NCBI GenBank assembly: GCA_043797085.1
Contig: JAZDQA010000014.1
Location: forward strand, 64,001 to 128,000
Source: Pseudomonadota bacterium
GTDB taxonomy: Bacteria > Campylobacterota > Campylobacteria > Campylobacterales > Sulfurimonadaceae
Reading direction: 5' to 3'
DNA: 64,000 bases
The notes beneath the pieces are model-generated. The model did no database searches and was not told where the DNA came from. It worked only from the letters and a program-made list of their open reading frames with translations. The translations under genes and the position numbers were made by a program. Below, in pieces: positions 1 through 64,000 of this stretch (the stretch's first letter is position 1; each line of letters opens with the position of its first letter).

Positions 1-16
1 GCTCTATTGTTGCCAT
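1..16 (-). CDS. 5' end of a gene running off the window (MATIE...), overlapping the rep stop; possibly the element integrase
   Basis: Minus strand reads AAGGAGTTAGAACT-ATG GCA ACA ATA GAG: a good RBS and an ATG at 16 inside the last codons of rep. Product cannot be determined. Confidence 0.5.
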
Positions 17-1410
17 AGTTCTAACTCCTTTTGCCCTACTTTTCTTTGGTAATATTCTTGTTCAACAATTGCCAAATGCTTAACGATTAAACTTGTATCG
101 GGAATTGTTTGGGCTAGCTCCTGATGGAGTGCTTTTGTGAGTGCCTTACAAGCAAGATCAACATCGCTATCGCTCATGCGTGACGGTTCAGGCGGAAGTG
201 TGGGAATGGGGATAAGATTACGAGTTAAGAGATAACGAGCCTCTCCCGTATCAAAGATAATCGGGACAAATGGTTTGACAGCCAATTTTGCTTTGGGTGA
301 TAGCCACAAACTGCTCTCATGCAATATTTTTCTTATCTCATCATGATGTACAAGAACTGTATTCTCTTCCGCTTTGGTTACGAGTGTGCGAAATTCTTTC
401 AAGAAATCACTTGCTTTATACTCTTTAAGTTTTGGAATTAACCGTTCAAGCGGTTTGTCTGCTTGTGGATGAGCATTAAACGTATAGGAGCTATCGAGAT
501 ATTCCCATAGCGGATGCGTAGAAGCACGATGCAAACGTCCGCCGTCAATATCTTTTTGGCTGATTGTTGACATATCGCCAAGACGTACTATTTTCATAAA
601 ACGGTGAAACAGTGATTCAGCATTTTCAAGCAGATCATCAAGTGAGCTAATACGGTATCGTTTTAAAAATTCTCGGTGACATTCAAATTCAAGATTCCAT
701 AATTGCTTAGTGGGATTAATACCATGTTCTAAAAAGTAAAGACCCATTATTTCGTATTTAGCAGAACCAACCAATTCGGCACGTTTGTCATATATACGCA
801 GACGAAAGGGAGGCTTACCAATATACATGGTTTCATATCCGATTTTAGAGCCGAATATTTGAACGAATTTTTGTTTTCGGGTGATAATATCAATTTTGTC
901 TATCACGCTTCCAAGATCGTATTGGCAAAAAATATTCAGATCAGCACGGGTGACTGTATAGACTGGGTTGCTTATTGATGCCAATAATGTATTATTAACG
1001 TAATCAAGTAAACCTTTTAAGCCTAATAGATAGATTCCACTTGCTTGAAGCTGAACGCGTATATCTTGTACTCCTTTATTTTTGAAGGGGTCTTTAAATC
1101 CGACACGAAGCCAACCTGCACCATCTCCAAAGAAATAGAATCCCTCTTTATTTCCATAATAAACGAATTCCTTTTCAGCAATCGTTGTATAGTGAGAATT
1201 AGCAGGAATAAAACCGCCCCATATTGCTTTCTTGTTTTCAATTGCAATAGCCATAGCACCATAAAATGTTTCATAAGCACAATTGGACTGTGCGAAATAA
1301 TACAATGAGTCAATTCCGCCTATTGTCGGAAAATCATAGCTCCCTGATGGAGCAACTTTATTTAAAACCTTTTGTTCCTCAAATGCAGGAACTTTTATAA
1401 CAGAATTCAT
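4..1410 (-). CDS. Replication initiation protein, Rep_trans/MOBT-like rolling-circle initiator
   Basis: 468 aa with motifs GIDSLY, TRADL, ETMYIG, RLRIYDK and WNLEFE in the order typical of replication initiation factor proteins. Confidence 0.75.
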   Translation of the reverse strand: MNSVIKVPAFEEQKVLNKVAPSGSYDFPTIGGIDSLYYFAQSNCAYETFYGAMAIAIENKKAIWGGFIPANSHYTTIAEKEFVYYGNKEGFYFFGDGAGWLRVGFKDPFKNKGVQDIRVQLQASGIYLLGLKGLLDYVNNTLLASISNPVYTVTRADLNIFCQYDLGSVIDKIDIITRKQKFVQIFGSKIGYETMYIGKPPFRLRIYDKRAELVGSAKYEIMGLYFLEHGINPTKQLWNLEFECHREFLKRYRISSLDDLLENAESLFHRFMKIVRLGDMSTISQKDIDGGRLHRASTHPLWEYLDSSYTFNAHPQADKPLERLIPKLKEYKASDFLKEFRTLVTKAEENTVLVHHDEIRKILHESSLWLSPKAKLAVKPFVPIIFDTGEARYLLTRNLIPIPTLPPEPSRMSDSDVDLACKALTKALHQELAQTIPDTSLIVKHLAIVEQEYYQRKVGQKELELWQQ

Positions 1411-1414
1411 TTTT

Positions 1415-1659
1415 AACCCTAGTGTTAATAGGGTTCCAAAAATCCGCGTGTTTTAATCCTAATTTGTCGTTTGTACTGGGGTATTACTATATACCCCGTT
1501 TACACTCTTATCTAACGCCTCGATGACCTGACCGAAACTTAGAAACTCTCTGTCTCGTTGTTGCCCCCACGGCAAAGCCGTGGTGGTCTTTTTAAGAGAG
1601 AAAGCTCCGCCTTCTTTCTGCTAAGGGCTATAAGCCCACGCAGGGGAGAAAACGGCGGA
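1415..1659. other. Cluster of stem-loops upstream of rep (candidate double- and single-strand origins)
   Basis: AACCCTA-N7-TAGGGTT (1415-1435); GGGGTAT-tactat-ATACCCC (1478-1497); CCACGGC-aaa-GCCGTGG (1567-1583); nested TCCGCC...GGGCT-ata-AGCCC...GGCGGA (1606-1659). Confidence 0.55.
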
Positions 1660-1926
1660 AGAATTGACAATAGTAAAAAATCTTTGGTGTAGTCTTATTT
1701 GTGTGTGTGTTTATGTAGTGTGGGGCGATCAGGCGGCTTTTATTTCATTTTCTTTTCGCTTGGCAGCTTCGTGTGTCATTAATTATTGTGTGTTATCTGC
1801 CTATTCTTTTCTTTCTTTTACGTTGCCTGTCTATAATGTGTGTATTTTATTTTGTCTGTATGTTTTACACCTAATTGCGATTCGATAGAACCTTTTATAT
1901 TTTGACCGATGAATCGGTACGGGACA

Positions 1927-1955
1927 AGTTTAGCGGGTTTGATAGGAAGTGTCAA
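1927..1955 (-). promoter_or_regulatory. Sigma70-type promoter directed toward rep
   Basis: Minus strand TTGACA-N17-TAAACT. The inverted repeat ACCGAT-ga-ATCGGT (1905-1918) lies just downstream of the predicted start site. Confidence 0.55.
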
Positions 1956-2008
1956 GATATATGGTATATTACTGAACTTGTAAAGTTAAAAAAATTGTAG
2001 GTATATAA

Positions 2009-2566
2009 ATGAGTAATCCACATGTTTCAAGATTAAAAAAACATTTTCCTACATATATTTATCCTACAATATCTACATGTTTAATAGACCATAAAGGTGT
2101 AGGCGCAACTATTTTAATTTGTTGTGCGATTGATACATTGGCTAGTTATGCGGCATCAAGTCCTAGTCATCAAGGTAACAAGAAAAAATTTATCAATTTT
2201 GTTGAAAAATATTTTTCAAATGACTATGATCCTGAACAATTTTATAAAATGGTCAGATGTGGACTTGTTCATTCATTTAATATGGAGCATACCTACACTA
2301 TTTTGTGTTCAAAAGTAACTTGGGCGCAAGAGCTACATCTCACAACATCAAAAGAATTTAATTATCAAATTATTTTAAATCCATACACATTATTTAGAGA
2401 CCTAAAAAAAGCGCATAAAGCATTCATTTTAGATTTAGAAAATGATATAGAATTACGAAAGATTTTCAGTAAGCTATACATTAACAGTCCTATTTTAAAG
2501 CAACAAACACGAATAATAAAAGCTGTAAAAAAAGTATCTCATCAAAATTCCATACTTGATAATTAA
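2009..2566 (+). CDS. Hypothetical protein with HEPN-like RxxxxH motif
   Basis: 185 aa, AT-rich, RBS GTAGG; helical 'AIDTLAS' segment and RCGLVH (R-x4-H). Confidence 0.6.
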   Translation: MSNPHVSRLKKHFPTYIYPTISTCLIDHKGVGATILICCAIDTLASYAASSPSHQGNKKKFINFVEKYFSNDYDPEQFYKMVRCGLVHSFNMEHTYTILCSKVTWAQELHLTTSKEFNYQIILNPYTLFRDLKKAHKAFILDLENDIELRKIFSKLYINSPILKQQTRIIKAVKKVSHQNSILDN

Positions 2567-2579
2567 CTAAAGTGAAAAT

Positions 2580-3683
2580 ATGACCAATCAAGAGCAAATA
2601 CTTTTTTTGAAAAAATCTTATACAGACTTAACACATATAGTTGAACATATCCGTACACCAGATGCTATCAACAAATGGAAAGCTATATTATTACCAAAAT
2701 TAGAGGGAAGTAACAAAATAAAAATTAGCAGAATCGAAATTTTTAGATATCCTCAAAATTCATACAATTTTCATATGGAGTTAGATACTCATGAATTGAA
2801 TATAGCTAAAGCAGTATTAAGAGACATTGCTTTTAAATATTTGGATGTAAAAACAAAAGAAAACATTGAAGCCCTGAAATTACTTAAAGCTAGAGAAGAA
2901 AATATAGACTTTGAAATGCAATTAGCAGAAATGGTTTGTGGAGATAATACAAAATTTCCTTATAGATCTTCAACATACTTAACAGAGTTCTTTCAAAATC
3001 TAGGTTACAACTATGTACACAGCGGGGAAACAAGAAAATATTGGGTAAAAAATATTTTGGAAGAATTAAACATCAAAGAAATACATATTTTAGTTTCAAC
3101 TGGACTATTCCGGCAAAAATATTTTCTTGATTTTGCTAAAGAGAAGTCATTAGATTCAAAAATATTTTTCAAAAATGCTGCAAATGAATTTAAAGAATTT
3201 GTTCAAAATTCAGTTGAATGTAATAAGCATTTTGATTTATCTAGCGTACTTGATATGAATGTAAATATTGAACTATTATTCGATCATGAAGCCAAAACAT
3301 ATGATAAAGAATTAAATACATTAATTGAGGAAGCAAAAGAAAGATTTTTCAATCCTAATGATAAACAGATTGCTTTAGAAAAGCTATGGGATGCATTTGA
3401 AAGAATTAAAACATTTTATTTATCAGAAGGTCTTAAAAAAAGTCAATCTGCCGAAAAATTAGTTGAAACTATTTCTAAAAAATTTGATAAGGATTTTATA
3501 GACCATGAATTTAAAGTGCTGACTAAAATAGGTAACGAGTATCGTATTCGTCATCATGAAATGGATAAATTGGAATTAACTATAGAGCATCAAAACTATT
3601 TTTTCTTTAGAATGCTAACACTAATTGATCTGTGCTTAGTATTTTTAAATGAAAGTGAAATCGAAGATACTCACATCTTTTAA
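2580..3683 (+). CDS. AbiJ-like protein with C-terminal HEPN-type domain (candidate abortive infection)
   Basis: 367 aa; C-terminal 'ALEKLWDAFERIKT ... LTKIGNEYRIRHHE' resembles AbiJ-related C-termini; 13-nt gap after the preceding gene. Confidence 0.6.
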   Translation: MTNQEQILFLKKSYTDLTHIVEHIRTPDAINKWKAILLPKLEGSNKIKISRIEIFRYPQNSYNFHMELDTHELNIAKAVLRDIAFKYLDVKTKENIEALKLLKAREENIDFEMQLAEMVCGDNTKFPYRSSTYLTEFFQNLGYNYVHSGETRKYWVKNILEELNIKEIHILVSTGLFRQKYFLDFAKEKSLDSKIFFKNAANEFKEFVQNSVECNKHFDLSSVLDMNVNIELLFDHEAKTYDKELNTLIEEAKERFFNPNDKQIALEKLWDAFERIKTFYLSEGLKKSQSAEKLVETISKKFDKDFIDHEFKVLTKIGNEYRIRHHEMDKLELTIEHQNYFFFRMLTLIDLCLVFLNESEIEDTHIF

Positions 3684-3775
3684 AAATCAGTAGACAACTT
3701 TAATAATTCCTTTGATATTTTCAGTTAACTCTTTTTTAATGAAGTAATAAATGCTTGTAATAACGAAGTGAGTTT

Positions 3776-3794
3776 TAGTGCCACTATAGTGCCA
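3776..3794 (+). repeat. Tandem direct repeat TAGTGCCA x2 (11-bp period), candidate integrase arm-type sites
   Basis: tagtgcca-cta-tagtgcca about 90 bp from the att core. Confidence 0.5.
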
Positions 3795-3876
3795 TAAGCA
3801 GAAGCTAAAATAAATCAAGATTGTGCAAAAGAAACGCTGGAAATTTCGCTTTTAGTGAGGTTTGTTAATATTGCGT

Positions 3877-3904
3877 GAGGATTCGAATCTCTCCTCGTCC
3901 GCCA
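3877..3904 (+). repeat. att site: 3' fragment of tRNA-Ser (T-loop, acceptor stem, CCA); not a complete tRNA
   Basis: GAGGA-TTCGAATCTCTCCTCGTCC-G-CCA contains the T-loop TTCGAAT, a discriminator G and CCA. No 5' tRNA half lies upstream. Confidence 0.8.
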
Positions 3905-4041
3905 CACTTAATCCCCTCCAACACAATCCAAAAAGACAAACACAAACCCCTTAAATAAACACTTTTAAAGCTATTTAGCCTCTAATACGTATTTATCTGA
4001 TACAACCACATCCATATTCTTAATGTACTTTCGTATAATGC

Positions 4042-4731
4042 TTACTTTTCCTCTCGCACTACTCCATCCTCAACCCTCAAAATCCGATCAAACAGTGGCA
4101 GCATGCGCTCATCGTGAGTGACAACGACAATAGCAACCTGCTGTTCATGGGCTAGTTTTCGCAGTAACTCCATGACGGAAAGTGCTCTCTCACCATCCAA
4201 TGCGGCAGTCGGTTCATCGGCAAGGATGATTTTAGGATTATTAGCAAGCGACCTTGCGATAGCTACCCTTTGGCTTTGACCCCCTGAGAGCTGTGAGGGC
4301 ATTTTCTTTTCTTTGTCCCCTACTCCCAAATACTCCAACAGTTCTCTGGCTTTGGCGTTAGAATCCTTTGTAGACACCCCATTCATCTGTGGGACTAAGG
4401 TTACATTTTCCAATACATTCAAAAAAGGGATCAAATTGTGTGCCTGAAAAATAAATCCGATATTCTCACGGCGAAGCTTGCGCTCATCATGGATAAGCCA
4501 TTTTTCGTCGTACACTATGTCACCATTTAGGACAAGTTTTCCGCTTGAGGGTTCCGTGATACACCCTATCATCGTAATAAGCGTTGTTTTTCCCGAACCG
4601 CTGGGACCTAGAAGCGCCACCGTTTCTCCTGAAAAGATCTCGAATGTCGCCTCTTTAATCGCAGTAACGGCACTCTCACCTATTCCGTACGTTTTTGAAA
4701 TACCACTCATGGCTATTATTGGTTTACTCAT
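4042..4731 (-). CDS. ABC transporter ATP-binding protein (LolD/MacB-like)
   Basis: Walker A GPSGSGKT, signature LSGGQ, Walker B ILADEPT, H-loop VTHD. Confidence 0.95.
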   Translation of the reverse strand: MSKPIIAMSGISKTYGIGESAVTAIKEATFEIFSGETVALLGPSGSGKTTLITMIGCITEPSSGKLVLNGDIVYDEKWLIHDERKLRRENIGFIFQAHNLIPFLNVLENVTLVPQMNGVSTKDSNAKARELLEYLGVGDKEKKMPSQLSGGQSQRVAIARSLANNPKIILADEPTAALDGERALSVMELLRKLAHEQQVAIVVVTHDERMLPLFDRILRVEDGVVREEK

Positions 4732-5868
4732 TTATCCCCCAATCGCACTGGATGGATCAACACGAAGTGCCGTACGAATACCCGAAAGGGATGCCAAAAT
4801 ACTCACGATAATGATCACAATAAAAAGTTTTAGTGCATCAGTAGGGATAAGGATGACCGTTTTTGGGAAAAAGTTTGCGCTTGCATTGGCAAAGATATTT
4901 CCACCGATAAACGCAAGAATTCCCAGTAATAACGATTGCTGTCCAATCATCTTCGTAATGATGATATTGGGTGCTCCTATGAGTTTTAAAATGGCTATCT
5001 CTTTCATTTTACCGATCGTCATCGTGTAGATAATAAGCGAAATAATCACCGACGAGACGATGAGTAAAATCACGGTGAACATCCCTATTTGTTTAGCAGA
5101 GCGTTCAATGAGATTTTTAGTGAGAATATCACTCTGTTCTTGTGCCGTATAGACTTCTTGATGTTTCCATCGCTGGATTTCTCTCGCAACTGCTTTAGGA
5201 TCAAAACCTTCTTTAAGAGTCAAAACAATCGTATTGACCGTAGAGGTTGAAACGCTGTTTCCTCCACGGAAGCGGTCATTGCGAATTTGCTCGTTGCTAA
5301 ACAAAAATTGCAGCTCTTGCGCCTCATTTAGATCCAAATAAATCATTGGATCACCGCCTGAAGAGACGGCTTTGTGCGTCATTCCTACAACCGTATACAT
5401 TTCACGTCCCAGCGGTATGGAATCTCCGAGCTTAAATCCCGTTTTGCTATCGACGATGATCTCTTTGTGGGGGATTTGGATGGAACGTCCAGAACTAAGA
5501 GTATACGGCTCATAGCCGCTAAATACATCATAGCCCAAGGCAAAGACCCGTATCGGCTTCTTAGCTTGAAAAATTTGGAGGCTTTGAAAGGTGATCGGAT
5601 GCACCTCATCCACCCCTAAAAATCCTTTGAGCGAATATTTGAGATCTTCATGGAGTCGTGAATTTTCGGCAAAAGGTCCAAGGGTATCTTTTTGTACCAC
5701 CCATAAATCGGCTGCTATATCATTGGGGACGATCATCGAGTCGTGCACCATTCCCCGATACACACCGATCATAATGAGCACCACACCAATGAGCATCCCA
5801 ACTCCCAGTGCGGTGACGATAAACTTACCCAGCGAATGAGCAATATCACGTTGTGCGAGATTAATCAT
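4732..5868 (-). CDS. ABC transporter permease (FtsX/MacB-like)
   Basis: N-terminal TM, periplasmic domain, C-terminal TMs with 'EIAILKLIGA'. Confidence 0.9.
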   Translation of the reverse strand: MINLAQRDIAHSLGKFIVTALGVGMLIGVVLIMIGVYRGMVHDSMIVPNDIAADLWVVQKDTLGPFAENSRLHEDLKYSLKGFLGVDEVHPITFQSLQIFQAKKPIRVFALGYDVFSGYEPYTLSSGRSIQIPHKEIIVDSKTGFKLGDSIPLGREMYTVVGMTHKAVSSGGDPMIYLDLNEAQELQFLFSNEQIRNDRFRGGNSVSTSTVNTIVLTLKEGFDPKAVAREIQRWKHQEVYTAQEQSDILTKNLIERSAKQIGMFTVILLIVSSVIISLIIYTMTIGKMKEIAILKLIGAPNIIITKMIGQQSLLLGILAFIGGNIFANASANFFPKTVILIPTDALKLFIVIIIVSILASLSGIRTALRVDPSSAIGG

Positions 5869-6806
5869 AATTTTATTTTTGCTTTAGATGAAATATCGAT
5901 AATCGTTTCCGCTTGCTCACCGATATGAATCGGATTTGGAAGAGTATCTAAAGCAATATAGACAACACGCTCTTCCGTAATACGGTCACTCTCCACCCCG
6001 ATTCGAACCACTTTACCTGAAAATTTCTGATCCGGAAACGATCTGAGAGTGACTGTTGCACTTTGCCCTGCTTTTACTTTTGCACTTTGACGCTCATCGA
6101 TGTAGGTTTTAATCCACAGTGTTTTGGGATTTGCGAGTCGAAACACCGCCATCCCTGCACCTACGGTACTCCCTGCTTCAAAATCACGCGAAACGACGAT
6201 TCCATCAAAGGGTGAGACTAAGGTCAAATCATCAATTTTATCTTGTTGGCTCATACGTGTCGCAAGGGATTTTTCAATGTCATATTTGGAGATTTTCAGA
6301 TTTTCTTTGGCGCTTATCAATTGCGCTGCGGCACTTTGCGCTCCCGCTTGTGCACTGTCAAACTCGGCTTGGGTTACAAATCCCCCTTTTAAAAGAGTTG
6401 TGTAACGAGAAAGTGTCGTATCCGCTAGAGCCTTTTTGGCTTTTAAATCCTCGATAATCGCATTTTGGGATGCCATTTGAGCACGGCTTTTAGCAATCGT
6501 TGCCGTGCTCTCTTGTAAATTTCCGCGCAGTTCTGAGATTTCCATTTTTGCCAGCACTTGACCCTCTCGAATCACATCACCCTCATCGGCAAACAACTCC
6601 GCAAGCTTGGACGTTGTTTTGGGAGCGAGTACTACTATCTCTTTGGCTTCTATCGTCCCTACTCCGCTGACAAATATTATTTCAGGTGCTTTACTAACCA
6701 TAATATCAGGTGTTTTTTGTGCTTGGAGCTTTACGTACACCACAACAACTGCTACCACAAAAGCCACCAATCCTATCCAAACATATTTATTTTTTATCAT
6801 TTCCAT
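5865..6806 (-). CDS. Efflux periplasmic adaptor (membrane fusion protein)
   Basis: TM anchor, lipoyl motifs (EGDVIREGQVLA, SPFDGIV), coiled coil. Start placed at the ATG at 6806 (or 6800), overlapping the tolC end. Confidence 0.9.
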   Translation of the reverse strand: MEMIKNKYVWIGLVAFVVAVVVVYVKLQAQKTPDIMVSKAPEIIFVSGVGTIEAKEIVVLAPKTTSKLAELFADEGDVIREGQVLAKMEISELRGNLQESTATIAKSRAQMASQNAIIEDLKAKKALADTTLSRYTTLLKGGFVTQAEFDSAQAGAQSAAAQLISAKENLKISKYDIEKSLATRMSQQDKIDDLTLVSPFDGIVVSRDFEAGSTVGAGMAVFRLANPKTLWIKTYIDERQSAKVKAGQSATVTLRSFPDQKFSGKVVRIGVESDRITEERVVYIALDTLPNPIHIGEQAETIIDISSKAKIKL

Positions 6807-8064
6807 TACCTTCATTGAGTAGTTTTTGCACGTGTGCATACGCACTTATTTTTTGATATTTTACTTGGACTAACTCAGATTCTGCATTGTCTACCGTGCT
6901 TTGAGACTCCAATACATCCACATAGGTTGCTAATCCTTGCGCATATCGTCCTCCAATGAGGTGCAATGATTTTGTGGTAGCTTCGATGACACTCTCTTTG
7001 GATTTTATCGACTCATCAGCACGTTTGAAATCACGATACGCGCCATATACTTCTTGCCACAATAGACGCTCAACATTCTCAAACTCTTTTTGGGCTATCG
7101 TATAGGCAATACGGCTTTTTTGTCCTTCTGCTGAGAGCTTACCGCCATCATACAACGGTATCGTTCCCATAACTCCCGCTTGATAGCTGTCATACGCCGA
7201 GAGAGAATTATCATAGCCATATGAGGCTACCAGTGCTACATTTCCGTATTTTTCATTATTTGCCGCATCCGATAAAGCTTTGAGCGCGTCAATAGACAAA
7301 CGTAAAGCTTTTAGCTGAGGATTATTGTCGCGTAATTTTTGTCGCAGAGTTTCCAAAGAGGTATTTTGAAGGGACAGCATTTCGCAACGCTGATCTAAAC
7401 TGGCTTGATTGACAGCTGCAAGCTCATCACTTCCGATCAAAGTCCCCAGTGACAAAGAGGCCTTATCGTAGTCAATCTTGGCTCGCAAGGCACGATCTTG
7501 CGCTTCCAAAAGAGATGCTCTAAAACGCAACTCATCCGCCTCGGTTTTTAATCCGCTTTTACGCATATTGAGCGCCTGCTTGAACTGACCTTCATAAAAT
7601 TTTACCGAAGCCTCTGCCGTATCGATCAATGAAGCTGTAACTGCAACACTATAATACGTATTCCAAACTTTCTCGATGAGTTCATTCTGAGTCAATTTTT
7701 TCATCGAACCTGCACCCTCTTGCGTACGCAAAGCAGAAGTATATCGCTCACGTGAACGTCCAAAATCCCACAACGAATACGATCCGCTAATGTCACCATG
7801 AAAACTATCACTTTGTTTTGTTGCAAATGCTCCATTGGTAGGCATGACAAACGTTTTGGTTGGGAAATAGTTGGCATTTGCGTCGATGCGAGGATACAGC
7901 GCCGAATCAGCACTCTTGGTCGTTTCGATAGCGCTCTCGTATTGCAAAGAAGCAATTTGACCATTTGGGTGTGTTTTTAACGTTTTTTCAATCGCTTCCT
8001 CTAGTGTTAAAGCACTTGCACTCATACTAAGTAGAAAAAAGGAAAAAGTGGTAATGAATCGCAT
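6787..8064 (-). CDS. TolC family outer membrane efflux protein
   Basis: Signal peptide, 'LTLEEAIE', 'YPRID', 'IPLYDGG', 'RYAQGLATYVDVLESQ'. Confidence 0.92.
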   Translation of the reverse strand: MRFITTFSFFLLSMSASALTLEEAIEKTLKTHPNGQIASLQYESAIETTKSADSALYPRIDANANYFPTKTFVMPTNGAFATKQSDSFHGDISGSYSLWDFGRSRERYTSALRTQEGAGSMKKLTQNELIEKVWNTYYSVAVTASLIDTAEASVKFYEGQFKQALNMRKSGLKTEADELRFRASLLEAQDRALRAKIDYDKASLSLGTLIGSDELAAVNQASLDQRCEMLSLQNTSLETLRQKLRDNNPQLKALRLSIDALKALSDAANNEKYGNVALVASYGYDNSLSAYDSYQAGVMGTIPLYDGGKLSAEGQKSRIAYTIAQKEFENVERLLWQEVYGAYRDFKRADESIKSKESVIEATTKSLHLIGGRYAQGLATYVDVLESQSTVDNAESELVQVKYQKISAYAHVQKLLNEGNGNDKK

Positions 8065-8118
8065 ACAATCCCTCTCTTGATAATTATCTAAATTATATCA
8101 CAAAATAAAACCCTGTTA

Positions 8119-8160
8119 TTGATCGAAGTCAATCCTTTTAGACTTTCGTAACGTTATACT
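8119..8160 (+). promoter_or_regulatory. Crp/Fnr-family (Nss/DNR-type) box TTGA-N6-TCAA with -10 TATACT upstream of nnrS
   Basis: TTGATCGAAGTCAA at 8119-8132 and TATACT at 8155-8160; the spacing fits a class II (about -41.5) site. Confidence 0.7.
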
Positions 8161-8184
8161 CCCATACTTTTACAAGGATACACC

Positions 8185-9381
8185 ATGCTAACATTTACAA
8201 CCAAGCCTAAAAACTACTTTTTGTCTCAGCCCCATCAGCCGTTTTTCCTCTTTGGCGTAGTTTGGGCAATTGTCTCAATGGTCATTTTTACCCTTTCTCA
8301 CAAGGGACTCATCACGCTCACTCTTGCTGAAAATTCTTTTCATTTTTACAGCCTTGCCTTTATTGTTTTTGTTCAATTCTTTCATGGCTTTTTATTTACC
8401 ACTTTTCCCCGATTTTGCTCGAGTATGGCAATACCGCAGGACGTTTATCTGCGGATTGTTTGGCTGTATCAAATCGGAGCCGCATTGTTTTTCACAGGAG
8501 CATTACTGTGGAACTTACTTGCATGGATAGGGATATTTATTGTTTTATTTGCCCATTCGATGGCAATTTTTACATTGCATTGGATCTACAAAAATGGTCA
8601 ATCCCCTCTCAAACAAGATCCGTATTGGATACTAATCGCTCACGGTATTGGTATTGCAGCGCACACCGTTTGGTTTATTGCCTACGGTCTTGAACTGTTA
8701 GGAATATCTTTCAATATCGTATCTTACATTGCTCCTATTAGTATCAATCTCTTTTTGATTTTTCTCACCTTTACCGTATCCCAACGAATGATCCCCTTTT
8801 TCAGCCACAGTTCGGAATCTAAATCCAACTACTTTGTCGAAACCGTTTTTGCCCTCTTGATCGTAAAAACTCTCTTAAATATACTCGTCATTCCTCTCGT
8901 AGAAGCCGCAGTCAGTATTTTACTCTCACTGTATTTGTTGCGAGAATTTTTACGATGGAAACTTCCTCTTTTTAAATCACCTGCCATCGTATGGATACTG
9001 TATCTCGCTTTGTTTTGGTTGCCAGTGGGATTATTTTTAGGTGCTTTAGGAGAAATCATCGCGTACTTCACCCATATATCATTGCTCTTTATGGGTATGC
9101 ATCTACTGGTTTTAGGATTTTTAACCACCGTATTGATTGGATTTGGAACACGAGTAACCCTAGGACACTCAGGACAACCACCCCATGCCGACACACTTGC
9201 CATCGCTCTTTTTTGGTGGACTCAGGTTGTTATCCTCTCACGTGCAGCTCTCTCCATCGACAACGCATTTTCAGCGGCACACCCTTGGATCTTTGATCTC
9301 ACCGTAACGGCATGGATCATTCTCTTTTGTGTTTGGGGATGGAAATATGGGAGAATTTTGATCTGGGGAAAACAGCGATAA
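8185..9381 (+). CDS. nnrS: NnrS family membrane protein
   Basis: Multi-TM protein with 'PHQPFFL', 'GFLFTTFP', 'RMIPFF', 'TRVTLGHSG'. Confidence 0.88.
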   Translation: MLTFTTKPKNYFLSQPHQPFFLFGVVWAIVSMVIFTLSHKGLITLTLAENSFHFYSLAFIVFVQFFHGFLFTTFPRFCSSMAIPQDVYLRIVWLYQIGAALFFTGALLWNLLAWIGIFIVLFAHSMAIFTLHWIYKNGQSPLKQDPYWILIAHGIGIAAHTVWFIAYGLELLGISFNIVSYIAPISINLFLIFLTFTVSQRMIPFFSHSSESKSNYFVETVFALLIVKTLLNILVIPLVEAAVSILLSLYLLREFLRWKLPLFKSPAIVWILYLALFWLPVGLFLGALGEIIAYFTHISLLFMGMHLLVLGFLTTVLIGFGTRVTLGHSGQPPHADTLAIALFWWTQVVILSRAALSIDNAFSAAHPWIFDLTVTAWIILFCVWGWKYGRILIWGKQR

Positions 9382-9549
9382 CCAAGATTCTTATCAATCA
9401 AACTGATCTGGCTACACTTATTAGGACATAGAAATTTAAAGAGTACACACAGCCTAAAATAAGGATATAATATTTCGTAAAAACAATTCTTGAATTTAAT
9501 TCCAAATATGCAACGCTTTTTATGAGTTATAAGAAGAAAAGAGGACACG

Positions 9550-9579
9550 ATGCTGATTGGATATGCTCGTGTAAATTAG
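9550..9579 (+). pseudogene. N-terminal scar of a serine resolvase/recombinase (MLIGYARVN*)
   Basis: RBS GAGGA, then ATG CTG ATT GGA TAT GCT CGT GTA AAT TAG. This matches the MLIGYARVS start of resolvases and stops at the catalytic Ser position. Confidence 0.7.
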
Positions 9580-9613
9580 TATTAATTTTAGCTAAGCAGG
9601 GTGTACTTTATAA

Positions 9614-11548
9614 ATGAAAAGTCTTAAGTCATATCTTATCCATTCTTTTACCAGTCATAAAATCGAACATACCCCCTACTACCTCATTGCGCTACTGGCT
9701 GTTAATATGCTGATTGTGGCAAGTGTATCGATCGGATTACTCTACAATATCGGATTTGAGCGTCAAAAAAGTCAACTAATGGATCTAGTTGAAACGCAAA
9801 GTGTCATGATCAATATTGTTGCACGTCAAGCTAATATGAAGCAAGATGCTCAACTTTCAGATACCGAAATGCACACCGTTGCGGCAAATTTTATCCGACA
9901 ATTCCATAAAGCTTACCCGCTTTACGGAGCGACTGGAAAAAGTGGAGAATTTACGTTGGGTCAACGTAATCATGATTCGATCGGATTTATTCTGAAACAA
10001 CGTTATTTCGATGAAAAAAATCAGATGGATGTTCCCTGGAATTCGACTTTTGCCGAACCGATGCGTCGAGCGCTGAATGGGCGAACGGGAGTCGATATTA
10101 TGTTGGATTATCGAGGTGCAACGGTTCTTGCCGCCTATAAGCCGATTCATGATCTTAGTTGGGGTCTTGTAGCCAAAATAGATCTTGATGAAATTCGGGC
10201 TCCCTATATCAAAGCGACATGCTACGCCTTCTTATTTACTCTTTTTCTAGCCATAATCGGCAGTATCTTTTTTTGGTTTTTTGTCAATCCTCTGGTCCGT
10301 GAGATCGAAGATTCTCGACAATTTAACCGTTTACTTATTTCGAAGTCATCGAGTGGGTTAGTGCTATGTACAAGCGATGGACAAATTATTGATGCAAACC
10401 AAGCATTTCTAAAAATTATTGGACGAACTCTTGAACAAATCTTGACGTTTAATTATCTTGATCTGGTTGCTGAAAAATACATTGAAAAAGAAAAAAAGCA
10501 GCTAATGGGGCTGATTCAAACCGGTTCGCTTGCCACATGCGAAAGCTGTTGTATCAATAGTGCTGGAGAACTGATCCCAATCAGGCTGTCGGGTGAATTG
10601 GTAACGATGAAAAATGCTAATTATATATGGCTAAGCATTGAGGATATAAGTGATTTTAAAAAACGAGAAGCTGAACTGATGCTTTCATCTATTGTTTTTG
10701 AAAATTCACAAGAAGCCATATTTATCACGGATAATAAGAAAAAAATTATTAAAGCCAACCAAGCATTTACAATGGTAACCGGGTATTCTCTGAATGAAGT
10801 ATTAGGACAGACTCCAAGTTTTCTTAAATCTGGGCGTCACGATTCGTTGTTTTACAAAAAGATGTTTGAGGAGATTGCTGCTACGGGCACATGGCATGGT
10901 GAAATATGGAACAAACATAAAAACGGTAAGATTTATCCTTCGTTACAAAGCATTTCCGCTGTGTATGATGAGAATAAAAAATTGATCCGTTATGTTTCTA
11001 TACTTACCGATATCAGCATACAAAAAGCATATGAACAGCAGCTTTATGATCATGCGCATCGTGATACATTAACAGGACTTCCTAATCGTCTCTATTTCGA
11101 ACAAAAATTTGATCAGACACTTCTTCGTGCACAGTATACGCAGCAAAAGTTTGCTTTATTTTTTATCGATCTTAACCAATTTAAAGAGGTTAACGACACG
11201 ATGGGACATGATACAGGTGATTTTTTACTCCAAACCGTTGCTAATTCTTTAAAAGAGGGAATACGATCCGAGGATTTCGTTGCACGGTTAGGAGGAGATG
11301 AGTTTGTCGTGATCCTTGCAACTATTTCCAATAGCAATGAAGCCGTTCGGATTGCTCAGCATCTTATGGAAAAATCACAGCAAATTATTCAAATTGGAGA
11401 GCACACACTACACCCTTCACTTAGTATAGGTATAGCCATGTACCCAGAGCACGGTATTGAAAGATCAGAGTTGTTAAAATGTGCTGATGAAGCTATGTAT
11501 CACGCCAAGCACAATACACAAGAACATTATCATGTATTTTCCACTTAA
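9614..11548 (+). CDS. Membrane sensor diguanylate cyclase (Cache-PAS-PAS-GGDEF)
   Basis: Two TMs around a Cache-like 'DYRGATVLAAYKPI..WGLVAKID' segment, two PAS domains, DTLTGLPNR, I-site RSED, RLGGDEF. Confidence 0.92.
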   Translation: MKSLKSYLIHSFTSHKIEHTPYYLIALLAVNMLIVASVSIGLLYNIGFERQKSQLMDLVETQSVMINIVARQANMKQDAQLSDTEMHTVAANFIRQFHKAYPLYGATGKSGEFTLGQRNHDSIGFILKQRYFDEKNQMDVPWNSTFAEPMRRALNGRTGVDIMLDYRGATVLAAYKPIHDLSWGLVAKIDLDEIRAPYIKATCYAFLFTLFLAIIGSIFFWFFVNPLVREIEDSRQFNRLLISKSSSGLVLCTSDGQIIDANQAFLKIIGRTLEQILTFNYLDLVAEKYIEKEKKQLMGLIQTGSLATCESCCINSAGELIPIRLSGELVTMKNANYIWLSIEDISDFKKREAELMLSSIVFENSQEAIFITDNKKKIIKANQAFTMVTGYSLNEVLGQTPSFLKSGRHDSLFYKKMFEEIAATGTWHGEIWNKHKNGKIYPSLQSISAVYDENKKLIRYVSILTDISIQKAYEQQLYDHAHRDTLTGLPNRLYFEQKFDQTLLRAQYTQQKFALFFIDLNQFKEVNDTMGHDTGDFLLQTVANSLKEGIRSEDFVARLGGDEFVVILATISNSNEAVRIAQHLMEKSQQIIQIGEHTLHPSLSIGIAMYPEHGIERSELLKCADEAMYHAKHNTQEHYHVFST

Positions 11549-11588
11549 TGATTCCAAGACTCAAAGGAAAAAGAGATCGGACTAAAAC

Positions 11589-11610
11589 AGAGGCAAATAG
11601 TTCTGCCTCT
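11589..11610. terminator. Hairpin between the convergent DGC and arsB genes
   Basis: AGAGGCA-N8-TGCCTCT. Confidence 0.55.
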
Positions 11611-11616
11611 AAAGCT

Positions 11617-12870
11617 TTATAATAATCCTAATAATGCAATAAGTAAAACTGGCGGAGTAATAACCAGCCCTACTTTCATATACTCGCCCCATCCGATCTT
11701 GACCCCTTTTTGTGCCAAAACATGAAGCCATAGCAACGTTGCGAGCGATCCGATTGGGGTCATTTTAGGTCCGAGGTTACATCCGATAATGTTGGCATAG
11801 GCTAAAGCATTATTTCCTGCCTCTGCAATGGCAATATCCATAATCATGATGGTGGGCATATTGTTCATTATTGAGCTTAAGATTGCGGATAAGAAGCCTG
11901 TTCCGATTACGGCATAGACATTTCCCATACTTTGTAACTCTATAATCAATCCAGCAAGATAGGTTGTTAATCCGCCGTTTTTCAGACCATAAACAACGAC
12001 ATAAAGTCCGATGCTAAACCACACCACCTGCCACGGGGCGGCTTTGATGGTCATAATGGGTTTTGTTGCTTTAAAGTACGTTGCAATAGCCAAAAAGACC
12101 AATGCACCGCCCAAAGCAAATACCGAGATCGGAAGATGGTACGCATCACCGATAAAATAACCTATCATCAAGAGACTCAAAAACCACCAGCTGAGGCGGA
12201 ACATCGTCATGTTTTTAATCGCTGACTCAGGAGATGCCAGTTGCGTAATGTCGATGTGGGTTGGAATGTCTTTGCGAAAATAAATCCATAATACGGCAAT
12301 CGACGCGAGTATACTGAGAAGATTGGGAAGAAACATCGTTTTGGCATATTCCCAAAATCCAATGTGAAAATAACCCGCTGTTACGATGTTGGTGAGATTT
12401 GAGATTACGAGCGGGTTGGAAGCGCTGTCCCCGATAAATCCGCCCGCCATCAAAAAGGCGAACATGGCGAGAGGGTTCATCTTTAGATATTTCATTTTAG
12501 CGAGGACAATCGGAGTGAGGATCAATGCCGCACCGTCGTTGGCAAAAAATGCGGATACCAATGCTCCAAGAATCAAGATATAAACAAACATCAAGTGACC
12601 GTTACCGCCAGAGAGACGCGCCATTTTTAGTGCCGCCCACTCAAAAAATCCGATTTCATCCAGCACCATGGAGAGAAGGATTATCCCGATAAACGCCAGT
12701 GTCGCATCCCACACGATGGAAGTCACTGTCCATACATCCGTAAGGCTCACGACTCCGAGGATCACAGCAGCAACAGCACCGACTACCGCCGTTGTGCCTA
12801 TCTGCAAACCACGCGGCTGCCAAATGACGAAAATCAGTGTTACTAAAAAAATTGCACTAGCTATTATCAT
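11617..12870 (-). CDS. arsB: Arsenite efflux pump ArsB
   Basis: 'IWQPRGL', 'FFANDGAALILTP', 'SNLTNIV', 'NNMPT', 'GCNLGPKMTPIGSLATLLW'. Confidence 0.95.
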   Translation of the reverse strand: MIIASAIFLVTLIFVIWQPRGLQIGTTAVVGAVAAVILGVVSLTDVWTVTSIVWDATLAFIGIILLSMVLDEIGFFEWAALKMARLSGGNGHLMFVYILILGALVSAFFANDGAALILTPIVLAKMKYLKMNPLAMFAFLMAGGFIGDSASNPLVISNLTNIVTAGYFHIGFWEYAKTMFLPNLLSILASIAVLWIYFRKDIPTHIDITQLASPESAIKNMTMFRLSWWFLSLLMIGYFIGDAYHLPISVFALGGALVFLAIATYFKATKPIMTIKAAPWQVVWFSIGLYVVVYGLKNGGLTTYLAGLIIELQSMGNVYAVIGTGFLSAILSSIMNNMPTIMIMDIAIAEAGNNALAYANIIGCNLGPKMTPIGSLATLLWLHVLAQKGVKIGWGEYMKVGLVITPPVLLIALLGLL

Positions 12871-13304
12871 AAAATATTCTCTTCGGCTGGATTAGCAATA
12901 AATGCTTTTACTTTTGATTCGATTGTATCACGAACAGCGCGAACTTGTTCCATAATTTCATCATCAGACCCAACAAAGGTTGAGGGATCGGGGAAACTCC
13001 ACATTATGATTCGGCTGATGCCGGGGAAAATCGGGCAACGCTGTGCCGCTTGGGCATCACAAACGGTAATCACGTGACTGTAGGTTCTACCTTCTTTATA
13101 AAGGTTAAATACCCCTTTGGTCTGATTTTCAGAAAAATCGAACCCTTTTTCCGCCATCGCTCGGACAACATAAGGGTTCATATTACCCGGTTCGATCCCG
13201 GCACTTTCGGCACAATCACTGCCTTGCGCGCAGTGGTTGAAAAACGCTTCCGCCATCTGGCTACGGGCACTGTTATGGACACAAACGAATAATACTTTCA
13301 ACAT
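12867..13304 (-). CDS. arsC: Arsenate reductase, LMW-PTP/thioredoxin type
   Basis: P-loop CVHNSARSQMAE, ITVCD...CPIFPG, DP. Confidence 0.9.
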   Translation of the reverse strand: MLKVLFVCVHNSARSQMAEAFFNHCAQGSDCAESAGIEPGNMNPYVVRAMAEKGFDFSENQTKGVFNLYKEGRTYSHVITVCDAQAAQRCPIFPGISRIIMWSFPDPSTFVGSDDEIMEQVRAVRDTIESKVKAFIANPAEENIL

Positions 13305-13359
13305 GAGATCCCCTTTGGTTGTTTGGATAACAACACTATAGCGAAAAAGATTCGATTAA

Positions 13360-13375
13360 ATCAATATATCTTGAT
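13360..13375. promoter_or_regulatory. ArsR operator ATCAA-N6-TTGAT in the divergent ars promoter
   Basis: ATCAAtatatcTTGAT between the divergent arsC-arsB and arsR transcription units. Confidence 0.75.
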
Positions 13376-13420
13376 ATATTATTTCATTTGTGTTACAATG
13401 CCGATAATCAGAGGTGATCA

Positions 13421-13744
13421 ATGGAAATCTTTTTAGAAACAGTATCCGCACTAAACGATGAAACTCGCGTAAAGTTGCTCGCATTTTTAGATCAACACGG
13501 TCCGCTGTGTGTATGCGATTTGCAATCTTCACTCGGTATGATTCAATCACGTCTTTCACGTCACCTAAAAATCCTCAAAGATGGGGGATTTTTACGGGTG
13601 GATCGGTGCGGTACGTGGGCGTATTATTCCATACGTTCCCCACTGGATCGTTTCCGTAGTGAAGCACTGGCTGAAATCCGTTGTTTGGGAATCGAACTTC
13701 CCCCACTTATAAAAATATCAGAAAATGGAGACTGTAAATTATGA
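13421..13744 (+). CDS. arsR: ArsR/SmtB metalloregulator
   Basis: LCVCD, QSRLSRHLKIL, WAYY. Confidence 0.95.
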   Translation: MEIFLETVSALNDETRVKLLAFLDQHGPLCVCDLQSSLGMIQSRLSRHLKILKDGGFLRVDRCGTWAYYSIRSPLDRFRSEALAEIRCLGIELPPLIKISENGDCKL

Positions 13745-14145
13745 AAAATGTTCTTATCCTCTGCACCGGCAACAGCTGCCGCTCTATCATGGGAGAAGCC
13801 CTCATCAATGCCAAAATGGGAGATTGTGTATTTGCACAAAGCTCAGGGGTAAAAGCCAGCGGTAAAGTAAACCCACATGCGCAAGCGCTTCTCGAAGAAA
13901 AGGGATACTGGAGAGAGGCATACCACTCTAAAGTGATCGATACCGTTATCGACACTCCGTTTGATCTCGTCGTCACCGTCTGTGACCATGCCCATGAAAC
14001 CTGCCCAATGTTTCCAAAAGCGGTAAAAACGATCCATGTCAGTTTCGAAGACCCAAGCGGTAAAGAAGTCGAAGAATATGCTAAAACTTTGGATTTAATC
14101 GAGGCAACTCTTCTTCCTATCATCCAATCCGAGTTGTGTGACTGA
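13741..14145 (+). CDS. arsC: Arsenate reductase, LMW-PTP/thioredoxin type (second copy)
   Basis: LCTGNSCRS, VTVCD...CPMFP, EDP. Confidence 0.92.
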   Translation: MKNVLILCTGNSCRSIMGEALINAKMGDCVFAQSSGVKASGKVNPHAQALLEEKGYWREAYHSKVIDTVIDTPFDLVVTVCDHAHETCPMFPKAVKTIHVSFEDPSGKEVEEYAKTLDLIEATLLPIIQSELCD

Positions 14146-14147
14146 TT

Positions 14148-15098
14148 ATGTGGCAAGAGAGCGTCAATTTCCTCGTGTATGAATGGCTTCAACTGCCGCG
14201 AGAGGAGAAGCTCTCTGACGCTCTCAACTTTTTTATCTACGATACGGTCAAAATCCTCTTTTTACTCATTGTTATTATTTTTATCGTAACCTTACTCCGG
14301 TCTTATTTCTCGACCGAAAAAGTACGGGAGTACCTCAGTAAAAGACATGAATATACGGGGAATGTCCTTGCGGCATTGTTCGGGATTATCACCCCGTTTT
14401 GTTCGTGTTCGGCGATTCCCCTCTTTTTGGGCTTTTTGCAAGCACGCATACCGCTTGGGGTGACGTTTAGCTTTCTCATCTCCGCTCCGCTGAACAACGA
14501 AATCGCCATCGCGATGCTCTTTGGGATATTTGGCTGGAAAGTGACGGCGTTGTATATCGGGTTTGGTCTTCTTGTCGCTATTGTCGGTGGTATCATTATC
14601 GGGAGGCTTGGATTAGAGAAAGAGGTTCTCATCGAGGTCAAACCGATTGAGGGAGAAATCCACGCTGAAAATCAGGTTATCCCTTTTAAAATACGTCTGA
14701 TCGATGCAAAAGAATACACGTTGGATATTCTTCGTAAAATCTGGCTCTATGTTTTGATCGGTGTCGGCGTAGGAGCGTTTATCCACGGATACGTCCCGAC
14801 CGAATTTATCACCTCTATCGCCGGGGCGGATAACCCGTTTGCCGTACCACTGGCAACATTGATAGGAATTCCGATGTATTCTAACGCCGCAGGAGTAATG
14901 CCGCTCATCGAAGTGCTCACCTCCAAAGGGATGCTTTTGGGGACGGCATTATCGTTTATGATGGCGATCACCGCCCTCTCCCTCCCCGAAGCGATGATCC
15001 TCAAGCGTGTGATGAGCCTCAAACTCATCGCCATCTTTTTCGGTACGGTGACGCTGGGGATAATCGGTGTCGGATATTTATTTAACACAATCTTATAG
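14148..15098 (+). CDS. arsP: ArsP-type (DUF318) permease
   Basis: TPFCSCSAIP, GIPMYSNAAG, SLPE. Confidence 0.88.
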   Translation: MWQESVNFLVYEWLQLPREEKLSDALNFFIYDTVKILFLLIVIIFIVTLLRSYFSTEKVREYLSKRHEYTGNVLAALFGIITPFCSCSAIPLFLGFLQARIPLGVTFSFLISAPLNNEIAIAMLFGIFGWKVTALYIGFGLLVAIVGGIIIGRLGLEKEVLIEVKPIEGEIHAENQVIPFKIRLIDAKEYTLDILRKIWLYVLIGVGVGAFIHGYVPTEFITSIAGADNPFAVPLATLIGIPMYSNAAGVMPLIEVLTSKGMLLGTALSFMMAITALSLPEAMILKRVMSLKLIAIFFGTVTLGIIGVGYLFNTIL

Positions 15099-15106
15099 GA
15101 GATACT

Positions 15107-15367
15107 ATGAAAATCGAAATTAGTAATCAAAAAAATGGTGTAAAAGCTTTTCTTTCAGGCTTTAGCACTGAAGAGTTAAGTGCTAAAATAGAGGCATGTA
15201 AAACTGGAGAATGTTCATGTAACTGTGATCCTGCAATGATGCTAAAGATCGAATCAATTGATCTCGAAAGTGTCGATGGAGGATCAACGATCACCATTAC
15301 CGGAGATGTGGATGCCCAAACACTCGCACCGATGATGCAAGAGTGTCTTTTAGGAGAAAAACAATGA
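15107..15367 (+). CDS. Small Cys-rich hypothetical protein in the ars operon
   Basis: 86 aa, RBS AGGAG, CxxxxCxCxC motif, overlaps the next start codon. Confidence 0.75.
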   Translation: MKIEISNQKNGVKAFLSGFSTEELSAKIEACKTGECSCNCDPAMMLKIESIDLESVDGGSTITITGDVDAQTLAPMMQECLLGEKQ

Positions 15368-15600
15368 AAATCGAAATTTTAGGGACGGGTTGTACTAAAT
15401 GCAAAGCCCTCGAAGAGGCAACCAAACAAGCGGTAGCGCAAAGCGGCAAATTTGCCCAGATCGAAAAGGTCGAAGATATTATGAAGATCATGGAATATGG
15501 TGTCATGAGTACTCCCGGACTCGTGATCGACGGTAAGGTTGTTAGTACCGGAAAACTTCTCAGTGTTACTGAGATCGTCAATCTGATCAAAGAGTCCTAA
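15364..15600 (+). CDS. Small thioredoxin-like redox-active disulfide protein (MTH895-like)
   Basis: MKIEILGTGCTKC...YGVMSTPGLVIDG; start at the ATG at 15364 after GGAG. Confidence 0.9.
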   Translation: MKIEILGTGCTKCKALEEATKQAVAQSGKFAQIEKVEDIMKIMEYGVMSTPGLVIDGKVVSTGKLLSVTEIVNLIKES

Positions 15601-15785
15601 ATTTTATTTATAATCTTGCTTGAATACTTTCTCTACGATGAAAGTTTCGGCAACTACCTTTTGCCACATGATGAATATGTCAAAATTTCTAAAAAAAGAA
15701 ACTAATATTTATTTTAGATATGATATATCCATTATTTTGTAACAAAGTAGTCAATATATTGTAGTTTAGAAATAGGAGAGAGAGT

Positions 15786-17378
15786 ATGTTAACTATTATC
15801 GTTACAACTCTTCTCGCCTCACTTATTATTAATATTCTTGTCAAAAAAATCCATCTTCCCACCATTATCGGCTATATTTTAACCGGTACAGCAATCGCCT
15901 ATGGTTTTCATCTGAATGAGGCGGTAAGTAACCATAATCTCAAAGAGATTGCCGAATTCGGTGTTGTTTTTTTGATGTTTACGATAGGGTTGGAGTTTTC
16001 AATCTCTCATTTAAAGCGAATGCGTAATGAAGTATTTGTTGCGGGAAGTCTTCAAATTATCATTACCTCGTCGATTGTCTATTTGATTAGCTATTATCTT
16101 TTTGAGCTCGATCAAAACTCTTCTTTCATTATTTCATTGGTAATCGCGCTCTCATCGACTGCAATCGTCCTGAAAATTCTCAACGAAAATGGCGAAATCA
16201 ATCGTCGTCATGGTCAGCGTTCACTTGGAATTTTGATCATGCAGGATATTGCTGTCATCCCGATCCTTCTCGTTATCGGATTTATGAGTAGCAAAAGTGG
16301 AAATATCTCAACCGTCTTGATGGAGATGGCAATCAGTGCCATCATACTTCTCTCTATTTTATGGGTATTTAGCAAATATCTCTTAGAGCCTTTTTTCACT
16401 CAGATTATCAAAACCAATTCCGACGAGCTGTTTGTCGGAAGTGTTCTGTTCTTGGCCATAGGAGCTTCATACGCTGCCCATTCTTTTGGATTTTCTTATT
16501 CGTTAGGAGCATTTATCGCGGGGATGCTGATCGCAGAAACCAAATATAAATATCAAGCCGAAGCCGATCTAATCCCGTTTCGTGATTTACTGCTGGGGAT
16601 CTTTTTTATCACGGTGGGGATGCAGATCGATGTTTTTTCCTTGATTTCTCAGATTTCATTTATTTTACTTTTACTGATCGGGGTGATGACTTTAAAATTT
16701 ATTATCATTTTTTTGATTTTACGCTTCAACGAGAGCAAAAGGGTTAGTCTCAAAACGGCATTGAGTCTATTGCAGATTGGGGAATTTTCGCTGGCAATTT
16801 TGGAGCTTGCCCGCTCCAATGACCTGATTCCGCAAGCCTATTCGCAGCTGCTTATTGCAACGATTGTCTTATCGATGATTGCAACACCAATTATTTTAAA
16901 GCATCTTACACAGCTAACGGATATGTTCATAAAAAACGAAGAGACAGAACCCGAGAACCTCATTGATTCCGATGATATGTATGATCATACGATTATTTTA
17001 GGATTCGGAGAATTTGGGCGAAATGTCGCAAGAGTTTTAAAAGAAAGAGGAGAATTTTATCTCGCAATCGAAAATAATCTCAATACGTTTCATGAGATTC
17101 AGCGGATGGGTGAACCGGCACTTTTTGGGAATGCGATCAAAAAAGAGGTTCTGAAAAAAGCCAATATTCAACATGCCAAATACGTCATCATCGCTATCGA
17201 TAACCCCTCGAAGCTCTATCATGTTTGTCAGATCGTTCAGCAATTTATCGACAGTTCCAAAATTATTGTCAAAGTCCACTCGGTTCATGAAAAAAACATC
17301 ATAGCTGAACTTGGGATTACCAACATTATGGTCGAAAATGAGATCATGAGCGTTCAAGTGTCGGGGCTGATTCGATAA
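15786..17378 (+). CDS. CPA2 cation:proton antiporter with TrkA-N domain (KefB/KefC-like)
   Basis: AEFGVVFLMFTIGLE, LSSTAIV, QDIAV, GEFS, C-terminal GFGEFG Rossmann motif. Confidence 0.92.
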   Translation: MLTIIVTTLLASLIINILVKKIHLPTIIGYILTGTAIAYGFHLNEAVSNHNLKEIAEFGVVFLMFTIGLEFSISHLKRMRNEVFVAGSLQIIITSSIVYLISYYLFELDQNSSFIISLVIALSSTAIVLKILNENGEINRRHGQRSLGILIMQDIAVIPILLVIGFMSSKSGNISTVLMEMAISAIILLSILWVFSKYLLEPFFTQIIKTNSDELFVGSVLFLAIGASYAAHSFGFSYSLGAFIAGMLIAETKYKYQAEADLIPFRDLLLGIFFITVGMQIDVFSLISQISFILLLLIGVMTLKFIIIFLILRFNESKRVSLKTALSLLQIGEFSLAILELARSNDLIPQAYSQLLIATIVLSMIATPIILKHLTQLTDMFIKNEETEPENLIDSDDMYDHTIILGFGEFGRNVARVLKERGEFYLAIENNLNTFHEIQRMGEPALFGNAIKKEVLKKANIQHAKYVIIAIDNPSKLYHVCQIVQQFIDSSKIIVKVHSVHEKNIIAELGITNIMVENEIMSVQVSGLIR

Positions 17379-17473
17379 GCTGTTTTCAGTTAAAGACAGA
17401 AATATCAAACAATGGTGAAAAACCCTAAATCTAGCTGGACATCATTTTTAGTATAAATCACTATAATTGACGT

Positions 17474-17938
17474 ATGAAAAAACTTCAACGTATGATCACT
17501 TCCCCGATTGGCATATTGATCGCCGAGTGCGATGAAGAAGCAATCATTGCTCTCGATTTTGCAGATGACTCCTCTCAAATAGAAAACTCTGAACATCCGC
17601 TTTTACTTCAGCTGGAAAAGGAATTACACGAATATTTCGAGGGTCAACGCCGTAATTTTACGCTACCTCTCAATCCACACGGAACACCATTTCAAAGGAG
17701 TGTTTGGGAAACACTCCAGAGCATCCCGTATGGAGTAACGATCTCTTATGCTGAGGAAGCTCAAACATTCGGAAATCCTAAAGCCGTCCGTGCCGTTGCT
17801 AATGCCAACGGTAGAAATCCTATCGTTATCTTGATCCCTTGTCACCGTGTTATCGCTAGTAGTGGAGGTCTGGGAGGATACAGCGGAGGGATAGAGAAAA
17901 AAGAGTTTTTGTTGGCGTTAGAGAAGAAAGAGAATTAG
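17474..17938 (+). CDS. ogt: Methylated-DNA-protein-cysteine methyltransferase
   Basis: GTPFQ, IPYG, RAVA, active site PCHRV. Confidence 0.95.
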   Translation: MKKLQRMITSPIGILIAECDEEAIIALDFADDSSQIENSEHPLLLQLEKELHEYFEGQRRNFTLPLNPHGTPFQRSVWETLQSIPYGVTISYAEEAQTFGNPKAVRAVANANGRNPIVILIPCHRVIASSGGLGGYSGGIEKKEFLLALEKKEN

Positions 17939-17942
17939 GGTT

Positions 17943-18560
17943 CTATTTCATCGCCATCATCAAAAAGCCAGTAAACCCTGCATTATCTGCACCGATTAGA
18001 GGAGATATGTGTGATTTCATCTCTTGGAGTATCTGAGTATAGCGCATATAAAATTCATAACTCGGTTTGGGCTTATATTCCAAACCACTTATCTCGAAAA
18101 ACTTGATAATGTCCTTGGTCGTGGTCGGTTTGATAAAAAACTCTTTATCCCGTGCGTAATAATAGGGGATTAACGTCACAATCGACCATTTTGCGAGCTT
18201 GTAGATACTGAGTACATCGACGAGGATTCTAAACCCTTTCTCATGATCGGCATGCAAAAGTTCATACAGTCCGATAGCAAACATATCTTGCTGTTCCATA
18301 CTCATTTGCTTCACCATATCTCGAACTTTTGGTTTTTCAAAAAGTGAAATAAGAGAGGATTTGGAAACGATTTTGGCAAAGCCCTCACCTATCTCTTCAG
18401 TACGCGAAAATTTCTCAGCTGCAAAGAGTTCTCTTACACTTTCGCCTATTTTTGCCGTATTGTGCCGTTTGATAATCGGTAACAATGCTTCGTCTTCGAA
18501 TCCTTTGGGATAAAAGGTGAAAAAACTAGCCTCGGCTTCTTTGAGCTTTTGCAGATTCAT
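17943..18560 (-). CDS. Hypothetical protein
   Basis: 205-aa ORF with RBS AAGGA; no recognised motif. Confidence 0.75.
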   Translation of the reverse strand: MNLQKLKEAEASFFTFYPKGFEDEALLPIIKRHNTAKIGESVRELFAAEKFSRTEEIGEGFAKIVSKSSLISLFEKPKVRDMVKQMSMEQQDMFAIGLYELLHADHEKGFRILVDVLSIYKLAKWSIVTLIPYYYARDKEFFIKPTTTKDIIKFFEISGLEYKPKPSYEFYMRYTQILQEMKSHISPLIGADNAGFTGFLMMAMK

Positions 18561-18579
18561 CGCTAATCCTTTGCGTTGT

Positions 18580-18969
18580 TTAACACTCCATCTTATATTC
18601 GATCATCGAAATTACCGCCCCTTGCGGATCTTGGATGATAGCAAAATCACCGACTTTCGGTATCGGTGTAATCTCTACGATAACATTTGCCCCTAACTCT
18701 TTTGCTTTCTCTAGCGTGGCTTTTATCTCTGTGACGGTTATGTAATTGCCCCAATGCGGGGGTATTTTTTCATCACCACAATGTTTTATATCCATGATAC
18801 CAGCCATCTCTTGACCATTCAATGATACTATTTGGTAATCGAAATCGACATTATCGGCTTTTTTAAACTCCCAACCGAAAACCTCACCGTAAAACTTTTT
18901 CGCCCCTTCGACATCGCCGGTTAACAGTTCAAACCAGCTAAATGCACCGTGTGTAGCAAATGGATTCAT
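18580..18969 (-). CDS. VOC/glyoxalase family protein
   Basis: WFEL...AKKFYGEVFGW, DPQGA. Confidence 0.9.
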   Translation of the reverse strand: MNPFATHGAFSWFELLTGDVEGAKKFYGEVFGWEFKKADNVDFDYQIVSLNGQEMAGIMDIKHCGDEKIPPHWGNYITVTEIKATLEKAKELGANVIVEITPIPKVGDFAIIQDPQGAVISMIEYKMEC

Positions 18970-19145
18970 GTCATACTCCTTGTAATATATGTCGTATCAT
19001 TTTACTCAAAAAAGCGCAATGCATATCACTACACTTTCGTCTATATTCTACCGTTTTTTCCTCAACACATACCCTCCATGCTTTTGAAACTCAAAGTCTC
19101 TAATTACAACGACATAAGTATCCTTATAGTGAGTAACGGTTTATA

Positions 19146-19568
19146 TCATGCCCTATACGCCAAAGCAGCAAAAACAAATCCCATAGATAATGCAAACGGG
19201 GTGTAAAAACGGGTGTCATAGTATGCAAACTCGGAAGATTTTATTTTTTTGAATAATCCGACCGCATTAAACTCTCCGATACCGCGAAATGTAAATATCC
19301 CCGATAAAATCCATCCGCAAATGATAAAATAATCTCGATAAGGTGACGAAGACAAATCATAAAAATAAAGCATACAAGCAACAAAAGCAAATCCGAACAA
19401 AGCTATCCCTACAATCACAGCTGCAAATTTTCCGGGATTAATTAATCGCTGTCCATTCTCTGTCGGCACAGCGATATCCATACCGATCACTCCACCCAAT
19501 GCCCAATAAAAATGGAGCAATCCGATCAGACTTAACGTGACAATAGTAAGAATGGTTATAACGCTCAT
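19146..19568 (-). CDS. DUF3995-like membrane protein
   Basis: LHFYWALGG, RGIG, DTRFYTP. Confidence 0.75.
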   Translation of the reverse strand: MSVITILTIVTLSLIGLLHFYWALGGVIGMDIAVPTENGQRLINPGKFAAVIVGIALFGFAFVACMLYFYDLSSSPYRDYFIICGWILSGIFTFRGIGEFNAVGLFKKIKSSEFAYYDTRFYTPFALSMGFVFAALAYRA

Positions 19569-20005
19569 TTTTTCTCGCTATGTATAAATTTTTCTTTAAC
19601 CATCCAGAGAGGAACTAAAAAAAGCAATCCAAGCAAAAACGCTAATGGAAGGATTAATATTGTTGGATTTGAGATAAATAATAAAGGTATTTTAACGGGG
19701 AGTATTAGCTCAAATATGGCTCTAATTTCCCAAATTACCCCTTGTGAAATTCCATAAATCCATGCGCTTCGCTCATCAAAAAGCAACCTTTTTGAAAAAT
19801 AGATGGACAATAGTCCAAAAGCACTCAGACAAAGACCGATAGAGAGTGAACTCAGAAATAGCAGATTCATGTAATCCGCCGATAAATGTACATACTCACC
19901 AGTTTTTATAAGCTGAAATGGCCAGATGAAATGAAGAATTCCAAGAAGGATTTCAACCAACCCTCCTATCAACATTAATTTACTGGCTAATTGTTTTTTA
20001 TTCAT
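19565..20005 (-). CDS. Hypothetical membrane protein (about 4 TM)
   Basis: Hydrophobic 146-aa ORF with 4-nt overlaps to both neighbours. Confidence 0.75.
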   Translation of the reverse strand: MNKKQLASKLMLIGGLVEILLGILHFIWPFQLIKTGEYVHLSADYMNLLFLSSLSIGLCLSAFGLLSIYFSKRLLFDERSAWIYGISQGVIWEIRAIFELILPVKIPLLFISNPTILILPLAFLLGLLFLVPLWMVKEKFIHSEKK

Positions 20006-20751
20006 AGACTTTCCAACCCAAAATACTCTTTTAGCGCACTCTCATAATCAACTTTCAATAGCTCCAATTTCCCCTCTTCGATGAGTTTAAGTTCATTATC
20101 CACAAGGATTTTACGTCCATTAGGCGTTTGCATAATCGCGAGTTTTTTCTGCGTAAAGATCGTGTCGGGATGCGTTGCATTAAAGTAATTAGCCAGACTG
20201 AACTCGATCCACTCCTGCGGTTGCAACGCAAAGCCGTATAGACGTTGCCACTCATCCTGCACGAGAGAGCGCACAACGTATTCCCCATCGAGGTACTCCA
20301 TGCGGAAACGATCCCCGTCCTGAACAACTTCCCCCTCCACGATCTCCATCGGAGCACGCAGAGCATAACCGCCGAATCCCGTATCACAGAGATAACTGCT
20401 CCCCTCGACACGGACGATGACCACCATGTGCGTTTTAGGACGACGCATAGGATAGAACATCGGTCGCGCCCCCGCGAAATACCATTCGAATCCTATGGCA
20501 GTGAGTGCCATCGCAAACACACCGTTAATCTCGTAACAATATCCGCCACGCCCTCTTCCTAGCACTTTGTTCACAATCTCTTCGGGAACCATAGAGGGGA
20601 TTCGCCCCGCCTGCACTTCGGTATTTTCAAACGGGATGCTTCGTAGTTGTTTTTGTACCATCTGAGTGAGTGTTACGACATCGGGACGCACTTCCCCATC
20701 ATAGCCGATACGGGATAAGTAGTCTGTGAGATTAAAATTTTCGGCTGTCAT
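20002..20751 (-). CDS. Arylamine N-acetyltransferase
   Basis: YLSRIG, IPFEN, RGGYCYEIN (catalytic Cys), THM, DTGFG (Cys-His-Asp triad). Confidence 0.93.
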   Translation of the reverse strand: MTAENFNLTDYLSRIGYDGEVRPDVVTLTQMVQKQLRSIPFENTEVQAGRIPSMVPEEIVNKVLGRGRGGYCYEINGVFAMALTAIGFEWYFAGARPMFYPMRRPKTHMVVIVRVEGSSYLCDTGFGGYALRAPMEIVEGEVVQDGDRFRMEYLDGEYVVRSLVQDEWQRLYGFALQPQEWIEFSLANYFNATHPDTIFTQKKLAIMQTPNGRKILVDNELKLIEEGKLELLKVDYESALKEYFGLESL

Positions 20752-20980
20752 CGGGGTTCCTATTATCTTATGATTTGGGAATTTTGCTCTTTTTTCGCTT
20801 TGTCTGCTGTTAAAGCGTTTGCGGAAATTCTTTTAAGAAAAACGGTGTAGAATGTTTGAAAATATGTTAATTGGTAATATTTTGCTTGGATGTTTCCAAT
20901 ATGAAAATATTTTAGTATGAATAAATAGTCATATACACGTTATCAAATATCCAAAACAAATTCTGATTTAAGAGTGAAAT

Positions 20981-21811
20981 ATGTCATTAAGTCAATTACA
21001 AAGAGAATTTAATAAACTCCATCGAATAAATACTCAAAGTGAGCCTATTGAAAAGCTAAAGCGGCAATACGCAGAACTTATGAAAGGCATGTACCTTTCA
21101 TGGACGGGAGGACATTTTGATAATATCTGGCGTGCACAAATTGGTAATCATGACAACATAAAGCGTATGTGGTATCCACCAGCGGACAAAGTTACTAAGC
21201 TTGGACGTTTAAATAGAAAATACGAATCATTATTCTATGCATGTACGGGTCATAATGCCAACTTGAGTTCAATTGAAGAAGTACGAGCACAAATTGGAGA
21301 TCATGTCACTCAAATATGTTGTGAATTGACACCACCTTATCAACAATATCGATTTCTTGGGTTGGGGCATGTTTTTCAATGGAAAAAGGAACAGCTTCCT
21401 GAACATATAAAAACATTAAATTATTTAAATAGGCTTGATCGACAACAACGTTTTAATAAAAAAAAAGACTTTCGTAAAAATGAATACATTGCTGATCGAT
21501 TAGACACATTATTTAAACAAGATGTAGCACATAATCAAGAGCATAAGTATTCACACTCAATAGCTATCACTGAAAATTGTTTTGAAAATTTTTCAGGTGT
21601 TCAAGGAATAATTTTCCCGAGTATCGCAAGCAGTCAGAATGCGCTAAATATAGTGATAAAACCTAATGTTGCAGATAAATTTTTAACTTTCAAGTTCGTA
21701 CGAGTAGTTGAGGTCTTATTTAAAAACAATAAATATATGAAACTACGACTACGTAGAGAAGCTACAAGTATTGATGAAGATGGAAATTTTGTTTGGAAAG
21801 AAAGTATATAA
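20981..21811 (+). CDS. RES domain protein
   Basis: IWRA (R), GRLN..LFY, IEEV (E), GIIFPS (S), NIVI; AT-rich. Confidence 0.7.
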   Translation: MSLSQLQREFNKLHRINTQSEPIEKLKRQYAELMKGMYLSWTGGHFDNIWRAQIGNHDNIKRMWYPPADKVTKLGRLNRKYESLFYACTGHNANLSSIEEVRAQIGDHVTQICCELTPPYQQYRFLGLGHVFQWKKEQLPEHIKTLNYLNRLDRQQRFNKKKDFRKNEYIADRLDTLFKQDVAHNQEHKYSHSIAITENCFENFSGVQGIIFPSIASSQNALNIVIKPNVADKFLTFKFVRVVEVLFKNNKYMKLRLRREATSIDEDGNFVWKESI

Positions 21812-21854
21812 CAAATCTGAGGAGACTAATCAAAAACCCGCAAGCGGCTTTTTA

Positions 21855-21924
21855 CTCGTTCCCAACGTCCTCGTTGGGAATGCAGACTAACATACACACT
21901 CCCAAGCTGGAGCTTGGGAGCGAG
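21855..21924. repeat. REP doublet (REPIN-like): two inverted palindromic units
   Basis: CTCGTTCCCAACG-tcct-CGTTGGGAATGC, then CACTCCCAAGCT-gg-AGCTTGGGAGCGAG in opposite orientation. Confidence 0.7.
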
Positions 21925-22009
21925 ACATTCCACGCCTCGACCCACTCATAAGCGAAACGCTCTGCAAACTCTATATCAATCATTTATTTCCCTTTCACCA
22001 CTCTAACTC

Positions 22010-23728
22010 TCAATCGGACTGTAACGATTGACTGTGAAAAACATACTTGTTTTTGCCAGTTTCCTTGGCTAAATACATAGCTTGATCCGCGTGTCGAAGT
22101 AATACTTCAGCAGTAGTGTCATCATCTTGCGGATACAGTGTTATTCCTATGCTTGCACCTACTTTAATATGCTCATTGTTAGGAAGGGTATACGATTTAT
22201 TGATGCTTTCTAAAAGTTTGATGATGATATTTTCACACTCTTTTTTAGTGTTAATATTTAAAAGTAAAATAGCAAATTCATCTCCCCCAATTCTTGCTAC
22301 AGTATCACTTTCTCTGACACACTTTTGCATCCGATGTCCGATTTCAATCAATAATGCATCACCCGTACTATGCCCGTAGTTATCGTTAACCGGTTTAAAT
22401 TCATCCAAATCGAGATAACACACCGCCATCATACTATTGAAACGTTTTGAAAGACTCATTGCCTGATGGGTTCTCTCTGATAATAACAAGCGATTTGGCA
22501 ATCCCGTTAAAGAGTCATAAAATGCCATCCGTTCTAAGTTAGATTCATAATCTTTCCCCATCGTTATATCGGTCAATAACCCAACATAACTAGAAATATT
22601 CTCATTCGAATCGCAAATGGCAGATATAGTCAATCGCTCTACAAAAATCTCCCCATTTTTTCGTCGATTCCAAATCTCACCGATCCAATATTTATTCCGA
22701 ATTAGCTCTTCCCACATATGTTTATAAAATGCTTTTCCATGTTTTTCAGATTTTAAAAAACCGGCATTTTGCCCTATAATCTCATCTTTTGAATAGCCAG
22801 TTATCAAAGCATAAGCTTCGTTCACATCGACGATAATTCCACTGGTATTTGTAATTACAATACCCTCTTTTGCACTGGTAAAGACACTGGCTAAAAGTTT
22901 TAATTTTTCTTCGGTTTTTTTCCGTTCCGTAACATCTGTACCAATACCAATAGAACCGATCATCCTTTGATCTACATCATAAATAGGAACTTTTCGTATT
23001 TCAAAAACATTTTGAGTACCATTGTGATCAGTAACAACCTCTTCACTTATATTAATTTTTCCACTAGCCATCACATCTTCATCCGTAATTTGACAAATTT
23101 CGGCATTGTGTTTATTCATTAAGTCATAATCCGTTTTACCAATAAGTTCTCCATGATTGACATTGAAGAATCGATCTAATGCCGGATTGGAAGCAATATA
23201 AACACCTTTAATATCTTTCATCCATACCAAATCGGGAATTGCATCAATCAATGTACTCAACTCAGATGCAGTTTTAGCGAGTAATATCTCAGTATTTCTA
23301 CGCTTTGATATATCCAGATTAAAGCAAGTTAAACCAATTGCCTTTTTTTCAGTTTCATCATAAATTGGTGAATAATAAGTCCACCAAAACTTTCTGGATA
23401 ATAATTCATCTCCATATTCCGTCTCATCGACAAATGAGTTACAAGCAAGGGCTTTATCAAAAAGTTGCTTGGCTTTTTGACAATCATCTTCTCTACCTAT
23501 GACTTCAAGCATATTCATCCCAAGCTCAATCTCTTTGCCCCAAAGAATTTCCATCATTTTTTTATGCTCTTGGTTAAAAGCCAAATAGTTATAGTTTGTA
23601 TCCAAGGCGAAAATAATAATATTAGGAGAACTTTCTAAAATAACTTGGAGTAAATTAGTATTCGTTTGATTGCCAATTGAGTGAATGTCCATGTTACTAT
23701 TGAGAAGAGTTAGCTTATCATTACCCAT
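22010..23728 (-). CDS. Cytoplasmic PAS-PAS-PAS-GGDEF diguanylate cyclase
   Basis: Three PAS domains, DSLTGLPNR, I-site RESD, RIGGDEF. Confidence 0.92.
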   Translation of the reverse strand: MGNDKLTLLNSNMDIHSIGNQTNTNLLQVILESSPNIIIFALDTNYNYLAFNQEHKKMMEILWGKEIELGMNMLEVIGREDDCQKAKQLFDKALACNSFVDETEYGDELLSRKFWWTYYSPIYDETEKKAIGLTCFNLDISKRRNTEILLAKTASELSTLIDAIPDLVWMKDIKGVYIASNPALDRFFNVNHGELIGKTDYDLMNKHNAEICQITDEDVMASGKINISEEVVTDHNGTQNVFEIRKVPIYDVDQRMIGSIGIGTDVTERKKTEEKLKLLASVFTSAKEGIVITNTSGIIVDVNEAYALITGYSKDEIIGQNAGFLKSEKHGKAFYKHMWEELIRNKYWIGEIWNRRKNGEIFVERLTISAICDSNENISSYVGLLTDITMGKDYESNLERMAFYDSLTGLPNRLLLSERTHQAMSLSKRFNSMMAVCYLDLDEFKPVNDNYGHSTGDALLIEIGHRMQKCVRESDTVARIGGDEFAILLLNINTKKECENIIIKLLESINKSYTLPNNEHIKVGASIGITLYPQDDDTTAEVLLRHADQAMYLAKETGKNKYVFHSQSLQSD

Positions 23729-23965
23729 TTTTCAACTCCTTGCACTTTTTATCATGATTGATGCAAATATCGGCTTATTAATATAAATAATATCTTAGCA
23801 AAAAATACTAAAATAATTATAATAGTCTAAAATTTATTATCGAACTTTGAAACTTTTTTTAAATTCATTGTTCCCTCTTTAGGTATAACTCATTGATAAG
23901 TTTCTAAATTTGCTCTTTTTTAATTAAAAGGCACTTCACGGGTACTTTTACACTATAATCAAAAT

Positions 23966-24685
23966 ATGAATAACAAATTACTTATAAAATTGTCTGATGA
24001 CTGTTACTGGAACCCTGATACACGTATTGTTATAGATCATGATAAAGTTATTGTTTTAACCGCCAACATGACGAGACTGCTTAGTTATCTTGTCAATAAT
24101 TTTGATAAATCTGTTCATAGCATTGATATTTTTTTAGATGTTTTTTATGAGTACGATAAAGAATTTAAAGCCAAAATAATCCGAAATATGATTAGTGATT
24201 TACGAAAAAAAGTCCCTTGTTTAGAAATAAGTAATTTTTACGGCGGGCGTTACATGCTCCGGAAATTTCATGATGATAGCAGTGAATTTCAAAAATACCT
24301 TTTGGATATTTTGGATCAAGCTAAAAATGGAATCACCATTACCAATCCCAATCTGCCTGATAATCCTCTCATTTATGTAAACCAAGCATTTAGCGATCTA
24401 TTTGGGTACACACGGGATGAAGTTATCCATAAAAATTGCCGTTTTTTACATAGAGACGATCGAGACCAGTTGGCATTGGATGAAATACGACGTGCAATAA
24501 CAGCTAAAACCAACGTCACCGTTACCTTGCGCAACTACGACAAAGAGGGGCAGCTTGTTTATAATGAAATCACTATCAGCCCTATATTTGATAAGGAAAC
24601 GGGGAAACTACTGTACTTTTTAGGTGTTCAAAAAGATGTCAGTCGTGTCAATCAACTGATGCAGCAAATCAAAGGAATTGTGTAA
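23966..24685 (+). CDS. Winged-helix (OmpR C-terminal-like) DNA-binding domain fused to a LOV-type PAS domain
   Basis: N-terminal 'LTANMTRLLSYL...IRNMISDLRKKV...GGRYML'; C-terminal 'DNPLIYVNQAF..GY..EVIHKNCRFLH...RNY..YNE...GVQKD'. Confidence 0.8.
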   Translation: MNNKLLIKLSDDCYWNPDTRIVIDHDKVIVLTANMTRLLSYLVNNFDKSVHSIDIFLDVFYEYDKEFKAKIIRNMISDLRKKVPCLEISNFYGGRYMLRKFHDDSSEFQKYLLDILDQAKNGITITNPNLPDNPLIYVNQAFSDLFGYTRDEVIHKNCRFLHRDDRDQLALDEIRRAITAKTNVTVTLRNYDKEGQLVYNEITISPIFDKETGKLLYFLGVQKDVSRVNQLMQQIKGIV

Positions 24686-24688
24686 TTT

Positions 24689-27600
24689 ATGCCAATAAAA
24701 AATGAATTTAATCTAAATTATGAAAAGTTGACCCTTGTGGGATTAGGTGCGAGCGCGGGAGGGTTCGAGGCTCTTTTAAAATTTATCCAAAATATCGAAC
24801 CATCCGACGCGATTACCTACATTATTACTCAGCACCTCGATCCCAAACAACCAACGATGCTAGGCTCGCTGCTGCAAAAATACTCCAAACTTCCTATTAT
24901 CCAAGTGACCAATAAAATGAAGCCAAAGGGCAATACCATTTATTTCTGCCCGCCAAGTTTTGATCTGGTCCTCGAAGAGGGTCACTTTCTCTTAATGACG
25001 CCTCCCCTCAAACCCTACCCAAAACCCTCCGTTAACCGTTTCTTTAAATCACTTGCACTCGAAAAAAAAGAAAAAGCGATTGGAATTATCTTAAGCGGTA
25101 CAGGAAGTGATGGGGCTGAGGGAATTGTGGCGATCAAGCAAAATGGGGGAATCGCCCTTGCTCAAAATGAAAATGCCAAATATTTTTCAATGCCCAAAGC
25201 CGCAATCGATACGGAAGCGGTAGACGCAGTACTTCCACCTGACCTTCTCGCGCAGGGGATTATTTATGCCATCGACGATCCTACCTATTTTGACCGTCAT
25301 TTTGATGTGTTGGATAACATCGATAAAGTTTTCAGCCTTCTCAACCAAAAAGGTGAAGTTGATTTTAGCGATTACAAAGAAGCCACCATCCATCGCCGAC
25401 TTGAGCGCAGAATCATCGAAACCAAATCTGAAAGCGTTGATGAGTACATTACCCTTTTACAACGCTCTCCAGCAGAGATACTAAATCTAAAAAAAGAACT
25501 TCTGATTATCGTCACCTCTTTGTTTCGTGACAAAGAAGCATTTGCTGCATTAGAAGAACACTTAGAAAAAATACTCGCCGATAAACTTGATAACCATGTA
25601 CGTATATGGGTTGCAGGCTGTGCGTTTGGTGATGAAGCCTATTCTATCGCCATTGTGATCACTGAACTTCTCAAAAAAATGGGAATGACTAAAAAAGTAA
25701 CTATTTTTGCAACAGATGTCAGTGAAGAAGCTATCGACGAAGCCCGAAGCAGAAACTTTAGTGAAGACGAAGTGAGTCACATCGATCCGCTGTTGATAAA
25801 CCTTTATTTTGTGGAAAAAAATCACCGATTTACTCCGACTAAAAGCATACGCGATATGATTGTTTTTTCGAAGCATGACGTTATCAAGGATCCTCCATTT
25901 TTGAATCTGGATTTTGTCAGCTGCCGTAATCTTCTGATCTATTTCAACCCTGATTTACAGCAACGGGTTCAAAGTATTTTTTATTATGCTTTGCGTTATC
26001 AGGGGCTGATGTTTTTAGGGTCTTCCGAGACAATCGGGACCTTGACCAATCTTTTCTCCATCGTCGATAACAAATACAAAATTTATCGAAAATCCAATGA
26101 TACGGGCGTTATAGATATCGAAGGATTAGCCTATTTTCAGAAAAAAGAGTTTAAACGCGGTACGAAAAAATTGCGCGATGAAGTCAACAGTCTGGATGTT
26201 AATGCATCCATAAACAGTGCTGTCACCTCCTTTTTTGCGATCAATGGGGTCGTTGTAGATGGCAACGGAACGATCTTGTTTTTCAAGGGAGAGAACAAAT
26301 ACATCTCTAATCCGCAAGGGCTTGTGACCAACGACATTTACAAACAAGTTTCCGATTTTTTACGTTTGGACATGAGAGCAACATTGGGTGAAGTAATCCG
26401 AAATGAGCAAGTCGTTGCCTCTAAAAAAATCAGGGTTTTACCACTGAGCGATGAACGAAAGTATGTTGTCATCACCGTATTTCCACTCGGACACAATAAG
26501 CTCTCAGAAAACAGTTTCTTCATTACCTTTGATGATATCAATGAAAAAGAGACCTCGTCTATTTCCTCTTATCAGCCCCAAACTGTCGATGGATACGACT
26601 TCAACATTCTCGAGAATGAACTCTCTGCTCTCAAAGAACGGCTTCAAATCACGATAGAAGAACTCGAAACCTCCAATGAAGAGCTACAAAGTACCAACGA
26701 AGAGCTCCAAAGCACCAACGAAGAGTTACAAAGCACCAATGAAGAGCTAGAGACTTCCAATGAAGAACTGCAAAGTACCAACGAGGAACTGCGTACCGTC
26801 AATGACGAGTTCGAACACAAAAATAATGAACTCGCCTTTGTCAACGAAGCCCTCAACAAAGTGGTAGAAGTCATCAATACCGATGTGTTGATTTTAGATA
26901 AGAATCTGGATCTTTTTCTTCATACCAAAGGTGTTGAGAAGTTTTTTGAAATTGCCAATGCCAATCGAATCAATCTAAGCGAGATTATTATTCATGAGCA
27001 TTTCCCCATCCCCAATCTTTTTGACGACATTAAAAACGTCGTTCAAAATACGAATGAAGTGCAATACGATTTGACCATCGATCATCGAATCTATTGGCTG
27101 CAAATAAAACGAATCAACCTCTCTGCTAATGATTACGGTGTCATTATCAGCTTTACCGACAAAACGGATATTATCCGCAATCAAGAGTTGATGTTTCAGC
27201 AGTCAAAACTCGCCAGTATGGGAGAAATGATCGGTAACATTGCCCATCAATGGCGACAACCGCTCAACACTTTGGCGCTCAATCTTTTTGGAATACAGAA
27301 AAAATTTGAAAATAAGACGATTGATGAGGCAATGTTTAATACCTTTGTGGAAGAGTCGCAAAACAACATACAGCACATGTCCTCAACTATTGATGATTTT
27401 AGAGATTTTTTCAATCCTAACAAATCAAAAAAACTTTTTTCCCTCTATGAAATTACCCAAAAAACCATTTCATTTGTCAAAGACACCTTTGACAATCATA
27501 ATATTGTCATACAAAATGATACCCATGAGGACGTACAAATCTATGGATTTGAAAATGAGTTTGCTCAAGTGTTGCTCAATATTTTGAATAACTCAAAAGA

Positions 27601-27892
27601 TGCCCTCATTAAAACCGGTAATCCAAATGGGTTAATACAAATTGGCATACAACGACAAGACAATATCGTTCGGATGATTATCACGGATAATGGAAGCGGT
27701 GTCCCCTCAGAGCTAATTGATCGCTTGTTTGAGCCTTATTTTACGACTAAAGATAAAAAAGAAGGAACCGGAATTGGATTGTATATGAGTAAAATGATTA
27801 TTGAAAACAGCATGAACGGATCTATCCAAATGGAATCACTGGATCATGGTATGCAAACCACTATTTCACTGCAAGCAGAACCTAATGCTTAA
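24689..27892 (+). CDS. CheB methylesterase-CheR methyltransferase-PAS-histidine kinase fusion
   Basis: CheB GASAGG/QH/GSDG; CheR WVAGC..EAYS and SCRNLLIY; EELQSTN heptads; H-box IAHQWRQP; N, G1 (DNGSG), F and G2 (GTGIGL) boxes. Confidence 0.92.
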   Translation: MPIKNEFNLNYEKLTLVGLGASAGGFEALLKFIQNIEPSDAITYIITQHLDPKQPTMLGSLLQKYSKLPIIQVTNKMKPKGNTIYFCPPSFDLVLEEGHFLLMTPPLKPYPKPSVNRFFKSLALEKKEKAIGIILSGTGSDGAEGIVAIKQNGGIALAQNENAKYFSMPKAAIDTEAVDAVLPPDLLAQGIIYAIDDPTYFDRHFDVLDNIDKVFSLLNQKGEVDFSDYKEATIHRRLERRIIETKSESVDEYITLLQRSPAEILNLKKELLIIVTSLFRDKEAFAALEEHLEKILADKLDNHVRIWVAGCAFGDEAYSIAIVITELLKKMGMTKKVTIFATDVSEEAIDEARSRNFSEDEVSHIDPLLINLYFVEKNHRFTPTKSIRDMIVFSKHDVIKDPPFLNLDFVSCRNLLIYFNPDLQQRVQSIFYYALRYQGLMFLGSSETIGTLTNLFSIVDNKYKIYRKSNDTGVIDIEGLAYFQKKEFKRGTKKLRDEVNSLDVNASINSAVTSFFAINGVVVDGNGTILFFKGENKYISNPQGLVTNDIYKQVSDFLRLDMRATLGEVIRNEQVVASKKIRVLPLSDERKYVVITVFPLGHNKLSENSFFITFDDINEKETSSISSYQPQTVDGYDFNILENELSALKERLQITIEELETSNEELQSTNEELQSTNEELQSTNEELETSNEELQSTNEELRTVNDEFEHKNNELAFVNEALNKVVEVINTDVLILDKNLDLFLHTKGVEKFFEIANANRINLSEIIIHEHFPIPNLFDDIKNVVQNTNEVQYDLTIDHRIYWLQIKRINLSANDYGVIISFTDKTDIIRNQELMFQQSKLASMGEMIGNIAHQWRQPLNTLALNLFGIQKKFENKTIDEAMFNTFVEESQNNIQHMSSTIDDFRDFFNPNKSKKLFSLYEITQKTISFVKDTFDNHNIVIQNDTHEDVQIYGFENEFAQVLLNILNNSKDALIKTGNPNGLIQIGIQRQDNIVRMIITDNGSGVPSELIDRLFEPYFTTKDKKEGTGIGLYMSKMIIENSMNGSIQMESLDHGMQTTISLQAEPNA
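26657..26803 (+). repeat. Seven 21-bp coding heptad repeats (EEL[Q/E/R][S/T]xN)
   Basis: EELETSN-EELQSTN x3-EELETSN-EELQSTN-EELRTVN, with synonymous variation between units. Confidence 0.85.
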
Positions 27893-29186
27893 GGACTATT
27901 CTCTTTTATACGTTGAAGACAACTCCGAAACGGCACGTGCATTTATCGGTGCATTTGCCGAGTATTTTAAAGCCGTATATGCGGCTAAAGATGGGGAAGA
28001 AGGATTGGCTCTTTTTGAAAAGAATTCTCCTGATATTGTTTTAACTGATATTCAGATGCCTAAAATAGGAGGGTTGGAGATGATTGCACGGATGCGTGAA
28101 TCCTCACCCAATATTCCCATTATCGTTAACTCCGCTTTCAGTGATACCCATTTGCTGCTTAAAGCGATCGCATTGCACGTCGATGACTACATTTTAAAAC
28201 CAACTAATCCGGTGCTTCTTTTGGGTACATTAAAAAAAATAGCCCGCGTTTTAACCCTTGAAAAAAAATTGGATGATTCGCATAAGATGATGCAAACTAT
28301 TATTGACGAAATCCCCGATCCCATCCTCTATATCTTGCCTGATTACACCGTAAGCATGATGAACAAAGCGGCAAAAGAGCTCAAGGGTGAGGGTACGGAC
28401 AAGATATTGCCACAATGTTATACTATTTCGAATCAGACGAACGGCGCGTGTACAAACGACCATAAAAACTGTCCTATAGATCATGTTTCCAACACAAAAC
28501 AGCCTTCTACCATTCGCCATATGCATACCGATAAACAGGGTAAAAAACATCATATAGACATTCATGCAAAACCAATTTTTGACAACGATGGAAATATTAT
28601 CGCCTATCTCGAAATTCGGCATGATATTAGCGCCTATTTGAACATTCAAAATCAATTGCTGAATGAAACAAAAAAATTAACCCATATCTCTATGCATGAT
28701 TCACTCACTCATCTGCCCAATCGTCGTCTTCTCGCGGATCGAATCAGTCATACAATCGAAAAGAAAAGTCGTTCAAATGAAATATTTGCACTCTTTTTTA
28801 TTGACTTGGATCATTTCAAAGAGATCAACGATTCACTGGGTCATTTGGTTGGGGATCAGCTTTTGGTGCAAGTAGCGAAACGAATACAAAAATCAATCCG
28901 AAAAGGGGACACCATCGCACGCAATGGAGGCGATGAATTTGTACTCATTGTCGATAACGAAGATTCTGGTCAGCATTTTATATCAGTTGCCGAAAAAATA
29001 TTAGAACTTTTTAAATCACCCTTCCCCATCAATCATGAAGAAGTTTTCAGTTCATGCAGTATCGGGATCAGTATTTATCCTAAAGACGGGAAAACCGTAG
29101 AGGAGTTACTCAAAAACTCCGATGCTGCTATGTACGACTCAAAACAAGCCGGACGGCATCAATTTTCTTTTTACTCTTCCAACTAA
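27885..29186 (+). CDS. Response regulator diguanylate cyclase (REC-PAS-GGDEF)
   Basis: REC YVED/LTDIQMP/LKP, Cys-containing PAS, I-site RKGD, RNGGDEF. Start at 27885 overlaps the kinase stop. Confidence 0.9.
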   Translation: MLKDYSLLYVEDNSETARAFIGAFAEYFKAVYAAKDGEEGLALFEKNSPDIVLTDIQMPKIGGLEMIARMRESSPNIPIIVNSAFSDTHLLLKAIALHVDDYILKPTNPVLLLGTLKKIARVLTLEKKLDDSHKMMQTIIDEIPDPILYILPDYTVSMMNKAAKELKGEGTDKILPQCYTISNQTNGACTNDHKNCPIDHVSNTKQPSTIRHMHTDKQGKKHHIDIHAKPIFDNDGNIIAYLEIRHDISAYLNIQNQLLNETKKLTHISMHDSLTHLPNRRLLADRISHTIEKKSRSNEIFALFFIDLDHFKEINDSLGHLVGDQLLVQVAKRIQKSIRKGDTIARNGGDEFVLIVDNEDSGQHFISVAEKILELFKSPFPINHEEVFSSCSIGISIYPKDGKTVEELLKNSDAAMYDSKQAGRHQFSFYSSN

Positions 29187-29245
29187 AAAGAATTGATGAT
29201 TTTTAAAGAATAGAGGGCGAAATAGCAGCAAGAGCTATCTCTTAA

Positions 29246-30847
29246 TTATGGGTTATTAGTAAAATAGTGCTTAACACCATCCATAATACCGCCTACCATC
29301 CACTTTTGGTATTTACCATCTGCAATACGAGCCGATTCATCCGGGTTACTGATATAGCCTATCTCCAGTAAAATTGCCGGCATTTGAGCTCCTACTAATA
29401 CCCAAAAAGGAGCTTCTCTTGCTCCATTATCTTTAATATTTGGATATTGTTTACGAAGATTATTTAAAACACCTTTTTGAATGTCAATGGCAAGTTTATT
29501 AGACGCAATAATTTTCTCACTGTTTAAGACGTTTAAAAAACTGAGCTTACCATAAGCACCCATTTCACTCATGTCTTCTGAGTTTTCTAACGCAGCAACA
29601 CGCATAGCCCGCTCACTTCGTCCGGGTGAGAGATAATATGTTTCAATACCATAGGCGGCATTGACATCCGAACCTTTAGGTATTGCATTGGCATGAACGG
29701 ATAAAAAAAGATCTGCCGATTTATCATTAGCAAATTTTGTTCGATCTTTGAGCTCAATAAAGGTATCGTTCGATCGAGTCATATGCACCGTATATCCCAT
29801 CGAGCGCAGTTCTTCATAAAGCTGAAGACTCACTTGCAATACGATGTCTTTTTCCATGTGTCCATTACCCGTAGCACCACTGTCTTTTCCACCATGTCCC
29901 GGGTCAATCACGATCACTTTTTTACTTCGATCACGAGGAGTAATACTGGTTAAAGGAGGTAAAGTTCCAATCAAAGCAGGGGGCTCTTGAATAATTGGAG
30001 GCTGCACTACTAATGTAGCTGGAGTCACTCCCTTAGTAGTCACTGGTAATGAAAGGTCAATATATACTGATTGACCTTTCATTGTTGGCTTTATCGCGAT
30101 GGCTTCGTTGTGTTCGATAACGATACGAAGTGTTTTAGAATCGTATTGCGCTAAACGAATTTTTTGAATCGAACTGTGCTCAAGTGTTTTGGTTTGCGAT
30201 AAGCTTCCGCCATCAATATCAATAATATAACGAAATCGCTGTTTATCCGCCTCAATTATTTTAGAAAGACGAATTTCATTGGCTTCTACTTTTGAATCAA
30301 ACGTCAACTCTATACCCGTATCTTTCCATTGTGTATCCAATAAACGATGACGTTTCAGCAGTTCCATTTCATTGACAGTTTTAAGAATCATAGGTTTTTT
30401 AATGAGTTCTTCTTTTGTTGGTGTCAAGAAATCAGGAATGTTAGTGCTGGGCAGCGGAATTGAAGTTTTTAGATATTCTTTTGGAAACACAAGCGGTTTT
30501 TGCGTGGGGTCAATGGGAGTTGGAATTGCTGCCGCAACAACAAAAGTATTTTGGGCGATGGCAGGAGAAGAAAACTTTGTCAGCTCGGTTTTATACCGAG
30601 TAACGTCGATTCGTAAAAGCTCTCCTCCCTTTACAATCCCTTCTAATGCTTCTTTTTCTAAAGCACTGTTTTTGGTTTGTATTGCTTTGAGATAAATGCT
30701 TTTAGACTCATTGTATCCTCGAAACTGCTCTATTTCATCATTGCTAGTCAGTGCTTTTTTAGCTTTTTCTAACCGTGTACTATCATCGTTAACTCCCAGT
30801 AACAGCGATACTGAAAGAAGTAATAAAAAAATAATTTGTTTTAACAT
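29246..30847 (-). CDS. amiA: N-acetylmuramoyl-L-alanine amidase
   Basis: IDPGHGGKD, SVHAN, LLEIGY; N-terminal AMIN-like region; conserved position after tyrS-fabX. Confidence 0.93.
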   Translation of the reverse strand: MLKQIIFLLLLSVSLLLGVNDDSTRLEKAKKALTSNDEIEQFRGYNESKSIYLKAIQTKNSALEKEALEGIVKGGELLRIDVTRYKTELTKFSSPAIAQNTFVVAAAIPTPIDPTQKPLVFPKEYLKTSIPLPSTNIPDFLTPTKEELIKKPMILKTVNEMELLKRHRLLDTQWKDTGIELTFDSKVEANEIRLSKIIEADKQRFRYIIDIDGGSLSQTKTLEHSSIQKIRLAQYDSKTLRIVIEHNEAIAIKPTMKGQSVYIDLSLPVTTKGVTPATLVVQPPIIQEPPALIGTLPPLTSITPRDRSKKVIVIDPGHGGKDSGATGNGHMEKDIVLQVSLQLYEELRSMGYTVHMTRSNDTFIELKDRTKFANDKSADLFLSVHANAIPKGSDVNAAYGIETYYLSPGRSERAMRVAALENSEDMSEMGAYGKLSFLNVLNSEKIIASNKLAIDIQKGVLNNLRKQYPNIKDNGAREAPFWVLVGAQMPAILLEIGYISNPDESARIADGKYQKWMVGGIMDGVKHYFTNNP

Positions 30848-30853
30848 ACGATA

Positions 30854-31945
30854 TTATTCACCCTGCGTCAACTCGGCCATCAACTCTTTGACGGAGATTA
30901 TCTTCTCAATACGGTAACCATTCGTTCCCGAAAAGAAAAGACCAAAATCTAAATTTCCAAAATAAGCATCACTAAGACGATCGGCAATACAAAAGCCAAC
31001 CTCTTTTGCTTCAACACCTCTATGGCACGGAGCAACACAGTTTGAGATACATTTAATGGCAGGACCCGTACGTGTGTCAATAAGACCATGCAAATTGGTA
31101 CGAACACCGCGAGCAGGATAACCCACAGGAGATTTCATCAAAGTGATATCTTCTTCTTTAGCATCAAGCAGAACTTGCTTGAAATTATCATGCGCATCAC
31201 ATTCAAAAGTACCGATGAAACGGGTTCCCATTTGAACGCCGGATGCACCCAATGCCATCATTTCATCAATGTCCGATTTGTTCCACACACCACCGGCGGC
31301 TATAACAGGAATATTACCCCATAATGCAGCTTCTTCAACAACCGGTTTTACCAAGTTTTCAAGCTGATACTCATCCATCGCGCATTGCTCATAGGTAAAA
31401 CCTTGATGACCGCCACTTTTAGGACCTTCAAGAATAACGGCGTCAGGAAGGCGGTTATAGCGTTTTTGCCATCGCTTGCAGATAATTGAAAGCGCTTTAG
31501 GAGAAGAGATAATCGGGACGAGTGCAACATCAGGATAATCAGCCGTAAACTCAGGCATATTCGTTGGCAATCCGGCACCCGTGATGATAATATTCGCACC
31601 CGCTTCACATGCATCCGTAACTACCCGACCGTAATCATTAATAGCGTACAAAACGTTACATGCCAACGGAGCATCACCACAGATTTTACGAGCATTTTCG
31701 AAAATAGCGATAAGTCCTTTTCGAGAATAAAAGTTTTCTGCTTCCAAGGGACGACCTGCAACAAGTCTATCTGAATAACTTTTGTCTCCGTAGTTTCCAG
31801 TTCCTACCGAACTAATAACTCCAAGACCACCCTCAAGAGAAACGTTTCCAGCGAGTCTATCCCAACTGATTCCAACACCCATACCACCTTGAACGATGGG
31901 AACTGGGATAGTATATTTACCGATTTGAAGTGGTTTAAAACTCAT
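30854..31945 (-). CDS. fabX: Nitronate monooxygenase family flavoprotein (FabX-like)
   Basis: QGGMGVGIS, GGHQG, QMGTRF, C-terminal CISNCVAPC...CI cluster motif. Confidence 0.8.
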   Translation of the reverse strand: MSFKPLQIGKYTIPVPIVQGGMGVGISWDRLAGNVSLEGGLGVISSVGTGNYGDKSYSDRLVAGRPLEAENFYSRKGLIAIFENARKICGDAPLACNVLYAINDYGRVVTDACEAGANIIITGAGLPTNMPEFTADYPDVALVPIISSPKALSIICKRWQKRYNRLPDAVILEGPKSGGHQGFTYEQCAMDEYQLENLVKPVVEEAALWGNIPVIAAGGVWNKSDIDEMMALGASGVQMGTRFIGTFECDAHDNFKQVLLDAKEEDITLMKSPVGYPARGVRTNLHGLIDTRTGPAIKCISNCVAPCHRGVEAKEVGFCIADRLSDAYFGNLDFGLFFSGTNGYRIEKIISVKELMAELTQGE

Positions 31946-33156
31946 TAGGACACCTTTATTCTGGCAAATTTTCGTTTGCCGATTTGCACAACGTACTCAC
32001 CTGCATTTAACTGCAACTGCTCATCGTCTACTTTTTCTTGGTTAATTTTAACAGAGCCTTGCTTAATGTCGCGACGTGCCTGTGATGTAGATGGGGTAAG
32101 TGAAGACTCAGTAAGAACTTTTGCTATCCAAACCGGTCCTTCAAATGTATATTCATCCATTTCAGTAGGAATCTCGCTTTGAGCATGAACACGCTGAAAC
32201 TCTTCAGCTGCACTCACAGCTTCTGCCATTGTATGAAAACGAGCCGTAATCTCAAGAGCCAACGTCTCTTTTACTTTTTTTGGATGCAAGGAACCATCTG
32301 CTACACCCAATTTTAATGCTTCGATTTCACTTAGACTTAGCGTGCTGAGAAGCTCAAAATATCTCCACATCAACGTATCACTGACACTGAGAATCTTGCC
32401 ATACATATCGTTAGGGGCATCCGCAACTGCGATGTAATTGCCCAAGCTTTTGGACATTTTAGCAACGCCGTCAAGCCCTTCGAGAATCGGCATCATTAAG
32501 ACAGCTTGTTCTTTACCCACTTGATATGCACGTTGCAAATGACGTCCCATCAAAAGATTGAATTTTTGATCCGTTCCGCCGATTTCGATATCGCTTTTGA
32601 GGTGAACGCTGTCATAGCCTTGGAGAAGTGGGTATAAAAACTCACTGATGGAGATCGAAATCCCCGCTTTATGGCGTTTGTCAAAATCATCACGCTCTAA
32701 CATACGCGCAACATTAAACGTCGTGGTAAGCTCCAGCATTCCGGCAGCTCCCAGCGGATTAATCCAATCCGCATTAAAAACGACGGTGGTTTGTTCAGGA
32801 TTGAGAATTTTAAAGACTTGGGTTTTATAACTTTGCGCATTTTCCTCGATTTGAGCCGGAAGCAATTTTTTGCGCGTTTCACTTTTACCCGTCGGATCAC
32901 CGATTTGAGCGGTAAAATCACCAATCAAAAATTGAATATGTGCGCCGTATTTTTGAAACGCAGCCAATTTTTGAAGCAAAACCGTATGCCCTAAATGTAA
33001 ATCGGGAGCGGTCGGGTCAAATCCCGCTTTGACGGTATACGTTTCCCCTTTTTCAAAAAAACTTTTTAATAAAACTACGATGCGAGCTTCATCAATAATT
33101 TCAGCTGTTCCTCGTTTAATTTCTTCTAATGCTTCATGTATCTTTTGATCTATCAT
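31945..33156 (-). CDS. tyrS: Tyrosine-tRNA ligase
   Basis: GFDPTAPDLHLGH, KMSKS, C-terminal S4 domain. Confidence 0.98.
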   Translation of the reverse strand: MIDQKIHEALEEIKRGTAEIIDEARIVVLLKSFFEKGETYTVKAGFDPTAPDLHLGHTVLLQKLAAFQKYGAHIQFLIGDFTAQIGDPTGKSETRKKLLPAQIEENAQSYKTQVFKILNPEQTTVVFNADWINPLGAAGMLELTTTFNVARMLERDDFDKRHKAGISISISEFLYPLLQGYDSVHLKSDIEIGGTDQKFNLLMGRHLQRAYQVGKEQAVLMMPILEGLDGVAKMSKSLGNYIAVADAPNDMYGKILSVSDTLMWRYFELLSTLSLSEIEALKLGVADGSLHPKKVKETLALEITARFHTMAEAVSAAEEFQRVHAQSEIPTEMDEYTFEGPVWIAKVLTESSLTPSTSQARRDIKQGSVKINQEKVDDEQLQLNAGEYVVQIGKRKFARIKVS

Positions 33157-33159
33157 TTT

Positions 33160-35325
33160 TTATCCTTGGCTTCGGTACGCATCATCGGTCCGAAAAAATT
33201 GTATTATTTTCCCTTTTTTATCGAGTTTTGAACGCAGTCGGTTTAAATCCCGTTCTAACGTTTGAAACTCCATTTCACAGTATTGAGTATGCTCTGATTT
33301 TGCTTTTCCCAGTTCTATACTTTCTATATCAGCCCCCATCTTTGCCATATACGTTAATAAATCTGCAAGTGAGCCTTTCGCGTTTGCCATACTGATAATC
33401 AAATGGTATCGGCTAAAATGCTGCTGTTTCCACTGGACAAACACCATTGGCTGATGATCATCAATCATCCCTGCCGCATGTTTGCACATCTTATGATGAA
33501 TATGCGCTTTTCCGTCTTGATAAAATGCAACAATCTCATCTCCTGATTTAGGATGACAGCAATAATCAAAAACTGCATCCGAAATATTTTGGTTGGACAG
33601 TACCTCAATCGAGCTAAAAAGAAAAGGTTTGAGTTTGAAACGATCTCTCGTCCAAAATGCTCCAAAACGGCTGCTTTCTTGCATTGCTTCTTTAATCCGG
33701 TTAAGCACTTCTTTGAAAAAATCAAGCTCACGAGGAATGCGATACCATTGCTCTGAAAGCTCTACTTTTTCTAAAACTTCTGCCACTTTATCCGCAGGCA
33801 AACGAAGAACCGTCGATAAAATATTCACACCGCTGTCATGATCTATTGCCCGTATGCGTCCATTACAATTGGCTCGCATACTTGATTTTGCACGTGAAGT
33901 TTTTACTGCATCGATCCATGTGCAACGGGTGATTTTTTTACTGTCGGATGCGGTAACGATTCTAACCACATCACCGTTATGCAATTCTGTTAAAAGGCTG
34001 GCTTTTTCTTTGTTTATCAAACACCCTTCCGCTTTGTCTCCGACAGCCGTATGAACAGCATAGGCAAAATCAAGCGCCACTGCTCCGCGAGGGAGTGTAA
34101 ACGCTTTTCCTTTAGGTGAAAAGACTGAAATATCATCACTGTAAAGATCATTTTTGATCAATTCATAAAATGCTTCGACTGATTCATTTTGATACTGAAG
34201 ATTATGCAGCCAATCGAGATTTATGGCATTATTCCCGCCGCTTTTATATTTCCAATGTGCAGCAACACCGAGTTCCGCCGTCGCATGCATCTCAATCGTA
34301 CGAATCTGAACCTCGAAAATAGCGCTCTCATCAAAAACCGTCGTATGAAGGGTCTGATAACCGTTCTCTTTTGGGATGGAAATATAGTCTTTAAATCGTG
34401 CGCTCAAAGGCTGAAAATTGAGATGAACCATTCCAAGAACTTTATAACAATCTATGGGGTCTTTGACCAAAATACGAACCGCCAAAAGATCAAGAATCTC
34501 ATCGATACTGATCCCTTTTCGCTGCATTTTAAGATAAATAGAGTAGTGATGCTTTACACGGCTGAGTATCTCGAAATCATCTTGACACATTCCGTTGGAG
34601 AGTAAAATCTGTGTTAATTTTTCACAAAACTCACCGAGTCTTTCGTTGATAGAACGAAAATTTTCTTCCAAATAACTCTCGATAGCCAGCTTGTCTTCGG
34701 TAAAAAGATATTTAAAACTCAAATCTTCCAAAAGATTTTTTAGAAAAGAGATCCCCAGACGGTGAGCGATCGGAGCATAAACGACCAATGTTTCTTCTGC
34801 GATACGATGCTGTTTAGCAGGTGTCAGAGCATCAAGCGTGAGCATATTGTGAAGTCTGTCACACAGCTTAACGACCAATACACGAACGTCTTCGATGGAG
34901 GCAAGAAGCATCTTGCGAAAGGTTAAAGCAGAAACGACCAGTTTTTGATCGGAGTGAGAGGGGATAAGTTCCGCATCACGAATCATATCGATTTTTGTCA
35001 ATCCCTCCACTAAATGGGCGACATCTGATCCGTAATCAAAGCCAATTTCTTCAATCGTAATGATCGTATCTTCCACGACATCATGCAATAACGCTGCAAT
35101 CACCATCGCTTCATCACCGGTAAGCTCAGCAACGATACTTGCAACTAATATAGGATGAACGATGTAAGGCTCGCCGCTTTTACGGCATTGACCATCATGG
35201 GCATCAGAAGCTAAAGTAAAGGCTTGTTCAAGAAGGGGTGACGAAGTAATACGAGCACGAAGATATGCAATTGCACTCTCCGCATCATTGATTTTTTTGA
35301 TGCTTTCAATATCTATCTGGCTCAA
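33160..35325 (-). CDS. spoT: Bifunctional (p)ppGpp synthetase/hydrolase
   Basis: HD domain (LHDVVED), synthetase (NGYQTLHT, EVQIRT), TGS and ACT domains. Confidence 0.96.
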   Translation of the reverse strand: MSQIDIESIKKINDAESAIAYLRARITSSPLLEQAFTLASDAHDGQCRKSGEPYIVHPILVASIVAELTGDEAMVIAALLHDVVEDTIITIEEIGFDYGSDVAHLVEGLTKIDMIRDAELIPSHSDQKLVVSALTFRKMLLASIEDVRVLVVKLCDRLHNMLTLDALTPAKQHRIAEETLVVYAPIAHRLGISFLKNLLEDLSFKYLFTEDKLAIESYLEENFRSINERLGEFCEKLTQILLSNGMCQDDFEILSRVKHHYSIYLKMQRKGISIDEILDLLAVRILVKDPIDCYKVLGMVHLNFQPLSARFKDYISIPKENGYQTLHTTVFDESAIFEVQIRTIEMHATAELGVAAHWKYKSGGNNAINLDWLHNLQYQNESVEAFYELIKNDLYSDDISVFSPKGKAFTLPRGAVALDFAYAVHTAVGDKAEGCLINKEKASLLTELHNGDVVRIVTASDSKKITRCTWIDAVKTSRAKSSMRANCNGRIRAIDHDSGVNILSTVLRLPADKVAEVLEKVELSEQWYRIPRELDFFKEVLNRIKEAMQESSRFGAFWTRDRFKLKPFLFSSIEVLSNQNISDAVFDYCCHPKSGDEIVAFYQDGKAHIHHKMCKHAAGMIDDHQPMVFVQWKQQHFSRYHLIISMANAKGSLADLLTYMAKMGADIESIELGKAKSEHTQYCEMEFQTLERDLNRLRSKLDKKGKIIQFFRTDDAYRSQG

Positions 35326-35346
35326 TAATGCGGCTTTGTGAGGAAA

Positions 35347-35562
35347 TTACGCTTTGTCTACGAAACCTTTGATGGTAATGTGCCCTTCAGCAATTTCCAT
35401 CAAAGCAACATCCGCAGCTTTTGCTTTTTTCAAATCAACATTAAGCTTTGTTGATGCACCGTTTTGAAGTTGCTCTGAGCGCTTTGCTACGGCTAATGCC
35501 AACTGATAACGGTCAATGTTTGCAGTCTCTAGTGCTTTTGCAGTTAATTGTTCAAGTCTCAT
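35347..35562 (-). CDS. rpoZ: RNA polymerase omega subunit
   Basis: DRYQLALAVAKR, ALMEIAEG; lies between pyrH and spoT. Confidence 0.93.
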   Translation of the reverse strand: MRLEQLTAKALETANIDRYQLALAVAKRSEQLQNGASTKLNVDLKKAKAADVALMEIAEGHITIKGFVDKA

Positions 35563-35579
35563 TAAATTTCCTTTTAGGT

Positions 35580-36299
<720 letters not shown>

Positions 36300-36383
36300 T
36301 CATCATTATTGTAGGTATTGTACTTTATTGTCGCTTTAAGGTTGCTTTGACTAAGATTTGATTTTATCGGGCAAAGGAAATAC

Positions 36384-37703
36384 GTGAACTTTTTGACCTT
36401 TTTTGAGAAATGGTGGAGTCATGTCAAACCATTAACACCTCCACATTACGGCAGAAGTATTCACGCCCTTCCCAATCCAAAAGAACAAGAACTTTTTGAT
36501 TTATCCGCAATCGCATTTAGCGCAAATGACGTACTGCTGGGATATCGCACATTTTTAGAATCACTGCAACACTCTGATGATTCAAAACACTTGGAAATCA
36601 TGAAAAGCGCCAACGTAATTACGTTTAAGCTCATGCAAGGAAGCGCGATTATTCATGGTGAGGTAACCGAAAAAACATTTAAAGCGTATGCCAAAATCGC
36701 CAGGGCATCATCCCTTCATGTTGCCATGAAAAGACGATTTTTGGAACGTAATTTTCAGCTCACGTATTGTCGTTTCAATCAAAAGGATGACACGCTCTCT
36801 TTAAATCTTGAGATACACAATACCACGATCACCCCGCAAAAAATCTTTTTCCCTTTGCGAGAACTTGCCCTTAATGCTGATTTCGAAAAAGAGTTTATTT
36901 CCAGTGAATTTGATGTATCAGCACTGCTTGAATATGACCATATCACCCCTCTTAGCCTCCCTAAACTTCATCGATATTACAACACCATGCACAAATGGAT
37001 ATCAACAACCAAATCAAGTTTAGTCGGATTGCTTTCCAACGACAACAGCGGTATGGCATCCTTTAGCTATCTTGCACTGTTACTGCAAATCGATTATCTC
37101 CTCATTCCCCATAAAAAAATGGCAAAAGAGATCAATGAAAAAATCAATACCTATTTCATGGAGGATGAAAAACTAACTCAGGATAAAAACAGCGATTTGG
37201 AGAGCTATCTGGATGAACTTGAAACCATGAGCTTTGAGACATTTTCCACACAGTTCTACAGTGCCCCGACAACTTTTTCACCCTTTGATCAAGCAATGCA
37301 CGATGATATTGCGGAATTTATTGACGAATCGTTAGCCAAAGTGCGCTGGTACAAAAACAACCATGTCAATTACGTTATTACCACGATTTACCGCTATATT
37401 GCTCTGTACATTCTCTTCAACTACGGCGTCCATCCCTCTCTTCGCGCATTACTGCATCTGCACGTTCAAATCTATGCTTCGGATTTTTTCGCCGACGAGG
37501 GTGAAATTATCCTCTATGACAGCTCACGAAAACTCTTTCAAAAAGAATCCATTTCAAATGCCATTGATGCGGCACTGTCACCTTATCAAAATCGTTACAA
37601 AAATCTTCATAACTTTGCAAAAAAACTTAATTACAGCGATCTTGATCACTTCAGCCAAAGCTTCTATCTCCAAATCAAAAATCTTGATTATCAGGAACTT
37701 TAG
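36384..37703 (+). CDS. Hypothetical protein, possible YbjN-like N-terminal domain
   Basis: 439 aa, RBS AAGGA before a GTG start; 'RRFLERNFQLTYCRF' resembles the YbjN/CesT-type segment. Confidence 0.7.
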   Translation: MNFLTFFEKWWSHVKPLTPPHYGRSIHALPNPKEQELFDLSAIAFSANDVLLGYRTFLESLQHSDDSKHLEIMKSANVITFKLMQGSAIIHGEVTEKTFKAYAKIARASSLHVAMKRRFLERNFQLTYCRFNQKDDTLSLNLEIHNTTITPQKIFFPLRELALNADFEKEFISSEFDVSALLEYDHITPLSLPKLHRYYNTMHKWISTTKSSLVGLLSNDNSGMASFSYLALLLQIDYLLIPHKKMAKEINEKINTYFMEDEKLTQDKNSDLESYLDELETMSFETFSTQFYSAPTTFSPFDQAMHDDIAEFIDESLAKVRWYKNNHVNYVITTIYRYIALYILFNYGVHPSLRALLHLHVQIYASDFFADEGEIILYDSSRKLFQKESISNAIDAALSPYQNRYKNLHNFAKKLNYSDLDHFSQSFYLQIKNLDYQEL

Positions 37704-37706
37704 AAA

Positions 37707-38804
37707 ATGAAACAGCTCACCCAAAAAACACTGGAAACATCCATCGAAAGCATCGTACAAATCATGACTCCCTACGCAACGGGCAGCGGTTTTATCATCG
37801 GTGATTTAATTATTACCAATTCTCACGTTGTCGGGGGTTTGAAAGAGGTGATTATTAGTACGAAAACGATTCCTCGTACCATTGGTGAAGTTATTTATGA
37901 TGATGCGGGATATGATTTGGCATTTATTCGATCGCCTGTACCATTGCTTCCCAATCATCCATTAACCCTTTGCACCGGCTCCATTAACGATGGGGATACG
38001 GTTATCGCTATCGGTCATCCTTATGGTCTTAATTACTCCACCACCGAGGGAATTATCTCCAAAGCGATACGGTTGCAAGGAGAGACAGAATACATCCAAT
38101 TCGACGCCGCCATCAATCCCGGAAACAGCGGAGGACCCTTACTGAGTGAATCGGGTGAAGTCATAGGGGTCAACACTTTTATCATTCAAAACTCGAACAA
38201 TCTAGGCTTTGCCCTCCCCTATTATCTCCTACAAGAAGCATTAGATGGATTTTTAGCCCTTGCTGCTATCGATATTATTCGTTGTGTATCGTGTAAAAAT
38301 TTAATCCTTGAATCCTCAATACAAAATGATTATTGCCCAAAATGCGGTATTAAACTCGATGTTGCCAAGCGCCGACGAGAAGGGTACAAACCATCGGGAG
38401 TTGTTGCATTACTCGAAAAGATACTGGGGAAACTGGGGATTAATGTCACGCTCTCAAGACGCAGTCAAAGAAGTTGGAGATTTGAGTCAGGAACCTCCCG
38501 TTTTGACATCAATTATTACGATAATGGGGTCATCATTGCAGAGTGTGAAGTGTGTCGAATACCACAAGAAAATATTGAACGTTTGTACGATTTTTTACTA
38601 AGTGAGAACGGTAATTTAGAAAACTTACGCCTAGCAATCGATCAAAACAGTATTTATCTCTCCTATGTTATTATCGATACTTCCCTAACACAAGAAGAAG
38701 GGGAGCACACCCTAGAAACACTTTACAATCTCGCTCCGGAATATCAAAAAAATCTTATTAATAATTTCAAAGCACTGGAACCGAAGTTTGATGAGTTTGA
38801 ATAA
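37707..38804 (+). CDS. Trypsin-like serine protease with zinc ribbon and YbjN-like C-terminal domain
   Basis: TGSGF, TNSHVV (H), YDLA (D), INPGNSGGP (S); CVSC...CPKC; no PDZ domain or signal peptide. Confidence 0.85.
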   Translation: MKQLTQKTLETSIESIVQIMTPYATGSGFIIGDLIITNSHVVGGLKEVIISTKTIPRTIGEVIYDDAGYDLAFIRSPVPLLPNHPLTLCTGSINDGDTVIAIGHPYGLNYSTTEGIISKAIRLQGETEYIQFDAAINPGNSGGPLLSESGEVIGVNTFIIQNSNNLGFALPYYLLQEALDGFLALAAIDIIRCVSCKNLILESSIQNDYCPKCGIKLDVAKRRREGYKPSGVVALLEKILGKLGINVTLSRRSQRSWRFESGTSRFDINYYDNGVIIAECEVCRIPQENIERLYDFLLSENGNLENLRLAIDQNSIYLSYVIIDTSLTQEEGEHTLETLYNLAPEYQKNLINNFKALEPKFDEFE

Positions 38805-39387
38805 GCCGTGAAACGTTCTCTTTTTGTGGAAAGTCCGCTCCCATACTGATGATGAATGACGATGCTTCTTGAAGGGAAAGTGTCGTTTTTTTAATCATTA
38901 CTTCATCTACCAAAACGGTATAACCACTCGTAGGATTCGGAGAGGTCGGGATAAATAGGACACAAATATTTTCGTGTCGGTTGAGCAAGTAGGCGGGAAC
39001 CCACAACCCTTCTTTTGGATATTCGACCAAAACCACCTCTTTTTTCGTCCCGTCTTCACCTCCGGATAACATTGCTGCAAGTTTTTTTGAAACTGAATAA
39101 ACTGAACGGATCGCAGGGATTTTTTCAAAAGTACTGTCAATCATTGAAACAAATATTGAACGTCCATATTTTTCAATCGAAAATCCAAGTAAAGCAAAAA
39201 CAGCAATCACTCCCGCCATAAGAGTCATTGTTATTCCAAAAGAATTCGTATAATCGTGCAAAGAAAAATATGCGCTAACTCCCAAATTTCTCAAATAATT
39301 CACAACGGTCAACACTAAGATAAGAGGGAATAATGACAATGCACCCACAAAAATATACCGAAATAACAACTTGGCTTTTGAGCCCAT
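38767..39387 (-). CDS. DUF502 membrane protein
   Basis: KIPAIRSVY, VEYP, FIPTSPNPTSG. Start placed at 39387 after an AAGGA RBS. Confidence 0.85.
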   Translation of the reverse strand: MGSKAKLLFRYIFVGALSLFPLILVLTVVNYLRNLGVSAYFSLHDYTNSFGITMTLMAGVIAVFALLGFSIEKYGRSIFVSMIDSTFEKIPAIRSVYSVSKKLAAMLSGGEDGTKKEVVLVEYPKEGLWVPAYLLNRHENICVLFIPTSPNPTSGYTVLVDEVMIKKTTLSLQEASSFIISMGADFPQKENVSRLIQTHQTSVPVL

Positions 39388-39472
39388 AAACGTCCTTTTA
39401 TGACAAATTGTCATATTATAGAATACTTTTTGAAACACTTTACTACAATAACATATATTTACAGGAGAACCT

Positions 39473-41428
39473 ATGCAACCTTTTACAGATTTTAGCCTTA
39501 ATTTAGAGACTTTTATTGATGATTTAAACATACTCATCGAAAAAAACCACACTACCATCGCCAACTTACTGGATATTCACGATAAAACCTACACCGATTT
39601 TGTCCGCCCCTTTGATTTTATGGAAGAAGAGATGGAGCTTTTATTTACGCCTCTTTCACATATCAATGCTGTCAACAATAGTGAAGAATCTCAAAAAGTA
39701 TATGCGGATGCGCTCCCGATTCTTACCGATTACTCGACCTTTGTAGGGCAAAATCTCGCTATTTATGATGCTTTCAAAGAAGTTAAAAAAAATGAATACA
39801 GCACTTTAAATCGTGCTCAACAACGAATTCTTGATCTTAATATTCTCCATTTTGAACTCGCCGGAGCCCATCTTGACGACACTTCAAAAGAGCGTTTAGC
39901 ACAAATCAATCTTCGCAAAAGCACACTCACCAATGACTTTTCCCAAAATGTTTTGGATGCTACCAATGCGTATGAAAAAATCATCACAGATCCCGCTGAT
40001 ATTATTGGAATTCCACAGGGAGATTTAGACGATGCCCGTTTCGAGGAAGAGGGAGTTATAAAATATCGTTTCACTCTCCAAATGCCTTCGTATATCTCGT
40101 ATATGACCTATGGACAAAATCGTACCATACGAGAAGAACTCTACAAGGCATATACGACAAGAGCACCTCAAAACGGTGAAATTATTGATGAATTGATGGC
40201 ACTTCGTCAAGAGATGGCACAACTTTTAGGCTTTGAAAGCTATGCTCAGTATTCACTTGCTTCCAAAATGGCACCCGATACCCAAAGTGTTTTAAGATTT
40301 TTAAACGACCTTGCCCTCACCTCTCGTGCCCAAGCAGAGAAAGAAATCATGGAATTACGCTCTATTGCAGGAGATATTGACCTCCAAAGCTATGACACCG
40401 CCTATTACGGCGAAATCCTCAAAAAAGCACAATACGACATTGATGAGGAAGAATATCGACCTTATTTTGAACAAAACAGTGTTATAAGCGGGATGTTTGA
40501 TTTTTTACACCAGATATTCGGGATTTCATTTGTACACGTCCAAGCACCCCTTTGGGACGAAAAAGCGAGTGCTTATGATGTCTATGATAATAACATACTG
40601 CGTGCACGAATCTATTTCGACCTCGAAGCTCGTAAGAATAAACGCGGTGGAGCATGGATGCACAATTTTCAAACCCATTGTGAAGATATCGAAGGTATGA
40701 TCCATCTTCCCAGCGCCTTTGTCGTTTGCAACTTTCCTCCCTCATCCCCTACGTCTCCCTCACTTTTGCGTCATGATGATGTTGTCACCCTCTTTCATGA
40801 GATGGGACACACGCTTCACCACATTTTAAGCTCTGTTCGAGAACATGGTGTCAGTGGGGTTAATGGCGTAGAATGGGATGCCGTCGAATTTCCTTCACAA
40901 TTTTTAGAAAGTTTTGCGTATGAACCTAAAGTCCTCAAACTTTTTGCTAAACACCATAAAAGCGGTGAGATTCTTAGTGATGAGATGATTGCTAAGCTTA
41001 TTCGTGCAAAAAACTTCCAAAGTGCTCTATTTATGCTTCGACAGCTTGAATTTTCTCTCTTTGATTTTGAGCTTCACTCGAAATTGTATCAAGGGGATGA
41101 AATTCAAATTCTTCTTGATTCCATTCGAGAACGGACTTCACTTATCAAACCACCTGCTTACAATAAATTTCAAAACGGATTTAGTCATATTTTTAGCGGT
41201 GGGTACAGTGCAGGATATTACAGTTACAAATGGGCAGAAGTGCTAAGTGCAGATGCCTATTATGCTATTGTGGATGAAGGTATTTTCGATTCCGTTCTTG
41301 CGCAGCGGTATAAAGATATTGTACTGGGAGGCGGCGGATCTCAAAGTATGCAAGAACTTTTTGTGGAGATGATGGGACGCGAATGTGAAACAAAAAATCT
41401 CTTGCGTCTTAATGGCATAGAAGTATGA
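39473..41428 (+). CDS. prlC: Oligopeptidase A (M3 family)
   Basis: HEMGH, VEFPSQ, GYSAGYYSYKWAEVL. Confidence 0.93.
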   Translation: MQPFTDFSLNLETFIDDLNILIEKNHTTIANLLDIHDKTYTDFVRPFDFMEEEMELLFTPLSHINAVNNSEESQKVYADALPILTDYSTFVGQNLAIYDAFKEVKKNEYSTLNRAQQRILDLNILHFELAGAHLDDTSKERLAQINLRKSTLTNDFSQNVLDATNAYEKIITDPADIIGIPQGDLDDARFEEEGVIKYRFTLQMPSYISYMTYGQNRTIREELYKAYTTRAPQNGEIIDELMALRQEMAQLLGFESYAQYSLASKMAPDTQSVLRFLNDLALTSRAQAEKEIMELRSIAGDIDLQSYDTAYYGEILKKAQYDIDEEEYRPYFEQNSVISGMFDFLHQIFGISFVHVQAPLWDEKASAYDVYDNNILRARIYFDLEARKNKRGGAWMHNFQTHCEDIEGMIHLPSAFVVCNFPPSSPTSPSLLRHDDVVTLFHEMGHTLHHILSSVREHGVSGVNGVEWDAVEFPSQFLESFAYEPKVLKLFAKHHKSGEILSDEMIAKLIRAKNFQSALFMLRQLEFSLFDFELHSKLYQGDEIQILLDSIRERTSLIKPPAYNKFQNGFSHIFSGGYSAGYYSYKWAEVLSADAYYAIVDEGIFDSVLAQRYKDIVLGGGGSQSMQELFVEMMGRECETKNLLRLNGIEV

Positions 41429-42435
41429 AATTTTTTTGGCTAGTATTCATTACATTGACATTTTTAGAAGGAGCAGAAGTGAAAATAGCCTCTTATAACG
41501 TTGAAAACTTGTTTGATATGAATGATGATGGTACAGAATATGAACAGTACATACCCAATACCTCGTGGGGATGGAATGAGGAGATGCATCGGATAAAACT
41601 TCGCAACACCGCGCAAGTCATCAAAGATTTGGGTGCTGATGTCATCGGACTGCAAGAAATTGAGTCCGAAACCGCTCTCAAAGAGCTCAAAGCCGAGCTC
41701 AACCGTCAAGGGATTTATTATCCTTATTATGCTTTTGCACGCTCTAAAAACACTACAGTAGCTACCGCCCTTTTGAGCAAATACCCCCTTAAAAGTGCGC
41801 TAAGCCATTCAGTAAGCTCAAACCGTAAATATCGTGATATATTGGAAGCAAAAATTGATATTAACGGTAAAAATCTACACATTTTTGTTAATCATTGGAA
41901 ATCCAAAAGCGGTTCTGAGAGTATGCGTATTCAAAGTGCAAAAGTACTCAAAAAACGTATCAGCAACTTGGATGAAAATGAACCGTATATACTCTTGGGA
42001 GATTTTAACTCTCACTATGAAGAGTATCGAACGTTTGTAAAAAGCAGAAAGCATAATGACACGGATGGGATCACAGGGATTAATCATATCCTTAAGACCA
42101 TCGATGAGGATGACAATCCTATTACTATCACAAGTGTCAAAGAGTGTGATGACTGCTCCTACAATCTATGGTATGAACTCCCACAAGAGCAACGGTGGAG
42201 TCATGAGTACAGAGGGGGACATGAGGCGCTGGATAATATGATTATTTCCCCCTCGCTTGCAGATGGAAAAGGAGTTGAATATGTCCGAGGGAGTTTTGGA
42301 CGATTTGATGCTCCTTATCTTTTCTACAAAGGAAAACCTTATCGCTGGCAACAATCACGAAAATTTCCTAAGCACCATCTAGGCGAAGGGTATTCCGACC
42401 ACTTGGCTATTTTTGCAAAATTTAACGTACGTTAA
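41425..42435 (+). CDS. Secreted endonuclease/exonuclease/phosphatase family protein
   Basis: Signal peptide, YNVENLFD, LQEIE, NHWKSK, GDFN, SDH. Confidence 0.9.
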   Translation: MKFFWLVFITLTFLEGAEVKIASYNVENLFDMNDDGTEYEQYIPNTSWGWNEEMHRIKLRNTAQVIKDLGADVIGLQEIESETALKELKAELNRQGIYYPYYAFARSKNTTVATALLSKYPLKSALSHSVSSNRKYRDILEAKIDINGKNLHIFVNHWKSKSGSESMRIQSAKVLKKRISNLDENEPYILLGDFNSHYEEYRTFVKSRKHNDTDGITGINHILKTIDEDDNPITITSVKECDDCSYNLWYELPQEQRWSHEYRGGHEALDNMIISPSLADGKGVEYVRGSFGRFDAPYLFYKGKPYRWQQSRKFPKHHLGEGYSDHLAIFAKFNVR

Positions 42436-43109
42436 ACGATGCACCAGTCAATCGGAGCAATCCCATGCTCCCGTAAATAGGTATTGGTTTTACTAAAAGG
42501 TTTCGAACCGAAAAACCCTCGATAAGAGGAGAGCGGTGAGGGATGCGGAGCTTTTAAAACCAAATGCTTTGTCTCATCAATCAAAATACTTTTTTTCCCC
42601 GCAGGAGCACCCCAGAGGATAAATACGAGATGTTCTCGCTGTTGGCTCAATGTTCGAATGACTTGATCGGTGAACCTCTCCCATCCTCTATCTTTGTGAG
42701 AAAAGGGTTCTCCTTGGCGAACTGTTAAAAGGGTGTTAAGGAGCAGGACACCCTGATGTGCCCAATGACTCAAATCACCGCTTTTTGGGAAAGGACAGCC
42801 GATGTCATCCACTAATTCTTTAAAGATATTTTGGAGGGAGGGTGGAGAAGCGACTCCTGCTTGAACTGAAAAAGACAACCCATGTGCTTGCCCTGCCCCG
42901 TGATAAGGATCTTGACCTAAAATAATGACTTTCACCGATTCAAAAGGGGAAGAGTTGAACGCATTAAAAATATTTTTACTCTGTGGAAAAATAGTATAAC
43001 TCTTTTTTTCTTCCACCAAAAAAGCTTTTAATGCTTCCATGTAAGCGTCGTTAAATTCGTTTTCTAATGCGTCTTTCCAGCTTTCATGAATACTAGGGTG
43101 TGTTGTCAT
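42432..43109 (-). CDS. ung: Uracil-DNA glycosylase (family 1)
   Basis: GQDPYH, GVLLLN, HPSPLS. Confidence 0.97.
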   Translation of the reverse strand: MTTHPSIHESWKDALENEFNDAYMEALKAFLVEEKKSYTIFPQSKNIFNAFNSSPFESVKVIILGQDPYHGAGQAHGLSFSVQAGVASPPSLQNIFKELVDDIGCPFPKSGDLSHWAHQGVLLLNTLLTVRQGEPFSHKDRGWERFTDQVIRTLSQQREHLVFILWGAPAGKKSILIDETKHLVLKAPHPSPLSSYRGFFGSKPFSKTNTYLREHGIAPIDWCIV

Positions 43110-43495
43110 TATTTAAGAATATCATCCTCAAAAATTACCATTTCATAAATACTGCGCGTCGTCACCAATGATTTTTCAAGAGGAACACCGCTAGAGTTTC
43201 GCATACGTGAGATTTCTGAACGCAACTCGATCATCTCCTGCTCCATCATCTCCATTTTACTTTTCAGACGCATTACGACATCCACACCAGCGAGATTGAC
43301 TCCTACTTCACGGGTAAGTCGCAAAATGGTTTTAATTTTCTCAATATCACGCTGAGAATAAAGACGTATTCGTCCATCCGAGCGTGAAGGAGCTATAAGG
43401 TTTTCTCTCTCATATTGGCGTAGCGTCTGAGGATGAATATCCAAAATTTTTGCCACGATACTAATCATGTATACCGGTTCATCAAAATGGTGCAT
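43109..43495 (-). CDS. hspR: Heat shock repressor HspR (MerR family)
   Basis: IHPQTLRQYER, GVNLAGV; follows cbpA. Confidence 0.95.
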   Translation of the reverse strand: MHHFDEPVYMISIVAKILDIHPQTLRQYERENLIAPSRSDGRIRLYSQRDIEKIKTILRLTREVGVNLAGVDVVMRLKSKMEMMEQEMIELRSEISRMRNSSGVPLEKSLVTTRSIYEMVIFEDDILK

Positions 43496-43498
43496 AAT

Positions 43499-44356
43499 CT
43501 AGTCTCCTTGCGGAAGGGATTTTTTCATCTGTTCAACAAGATCCGCATCGATTTTATCCACAGTAGGCAATATAATATTAGCCTTAAGATACAAATCTCC
43601 GCGAACACCGCTTTGTCGATTCATCACGCCCATCTCTTTGAGACGGAAACGCTGACCATTTTTGGTATTTTCAGGCACTTTAAGTGTAACTTCTTTATCT
43701 AATGTCTGAACCGCCACTTTACCACCAAACAGTGCCGCATAAAGAGGAACACTAAATGTTTTCACAAGATTGTCTCCCTCGCGCTCATACTCAGGATTGG
43801 CAGAAATATCGATACGTAAATACAAATCACCCGATTGGGCACCATGACGCTTCCCTTTTCCGCGAACACGAAGTTTTTCACCGCTTTTAATTCCGGCAGG
43901 AATTTTGATGTCAAAACTCTCTCCAGAAAGGCTAATCGTGTGTTTACCACCGAGTACCGCTACGGCAAACGGAATAGTAACATTGGCATCAAAATCAAGG
44001 TTCATCGCGCCGCCAAAGCCACTGCCAAATCCGCCGCCGCTAAATCCACCGCCTCCTCCACCGAACATACTGCGTAAAATCTCATCTAAATCGACATTAC
44101 CGCCCTGAGCACGTGAGAAATCATGGAAGTTTTGCCCGCCGAACATCGAATCCCCGTACTGATCGTATTTGGCACGTTTTTCTTTATCGCTAAGCACTTC
44201 ATACGCCGCATTAATCTCTTTAAATTTTTCTTCCGCTGCGGGGTCTTTGTTCACATCGGGATGGTATTGACGCGCGAGCTTACGGTAAGCTTTTTTGATC
44301 TCTGTTTCGCTTGCGCCTGCTGTAACTTCTAAGGTAGTGTATAAACTTTTTGACAT
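43499..44356 (-). CDS. cbpA: DnaJ-class co-chaperone CbpA
   Basis: J domain with HPD, G/F-rich region, no zinc finger; start MSKSLY. Confidence 0.93.
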
Positions 44357-44395
44357 TTTAAATCCTATTGAAATCATAGTTAATTATTTAACAAA

Positions 44396-44430
44396 ATTAT
44401 AACAGAATAGTTGAGTCAAAGTCAATCAAG
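44396..44430 (-). promoter_or_regulatory. HAIR-like HspR operator with extended -10 for cbpA-hspR
   Basis: Minus strand CTTGATT-N7-ACTCAAC (44410-44430) versus consensus CTTGAGT-N7-ACTCAAG; TGtTATAAT ends at 44396. Confidence 0.75.
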
Positions 44431-44477
44431 GTTAAAAAGGAAAGTGCGTTGGATTAGAAGAAAGAGAAGATTGAAGA

Positions 44478-44496
44478 TTGCGCCATAAAGACGCAA
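44478..44496 (-). terminator. Probable purH terminator
   Basis: TTGCGTC-tttat-GGCGCAA followed by a pyrimidine-rich tail. Confidence 0.5.
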
Positions 44497-44502
44497 GTGT
44501 TT

Positions 44503-46038
44503 TTAGTGCAAAAAGTGACGAATACCAGTAAAGTACAACGACATCCCGTGCTCATCTGCCGCCGCGATGACTTCTTCATCACGTACCGAACCGCCCGGTT
44601 GAATAACGGTTTTGACACCCGCCCCTGCTGCCGCGTCGATAGAATCGCGAAACGGGAAAAATGCTTCAGAAGCAAGAGCTGAACCGCTTACATCCAGACC
44701 CATCTCTTCCGCTTTTCGTAATGCACAACGGGCTGCATCGACACGAGACGTCATCCCCATACCCACTGCTACCATCGCGGAGTCTTTTACGTACACAACA
44801 CAGTTTGATTTGGTTAATGAGGCTACTTTATACGCGATTTCAGCGTCTTTAAGTTCACTCTCGCTTGCCGTGTGTTTTGTCACCAACTTGGCATTCTTAA
44901 CCTCATCGTCTCCCACACGATCCGCGTCTTGGAATACAAATCCGCCGTCAATGTGTTTAAAATCGACTGCATCTCGGCTCAGAAGAATACGATCACTGCC
45001 GTATTCAAAAAGCTTTAGACGTTTTTTCGGCTCAAATACTGCTTGTGCTTCTTCATCGATTTTACCTGCAATAATCACTTCCAAAAACATCTCATTCATT
45101 TTCAGGGCAAGTTCTTTGGTCACGACGCCATTGACCGCAACGACGCCTCCAAATGCTGAAATCGGATCACATTTAAGTGCTTCGGTATACGCATCCATCA
45201 TATTATCACGGATTGCAAAACCGCACGGGTTACCGTGCTTTACGATACAGATAGCATTCTCATCCCCAAACGCAGCTGCAATTTTCACCGCACCGCTGAT
45301 GTCGGTAAGATTGTTAAAACTTGCTTCACCTTTGAGGGTTTTGAAGTTTTTAGAGAAGAAAGTGTCAAACTCGTACAAACCACCCTTTTGATGCGGGTTT
45401 TCGCCGTAACGGGTATCCATTACTTTGTTTCCGACGATAAACTGTTTCTCTCCCATGCCGTTGTTAAAACGTTTGTTCATGTAGTTGGCAATCATGCTGT
45501 CGTATGCTGCCGTATGCTCATATGCTTTGATCATCAAATTACGGCGAAATTCAACGCTATCTGAACCGTTTTGAATCGCATTAAGCACCACAGAGTAATC
45601 ACTTGGATCGGTAATGATATGAACATCGATAAAGTTTTTTGCAGCAGAACGAACCATTGCAGGTCCTCCGATGTCGATGTTTTCAATGATCTCTTCGAAG
45701 TCATCCGTACGCTCAATGGTCGCTTTGAACGGATAAAGATTTACACAAACAAGGTCAATTTCAACAATCCCGTATTCCATCGCTGTATTGACATGAGAAT
45801 CCAAATCACGACGAAATAAAATGCCCCCGTGGATATATGGGTTAAGGGTCTTAACCCGACCATCAAACATCTCCGGAAATCCTGTCACATCATCAATCTC
45901 GATAGCATTCACACCTGCATCACGCAACATTTTAAACGTTCCGCCCGTAGAGACGATTTCATAGTCCAAACCGATGAGAGATTTAGCGAATTCTACGATA
46001 TTACTTTTATCACTGACACTGAGTAATGCACGCTTCAT
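44503..46038 (-). CDS. purH: Bifunctional AICAR transformylase/IMP cyclohydrolase
   Basis: [40 protein letters not shown]. Confidence 0.98.
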
Positions 46039-46123
46039 GCAGTTCCTTTGATTGGGTACTTAGACCCATGAATTAATGGTGGAATTGTAACGAATGGTGG
46101 TTTAGGGGAAGGTAAAGAATGAA

Positions 46124-46142
46124 AGGAAGCGTATTGCTTCCT
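46124..46142 (-). terminator. Terminator after the DUF975 gene
   Basis: AGGAAGC-N5-GCTTCCT with a T-rich tail on the minus strand. Confidence 0.6.
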
Positions 46143-46146
46143 GTAA

Positions 46147-46755
46147 TTAGGCGAGAAAAGTTTTTTCTGATTGAGTACTTTTAATATCGTTATAAAATAT
46201 TGCAAAACTTACGCTCATATAAGGAATCAGCCAAATAAAACCAATCCCTAAAGTTAAAAGGGCCAATAACACCCATCCAAAAAAACGAAAACTTAGGCAA
46301 AAAAGTTTCCATTTATTACCTTGCATCATTTCCTTACTTTTCTTAATTGCTTCAAGTGCACCCGTAGATTTATTATCTGCAAGAACATAAAAGGTCATTG
46401 CGTATGAATATGCTGCGATTAATCCTGGAATAATCAGAAGTAACATCCATAAAATAATAAAAAGAGTTTGTAGTAACAACGCCGCAAGGGCTGTTCCAAA
46501 TCTACTAAAACCATCAAAAAGATGTCCTATTTTTGTCTCTTCATTTCTCGCAAGAGCCAACATAATGGTGTTTAATCCAAGTGCCATTGCCCCACCAATT
46601 AGTAAAGAAATAATCGCACCCACTACTGGAATGATTTGAATCCCATACACAATAATACCATTTAATAATATTGCACCAATTGCTATCCCCCAATGCCCCT
46701 TGAGTGACTCTCGTGCTTTTGCCATAATATCTTTATTTTCCATATTCAGCTCCAA
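46147..46755 (-). CDS. DUF975 family membrane protein
   Basis: LLLIIPG..YSYAM, SKEMMQGNKWKLF, WLIPY. Confidence 0.88.
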   Translation of the reverse strand: MELNMENKDIMAKARESLKGHWGIAIGAILLNGIIVYGIQIIPVVGAIISLLIGGAMALGLNTIMLALARNEETKIGHLFDGFSRFGTALAALLLQTLFIILWMLLLIIPGLIAAYSYAMTFYVLADNKSTGALEAIKKSKEMMQGNKWKLFCLSFRFFGWVLLALLTLGIGFIWLIPYMSVSFAIFYNDIKSTQSEKTFLA

Positions 46756-46831
46756 ATAAAATTTTATTTATTGTATCATAACAATTGAAATTAGTATATA
46801 TTTTATATGATTATTTATAATAGGAAATTAA

Positions 46832-47326
46832 TTGAACAACTATATTCACCCTTTCACGCCCATCCTCAATCATCATACCTGTGTTCTTTTCCTCGGAAGT
46901 TTCCCCAGTATCGCATCATTCGAACAAGCCTTTTATTATGCCCATCCGCGTAACGCTTTTTGGTCGATTATGGAGGAAATATTTGGGGTAACGTTTTATG
47001 ATAATGAAAATAAAATACATTTTTGTATCGAAAAGGGAATCGGGCTATGGGATGTAATCGGTTCGTGCGAGCGGAGTAATTCAAGTGACAGCAATCTAAA
47101 AAATATCATTCCCAATGATTTTAAAAAACTGCTGGCGGACTATCCAAATATCAAAGCTATCGCGTTTACAGGGAAAAAAGCGTTTGATCTGTTCCAAAAA
47201 TATTTCAAAGAGTTAGAAATCGAAACTGTATTACTTCCTTCCACCTCACCCGCCCATGCAGCTATGACACGAAAAGAAAAAACCATTCTTTATAAAGAAT
47301 TTTTAAATCGCTATTTAACTCTCTAA
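46832..47326 (+). CDS. DNA-deoxyinosine glycosylase (UDG superfamily family 6)
   Basis: LGSFPS, YYAHPRNAFW, GLWDV, LPSTSPA. Confidence 0.88.
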   Translation: MNNYIHPFTPILNHHTCVLFLGSFPSIASFEQAFYYAHPRNAFWSIMEEIFGVTFYDNENKIHFCIEKGIGLWDVIGSCERSNSSDSNLKNIIPNDFKKLLADYPNIKAIAFTGKKAFDLFQKYFKELEIETVLLPSTSPAHAAMTRKEKTILYKEFLNRYLTL

Positions 47327-48121
47327 TACCTGCTCAAAAATCGTTTTTGCTGTCTTCCAGCGATCTACTTTGGCATTCATCATCACGATAAGGCAATCTT
47401 TTCCGTCTTTTTTCGCACGAGCGATTAAACATGCCCCTGCTTTGTTTGTGAAGCCTGTTTTTACTCCAACAGCATATTGGTAGCGATTCAAAAGACGATT
47501 GTGAGTGTAGGCAGTGAAAAGTTTCAATTTATCTTTATTAAGTGCGTAATAGGTGTGACTGTTGAGTTTGCTGATTGCATTGAAGGTTGAATTTTTAATC
47601 GCATACTCAGTCATTTTTAGCAAATCATTCGGTGAAGAATAATGATCTTTTCCATCGTATCCGCACGGATTACTAAAGTGAGTATGACTCATCCCGATTT
47701 GTCGAGCTTTGCTATTCATCATCGCGATAAAATGCTCTTCATCCCCGCCCACGGTGATGGCTATCGCTTTTGCTGCATCGTTATCGGATTTAATCATTGC
47801 AGCTTTTACCAAATCCGACATCAAAACGACATCACCGTGCTTATACCCAGCTATTGTAGGCTCCACTTTGGTCATTTCTCGCGTAATCGTCACGGCCTGA
47901 TTCATTTTTCCGCTTTGTATCGCTAAGAGTGCTGTCATTACTTTTGTCAGACTTGCCGGACTGGCTCGTTTTTCCCCATCTTTTGAGTATAAAATATGTT
48001 TGGTGTTTAAATCTTTGACAACCAAGGCTCCCACTTTCAGCCCATCCAGTTCATGTTTATCAATAGCCCCAAAAAGTGAGACGCAAAGCGTTAAACTCAA
48101 TCCAAAAATTTTCTTTATCAT
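47315..48121 (-). CDS. D-alanyl-D-alanine carboxypeptidase (S11)
   Basis: SLTK, SDN and KTG motifs. Confidence 0.92.
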   Translation of the reverse strand: MIKKIFGLSLTLCVSLFGAIDKHELDGLKVGALVVKDLNTKHILYSKDGEKRASPASLTKVMTALLAIQSGKMNQAVTITREMTKVEPTIAGYKHGDVVLMSDLVKAAMIKSDNDAAKAIAITVGGDEEHFIAMMNSKARQIGMSHTHFSNPCGYDGKDHYSSPNDLLKMTEYAIKNSTFNAISKLNSHTYYALNKDKLKLFTAYTHNRLLNRYQYAVGVKTGFTNKAGACLIARAKKDGKDCLIVMMNAKVDRWKTAKTIFEQVLES

Positions 48122-48211
48122 TCCAAAACCTTTTAAATTATCAATCGAGCATCATTAAGCAAATAATAGTCCATCCGCTATAATTCCCTATAAAATTTAG
48201 AAGGAGGATAA

Positions 48212-48469
48212 ATGCAGCGATTTCGACGACTCTTTACGCTGTTGTTTATCCTCTCACTTTTTGTCGGTGCTATTCATGAAAGTAGTCACGCTCATCAGCA
48301 CGGTGATACATGTGAAGTGTGTGTACTCTCTCATGCTCCAGCTCTGCTTGGGGATGCCATCACAGTCATACCTATAGATCATTATTACGAATATTTTAGC
48401 TTTATGGATACCTCATATCCAGTTGTGTCATCTATGCTAACGCGTAACCGTTCCCCTCCTCTGGCTTAA
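48212..48469 (+). CDS. DUF2946-like small exported protein / putative arrest leader peptide
   Basis: RBS AGGAGG, N-terminal hydrophobic segment, HxxxHxHxH-CEVC, C-terminal RSPP. Confidence 0.75.
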   Translation: MQRFRRLFTLLFILSLFVGAIHESSHAHQHGDTCEVCVLSHAPALLGDAITVIPIDHYYEYFSFMDTSYPVVSSMLTRNRSPPLA

Positions 48470-48528
48470 AATTACCATTATTCAAAACAAACCATTATTA
48501 TAATTATTTAACCTTTTAGGATTTTACT

Positions 48529-50607
48529 ATGAAAAAAACACTTTCTCTTGTGGCATGTGCTGCAATCTGTACCCTTGCCTCTGCTAACGAAGCCCATCTC
48601 GATACCATCACCGTCGATGGATCTATAACTACCGTCATCCAGCACAAAGGCTTACTCAAAGATTTGGTTGAAAAAACGGAAGTGATTGACAAAAAAGAAC
48701 TTGAGCATACACAATCTTCCACTCTCGCCGAAGCCATCGGTCAAGAAGTGGGAATCAACGTCACTACCGGCTGTTCCATCTGCGGACTTAAACGGGTACA
48801 AATAAATGGTCTTAAAGGGGAACATACGACGGTATTGATCGACGGTATCCCTTTTAATTCAACGGTATCGAGTTTTTACGGTATGGACGCTATCGGCACT
48901 TCGGACATCGAAAGTATCGAGATTGCTCGCGGGGCAGGAACGTCGCTTACAGCACCTGAAGCCATCGGCGGAACCATCAACATTATCCCTCGTAAACCGC
49001 GTAACAATGCTATTGAAACGGATCTCTCCGTAGGAACATTGGGAACCAAAAACTACTCCGTTTTGGGTGAAGCCATGAGTGCCGACAAAAAAACCGGCAT
49101 ACTCGTTTCAGCGTCCTATCACACTCAAGATCAAGTCGATAACGATCACAATGGTGTCAGTGAATCTCCAAGTTTGGAAAATCAATCTTTATCTCTTATG
49201 GTGACACATGAGCTTTCACCTTATGATTCGATCGAACTCAAAGCGAGCCATTTTACCTCCAACTCATTTGGCGGACCGATGACTTCAGAAAGTTCGGCGG
49301 TAGCGAGCTATAACCCAGCTAGCAACGATCCCGCATTTGTAGGTGGTAATGTTAACAATCCTCTCAGCAGCCAACCTATGTCGGTACTGGAGCGTATCAA
49401 CACAACCCGCGATGAAATCTACCTCAAACAGCGCCATACCTTCAACGGTACCATGAACCTCCAAACGACTCTCGCCTACGCCAAGCAATTTCAAGATTCT
49501 CTCTATGAAGGGGCGGATTATCTCAATACCGACACAACCTATTTCGGCGATATTAAAATCGATCATGCCCTCAACAACAACCATTTCTTAACCTATGGAA
49601 CCGATGCCAAAATCGAAACGGCACGCTCTCAATCGGTCGCATTTTTCGATGTTGCCAATATGGATAAAGATGATTTTGATTACACGGCATTGGGACTATA
49701 TGCCCAAGACGCATGGATGATCGACGATAAAAATGAACTCACACTTGCATTACGTGGTGCAAAAATCACCACCGACTGGCGTGCCAAAACAGCGCAAGGT
49801 AACGAAATCGATGAAACCATGCTCGTACCGCGTTTACTCTGGCGACACAACCATACTAATGATTTGACTTCACGTCTCAGTGCCGGAATGGGGTATCGTG
49901 CTCCGTTGACTTTTTTCGAATCAGAGCACGGACTTCTTGACAGCGGATTTGATATGGCAATCACCGAACTGGAAAAATCCAAAGGGGCAAGTTATGCGCT
50001 CTCGTATGATGCACATGGATTAAATATTACCGCATCCGCTGCTTATACACAGGTGAAAAATCTCGCTTACATCGACGACTCTGCAGCAACACCGGTATTG
50101 CGCAATAGCACTGAAGCCGTCAGTGTCAAAAATGCTGATATTGCCATCGGCTATGAAGTCATGGAAGGGCTAAACCTCTCAGGTGTTTACGAAATGTATC
50201 GCTACGATGATGTCTATAAATCGCACCTTTCCCTAGCTGCCATCGAGCAACGTGCCCGCTTCAGTGTCGATTATGACATCAACGGTTGGGAGTTGTATAC
50301 GGAAGCCACATGGGTCGGTGCACGTGATTTAACCCCTTATGGATACACGGATCGCTATAATGATTTAGCCCTTGCCTCTCCTAAAAATACAACAGCTCCA
50401 GCCTACACAACCGTCGATCTTAAAATTTCAAAAGAGCTGAATAAAAATTTTACCGTATATGCGGGAGCAAAAAATCTCTTTGATACCGTCCAAACGGATA
50501 CCGAGTCACCTCTTTTTTACGATGCCACCGGCGGATTTGATTCGGCTCACATTTGGGGACCGTTACGCGGACGAATGGTGTATGCCGGGATAAAAGCCGC
50601 GTTTTAA
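48529..50607 (+). CDS. TonB-dependent receptor with CxxC in the plug
   Basis: Signal peptide, DTITV TonB box, GCSICG, LIDG, IEIARG, C-terminal F. Confidence 0.93.
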   Translation: MKKTLSLVACAAICTLASANEAHLDTITVDGSITTVIQHKGLLKDLVEKTEVIDKKELEHTQSSTLAEAIGQEVGINVTTGCSICGLKRVQINGLKGEHTTVLIDGIPFNSTVSSFYGMDAIGTSDIESIEIARGAGTSLTAPEAIGGTINIIPRKPRNNAIETDLSVGTLGTKNYSVLGEAMSADKKTGILVSASYHTQDQVDNDHNGVSESPSLENQSLSLMVTHELSPYDSIELKASHFTSNSFGGPMTSESSAVASYNPASNDPAFVGGNVNNPLSSQPMSVLERINTTRDEIYLKQRHTFNGTMNLQTTLAYAKQFQDSLYEGADYLNTDTTYFGDIKIDHALNNNHFLTYGTDAKIETARSQSVAFFDVANMDKDDFDYTALGLYAQDAWMIDDKNELTLALRGAKITTDWRAKTAQGNEIDETMLVPRLLWRHNHTNDLTSRLSAGMGYRAPLTFFESEHGLLDSGFDMAITELEKSKGASYALSYDAHGLNITASAAYTQVKNLAYIDDSAATPVLRNSTEAVSVKNADIAIGYEVMEGLNLSGVYEMYRYDDVYKSHLSLAAIEQRARFSVDYDINGWELYTEATWVGARDLTPYGYTDRYNDLALASPKNTTAPAYTTVDLKISKELNKNFTVYAGAKNLFDTVQTDTESPLFYDATGGFDSAHIWGPLRGRMVYAGIKAAF

Positions 50608-50631
50608 CATAAAAGTGCGTTACAATAGTAA

Positions 50632-51750
50632 ATGCAAAGCTCATCCCCTGCCACTCTTGAGATTGTCCATGATCACTCGGGGACAATCTTCGTGTGCAGC
50701 GGGGAATGGACATTAAATTATCTTAAAACCATTGCACTCACCCTCGAATCATACCAACTGACTTCATCCATAATTTGGGATATTAACAATGTTACCGAAC
50801 TCGATTCTGCCGGTGTTGCTCTTTGGCATTTGTATTATCGTAAATTTGAAAAAATGGGATTTGCCTCCGAGATGATCGGGAGTAAAAAAGAACACCTTCA
50901 GCTTTATAACCTCCTCTATCCCCATCCTCAGGACGATGTAACAGTACCAAATCGCCCAGGATGGCTTTATCGTGTCGGAAAGGAAGCCTATTTATCATTC
51001 CAAGGAATAGGAACTTTTCTAACTTTTTTAGGCGAAGTATTCACCGTTCTTCTTTACAGTTTACGACACCCTTCTATCATTCGATACCGATCCATCAGTT
51101 CTCACATTACGACCGCAGGGTTTGATGCACTTCCTATTATTGCCGTTAGCGCTTTTTTGATCGGAGTGGTAGTGGCTTTCCAGAGTATTGTTCAGCTTCA
51201 AAAATTCGGTGCTGATATTCTCATCGTCGATATGATTGGAATTTCTCTAACACGTGAACTCGCACCCCTCATCACGGCTATTGTTATTGCAGGTCGAAGC
51301 GGTTCTGCCTTCACTGCACAAATCGGTGCCATGAAAATGACCCAAGAAATTGACGCGATGAAAACGATGGGATTTCATCCGCATCTTTTTTTAGTCTGGC
51401 CGCGCGTTATTGCCTTGATGATTGTATTACCTCTCTTAATATTTTTTGCTGATCTCGTTGGGATATTTGGAGGGATGGTCATCGCATCTACCCAATCGCA
51501 CCTATCCTACACGGAATTTATCAACCGTCTGCAAGGGGCACTGCCCATTAAACATTTCATTATTGGAATAGTAAAAGGACCTTTTTTCGCCATTTTAATT
51601 GCTCTGACTGGTACCTATCGAGGATTTCAAGTCTCTGCAAATACCGAGAGTATAGGGCAATACACCACCAAAAGTGTTGTTAACGCCATTTTCCTTGTTA
51701 TTGCATGCGACGCTCTTTTCTCTATTCTTTTGACGGAGCTCAAGATATGA
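50632..51750 (+). CDS. mlaE: MlaE-family ABC permease with N-terminal STAS domain
   Basis: LDSAG; RELAPLITAIVIAGRSGSA; EIDAM. Confidence 0.9.
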   Translation: MQSSSPATLEIVHDHSGTIFVCSGEWTLNYLKTIALTLESYQLTSSIIWDINNVTELDSAGVALWHLYYRKFEKMGFASEMIGSKKEHLQLYNLLYPHPQDDVTVPNRPGWLYRVGKEAYLSFQGIGTFLTFLGEVFTVLLYSLRHPSIIRYRSISSHITTAGFDALPIIAVSAFLIGVVVAFQSIVQLQKFGADILIVDMIGISLTRELAPLITAIVIAGRSGSAFTAQIGAMKMTQEIDAMKTMGFHPHLFLVWPRVIALMIVLPLLIFFADLVGIFGGMVIASTQSHLSYTEFINRLQGALPIKHFIIGIVKGPFFAILIALTGTYRGFQVSANTESIGQYTTKSVVNAIFLVIACDALFSILLTELKI

Positions 51751-52502
51751 GCCCCATTGTCATTGAAGCATCTAATATTGTTAGTTCTTTTGGAGAGCAT
51801 CTCATTCACGATGATATCAGCTGTACGATTCGACAACATGAAATTTATGCCCTGCTGGGAGGAAGCGGATCCGGTAAATCAACGTTACTGCGAGAAATGA
51901 TTATGCTGGGAAAACCCTCAAGCGGCTCAATCCGTATTTTTGGAAATGACATTGCCCACTTATCACTGGCAGAAGCTCAAAAACTCCGTCAACAATGGGG
52001 AGTATTATTTCAATCAGGGGCCCTCTATTCTTCTCTTACCGTAGGTGAAAATATTGCTCTTTTGTATCAAGAATACACCGATCTTCCGCCCAACCTCATC
52101 CATGAACTCATTAAACTCAAAATCGATCTGGTTGGTCTGCCTCAACACGCGATTCACCTCTATCCAAGTGAACTAAGCGGTGGAATGGTTAAACGGGCAT
52201 CTCTTGCCCGTGCTCTTGCTCTTGATCCGAAACTTTTATTTTTAGATGAGCCTACTTCGGGTCTTGATCCGTTGAGTTCACGGCAATTTGATGCATTGAT
52301 TCAACAACTTCGTGATCTCTTGGGGCTAACCATTGTCATCGTTACCCATGATTTGGATACGATACATCATATCGTAGATCGCTTCTTGTTGTTGGGTGAA
52401 AAAAAAGCGATTGCGGAGGGGACACTTGAGGAAGTCCTTGCCATTAAACACCCTATTATCGATTATTTTTTTCAAAAGGAAACACATGGAATCAAAAGTT
52501 AA
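51747..52502 (+). CDS. mlaF: MlaF-family ABC ATP-binding protein
   Basis: GGSGSGKS, LSGGMVKR, DEPTSGLDP. Confidence 0.9.
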   Translation: MSPIVIEASNIVSSFGEHLIHDDISCTIRQHEIYALLGGSGSGKSTLLREMIMLGKPSSGSIRIFGNDIAHLSLAEAQKLRQQWGVLFQSGALYSSLTVGENIALLYQEYTDLPPNLIHELIKLKIDLVGLPQHAIHLYPSELSGGMVKRASLARALALDPKLLFLDEPTSGLDPLSSRQFDALIQQLRDLLGLTIVIVTHDLDTIHHIVDRFLLLGEKKAIAEGTLEEVLAIKHPIIDYFFQKETHGIKS

Positions 52503-53454
52503 CTATACTCTTGTCGGATTTTTTGTCCTTCTATTGAGCGGTGCAATGATTGCTTTTGCTTTTTGGCTTGGAAAATACAATGACGATGAAAAACAATACC
52601 AACTCTACAAAGTCTACATCACCGAATCCATCTCAGGGCTCGCTCCTGAAGCCGCTGTAAAATTTCACGGCGTTGATGTCGGCAAAGTAGAGACCATACA
52701 GATTAATCCGCTCAACAGTGAAGAGGTTGAACTGATTTTAAAAATCAAAAAAGAGACGCCTATTCGAATCGATTCTATGGCAACACTTAAATTTTTCGGA
52801 ATCACGGGCTTGGCTTTTATTGAAATAGCCGGAGGTTCGAAAAATTCACCCCTGCTTATGACGTCTAAAAACGACATTGCCATTATCCCCACCGCTCCCT
52901 CTCTTATCAAACGGCTTGATGAAACCCTTAGCAGTGTCGTTACCAAACTCTCCGACACCCTCGATCACACCAATGCTATCATGAGCGACGACAATACGAA
53001 AAACTTTTCCGTAACGCTTCAAAATCTAAAAATACTGACGCAACGGATGAATAGCTACCAAGACGAAATCGATTTATTACTAAAAAATTCGATACAAACC
53101 GGCAAAAAGCTAGATGAAACCATGCTAAAAGTGGGAACTTCCGCCGATAAAGTAGGTAGCTCTATGGATACCTTCAAAGTTACTATGAGAGACAGCCTCT
53201 CCCCTACCATGAAAGCATGGACAGAAACCTCCAAAAAAAGCAATGTCCTCATCGAAAAGATCGAAACGTCTATGGACCGTGGTGATTATGATTTTCAAGC
53301 CATAGCGTCTGACTCAACCGTTGAACTCAATGCTCTTTTACTCCAATCGCGTTCACTGCTAAGCGAGATGGAACTCACCCTAAAATCATTGCGCGAAAGC
53401 CCGTCCGATGTACTTTTCAAAGAATCCACACCCAATCCAGGACCAGGAGAATGA
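52486..53454 (+). CDS. mlaD: MlaD/MCE family protein
   Basis: MESKVNYTLVG, SGL..AVKFHGVDVGKV, GITG. Confidence 0.9.
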   Translation: MESKVNYTLVGFFVLLLSGAMIAFAFWLGKYNDDEKQYQLYKVYITESISGLAPEAAVKFHGVDVGKVETIQINPLNSEEVELILKIKKETPIRIDSMATLKFFGITGLAFIEIAGGSKNSPLLMTSKNDIAIIPTAPSLIKRLDETLSSVVTKLSDTLDHTNAIMSDDNTKNFSVTLQNLKILTQRMNSYQDEIDLLLKNSIQTGKKLDETMLKVGTSADKVGSSMDTFKVTMRDSLSPTMKAWTETSKKSNVLIEKIETSMDRGDYDFQAIASDSTVELNALLLQSRSLLSEMELTLKSLRESPSDVLFKESTPNPGPGE

Positions 53455-53458
53455 TCGA

Positions 53459-54070
53459 ATGAAAACTATCCTTTTAACCACGCTTATTACCTTTATTTTG
53501 GCAGGATGTTCCTCGCTTCACCCGTCACTGCATGAATATACTATTCTCCCCTCCTACATGCCGCGAGCTGCGACAATGCTTCCTGTCAAGGCTACGCTTA
53601 AAGTCTCATCCACTAGAAGTATCCCCTCCCTCTCATCAACGCAGATTTACTACCTCAAAGACACATCTCGCCTTGATGCTTATTTGTACAGCACTTGGAC
53701 GGACTCTCCCTCCAGTATGATAGACCGATCGCTTTATTCCTCTCTGCAAAATCGGCAACTTTTTACCACACTCATTCCAACGACTTCAAGCGCAATGGCG
53801 GATTTAATCTTGGAATCGGATCTCAATGCATTTTATCATCGTTTTCTTGACGATTCAAAGAGCGAAGGGGTGATTGACATTACCTATCGGCTCATAGATC
53901 TAAAAACCAAAACGGCTCTTGGTTCAAAACGCTTTTTTATTACAGAACCTGCACTTTCTGCCAATGCACAAGGGGGAGTAAATGCCCTCACAAAAGCAAC
54001 ACAACGCCTCAGTGAAAACACAACCGACTGGCTCGAAACAGTTGGAAAGGAAAACCAATGGATAAAATAG
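53459..54070 (+). CDS. ABC-type transport auxiliary lipoprotein (PqiC-like)
   Basis: Lipobox LAGC, YSTWTDSP. Confidence 0.85.
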   Translation: MKTILLTTLITFILAGCSSLHPSLHEYTILPSYMPRAATMLPVKATLKVSSTRSIPSLSSTQIYYLKDTSRLDAYLYSTWTDSPSSMIDRSLYSSLQNRQLFTTLIPTTSSAMADLILESDLNAFYHRFLDDSKSEGVIDITYRLIDLKTKTALGSKRFFITEPALSANAQGGVNALTKATQRLSENTTDWLETVGKENQWIK

Positions 54071-55038
54071 CCATACTCTGCTCAGGTGGCGATGTATCGG
54101 GAATGAACCCTGCTATCAAGCGTTTCGTTGAGTACTCATTTGCCAAAGGCATGCAGCCTTTTTTTGTCTACAACGGCTATGAAGGGCTGATTGATGATGA
54201 GATCAGAGAAGCACATTATGAAGACGTTGCCGGAATAATAACGCGCGGAGGAACCAAAATCCGATCAGCACGTTCAACCCGTTTTAAAGAAGCTTCCTAT
54301 CGTGCAATAGCAGCACAAAACTTGCGGAATAAAGGGATCACAAAACTGATTGTTCTCGGCGGTGATGGGAGCTTTCGAGGAATGGAACGTTTTTATAACG
54401 AATGCGGTATCGCGTTTTGCGGTATCCCCTCTACTATCGATAATGATATCAACGGAACCGACTACTGCCTAGGAGTCGATACGGCACTCAATGTCATCAA
54501 AAATGCGATTGATTCCATCCGCGATACCGCTTCCTCTTTTCGACGTGCTTTTGTGATTGAAACCATGGGACGCGATTGCGGCTATCTCGCCCTCGTCTCT
54601 GCCATCACATCCGGTGCTGAAGTGTGTTTGATACCTGAAATCCCCATTGACATCATCGAATATAAAGGATGTTTTGAATCGCAAATACGCAAAGGTCGAG
54701 ATTATTTTATCGCTGTCGTCTCTGAAGGTCTTAAAAATTCTAATGAGGTCGCACGATGGTTTGAAGAAGAGCTAGGGTTTGAATCACGTGTCAGTATACT
54801 GGGACATATTCAACGAGGAGGCAATCCAAGCGTGTATGATAGATTGATGGCGTATCAGTTTGTTACACACGCCATCAATGCCTTAGTAGAGGGAAAAAAC
54901 AACTCTGTCATCTGCTATACCAAGAGTCATTTTAATTTTAAATCCATTGACGAAGTCGCCCTTAACCCCTACCGATTAGACGAAGAACTTCTCACTCTGG
55001 GTCGAGAGCAATTTATACCGATAAAATGTCAAGCCTAA
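54058..55038 (+). CDS. pfkA: 6-phosphofructokinase
   Basis: SGGDVSGMN, GGDGS, TIDND, MGR, GHIQRGG. Confidence 0.93.
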   Translation: MDKIAILCSGGDVSGMNPAIKRFVEYSFAKGMQPFFVYNGYEGLIDDEIREAHYEDVAGIITRGGTKIRSARSTRFKEASYRAIAAQNLRNKGITKLIVLGGDGSFRGMERFYNECGIAFCGIPSTIDNDINGTDYCLGVDTALNVIKNAIDSIRDTASSFRRAFVIETMGRDCGYLALVSAITSGAEVCLIPEIPIDIIEYKGCFESQIRKGRDYFIAVVSEGLKNSNEVARWFEEELGFESRVSILGHIQRGGNPSVYDRLMAYQFVTHAINALVEGKNNSVICYTKSHFNFKSIDEVALNPYRLDEELLTLGREQFIPIKCQA

Positions 55039-55049
55039 AATTCAAAAAT

Positions 55050-55373
55050 TTAGCAAGGAGGAAGATTCCCTGAATCGGATCCGTATTCAAACAAGAAATC
55101 TCGAATATGCTTCGATTTATCTTTGAATTCATTTCCATTAAAATAACTTTCTGCTTTTGTCCCTGCGTGTTTATCAATAAGAATTTTTTCATCTGTAAAC
55201 AGTTCATTCCATTCATCTTGCGTATGCATTGCAGCCCCTTTAACTCCGCTACCATGACAATCTTTACAACTTTTAACATACCATTTCTGACCTTTGGCAA
55301 TATCAGCTAAAGCATTCGTCTGAATCATTCCAATACACACTATCGTAAGAAGAAAAAATGAGGCTGATTTCAT
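55050..55373 (-). CDS. Periplasmic monoheme cytochrome c
   Basis: Signal peptide, CKDCH, C-terminal SDSGNLPPC. Confidence 0.88.
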   Translation of the reverse strand: MKSASFFLLTIVCIGMIQTNALADIAKGQKWYVKSCKDCHGSGVKGAAMHTQDEWNELFTDEKILIDKHAGTKAESYFNGNEFKDKSKHIRDFLFEYGSDSGNLPPC

Positions 55374-55484
55374 TCTATATATTTCCTTTAGTTATAAATT
55401 AAGAATAATAATATCTTATGAAAAATTAATAGACGATTAAGTTGGAAAAACGAAACGAAGAAAGAAGAATAAAACTGAAAGATT

Positions 55485-55509
55485 TAAAAAGATGCCCCGA
55501 GAGGGACAT
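55485..55509 (-). terminator. Rho-independent terminator between the cytochrome c paralogs
   Basis: ATGTCCC-tctc-GGGGCAT followed by CTTTTT. Confidence 0.6.
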
Positions 55510-55518
55510 GATTGAAAG

Positions 55519-55851
55519 TTATCCGCAAGAAGGAACGTTGCCTGAATCCGAACCGTACTCAAACAAGAAATCGCGTAAATCTTGTGATTGTTCTTTAAAA
55601 GCATCGCCATTAAAGTACGCAGCAGATTTATCTTTAGCGTGTGCTTTGATAATTTTTGCTCCGCCATTAGCGAACAGATCATCCCACTCGTCTTGTGTAT
55701 GCATAGCAGCACCTTTAGTACCGTTACCATGACAATTTTTACAAGTTTTCAAGTATGTTTTTTGACCTTTTTTGACATCAGCAGATGCACTAGTTGCCAT
55801 CATACCAACCGCAACAAAAGTTGCAAGCAATAATGAAGTTGATTTCATCAT
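55519..55851 (-). CDS. Periplasmic monoheme cytochrome c (paralog)
   Basis: Signal peptide, CKNCH, C-terminal SDSGNVPSCG. Confidence 0.9.
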   Translation of the reverse strand: MMKSTSLLLATFVAVGMMATSASADVKKGQKTYLKTCKNCHGNGTKGAAMHTQDEWDDLFANGGAKIIKAHAKDKSAAYFNGDAFKEQSQDLRDFLFEYGSDSGNVPSCG

Positions 55852-55930
55852 ACAATTTCCTTTTTTTTAAAATATCAAGAGCATCATATCTCAGAAAGAA
55901 TAAATAGACGATTAATAAATCACATTGACA

Positions 55931-56272
55931 TCACACTTCTTCGGCGATCTCCACTTTTTCTTCTTTAACTTTATTGGCACGCACTTCCAAACGAATCTTA
56001 TCCTGACGAACTTTTCGGTACGCCTTGTATTGCGCTTTGGTCAACGCTTCACCCTCAAGGGCAACTTCGGCACCAATTTCTTCTACCGAACAGCCGCCTT
56101 CATTCATCATAATCATACGGAGCTCTTTTTTCGTCAAATGACGCTTTAACGATGCATACAGTTCTCTCTCATCTTCTTCGATTTCAACAGCAGCACAGCC
56201 ATAAAGTCCTACTAATACTTCTCGAATCGTTTTTTCTGGGTTGTAACGCAACCATAGTGAATTTTCTAACAT
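55931..56272 (-). CDS. Hypothetical protein (start uncertain, probably downstream)
   Basis: C-terminal 'LKRHLTKKELR...KAYRK' segment looks coding; possibly HTH-like. Confidence 0.6.
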   Translation of the reverse strand: MLENSLWLRYNPEKTIREVLVGLYGCAAVEIEEDERELYASLKRHLTKKELRMIMMNEGGCSVEEIGAEVALEGEALTKAQYKAYRKVRQDKIRLEVRANKVKEEKVEIAEEV

Positions 56273-56901
56273 TAAATAAATACCTTCGTAATAATTTGGG
56301 TGAGGTCTTTGATGTCAATAATGACATTGGCCTCTTTTTTTAAAATCTCTTTGGCACAAAATGCCACACGAGTTCCGGCATGAGCGAACATCGACCGATC
56401 ATTTGCTCCATCGCCCACCGCCATTGTTTCTTCAGGTGTAATGCTCAAAAGCTCTTGCAAGCGTAACAGCATATCCCCTTTAGAAAAATCGAACATCATA
56501 TCTCCACCGACAAGTCCACTGAGTTTTCCATCTTTTTCATGCAACACATTGGAAAAATCGGCATCGTATCCAAGGATACTTTTCGCATGCGAAGTCGCCG
56601 AGCGAAAACCTCCGCTAAAACAAACGACTTTAATACCGCGTGCTTTAAGTGCCGAGATTGTCTCGATTGCACCCGGCATATAGGGGAGATTATGACAAAT
56701 TTTTTCTACTTTGGAAAATTCCAAACCTTCCAACAGCCCTACTCTCTCACGTAACGATTCAAAAAAATCGAGTTCCCCATTCATTGCCCGCTGCGTAATC
56801 TCACTGACTTTCGCCCCGATTCCTAAAGCTTCAGCGAAAAAATCAATGGTTTCACCATCCATCAGTGTCGAATCAAAATCAAATACTGCTAACTTAATCA
56901 A
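56272..56901 (-). CDS. serB: Phosphoserine phosphatase
   Basis: DFDST, SGGF, GDGAND. Confidence 0.96.
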   Translation of the reverse strand: MIKLAVFDFDSTLMDGETIDFFAEALGIGAKVSEITQRAMNGELDFFESLRERVGLLEGLEFSKVEKICHNLPYMPGAIETISALKARGIKVVCFSGGFRSATSHAKSILGYDADFSNVLHEKDGKLSGLVGGDMMFDFSKGDMLLRLQELLSITPEETMAVGDGANDRSMFAHAGTRVAFCAKEILKKEANVIIDIKDLTQIITKVFI

Positions 56902-56952
56902 AAGACATAATCCTCTTTGTTATAATAATGCAATTATATCCAAAGGCATCTT

Positions 56953-57855
56953 TTGTTTGAACCTTTTATCGATAAACTCCGTAACAGTACTTTTATAACA
57001 CTTGAAACAACTCCCTCGCGTTCAGCACAGTTTGCTCCCACAATCGAAAAAATTGCGGCTTTGGGTCTTGATAAACTCGTGGATGGATTCAGCACCACCG
57101 ACAACCCGCTGGCTAAATTAAAATACAATGCTCTCTTTGCCGCAATGAAACTCCAAGATCGTTTCGGCAAACCAACACTCGCCACGATGAGCATGCGTGA
57201 CCGCAACCGTATCGCCTTGCAAAGCGATCTCCTCGGAGCCAACGAATCAAACGTCCGCGCAATCCTCGCTCTCACGGGTGACAGCGCCCACTATTCCGAC
57301 CAGCCACACGCCAAAGGGGTATTTGAGGGCAACAGCAAACTCCTCCTCGACATTATCACAACCCTCAACAACGGTACCGATATGGCGGAACAAAAACTCA
57401 TCGCTCCAGTGCAGGAGATTTACCCGTTCGCCGTTATCGATGCCTATGCCAAAAGTGCTGCAACGCTACAGAAAAAAATGACCAAAAAAGTAGCCCACGG
57501 AGCCATCGCTATCATCTCTCAACCTGTCTATGATCTCGAAAATGCTCGTAAACTGCTCGATATGATGGCGGAAGCCAACCGTGAAAATAATGCCGATTGT
57601 GTATTACTCTTAGGCTATTTCCCGATCACGAAACTCCGCACCGCCCGCTTTTTAGATGAAAATGTACCAGGGATTTATGTTCCTCACGCATGGGTAGAGG
57701 CACTTGAAGCCGCTTCGCAAATCAGCCCAGAAGAAGAGTACCGCGTGGGATTTGAGTTGAGTAAAACTCTTTTTGAAGAACTAAAAGCACTTCATCCGAA
57801 AATACATATCATGACGGCAAATCAGTTTGAACTCGCCAAGGCGATTTTGAGCTAA
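56953..57855 (+). CDS. metF: Methylenetetrahydrofolate reductase family protein
   Basis: RDRNRIALQSDLLG, LALTGD, ISQPVY, VPG. Confidence 0.85.
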   Translation: MFEPFIDKLRNSTFITLETTPSRSAQFAPTIEKIAALGLDKLVDGFSTTDNPLAKLKYNALFAAMKLQDRFGKPTLATMSMRDRNRIALQSDLLGANESNVRAILALTGDSAHYSDQPHAKGVFEGNSKLLLDIITTLNNGTDMAEQKLIAPVQEIYPFAVIDAYAKSAATLQKKMTKKVAHGAIAIISQPVYDLENARKLLDMMAEANRENNADCVLLLGYFPITKLRTARFLDENVPGIYVPHAWVEALEAASQISPEEEYRVGFELSKTLFEELKALHPKIHIMTANQFELAKAILS

Positions 57856-57910
57856 TTTCAGCCTCTTTTAGCTATAATCGATCATTATTAAATAGCAGGA
57901 ATACTCCCTT

Positions 57911-59155
57911 ATGATCGATGTAAAACTTCTCCAGAAAAATTTTGACGAAACCGCAACGGCGCTGATGCGCAAAAAAGTCTCAAGCGAGATAATCGCGGAG
58001 CTAAAAACTGCCAATGAAACCCTCAAAACCGCTAAACTCGCCTACGAGACATTGCAAGCCAAACAAAACGAACTCAGCCGTCTTTTCGGTCAGTACAAAA
58101 AAGAGGGGAAAAGTACCGATGAGTTGAAAATCGAAGTTGATGCGAACAAAGCAACCCTAAACGATCTCCTCGATACACAACGCTGTGCCGAAGAAGCTCT
58201 CGATGCGATCATCATGCGCGTTCCGAACATTCCCGATGCCGATGTACCCGATGGTGAGGATGAAAACGATAATATCGAAATCCGTAAAGTCCTCACTCCT
58301 CCAACCTTCACATTCACCCCTAAAGAGCACTGGGAACTCGCTGAGCAAAACGGCTGGATCGATTTCGAGCGCGGTGTTAAACTTGCAAAAAGCCGTTTTA
58401 GTGTCGTAAGCGGGATGGGAGCACGTTTGGAACGTGCCCTCATCAATTTTATGCTCGATTTTAACCGTGAACGAGGATTTCAAGAATTCAGCGTTCCGAT
58501 GCTCGTAAACCGTCGTGCATTGGAGGGGACAGGACAGCTTCCGAAATTCGAAGAGGATCTGTTCAAAGTCGAAGAGGAAGAACTCTATCTCATCCCAACG
58601 GCGGAAGTACCTCTCACCAACATCTACCAAGACGAGATCCTCAACAGTTCCGAGTTGCCGATCAAAATGACGGGATACACATCGTGTTTTCGTAAAGAGG
58701 CAGGTTCGGGCGGACGTGACGTACGCGGGATGATCCGTCAGCATCAGTTTCACAAAGTGGAACTCGTCTCCATCACCCGTGCCGATCAAAGTGACGCGGT
58801 GTTTGAAGAGATGGTTGAGTGTGCCTCTGATTTGCTTACCGCATTGGAACTTCCTCACCGTCTCGTTACTCTCTGCACGGGCGATTTAGGATTCGGTGCG
58901 GCGCGAACGGTCGATCTCGAAGTTTGGCTTCCGGGGCAAAATACCTACCGTGAAATCAGCTCTGTCTCCAACACACGGGACTTTCAAGCCCGTCGTGCGA
59001 AGATCCGCTACAAAGAAGAGGGAAAAAATATCCTCGCTCACACCCTAAACGGTTCAAGTTTAGCGGTCGGACGGACGATGGTAGCTATTATGGAAAATTT
59101 CCAACAAGAAGATGGCAGTATCATTATCCCTGCCGTATTGCAAAAATACCTCTAA
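57911..59155 (+). CDS. serS: Serine-tRNA ligase
   Basis: LIPTAEV, FRKEAG, RQHQF, HTLNGS. Confidence 0.98.
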
Positions 59156-59172
59156 AAGGTTAAAGAGAGCCC

Positions 59173-61518
59173 ATGGCTGACGAGCAAGAAGAGATAATCA
59201 TCATCGAAGAGTCCGACGCTGCAGGCGTTGTGGCAACCGAATCAAAGGATGATGAGAGCGCTAAAGAAAAGTCGTCTTTTTCTAAAAAGAAAATACTAAT
59301 TATTGCGGGAGCGATTGGTGTTTTATTGCTTGGAGGCGGCGGTATCACCTTCGCTCTTCTCTCACACTCAGGAGGGGAAGATATACCGCTCAAAGAAGAA
59401 CAGCTCATTTCCTCTAAAAATCCCGAAGAGCCAAAAATAGAACCCAGCGAGCTTGAAAATATGATCGAGCGGGCAAACTACATGTACGCCAACGGCAATC
59501 AAGTCGAAGCTCTCAAATTGTTTGAAAGAATTGCCCTTTATTCGGAGTCGATTTCACAATACAATCTTGGTGTCGTAAGGCTCAAAGAAAAAGAATACAG
59601 TTCCGCTTTAGAAAACTTCAAGCGTTCTATTTCTATGTCTGAAAACCGTTGTGTCAGCGCGCTGAATGCTGCGGTTTGCTGTCTCCATTTAAAGCAGCAA
59701 GAAAACTTTGAGTATTACATCGATTTGGCGCATGCTTATTTAAATACTGAAAGCACGTCTCCTATGTACTCGTACTATTATTCTTTAATCAATTACTATC
59801 GCGGAAATTATTTGGAAGCACTCAGCGCACTGAACCATCCGACAACTTCTGAGTATCAATTGACACAAAACAGGCTCAAAGCTTCTATTGATACTCTTTA
59901 TGGAAATTACAGCGGGGCTATTGAGACACTTGAGAATCCTATGCAAGAAACAGATTCATTTTCGCTTGGCTTACTGTATGCCAATAACGGAAATTTACCA
60001 CGGGCTCGTGATTATTTCAATAACGCAATAATTCAAAATAAAAAACCCATACAAGAGAGCCTCTCTTTGGTTTTTGTGGATCTCAAACTAGGACAGCATC
60101 AAGAAGCGAGTGAGGTTCTAAGAAAGATAAGTGATAAATTTCCGGATGATGTCTATACACCCTATCCGATCAAAGTATTTTTAAAACCAACGTTGTTTAA
60201 TACCAATACGATGCAGACAGCATATCGAACCATAAATGCAAAAGTTCATCCACAAACCTATCCAAAGATTTTTGCCTTTACTCCCTATAAAATCTTTAAT
60301 GCCAATCAAACCATCAGCTATATCCGTAAAGGAAATGCTAATATTTACATTGATGATATTGTCTCTGCCAAAGAATATCTTGAAAAAAGTTCACATGCGT
60401 CCGACATTGATTACGGTATCGCTCTCGCCGTTCAAAAGGCGCTGAACTTTCGGTTGCGCGATGCGAATGCTCAACTGAAAAAGCTCCTTTTAACGCATCC
60501 TCAACACTCCATTTTGCACTACAATTTGGCGCTAACCTACGCGCAATTAGGGGATTATACCAAAGCGTATGATCATTTTTTACGCTCGTATCATCTTGAT
60601 GCCAATAACTATCTCTCAGGTATTTTTGCCCTCATGACCTCCGAGATGATCTCAAAACCAAATCCAAAACTTATCGCAATTCTAAAAGAAAACCTCTCGC
60701 AAGAACCAAAAACGGAAGAGTCTGACTTGTATCAAACACTTCTATCGATAAGTGAAAACAATTATCCTTCATCCAGTCGCTGGCTCGATAACCGCTACAA
60801 AGAACGCCCCTTGTATTTGGTGATGAAAATTATTATAGCCCAAGAGTTAGGGATGGAGGAAGAAGCGAAAAAAGCTTCCGAAAAACTAACCTACACTCAA
60901 CCGCGTGACACCCTGCCGCACTTGCTCTACATCGATACGCATTTTAATAACGAGGGACCTAAAGCGTATGCGCGCTTAGCGCTTAACTATCTAAAAAAAC
61001 AAAAATTAAGCAATGAAGACATCTATTTTGGTCCTCAAATCGTACGAGATAAAGCTATTGCCATGGCAGCCATTACCGGTAAACTTGGACCCTTGATTCA
61101 AAATCTTGAAACTAAACTTCAAACCACAACTGAAAATCGTGCCAACCTCACAACCGCTCTCGCTCTTGCAAACTTTTACAATCAAGATTATGAAAAATCG
61201 TATGCCCTATACAATGATGCAGTTGATACCTACAAGCTCACCGACGAACGAACCCTCTTTAACGCGGCATCGGCGTCTATTGGAGCAGGGCATTACCAAA
61301 ATGCGATTGCCCTGCTAGAACTCTCAAAAATGACCAATCCTAACTATCTAGAAAACCGATATGCACTTGGATTGCTCTACATGCAAGTTCAAAACAATCC
61401 CGCAGCCATCATCCAATTTAGTAAAATGGGAAATAGTGGGTTTAAATCCAATACGTTTGATTTTAAAATTGATACGGACAAGCTTGCTCTTGAACCTAAA
61501 GAATATCATCCTCTCTAA
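59173..61518 (+). CDS. pflB: Membrane-anchored TPR protein, PflB-like flagellar motor accessory
   Basis: Acidic N-terminus, single TM, multiple TPRs (YNLG, HYNLAL); directly after serS as in Campylobacter. Confidence 0.7.
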   Translation: MADEQEEIIIIEESDAAGVVATESKDDESAKEKSSFSKKKILIIAGAIGVLLLGGGGITFALLSHSGGEDIPLKEEQLISSKNPEEPKIEPSELENMIERANYMYANGNQVEALKLFERIALYSESISQYNLGVVRLKEKEYSSALENFKRSISMSENRCVSALNAAVCCLHLKQQENFEYYIDLAHAYLNTESTSPMYSYYYSLINYYRGNYLEALSALNHPTTSEYQLTQNRLKASIDTLYGNYSGAIETLENPMQETDSFSLGLLYANNGNLPRARDYFNNAIIQNKKPIQESLSLVFVDLKLGQHQEASEVLRKISDKFPDDVYTPYPIKVFLKPTLFNTNTMQTAYRTINAKVHPQTYPKIFAFTPYKIFNANQTISYIRKGNANIYIDDIVSAKEYLEKSSHASDIDYGIALAVQKALNFRLRDANAQLKKLLLTHPQHSILHYNLALTYAQLGDYTKAYDHFLRSYHLDANNYLSGIFALMTSEMISKPNPKLIAILKENLSQEPKTEESDLYQTLLSISENNYPSSSRWLDNRYKERPLYLVMKIIIAQELGMEEEAKKASEKLTYTQPRDTLPHLLYIDTHFNNEGPKAYARLALNYLKKQKLSNEDIYFGPQIVRDKAIAMAAITGKLGPLIQNLETKLQTTTENRANLTTALALANFYNQDYEKSYALYNDAVDTYKLTDERTLFNAASASIGAGHYQNAIALLELSKMTNPNYLENRYALGLLYMQVQNNPAAIIQFSKMGNSGFKSNTFDFKIDTDKLALEPKEYHPL

Positions 61519-61522
61519 AGCT

Positions 61523-62239
61523 TTATCCAACCATCCGTCGAACAAGATAATACGTTGCGCGCAGAGGTCCATACAAAAGATACAGTGCACCAAGCAAAGC
61601 CATCCCCTCGATAGGATACACAAATACCATCAACGCGAGTACAATCACCCCGATTAAAAAACGGGTAAAGTGGATAGCTCTCATATTGAGTTTTTTGAAA
61701 CTTGGATAGCGAATATTGCTCACCATAAGAACCGATAAGAGTACTGAAAGAGGTAAAAGAAGCACATGAATATGAGAAATTTGCTCATAGCGTTCCATGA
61801 GTAAAATAGCCGTTGCAATCATTATAGCCGCTGTAGGAATAGGAAGACCGATAAACACCGAAGGCTCTATTCGTGACGTCATAACATTAAAACGAGCCAA
61901 TCTCACTGCACCAAAGATGATAAACAATGCACTGGCAACAATACCGATGCGACCGTATTCATCACCGATATAGAGATACATCAGCAATGCAGGAGCAACC
62001 CCAAATGCCACAATATCTGCCAAGGAATCAAACTCAACACCAAAATGGCTCGCAGTATTGGTTAAACGGGCAACACGTCCATCCAGACCATCAAAAATCA
62101 AGGCAAGAAAGATAAACCATGCTGCACTCTCAAATGAGCTTTGCAAAGCAAGAGAGATAGAATAAAAACCGGAAAATATAGAAGCAGCAGTGAAAAAATT
62201 TGGGAGAAGGTAGGCGATGGGCGGAGGATCTTTACGCAT
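61523..62239 (-). CDS. pssA: CDP-diacylglycerol-serine O-phosphatidyltransferase
   Basis: LPNFFT, DGLDGRVAR..FGVEFDSLAD, RLARFN. Confidence 0.95.
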   Translation of the reverse strand: MRKDPPPIAYLLPNFFTAASIFSGFYSISLALQSSFESAAWFIFLALIFDGLDGRVARLTNTASHFGVEFDSLADIVAFGVAPALLMYLYIGDEYGRIGIVASALFIIFGAVRLARFNVMTSRIEPSVFIGLPIPTAAIMIATAILLMERYEQISHIHVLLLPLSVLLSVLMVSNIRYPSFKKLNMRAIHFTRFLIGVIVLALMVFVYPIEGMALLGALYLLYGPLRATYYLVRRMVG

Positions 62240-62876
62240 TAAAGCGTCCAATGACGCTCTCACCTGCTCGCACATCAGCGCCTGGATGAACTTTTAAAGT
62301 AACATCGCTTGGGAGATAAAGAATGGTTCTGCCACGAGCTAAAAATCCATAGCGAGACCCTTCTTTCATCTTATCACCCGCTTCGCCCTCAATAGCTATC
62401 GGAAAACAGCTTCGATCACTCAGATGTTCCATAAAGATTTCATTGCCTTCAACAGATTTAAAAGAGAGAACTACTTTTTCATTTAGTTCCTCAGAGAGTG
62501 GATGATGCAGCGCCAATGAAACGCCATGACGAATACGAGAGCCTTCCATAACACCATCAAAAGGGGCACGCAACATGGAGACATTCCACAGCCCGTTAAG
62601 AAGGGTAATTTTTTTCATCATCCGGTCGTTGATAAGGGTATCTTCAATCCCTAAAACAACTCCATCAACACTGCTAATAATAGAAGAAGTTTCTCCCAGC
62701 ACGGCATTGCGCTCAGGGTTTCGAAATAAAAGGAGAAAGGCAATCAGCAGTGCGCCAACTAGAAATTGGAAAAGATGTAATCCCGTCATTATAAAAAAGA
62801 GCAAAAAAGTTGCTGTCAATATAATTGGAAGCCATCCTTGCTTAGAGAGGATAAAAGTGTCATTTTGAACGCTCAT
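62232..62876 (-). CDS. Phosphatidylserine decarboxylase-related protein (degenerate active site)
   Basis: FRNPER, DG, RAP and NE motifs present, but the FGS cleavage motif is missing. Confidence 0.8.
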   Translation of the reverse strand: MSVQNDTFILSKQGWLPIILTATFLLFFIMTGLHLFQFLVGALLIAFLLLFRNPERNAVLGETSSIISSVDGVVLGIEDTLINDRMMKKITLLNGLWNVSMLRAPFDGVMEGSRIRHGVSLALHHPLSEELNEKVVLSFKSVEGNEIFMEHLSDRSCFPIAIEGEAGDKMKEGSRYGFLARGRTILYLPSDVTLKVHPGADVRAGESVIGRFNA

Positions 62877-62885
62877 CTATTGCTC

Positions 62886-64000
62886 CTATTCATCGATTAG
62901 AATTTTATTGGTCGACGATTTATCTTTACGAGGCTCGAGTTTTGTCTCAATAGCATTCTCAATTTCAAATTTTTCAATAATGCTACGGACTTGATCCCCT
63001 GTAATATTTTCTTTTGCGTACAGTAATTCTACCATTTTTTCGATAGCATCACGATATTCTTCAAGACGTATTTTAACTTCTACATAACGCTCTTGAAGAG
63101 TACTTTTAATAAAGCTATCCATCTCTTCAGCCATTTTTTCACTGTATTCTTTGGCTTGCGTCATTCCGCCGCCCAAGAATGTACTGCGCTGTTTTTCGAG
63201 AACCATCAATCCGGCAACATCACTCATACCATACATTTGAACCATTGCTTTAAGAATATCGGTCGTTCGCTCCAAGTCATTGGCTGCACCCGTACTTATT
63301 TCTCCAATAAACACCTCTTCAGCTGCACGTCCTGCGAGCAATACATCAATCTCTGCAATCAATTCATGACGCTGCATCAAATATTTATTCTCTTCAGGGG
63401 TATTAAGAGTATAACCAAGCGCCGCCAATCCGCGAGGAACAATAGAAACTTTCGAAACTTTTTTAGCTCCCTTGGTTGTCTCAGCCAAAAGTGCATGACC
63501 GCTCTCATGATACGCAACGATGCGCTTCTCTTTTTCATCTATTCTGCGGCTCTTTTTAGAAAGACCTGCAATAGCCCGCTCAACCGCTTCGCGTAAATCG
63601 GCTTGTCGAACCGTCTTTTGACTTTTTCGTCCTGCAAGTAATGCCGCTTCATTCACGATATTTGCCAAATCAGCCCCTGCAAGACCTGCTGTTAGACGTG
63701 CAATCTCTTCAAGATCGGCATCACTGTCAATTTTAACACCTTTGACATGAACATTTAAAATATCAATACGACCCTGATAGTCAGGCTTGTCTACCAATAC
63801 TTGACGATCAAATCGTCCCGGACGAAGCAGTGCGGGATCGAGGATTTCAGGACGATTGGTTGCTGCCAAAATAATAACCGGCGTATCCGTACCAAATCCG
63901 TCCATCTCTGCTAGAAGCTGATTAAGGGTTTGCTCGCGCTCATCGTTACCGCCCATCATTCCGCCCGCTGCACGACTTTTACCAATGGCATCAATCTCGT
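62886..64000 (-). CDS. ftsH: ATP-dependent zinc metalloprotease FtsH (3' part; 5' end outside the window)
   Basis: EREQTLNQLL, ALLRPGRFDR, HESGH. Confidence 0.97.
   Translation of the reverse strand, partial: EIDAIGKSRAAGGMMGGNDEREQTLNQLLAEMDGFGTDTPVIILAATNRPEILDPALLRPGRFDRQVLVDKPDYQGRIDILNVHVKGVKIDSDADLEEIARLTAGLAGADLANIVNEAALLAGRKSQKTVRQADLREAVERAIAGLSKKSRRIDEKEKRIVAYHESGHALLAETTKGAKKVSKVSIVPRGLAALGYTLNTPEENKYLMQRHELIAEIDVLLAGRAAEEVFIGEISTGAANDLERTTDILKAMVQMYGMSDVAGLMVLEKQRSTFLGGGMTQAKEYSEKMAEEMDSFIKSTLQERYVEVKIRLEEYRDAIEKMVELLYAKENITGDQVRSIIEKFEIENAIETKLEPRKDKSSTNKILIDE

What the first reader, a model, noticed from the sequence alone, without database searches (positions are those of the whole stretch)
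23966..24685. One-component regulator: OmpR-type winged helix fused to a C-terminal LOV domain
Seen: the N-terminal ~100 aa look like an OmpR/PhoB DNA-binding winged helix with no receiver domain. The C-terminal ~120 aa carry the LOV signature, including the photoactive Cys (HKNCRFLH versus consensus GxNCRFLQ) and the flavin-contacting N (RNY), N (YNE) and Q (GVQ). Established: LOV domains bind flavin and sense blue light or redox. The characterised bacterial LOV transcription factor EL222 is LOV-LuxR HTH, and effector-first order is known from aureochromes. Inference: this is a flavin light/redox-sensing transcription factor with an unusual wHTH-LOV order. It is the first gene of a signalling operon and faces a divergent PAS-GGDEF gene.
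Basis: partly seen in the sequence, partly recalled or inferred. Interest (0 to 1): 0.8.

Follow-up and report, generated by a model that had tools for sequence, protein, structure and literature searches.

The report
Winged-helix LOV switch and its operator
A sulfur-oxidising bacterium carries a small protein that joins a DNA-binding domain to a LOV-type flavin sensor domain behind a conserved DNA repeat, and it likely switches its own signalling operon in response to blue light; relatives were listed in a 2014 catalogue, but I found no experimental study of them.

Summary
Window 23966-24685 (+) encodes 239 aa: an OmpR/PhoB-type winged helix (about aa 5-100, no receiver), then a LOV domain with Cys158, Arg159, Asn190, Asn200 and Gln222 intact. 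The family is mostly Sulfurimonadaceae (42 of 251 genomes) and under purifying selection. The architecture is not unlisted: a 54%-identical orthologue is in a 2014 LOV catalogue, labelled 'RR+LOV'. My paper searches found no experimental study.

New here: an 11-bp-period direct repeat, G[AG][CT]ACTT-N4-G[AG][CT]ACTT (23930-23947), sits 6 nt before a -10 box and a predicted leaderless ATG. It precedes the gene in 29 of 43 loci and moves to the operon head when the gene is last. The operon encodes a CheB-CheR kinase and a c-di-GMP enzyme; 7 of 43 loci add a bacteriophytochrome.

Only 54 of 97 members keep both Cys and Gln, against 54 of 54 related short LOVs. This genome has no photolyase hit, so redox sensing is a serious rival. 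The divergent GGDEF gene is incidental. Flavin binding, photocycle and DNA binding are untested.

The parts
23930..23947 (+). Predicted operator: direct repeat GGCACTT-cacg-GGTACTT (11-bp period)
   Evidence: at least 12 of 14 consensus letters within 60 nt upstream in 29 of 43 loci; information content up to 2.6 bits per column in the site; 0.4 or less over most of the 40 nt upstream.
23954..23959 (+). -10 box TATAAT, 6 nt after the repeat and 6 nt before the ATG (predicted leaderless transcript; no SD visible)
   Evidence: repeat-to-box spacing is 6 nt in 26 of the 27 loci that fit the pattern; box-to-ATG is 5-8 nt in all 27.
23966..24685 (+). wHTH-LOV one-component regulator gene, 239 aa
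23978..24265 (+). OmpR/PhoB-type winged helix (about aa 5-100); recognition helix aa 69-82, wing 88-98
   Evidence: R80, G93 and Y96 are invariant in 97 of 97, R73 in 96 of 97.
24281..24316 (+). A'alpha helix (aa 106-117) linking wHTH to LOV; part of the predicted dimer interface
24326..24640 (+). LOV core (aa 121-225); Cys158 codon 24437-24439, Gln222 codon 24629-24631
24641..24679 (+). Short C-terminal Jalpha helix (aa 226-238), no effector attached
24689..27892 (+). CheB-CheR-coiled coil-histidine kinase hybrid, 1067 aa; second gene of the predicted operon
   Evidence: Directly follows the regulator in 16 of 43 loci and precedes it in 4. 18 of 19 orthologues at >=66% identity over the full length lie in genomes that have the regulator.
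27885..29186 (+). REC-PAS-GGDEF diguanylate cyclase (GGDEF motif intact); third gene, overlaps the kinase stop by 8 nt
   Evidence: A GGDEF-cluster gene is adjacent in 30 of 43 loci.
22010..23728 (-). Divergent PAS-PAS-PAS-GGDEF gene; a neighbour, probably not part of the module
   Evidence: singleton among 43 loci

Best explanation
The protein joins an OmpR-type winged helix to a LOV domain with an intact photoactive residue set, and it likely works as a blue-light-controlled dimer that binds the direct repeat in front of its own operon. Shown by sequence or calls: the architecture, the residues, the repeat with fixed phasing to a -10 box, and the operon content. Inferred steps: (1) FMN binds and forms a Cys158-C4a adduct in blue light. 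(2) Gln222 relays this to the beta sheet, which packs on the partner's A'alpha helix, so the two N-terminal winged helices are repositioned for tandem binding. (3) The dimer binds GRYACTT-N4-GRYACTT where the -35 element would be. I favour PhoB-like activation with positive feedback (about 55:45 over repression), because the spacing to the -10 box is fixed and no -35 consensus is present. (4) The output is changed expression of a CheB-CheR kinase and a c-di-GMP enzyme (in relatives also chemoreceptors and a phytochrome), which would shift motility versus attachment.
For: Domains. This winged-helix subfamily is nearly always fused to PAS/LOV: 61 of 62 hits of 176 aa or more. Both domains are under purifying selection, dN/dS 0.02-0.24 in 15 of 16 pairs (one saturated). 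Operator: 29 of 43 loci directly upstream. Where the regulator is the last gene, the repeat stands before the first gene at PWM score >=15 in 7 loci and also in G204. Control: of 35 stretches of 801 nt at the 5' ends of CheB-CheR paralogues, 1 scores >=15, and that one carries an internally deleted wHTH-LOV remnant. Repeat plus -10 pattern: 39 hits against 7 for the reversed control in the 42 genomes with the regulator, 30 against 23 in the other 209 (my tally). Light context: bacteriophytochrome in 7 of 43 loci, also in G294, and a BLUF gene in G143. Photolyase is in 35 of 42 regulator genomes against 88 of 209 others, and 16 of 21 against 22 of 71 within genus g2 (kin are not independent). 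In 8 of those 35 the photolyase lies within 40 kb (coordinates). Only 1 of 7 phytochrome-linked copies keeps both Cys and Gln, against 23 of 36 others, as expected if the LOV's job is light sensing. Homodimer model: score 0.66, best control 0.00, runs agree in >=63% of contacts, pLDDT >=83; the mark was reached by 20 of 30 solved pairs and 1 of 23 single chains; the pass may come from likeness to solved short-LOV dimers.
Against: No biochemistry was possible. This genome (95.9% complete) shows no photolyase, phytochrome, BLUF, heme oxygenase or DUF1722 gene. Only 54 of 97 members keep Cys plus Gln, yet Cys-less and Gln-less pairs stay under purifying selection, so canonical photochemistry is not what selection keeps everywhere. 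The repeat also occurs without a detectable regulator: G150 (98% complete, site 16.5 before the orthologous kinase), G250 (20.7 before a CheY-like gene) and three radical-SAM (HemN-like, by my reading of the sequence) gene promoters in G021, G074 and G098. A bare-repeat pattern gave 15 hits against 3 controls in five regulator-less genomes, which I picked because they had sites. Two loci (L150, L003) show no site at the expected place. No site was found before photolyase operons. The PWM was trained on these upstream sites, so its top score for this window is circular.
Confidence: 0.55

Rival explanations
1. Same regulator and operator, but the physiological input is flavin redox state (oxygen or electron-transport status of a microaerophilic sulfur oxidiser); light response is incidental or secondary.
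For: The Cys is replaced in 17 of 97 members (L, P, S, G, Y, I) on several separate branches, while N157 (97 of 97) and R159 (96 of 97) stay. Short-LOV controls keep Cys and Gln in 54 of 54. dN/dS is 0.07 in the Pro/Pro pair. Natural Cys-less BAT-LOV* with Pro responds to chemical reduction (PMC4682037), and reduced EL222-C78A was studied as a DNA-binding lit state (PMC11928941 passages). No other light genes were found in this genome. Four loci face a PAS gene plus chemoreceptor pair.
Against: This copy keeps every canonical residue. The family is linked to phytochrome, BLUF and photolyase genes, and residue loss is concentrated in phytochrome-linked copies.
Confidence: 0.22
2. The repeat is the site of another, chromosomal OmpR-family response regulator; the wHTH-LOV protein binds elsewhere or only shares the site.
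For: Sites occur in genomes where no regulator was found (G150, G250, G021, G074, G098). Related GATACT-type repeats precede other promoters. The genome has about a dozen other winged-helix ORFs.
Against: The site follows the module through gene-order changes, is missing from CheB-CheR paralogues except beside a remnant of the gene, and recurs in another family, twice in one locus (G294). The other winged helices score at most 42 bits against 154 for this one.
Confidence: 0.13
3. The LOV domain acts mainly as a dimerisation or protein-contact module: the regulator is constitutive, or is controlled by a partner such as the downstream kinase or phytochrome.
For: A clade has Tyr, His or Asn at the Gln position (24 of 97). 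Gln-to-His abolished signalling in three LOV proteins, and aromatic residues are largely absent there in nature (PMC9098866 passages). The predicted dimer interface is A'alpha and the beta sheet.
Against: This applies to the degenerate clade. The window's copy and 50 of 97 members keep C, R, N, N and Q together.
Confidence: 0.1

Closest known systems
EL222 (LOV-LuxR HTH, Erythrobacter litoralis)
   Same: One-component LOV transcription factor of similar size; LOV match E 1.7e-22.
   Different: Opposite domain order; LuxR-type HTH rather than an OmpR winged helix; here a tandem direct-repeat operator is predicted.
Catalogued but unstudied 'HTH+LOV' / 'RR+LOV' entries in Losi et al. 2014 (PMC4844311, S1): E4U0H9 (Sulfuricurvum kujiense, 239 aa) and Q30NS0 (Thiomicrospira denitrificans, 240 aa)
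   Same: E4U0H9 is P0025, 54% identical over the full length, so the same family. Q30NS0 is likely a member by length and label; not checked by sequence.
   Different: The catalogue rows give only a domain label. 'RR' is misleading, since no receiver was detected. The rows give no operator, operon or residue analysis.
Effector-first LOV receptors: aureochromes (bZIP-LOV; order recalled) and NmPAL (C-terminal LOV, RNA-binding, PDB 6hmj)
   Same: The effector is N-terminal, so the signal must leave through A'alpha.
   Different: Different effectors; neither has a winged helix.
PpSB1-LOV / YtvA / LadC-type LOV domains
   Same: Closest solved LOV domains (38-44% identity, TMt up to 0.90); A'alpha-beta sheet dimer predicted.
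   Different: These have no effector, or a C-terminal one through Jalpha. Stand-alone short LOVs 55-69% identical over the LOV half also exist and are the likely donor of the fusion (inference).
OmpR/PhoB response regulators and wHTH-first one-component regulators (ToxR)
   Same: Winged-helix match (CssR E 2.1e-8, 1kgs 1.4e-5, ToxR 1.9e-4). An 11-bp direct repeat near -35 is the pho-box pattern (recalled, no call).
   Different: No receiver or phospho-Asp, and soluble; the LOV domain would replace phosphorylation or membrane input.

Membership tests
LOV photoreceptors | PAS fold with LOV-type sequence | tested here: met
LOV photoreceptors | GxNCRFLQ motif with adduct Cys | tested here: met
   HKNCRFLH: NCRFL intact, first and last positions His; such variation occurs in PpSB1-LOV (first position) and short LOVs (last position)
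LOV photoreceptors | Flavin-contacting Asn, Asn, Gln and Arg residues | tested here: met
   R159, R175, N190, N200, Q222
LOV photoreceptors | Flavin binding and reversible 450/390 nm photocycle | not testable with these tools
   Needs purified protein
OmpR/PhoB winged-helix domain | Trans_reg_C profile above the curated cut-off | tested here: inconclusive
   23.2 bits against 26.2 for this copy; 64 of 65 members at E<=0.01
OmpR/PhoB winged-helix domain | Four-strand sheet, three helices, C-terminal beta hairpin | tested here: met
   Predicted topology and sequence matches to solved domains. A fold search for this half alone could not be run.
OmpR/PhoB winged-helix domain | Binding to a tandem direct repeat | tested here: inconclusive
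   A conserved 11-bp-period repeat is linked to the gene; binding itself is untested
OmpR/PhoB response regulators (two-component) | N-terminal receiver domain | tested here: not met
   No Response_reg hit; the predicted start lies 6 nt after the -10 box
EL222-type LOV-HTH factors | LOV first, LuxR HTH last | tested here: not met
   Reverse order, different HTH
YtvA family (NF052652) | Whole-protein score above cut-off, STAS domain | tested here: not met
   142.7 bits against 250, LOV half only

The most novel reading that the evidence does not exclude
A natural, phosphorylation-free OmpR-class transcription factor switched directly by its own flavin. It reads an 18-bp direct repeat over a leaderless promoter and heads a mobile c-di-GMP/chemotaxis cassette in sulfur-oxidising Campylobacterota. 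The family is caught moving between light sensing (Cys and Gln intact) and redox or partner sensing (Cys or Gln replaced under purifying selection), most often where a phytochrome has joined the operon. That would give a new light-switchable TF-operator pair and a natural series for the light-versus-redox origin of LOV signalling.
Probability: 0.35. Interest if true: 0.8.

Novelty: new variant of a known kind. Interest (0 to 1): 0.62.

Why it matters
Few bacterial LOV transcription factors are known: the 2014 survey counted eight HTH-bearing bacterial proteins. My searches found no study of one with an OmpR winged helix. A predicted operator makes the system testable at once with a 239-aa soluble protein and an 18-bp site, and it would be an orthogonal single-gene optogenetic switch beside EL222. 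It would also show whether non-phototrophic sulfur oxidisers tune c-di-GMP and chemotaxis genes by light or by flavin redox. The natural Cys-less and Gln-less variants bear on the proposal that LOV photoreceptors arose from redox sensors (PMC4682037, abstract).

Tried and rejected
Link to the divergent PAS-GGDEF gene: rejected, since it is a singleton among 43 loci.

Master regulator of photolyase or light-stress genes: not supported. No site scoring >=12 was found before the photolyase operons in the four loci examined.

Large regulon: not supported. In this genome PWM hits match the column-permuted expectation (34 against 33.8 at >=13; 2 against 0.75 at >=19). All 8 exact-pattern hits outside the operon and the G231 GGDEF promoter, of 13 in five genomes, lie inside ORFs. 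Extra promoter-like sites were seen only in G231 (GGDEF, chemoreceptor) and G294 (chemoreceptor).

Longer fusions: none among 62 hits (the tool calls a blank there weak evidence).

Expression: one groundwater metatranscriptome (X1) has 99-100% identical short contigs over the regulator (24492-24664), the kinase, the cyclase and the divergent gene. DNA carry-over is not excluded and no silent-stretch control was obtained, so I do not count it as evidence of transcription or habitat.

Structure of the N-terminal half: the Foldseek list was all LOV. A wider fold search and a separate model of this half were not obtained.

Q30NS0: a homologue search with P0058 returned no protein named from that species, so its membership is unverified.

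Literature: searches returned 0 papers; others listed none on this family by title or abstract start. Glantz et al. 2016 PNAS (LOV architecture census; recalled) is not held and may list this architecture. Subscription papers and bioRxiv supplements were not visible.

Earlier scan notes: nothing found. No tRNA in the window. The tree is the quick version; the careful search did not finish.

Full report
Observation. Window 23966-24685 (+) is a 239-aa ORF. Residues 121-226 match PAS_9 (E 2.6e-21) and residues 113-235 the YtvA family model (E 1.4e-41, below its whole-protein cut-off). The top PDB matches are LOV proteins. N157, C158, R159, R175, N190, N200 and Q222 are present. The N-terminal half hits Trans_reg_C weakly (23.2 bits, cut-off 26.2), but 64 of 65 aligned relatives hit it at E<=0.01. 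A profile of the first 100 residues matches solved OmpR/PhoB DNA-binding domains (CssR E 2.1e-8). AlphaFold2 (pLDDT 89.6, pTM 0.56) gives the winged-helix order of elements, then A'alpha, the LOV core and a short Jalpha. No receiver was detected.

Family. Full-length homologues occur in 42 of 251 genomes of the window's family, counting this one; two have a stop inside the match. Named hits are mostly Sulfuricurvum and Sulfurimonas. Among 300 class-level genomes, full-length hits were in 3 of 23 from this family and in one genome of another family (G294), with none in the two largest families (0 of 90, 0 of 124). Of 62 proteins of 176 aa or more that match the winged-helix profile, 61 are 187-258-aa wHTH-PAS proteins. 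dN/dS is 0.02-0.24 for both domains in 15 of 16 pairs; one was saturated.

Operon. The kinase gene (CheB-CheR-HisKA-HATPase, 24689-27892) starts 3 nt after the stop, and a REC-PAS-GGDEF gene (27885-29186) overlaps it. I examined 43 loci: 41 of the 42 genomes plus L002 and L003. The kinase follows the regulator in 16 and precedes it in 4; a GGDEF-cluster gene is adjacent in 30; 33 have one or the other. Of 19 full-length kinase orthologues at >=66% identity, 18 are in genomes with the regulator; G150 is the exception. Seven loci contain a bacteriophytochrome, six of them with heme oxygenase. G294 adds another, and G143 has a BLUF gene. Photolyase is in 35 of 42 regulator genomes against 88 of 209 others (related genomes are not independent), within 40 kb in 8 of the 35, all in one genus (my arithmetic). 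The divergent PAS-GGDEF gene has no counterpart in other loci.

Operator. Upstream sequences show G[AG][CT]ACTT-N4-G[AG][CT]ACTT; here it is at 23930-23947, with TATAAT at 23954-23959 and ATG at 23966. It scores at least 12 of 14 letters within 60 nt of the start in 29 of 43 loci. In the 27 loci fitting a repeat-plus-box pattern, the spacing to the -10 box is 6 nt in 26 and the ATG follows 5-8 nt later, which predicts a leaderless transcript. Of the other 14 loci, 7 have the repeat (PWM >=15) before the first gene of an operon in which the regulator is last. Three have weaker sites at the same place (12.7, 10.4, 8.7), 2 are cut off by the locus edge, and 2 show none. Control: 1 of 35 stretches at the 5' ends of CheB-CheR paralogues scored >=15, and it fronts an internally deleted wHTH-LOV remnant. 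Across 251 genomes a repeat-plus-box pattern gave 69 hits, 25 directly before the regulator; 39 against 7 reversed-pattern controls in regulator genomes, and 30 against 23 elsewhere (my tally).

Against the operator reading: good sites exist in G150, G250 and three g21 genomes where no regulator was found. A bare pattern gave 15 hits against 3 controls in five regulator-less genomes chosen for having sites. The PWM was trained on the upstream sites themselves. The regulon looks small: in this genome other hits are at chance level, and no site precedes the photolyase operons.

Residue decay. Among 97 distinct sequences, 80 keep the Cys, 67 the Gln and 54 both, whereas 54 of 54 short LOV proteins from the same search keep both (at least two of those look like truncated family members). 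DNA-facing residues are nearly invariant. Cys loss falls on several separate branches of a quick tree. Only 1 of 7 phytochrome-linked copies keeps both residues, against 23 of 36 others (two of the seven are sisters). The window's copy is canonical, yet its genome (95.9% complete) shows no photolyase, phytochrome, BLUF or heme oxygenase.

Mechanism. A homodimer model passes (0.66, best control 0.00; runs agree in >=63% of contacts; pLDDT >=83; the mark was reached by 20 of 30 solved pairs and 1 of 23 single chains), with an A'alpha-beta sheet interface; this may reflect likeness to solved short-LOV dimers. I infer that adduct formation moves A'alpha, repositions the two winged helices, and changes binding to the tandem repeat. 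Fixed phasing in place of a -35 box favours activation, by analogy to PhoB (recalled); repression remains nearly as likely. The output would be kinase and c-di-GMP signalling. Confidence: 0.55 for light control of its own operon, 0.22 for redox input, 0.13 for another protein owning the site, 0.10 for a signal-blind dimerisation module.

What is known. Losi et al. 2014 (PMC4844311; I saw main-text passages, 26 of 67 'HTH' places in the supplement, and part 10 of 23) count eight bacterial HTH-bearing LOV proteins in either order. They list Q30NS0 (240 aa) as HTH+LOV and E4U0H9 (239 aa) as RR+LOV; E4U0H9 is P0025, 54% identical. Dietler et al. 2022 (PMC9098866, passages): His at the active-site Gln blocks signalling, and NmPAL has a C-terminal LOV. 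Yee et al. 2015 (PMC4682037, abstract and passages): Cys-less LOVs signal through flavin reduction. PMC11928941 (passages): EL222-C78A reaches a reduced lit state that was tested on DNA. Searches showed no study of this family. Glantz 2016 was not held, and subscription papers were not searched.

Verdict. A real, conserved one-component regulator: catalogued by label, apparently untested, and now with a predicted operator, operon and residue pattern. New variant of a known kind; interest 0.62.

Noticed in passing
L263 (G248:C11:27875-28111, -): Internally deleted wHTH-LOV remnant: the N-terminal winged-helix part runs directly into the last LOV strands out of frame; the operator and downstream CheB-CheR gene remain.
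   Followed up: yes
L125, L126, L136, L137, L149, L003: Heme oxygenase plus an 843-846-aa protein of one cluster (PAS-GAF-PHY-HD in the member scanned), downstream of and on the same strand as the regulator; L125 has a second PAS-GAF-PHY gene just upstream.
   Followed up: partly
L239:2501-5032 (G294): PAS-GAF-PHY-PAS-GGDEF phytochrome upstream of the regulator and a chemoreceptor downstream; the repeat and -10 box precede both the regulator and the chemoreceptor.
   Followed up: partly
L160-L162 (G021, G074, G098): The same repeat plus TATAAT with an ATG 5 nt later, before a 351-aa radical-SAM (HemN-like, by my reading) gene in genomes with no regulator hit.
   Followed up: partly
L173, L174, L177, L188-L191: A GATACT-type variant of the repeat with a -10 box before adhesin-like, transporter and HD-domain genes; possibly the site of a sibling regulator.
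   Followed up: no
L249:640-2142: REC-winged helix-PAS-GGDEF fusion, 500 aa: a DNA-binding domain inside a diguanylate cyclase; L250 holds a similar 515-aa ORF, not scanned.
   Followed up: no
P0069-P0082: Stand-alone short LOV proteins (139-162 aa) 55-69% identical to the LOV half; likely source of the fusion. P0064 and P0070 look like truncated family members.
   Followed up: partly
window 20981-21811 (+): 276-aa ORF with a weak RES domain hit (E 0.069), in a lower-GC stretch (0.30-0.36 over 21000-23999) with the divergent GGDEF gene; many loose contig ends at 21855-21925 hint at a repeated element.
   Followed up: no
window 13741-15600 (+): Arsenate-reductase-like, permease and thioredoxin-like ORFs in a row (read from the translations, not scanned).
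   Followed up: no
G000 whole genome: No photolyase found, although 54 of 65 other genomes of the genus have one.
   Followed up: partly
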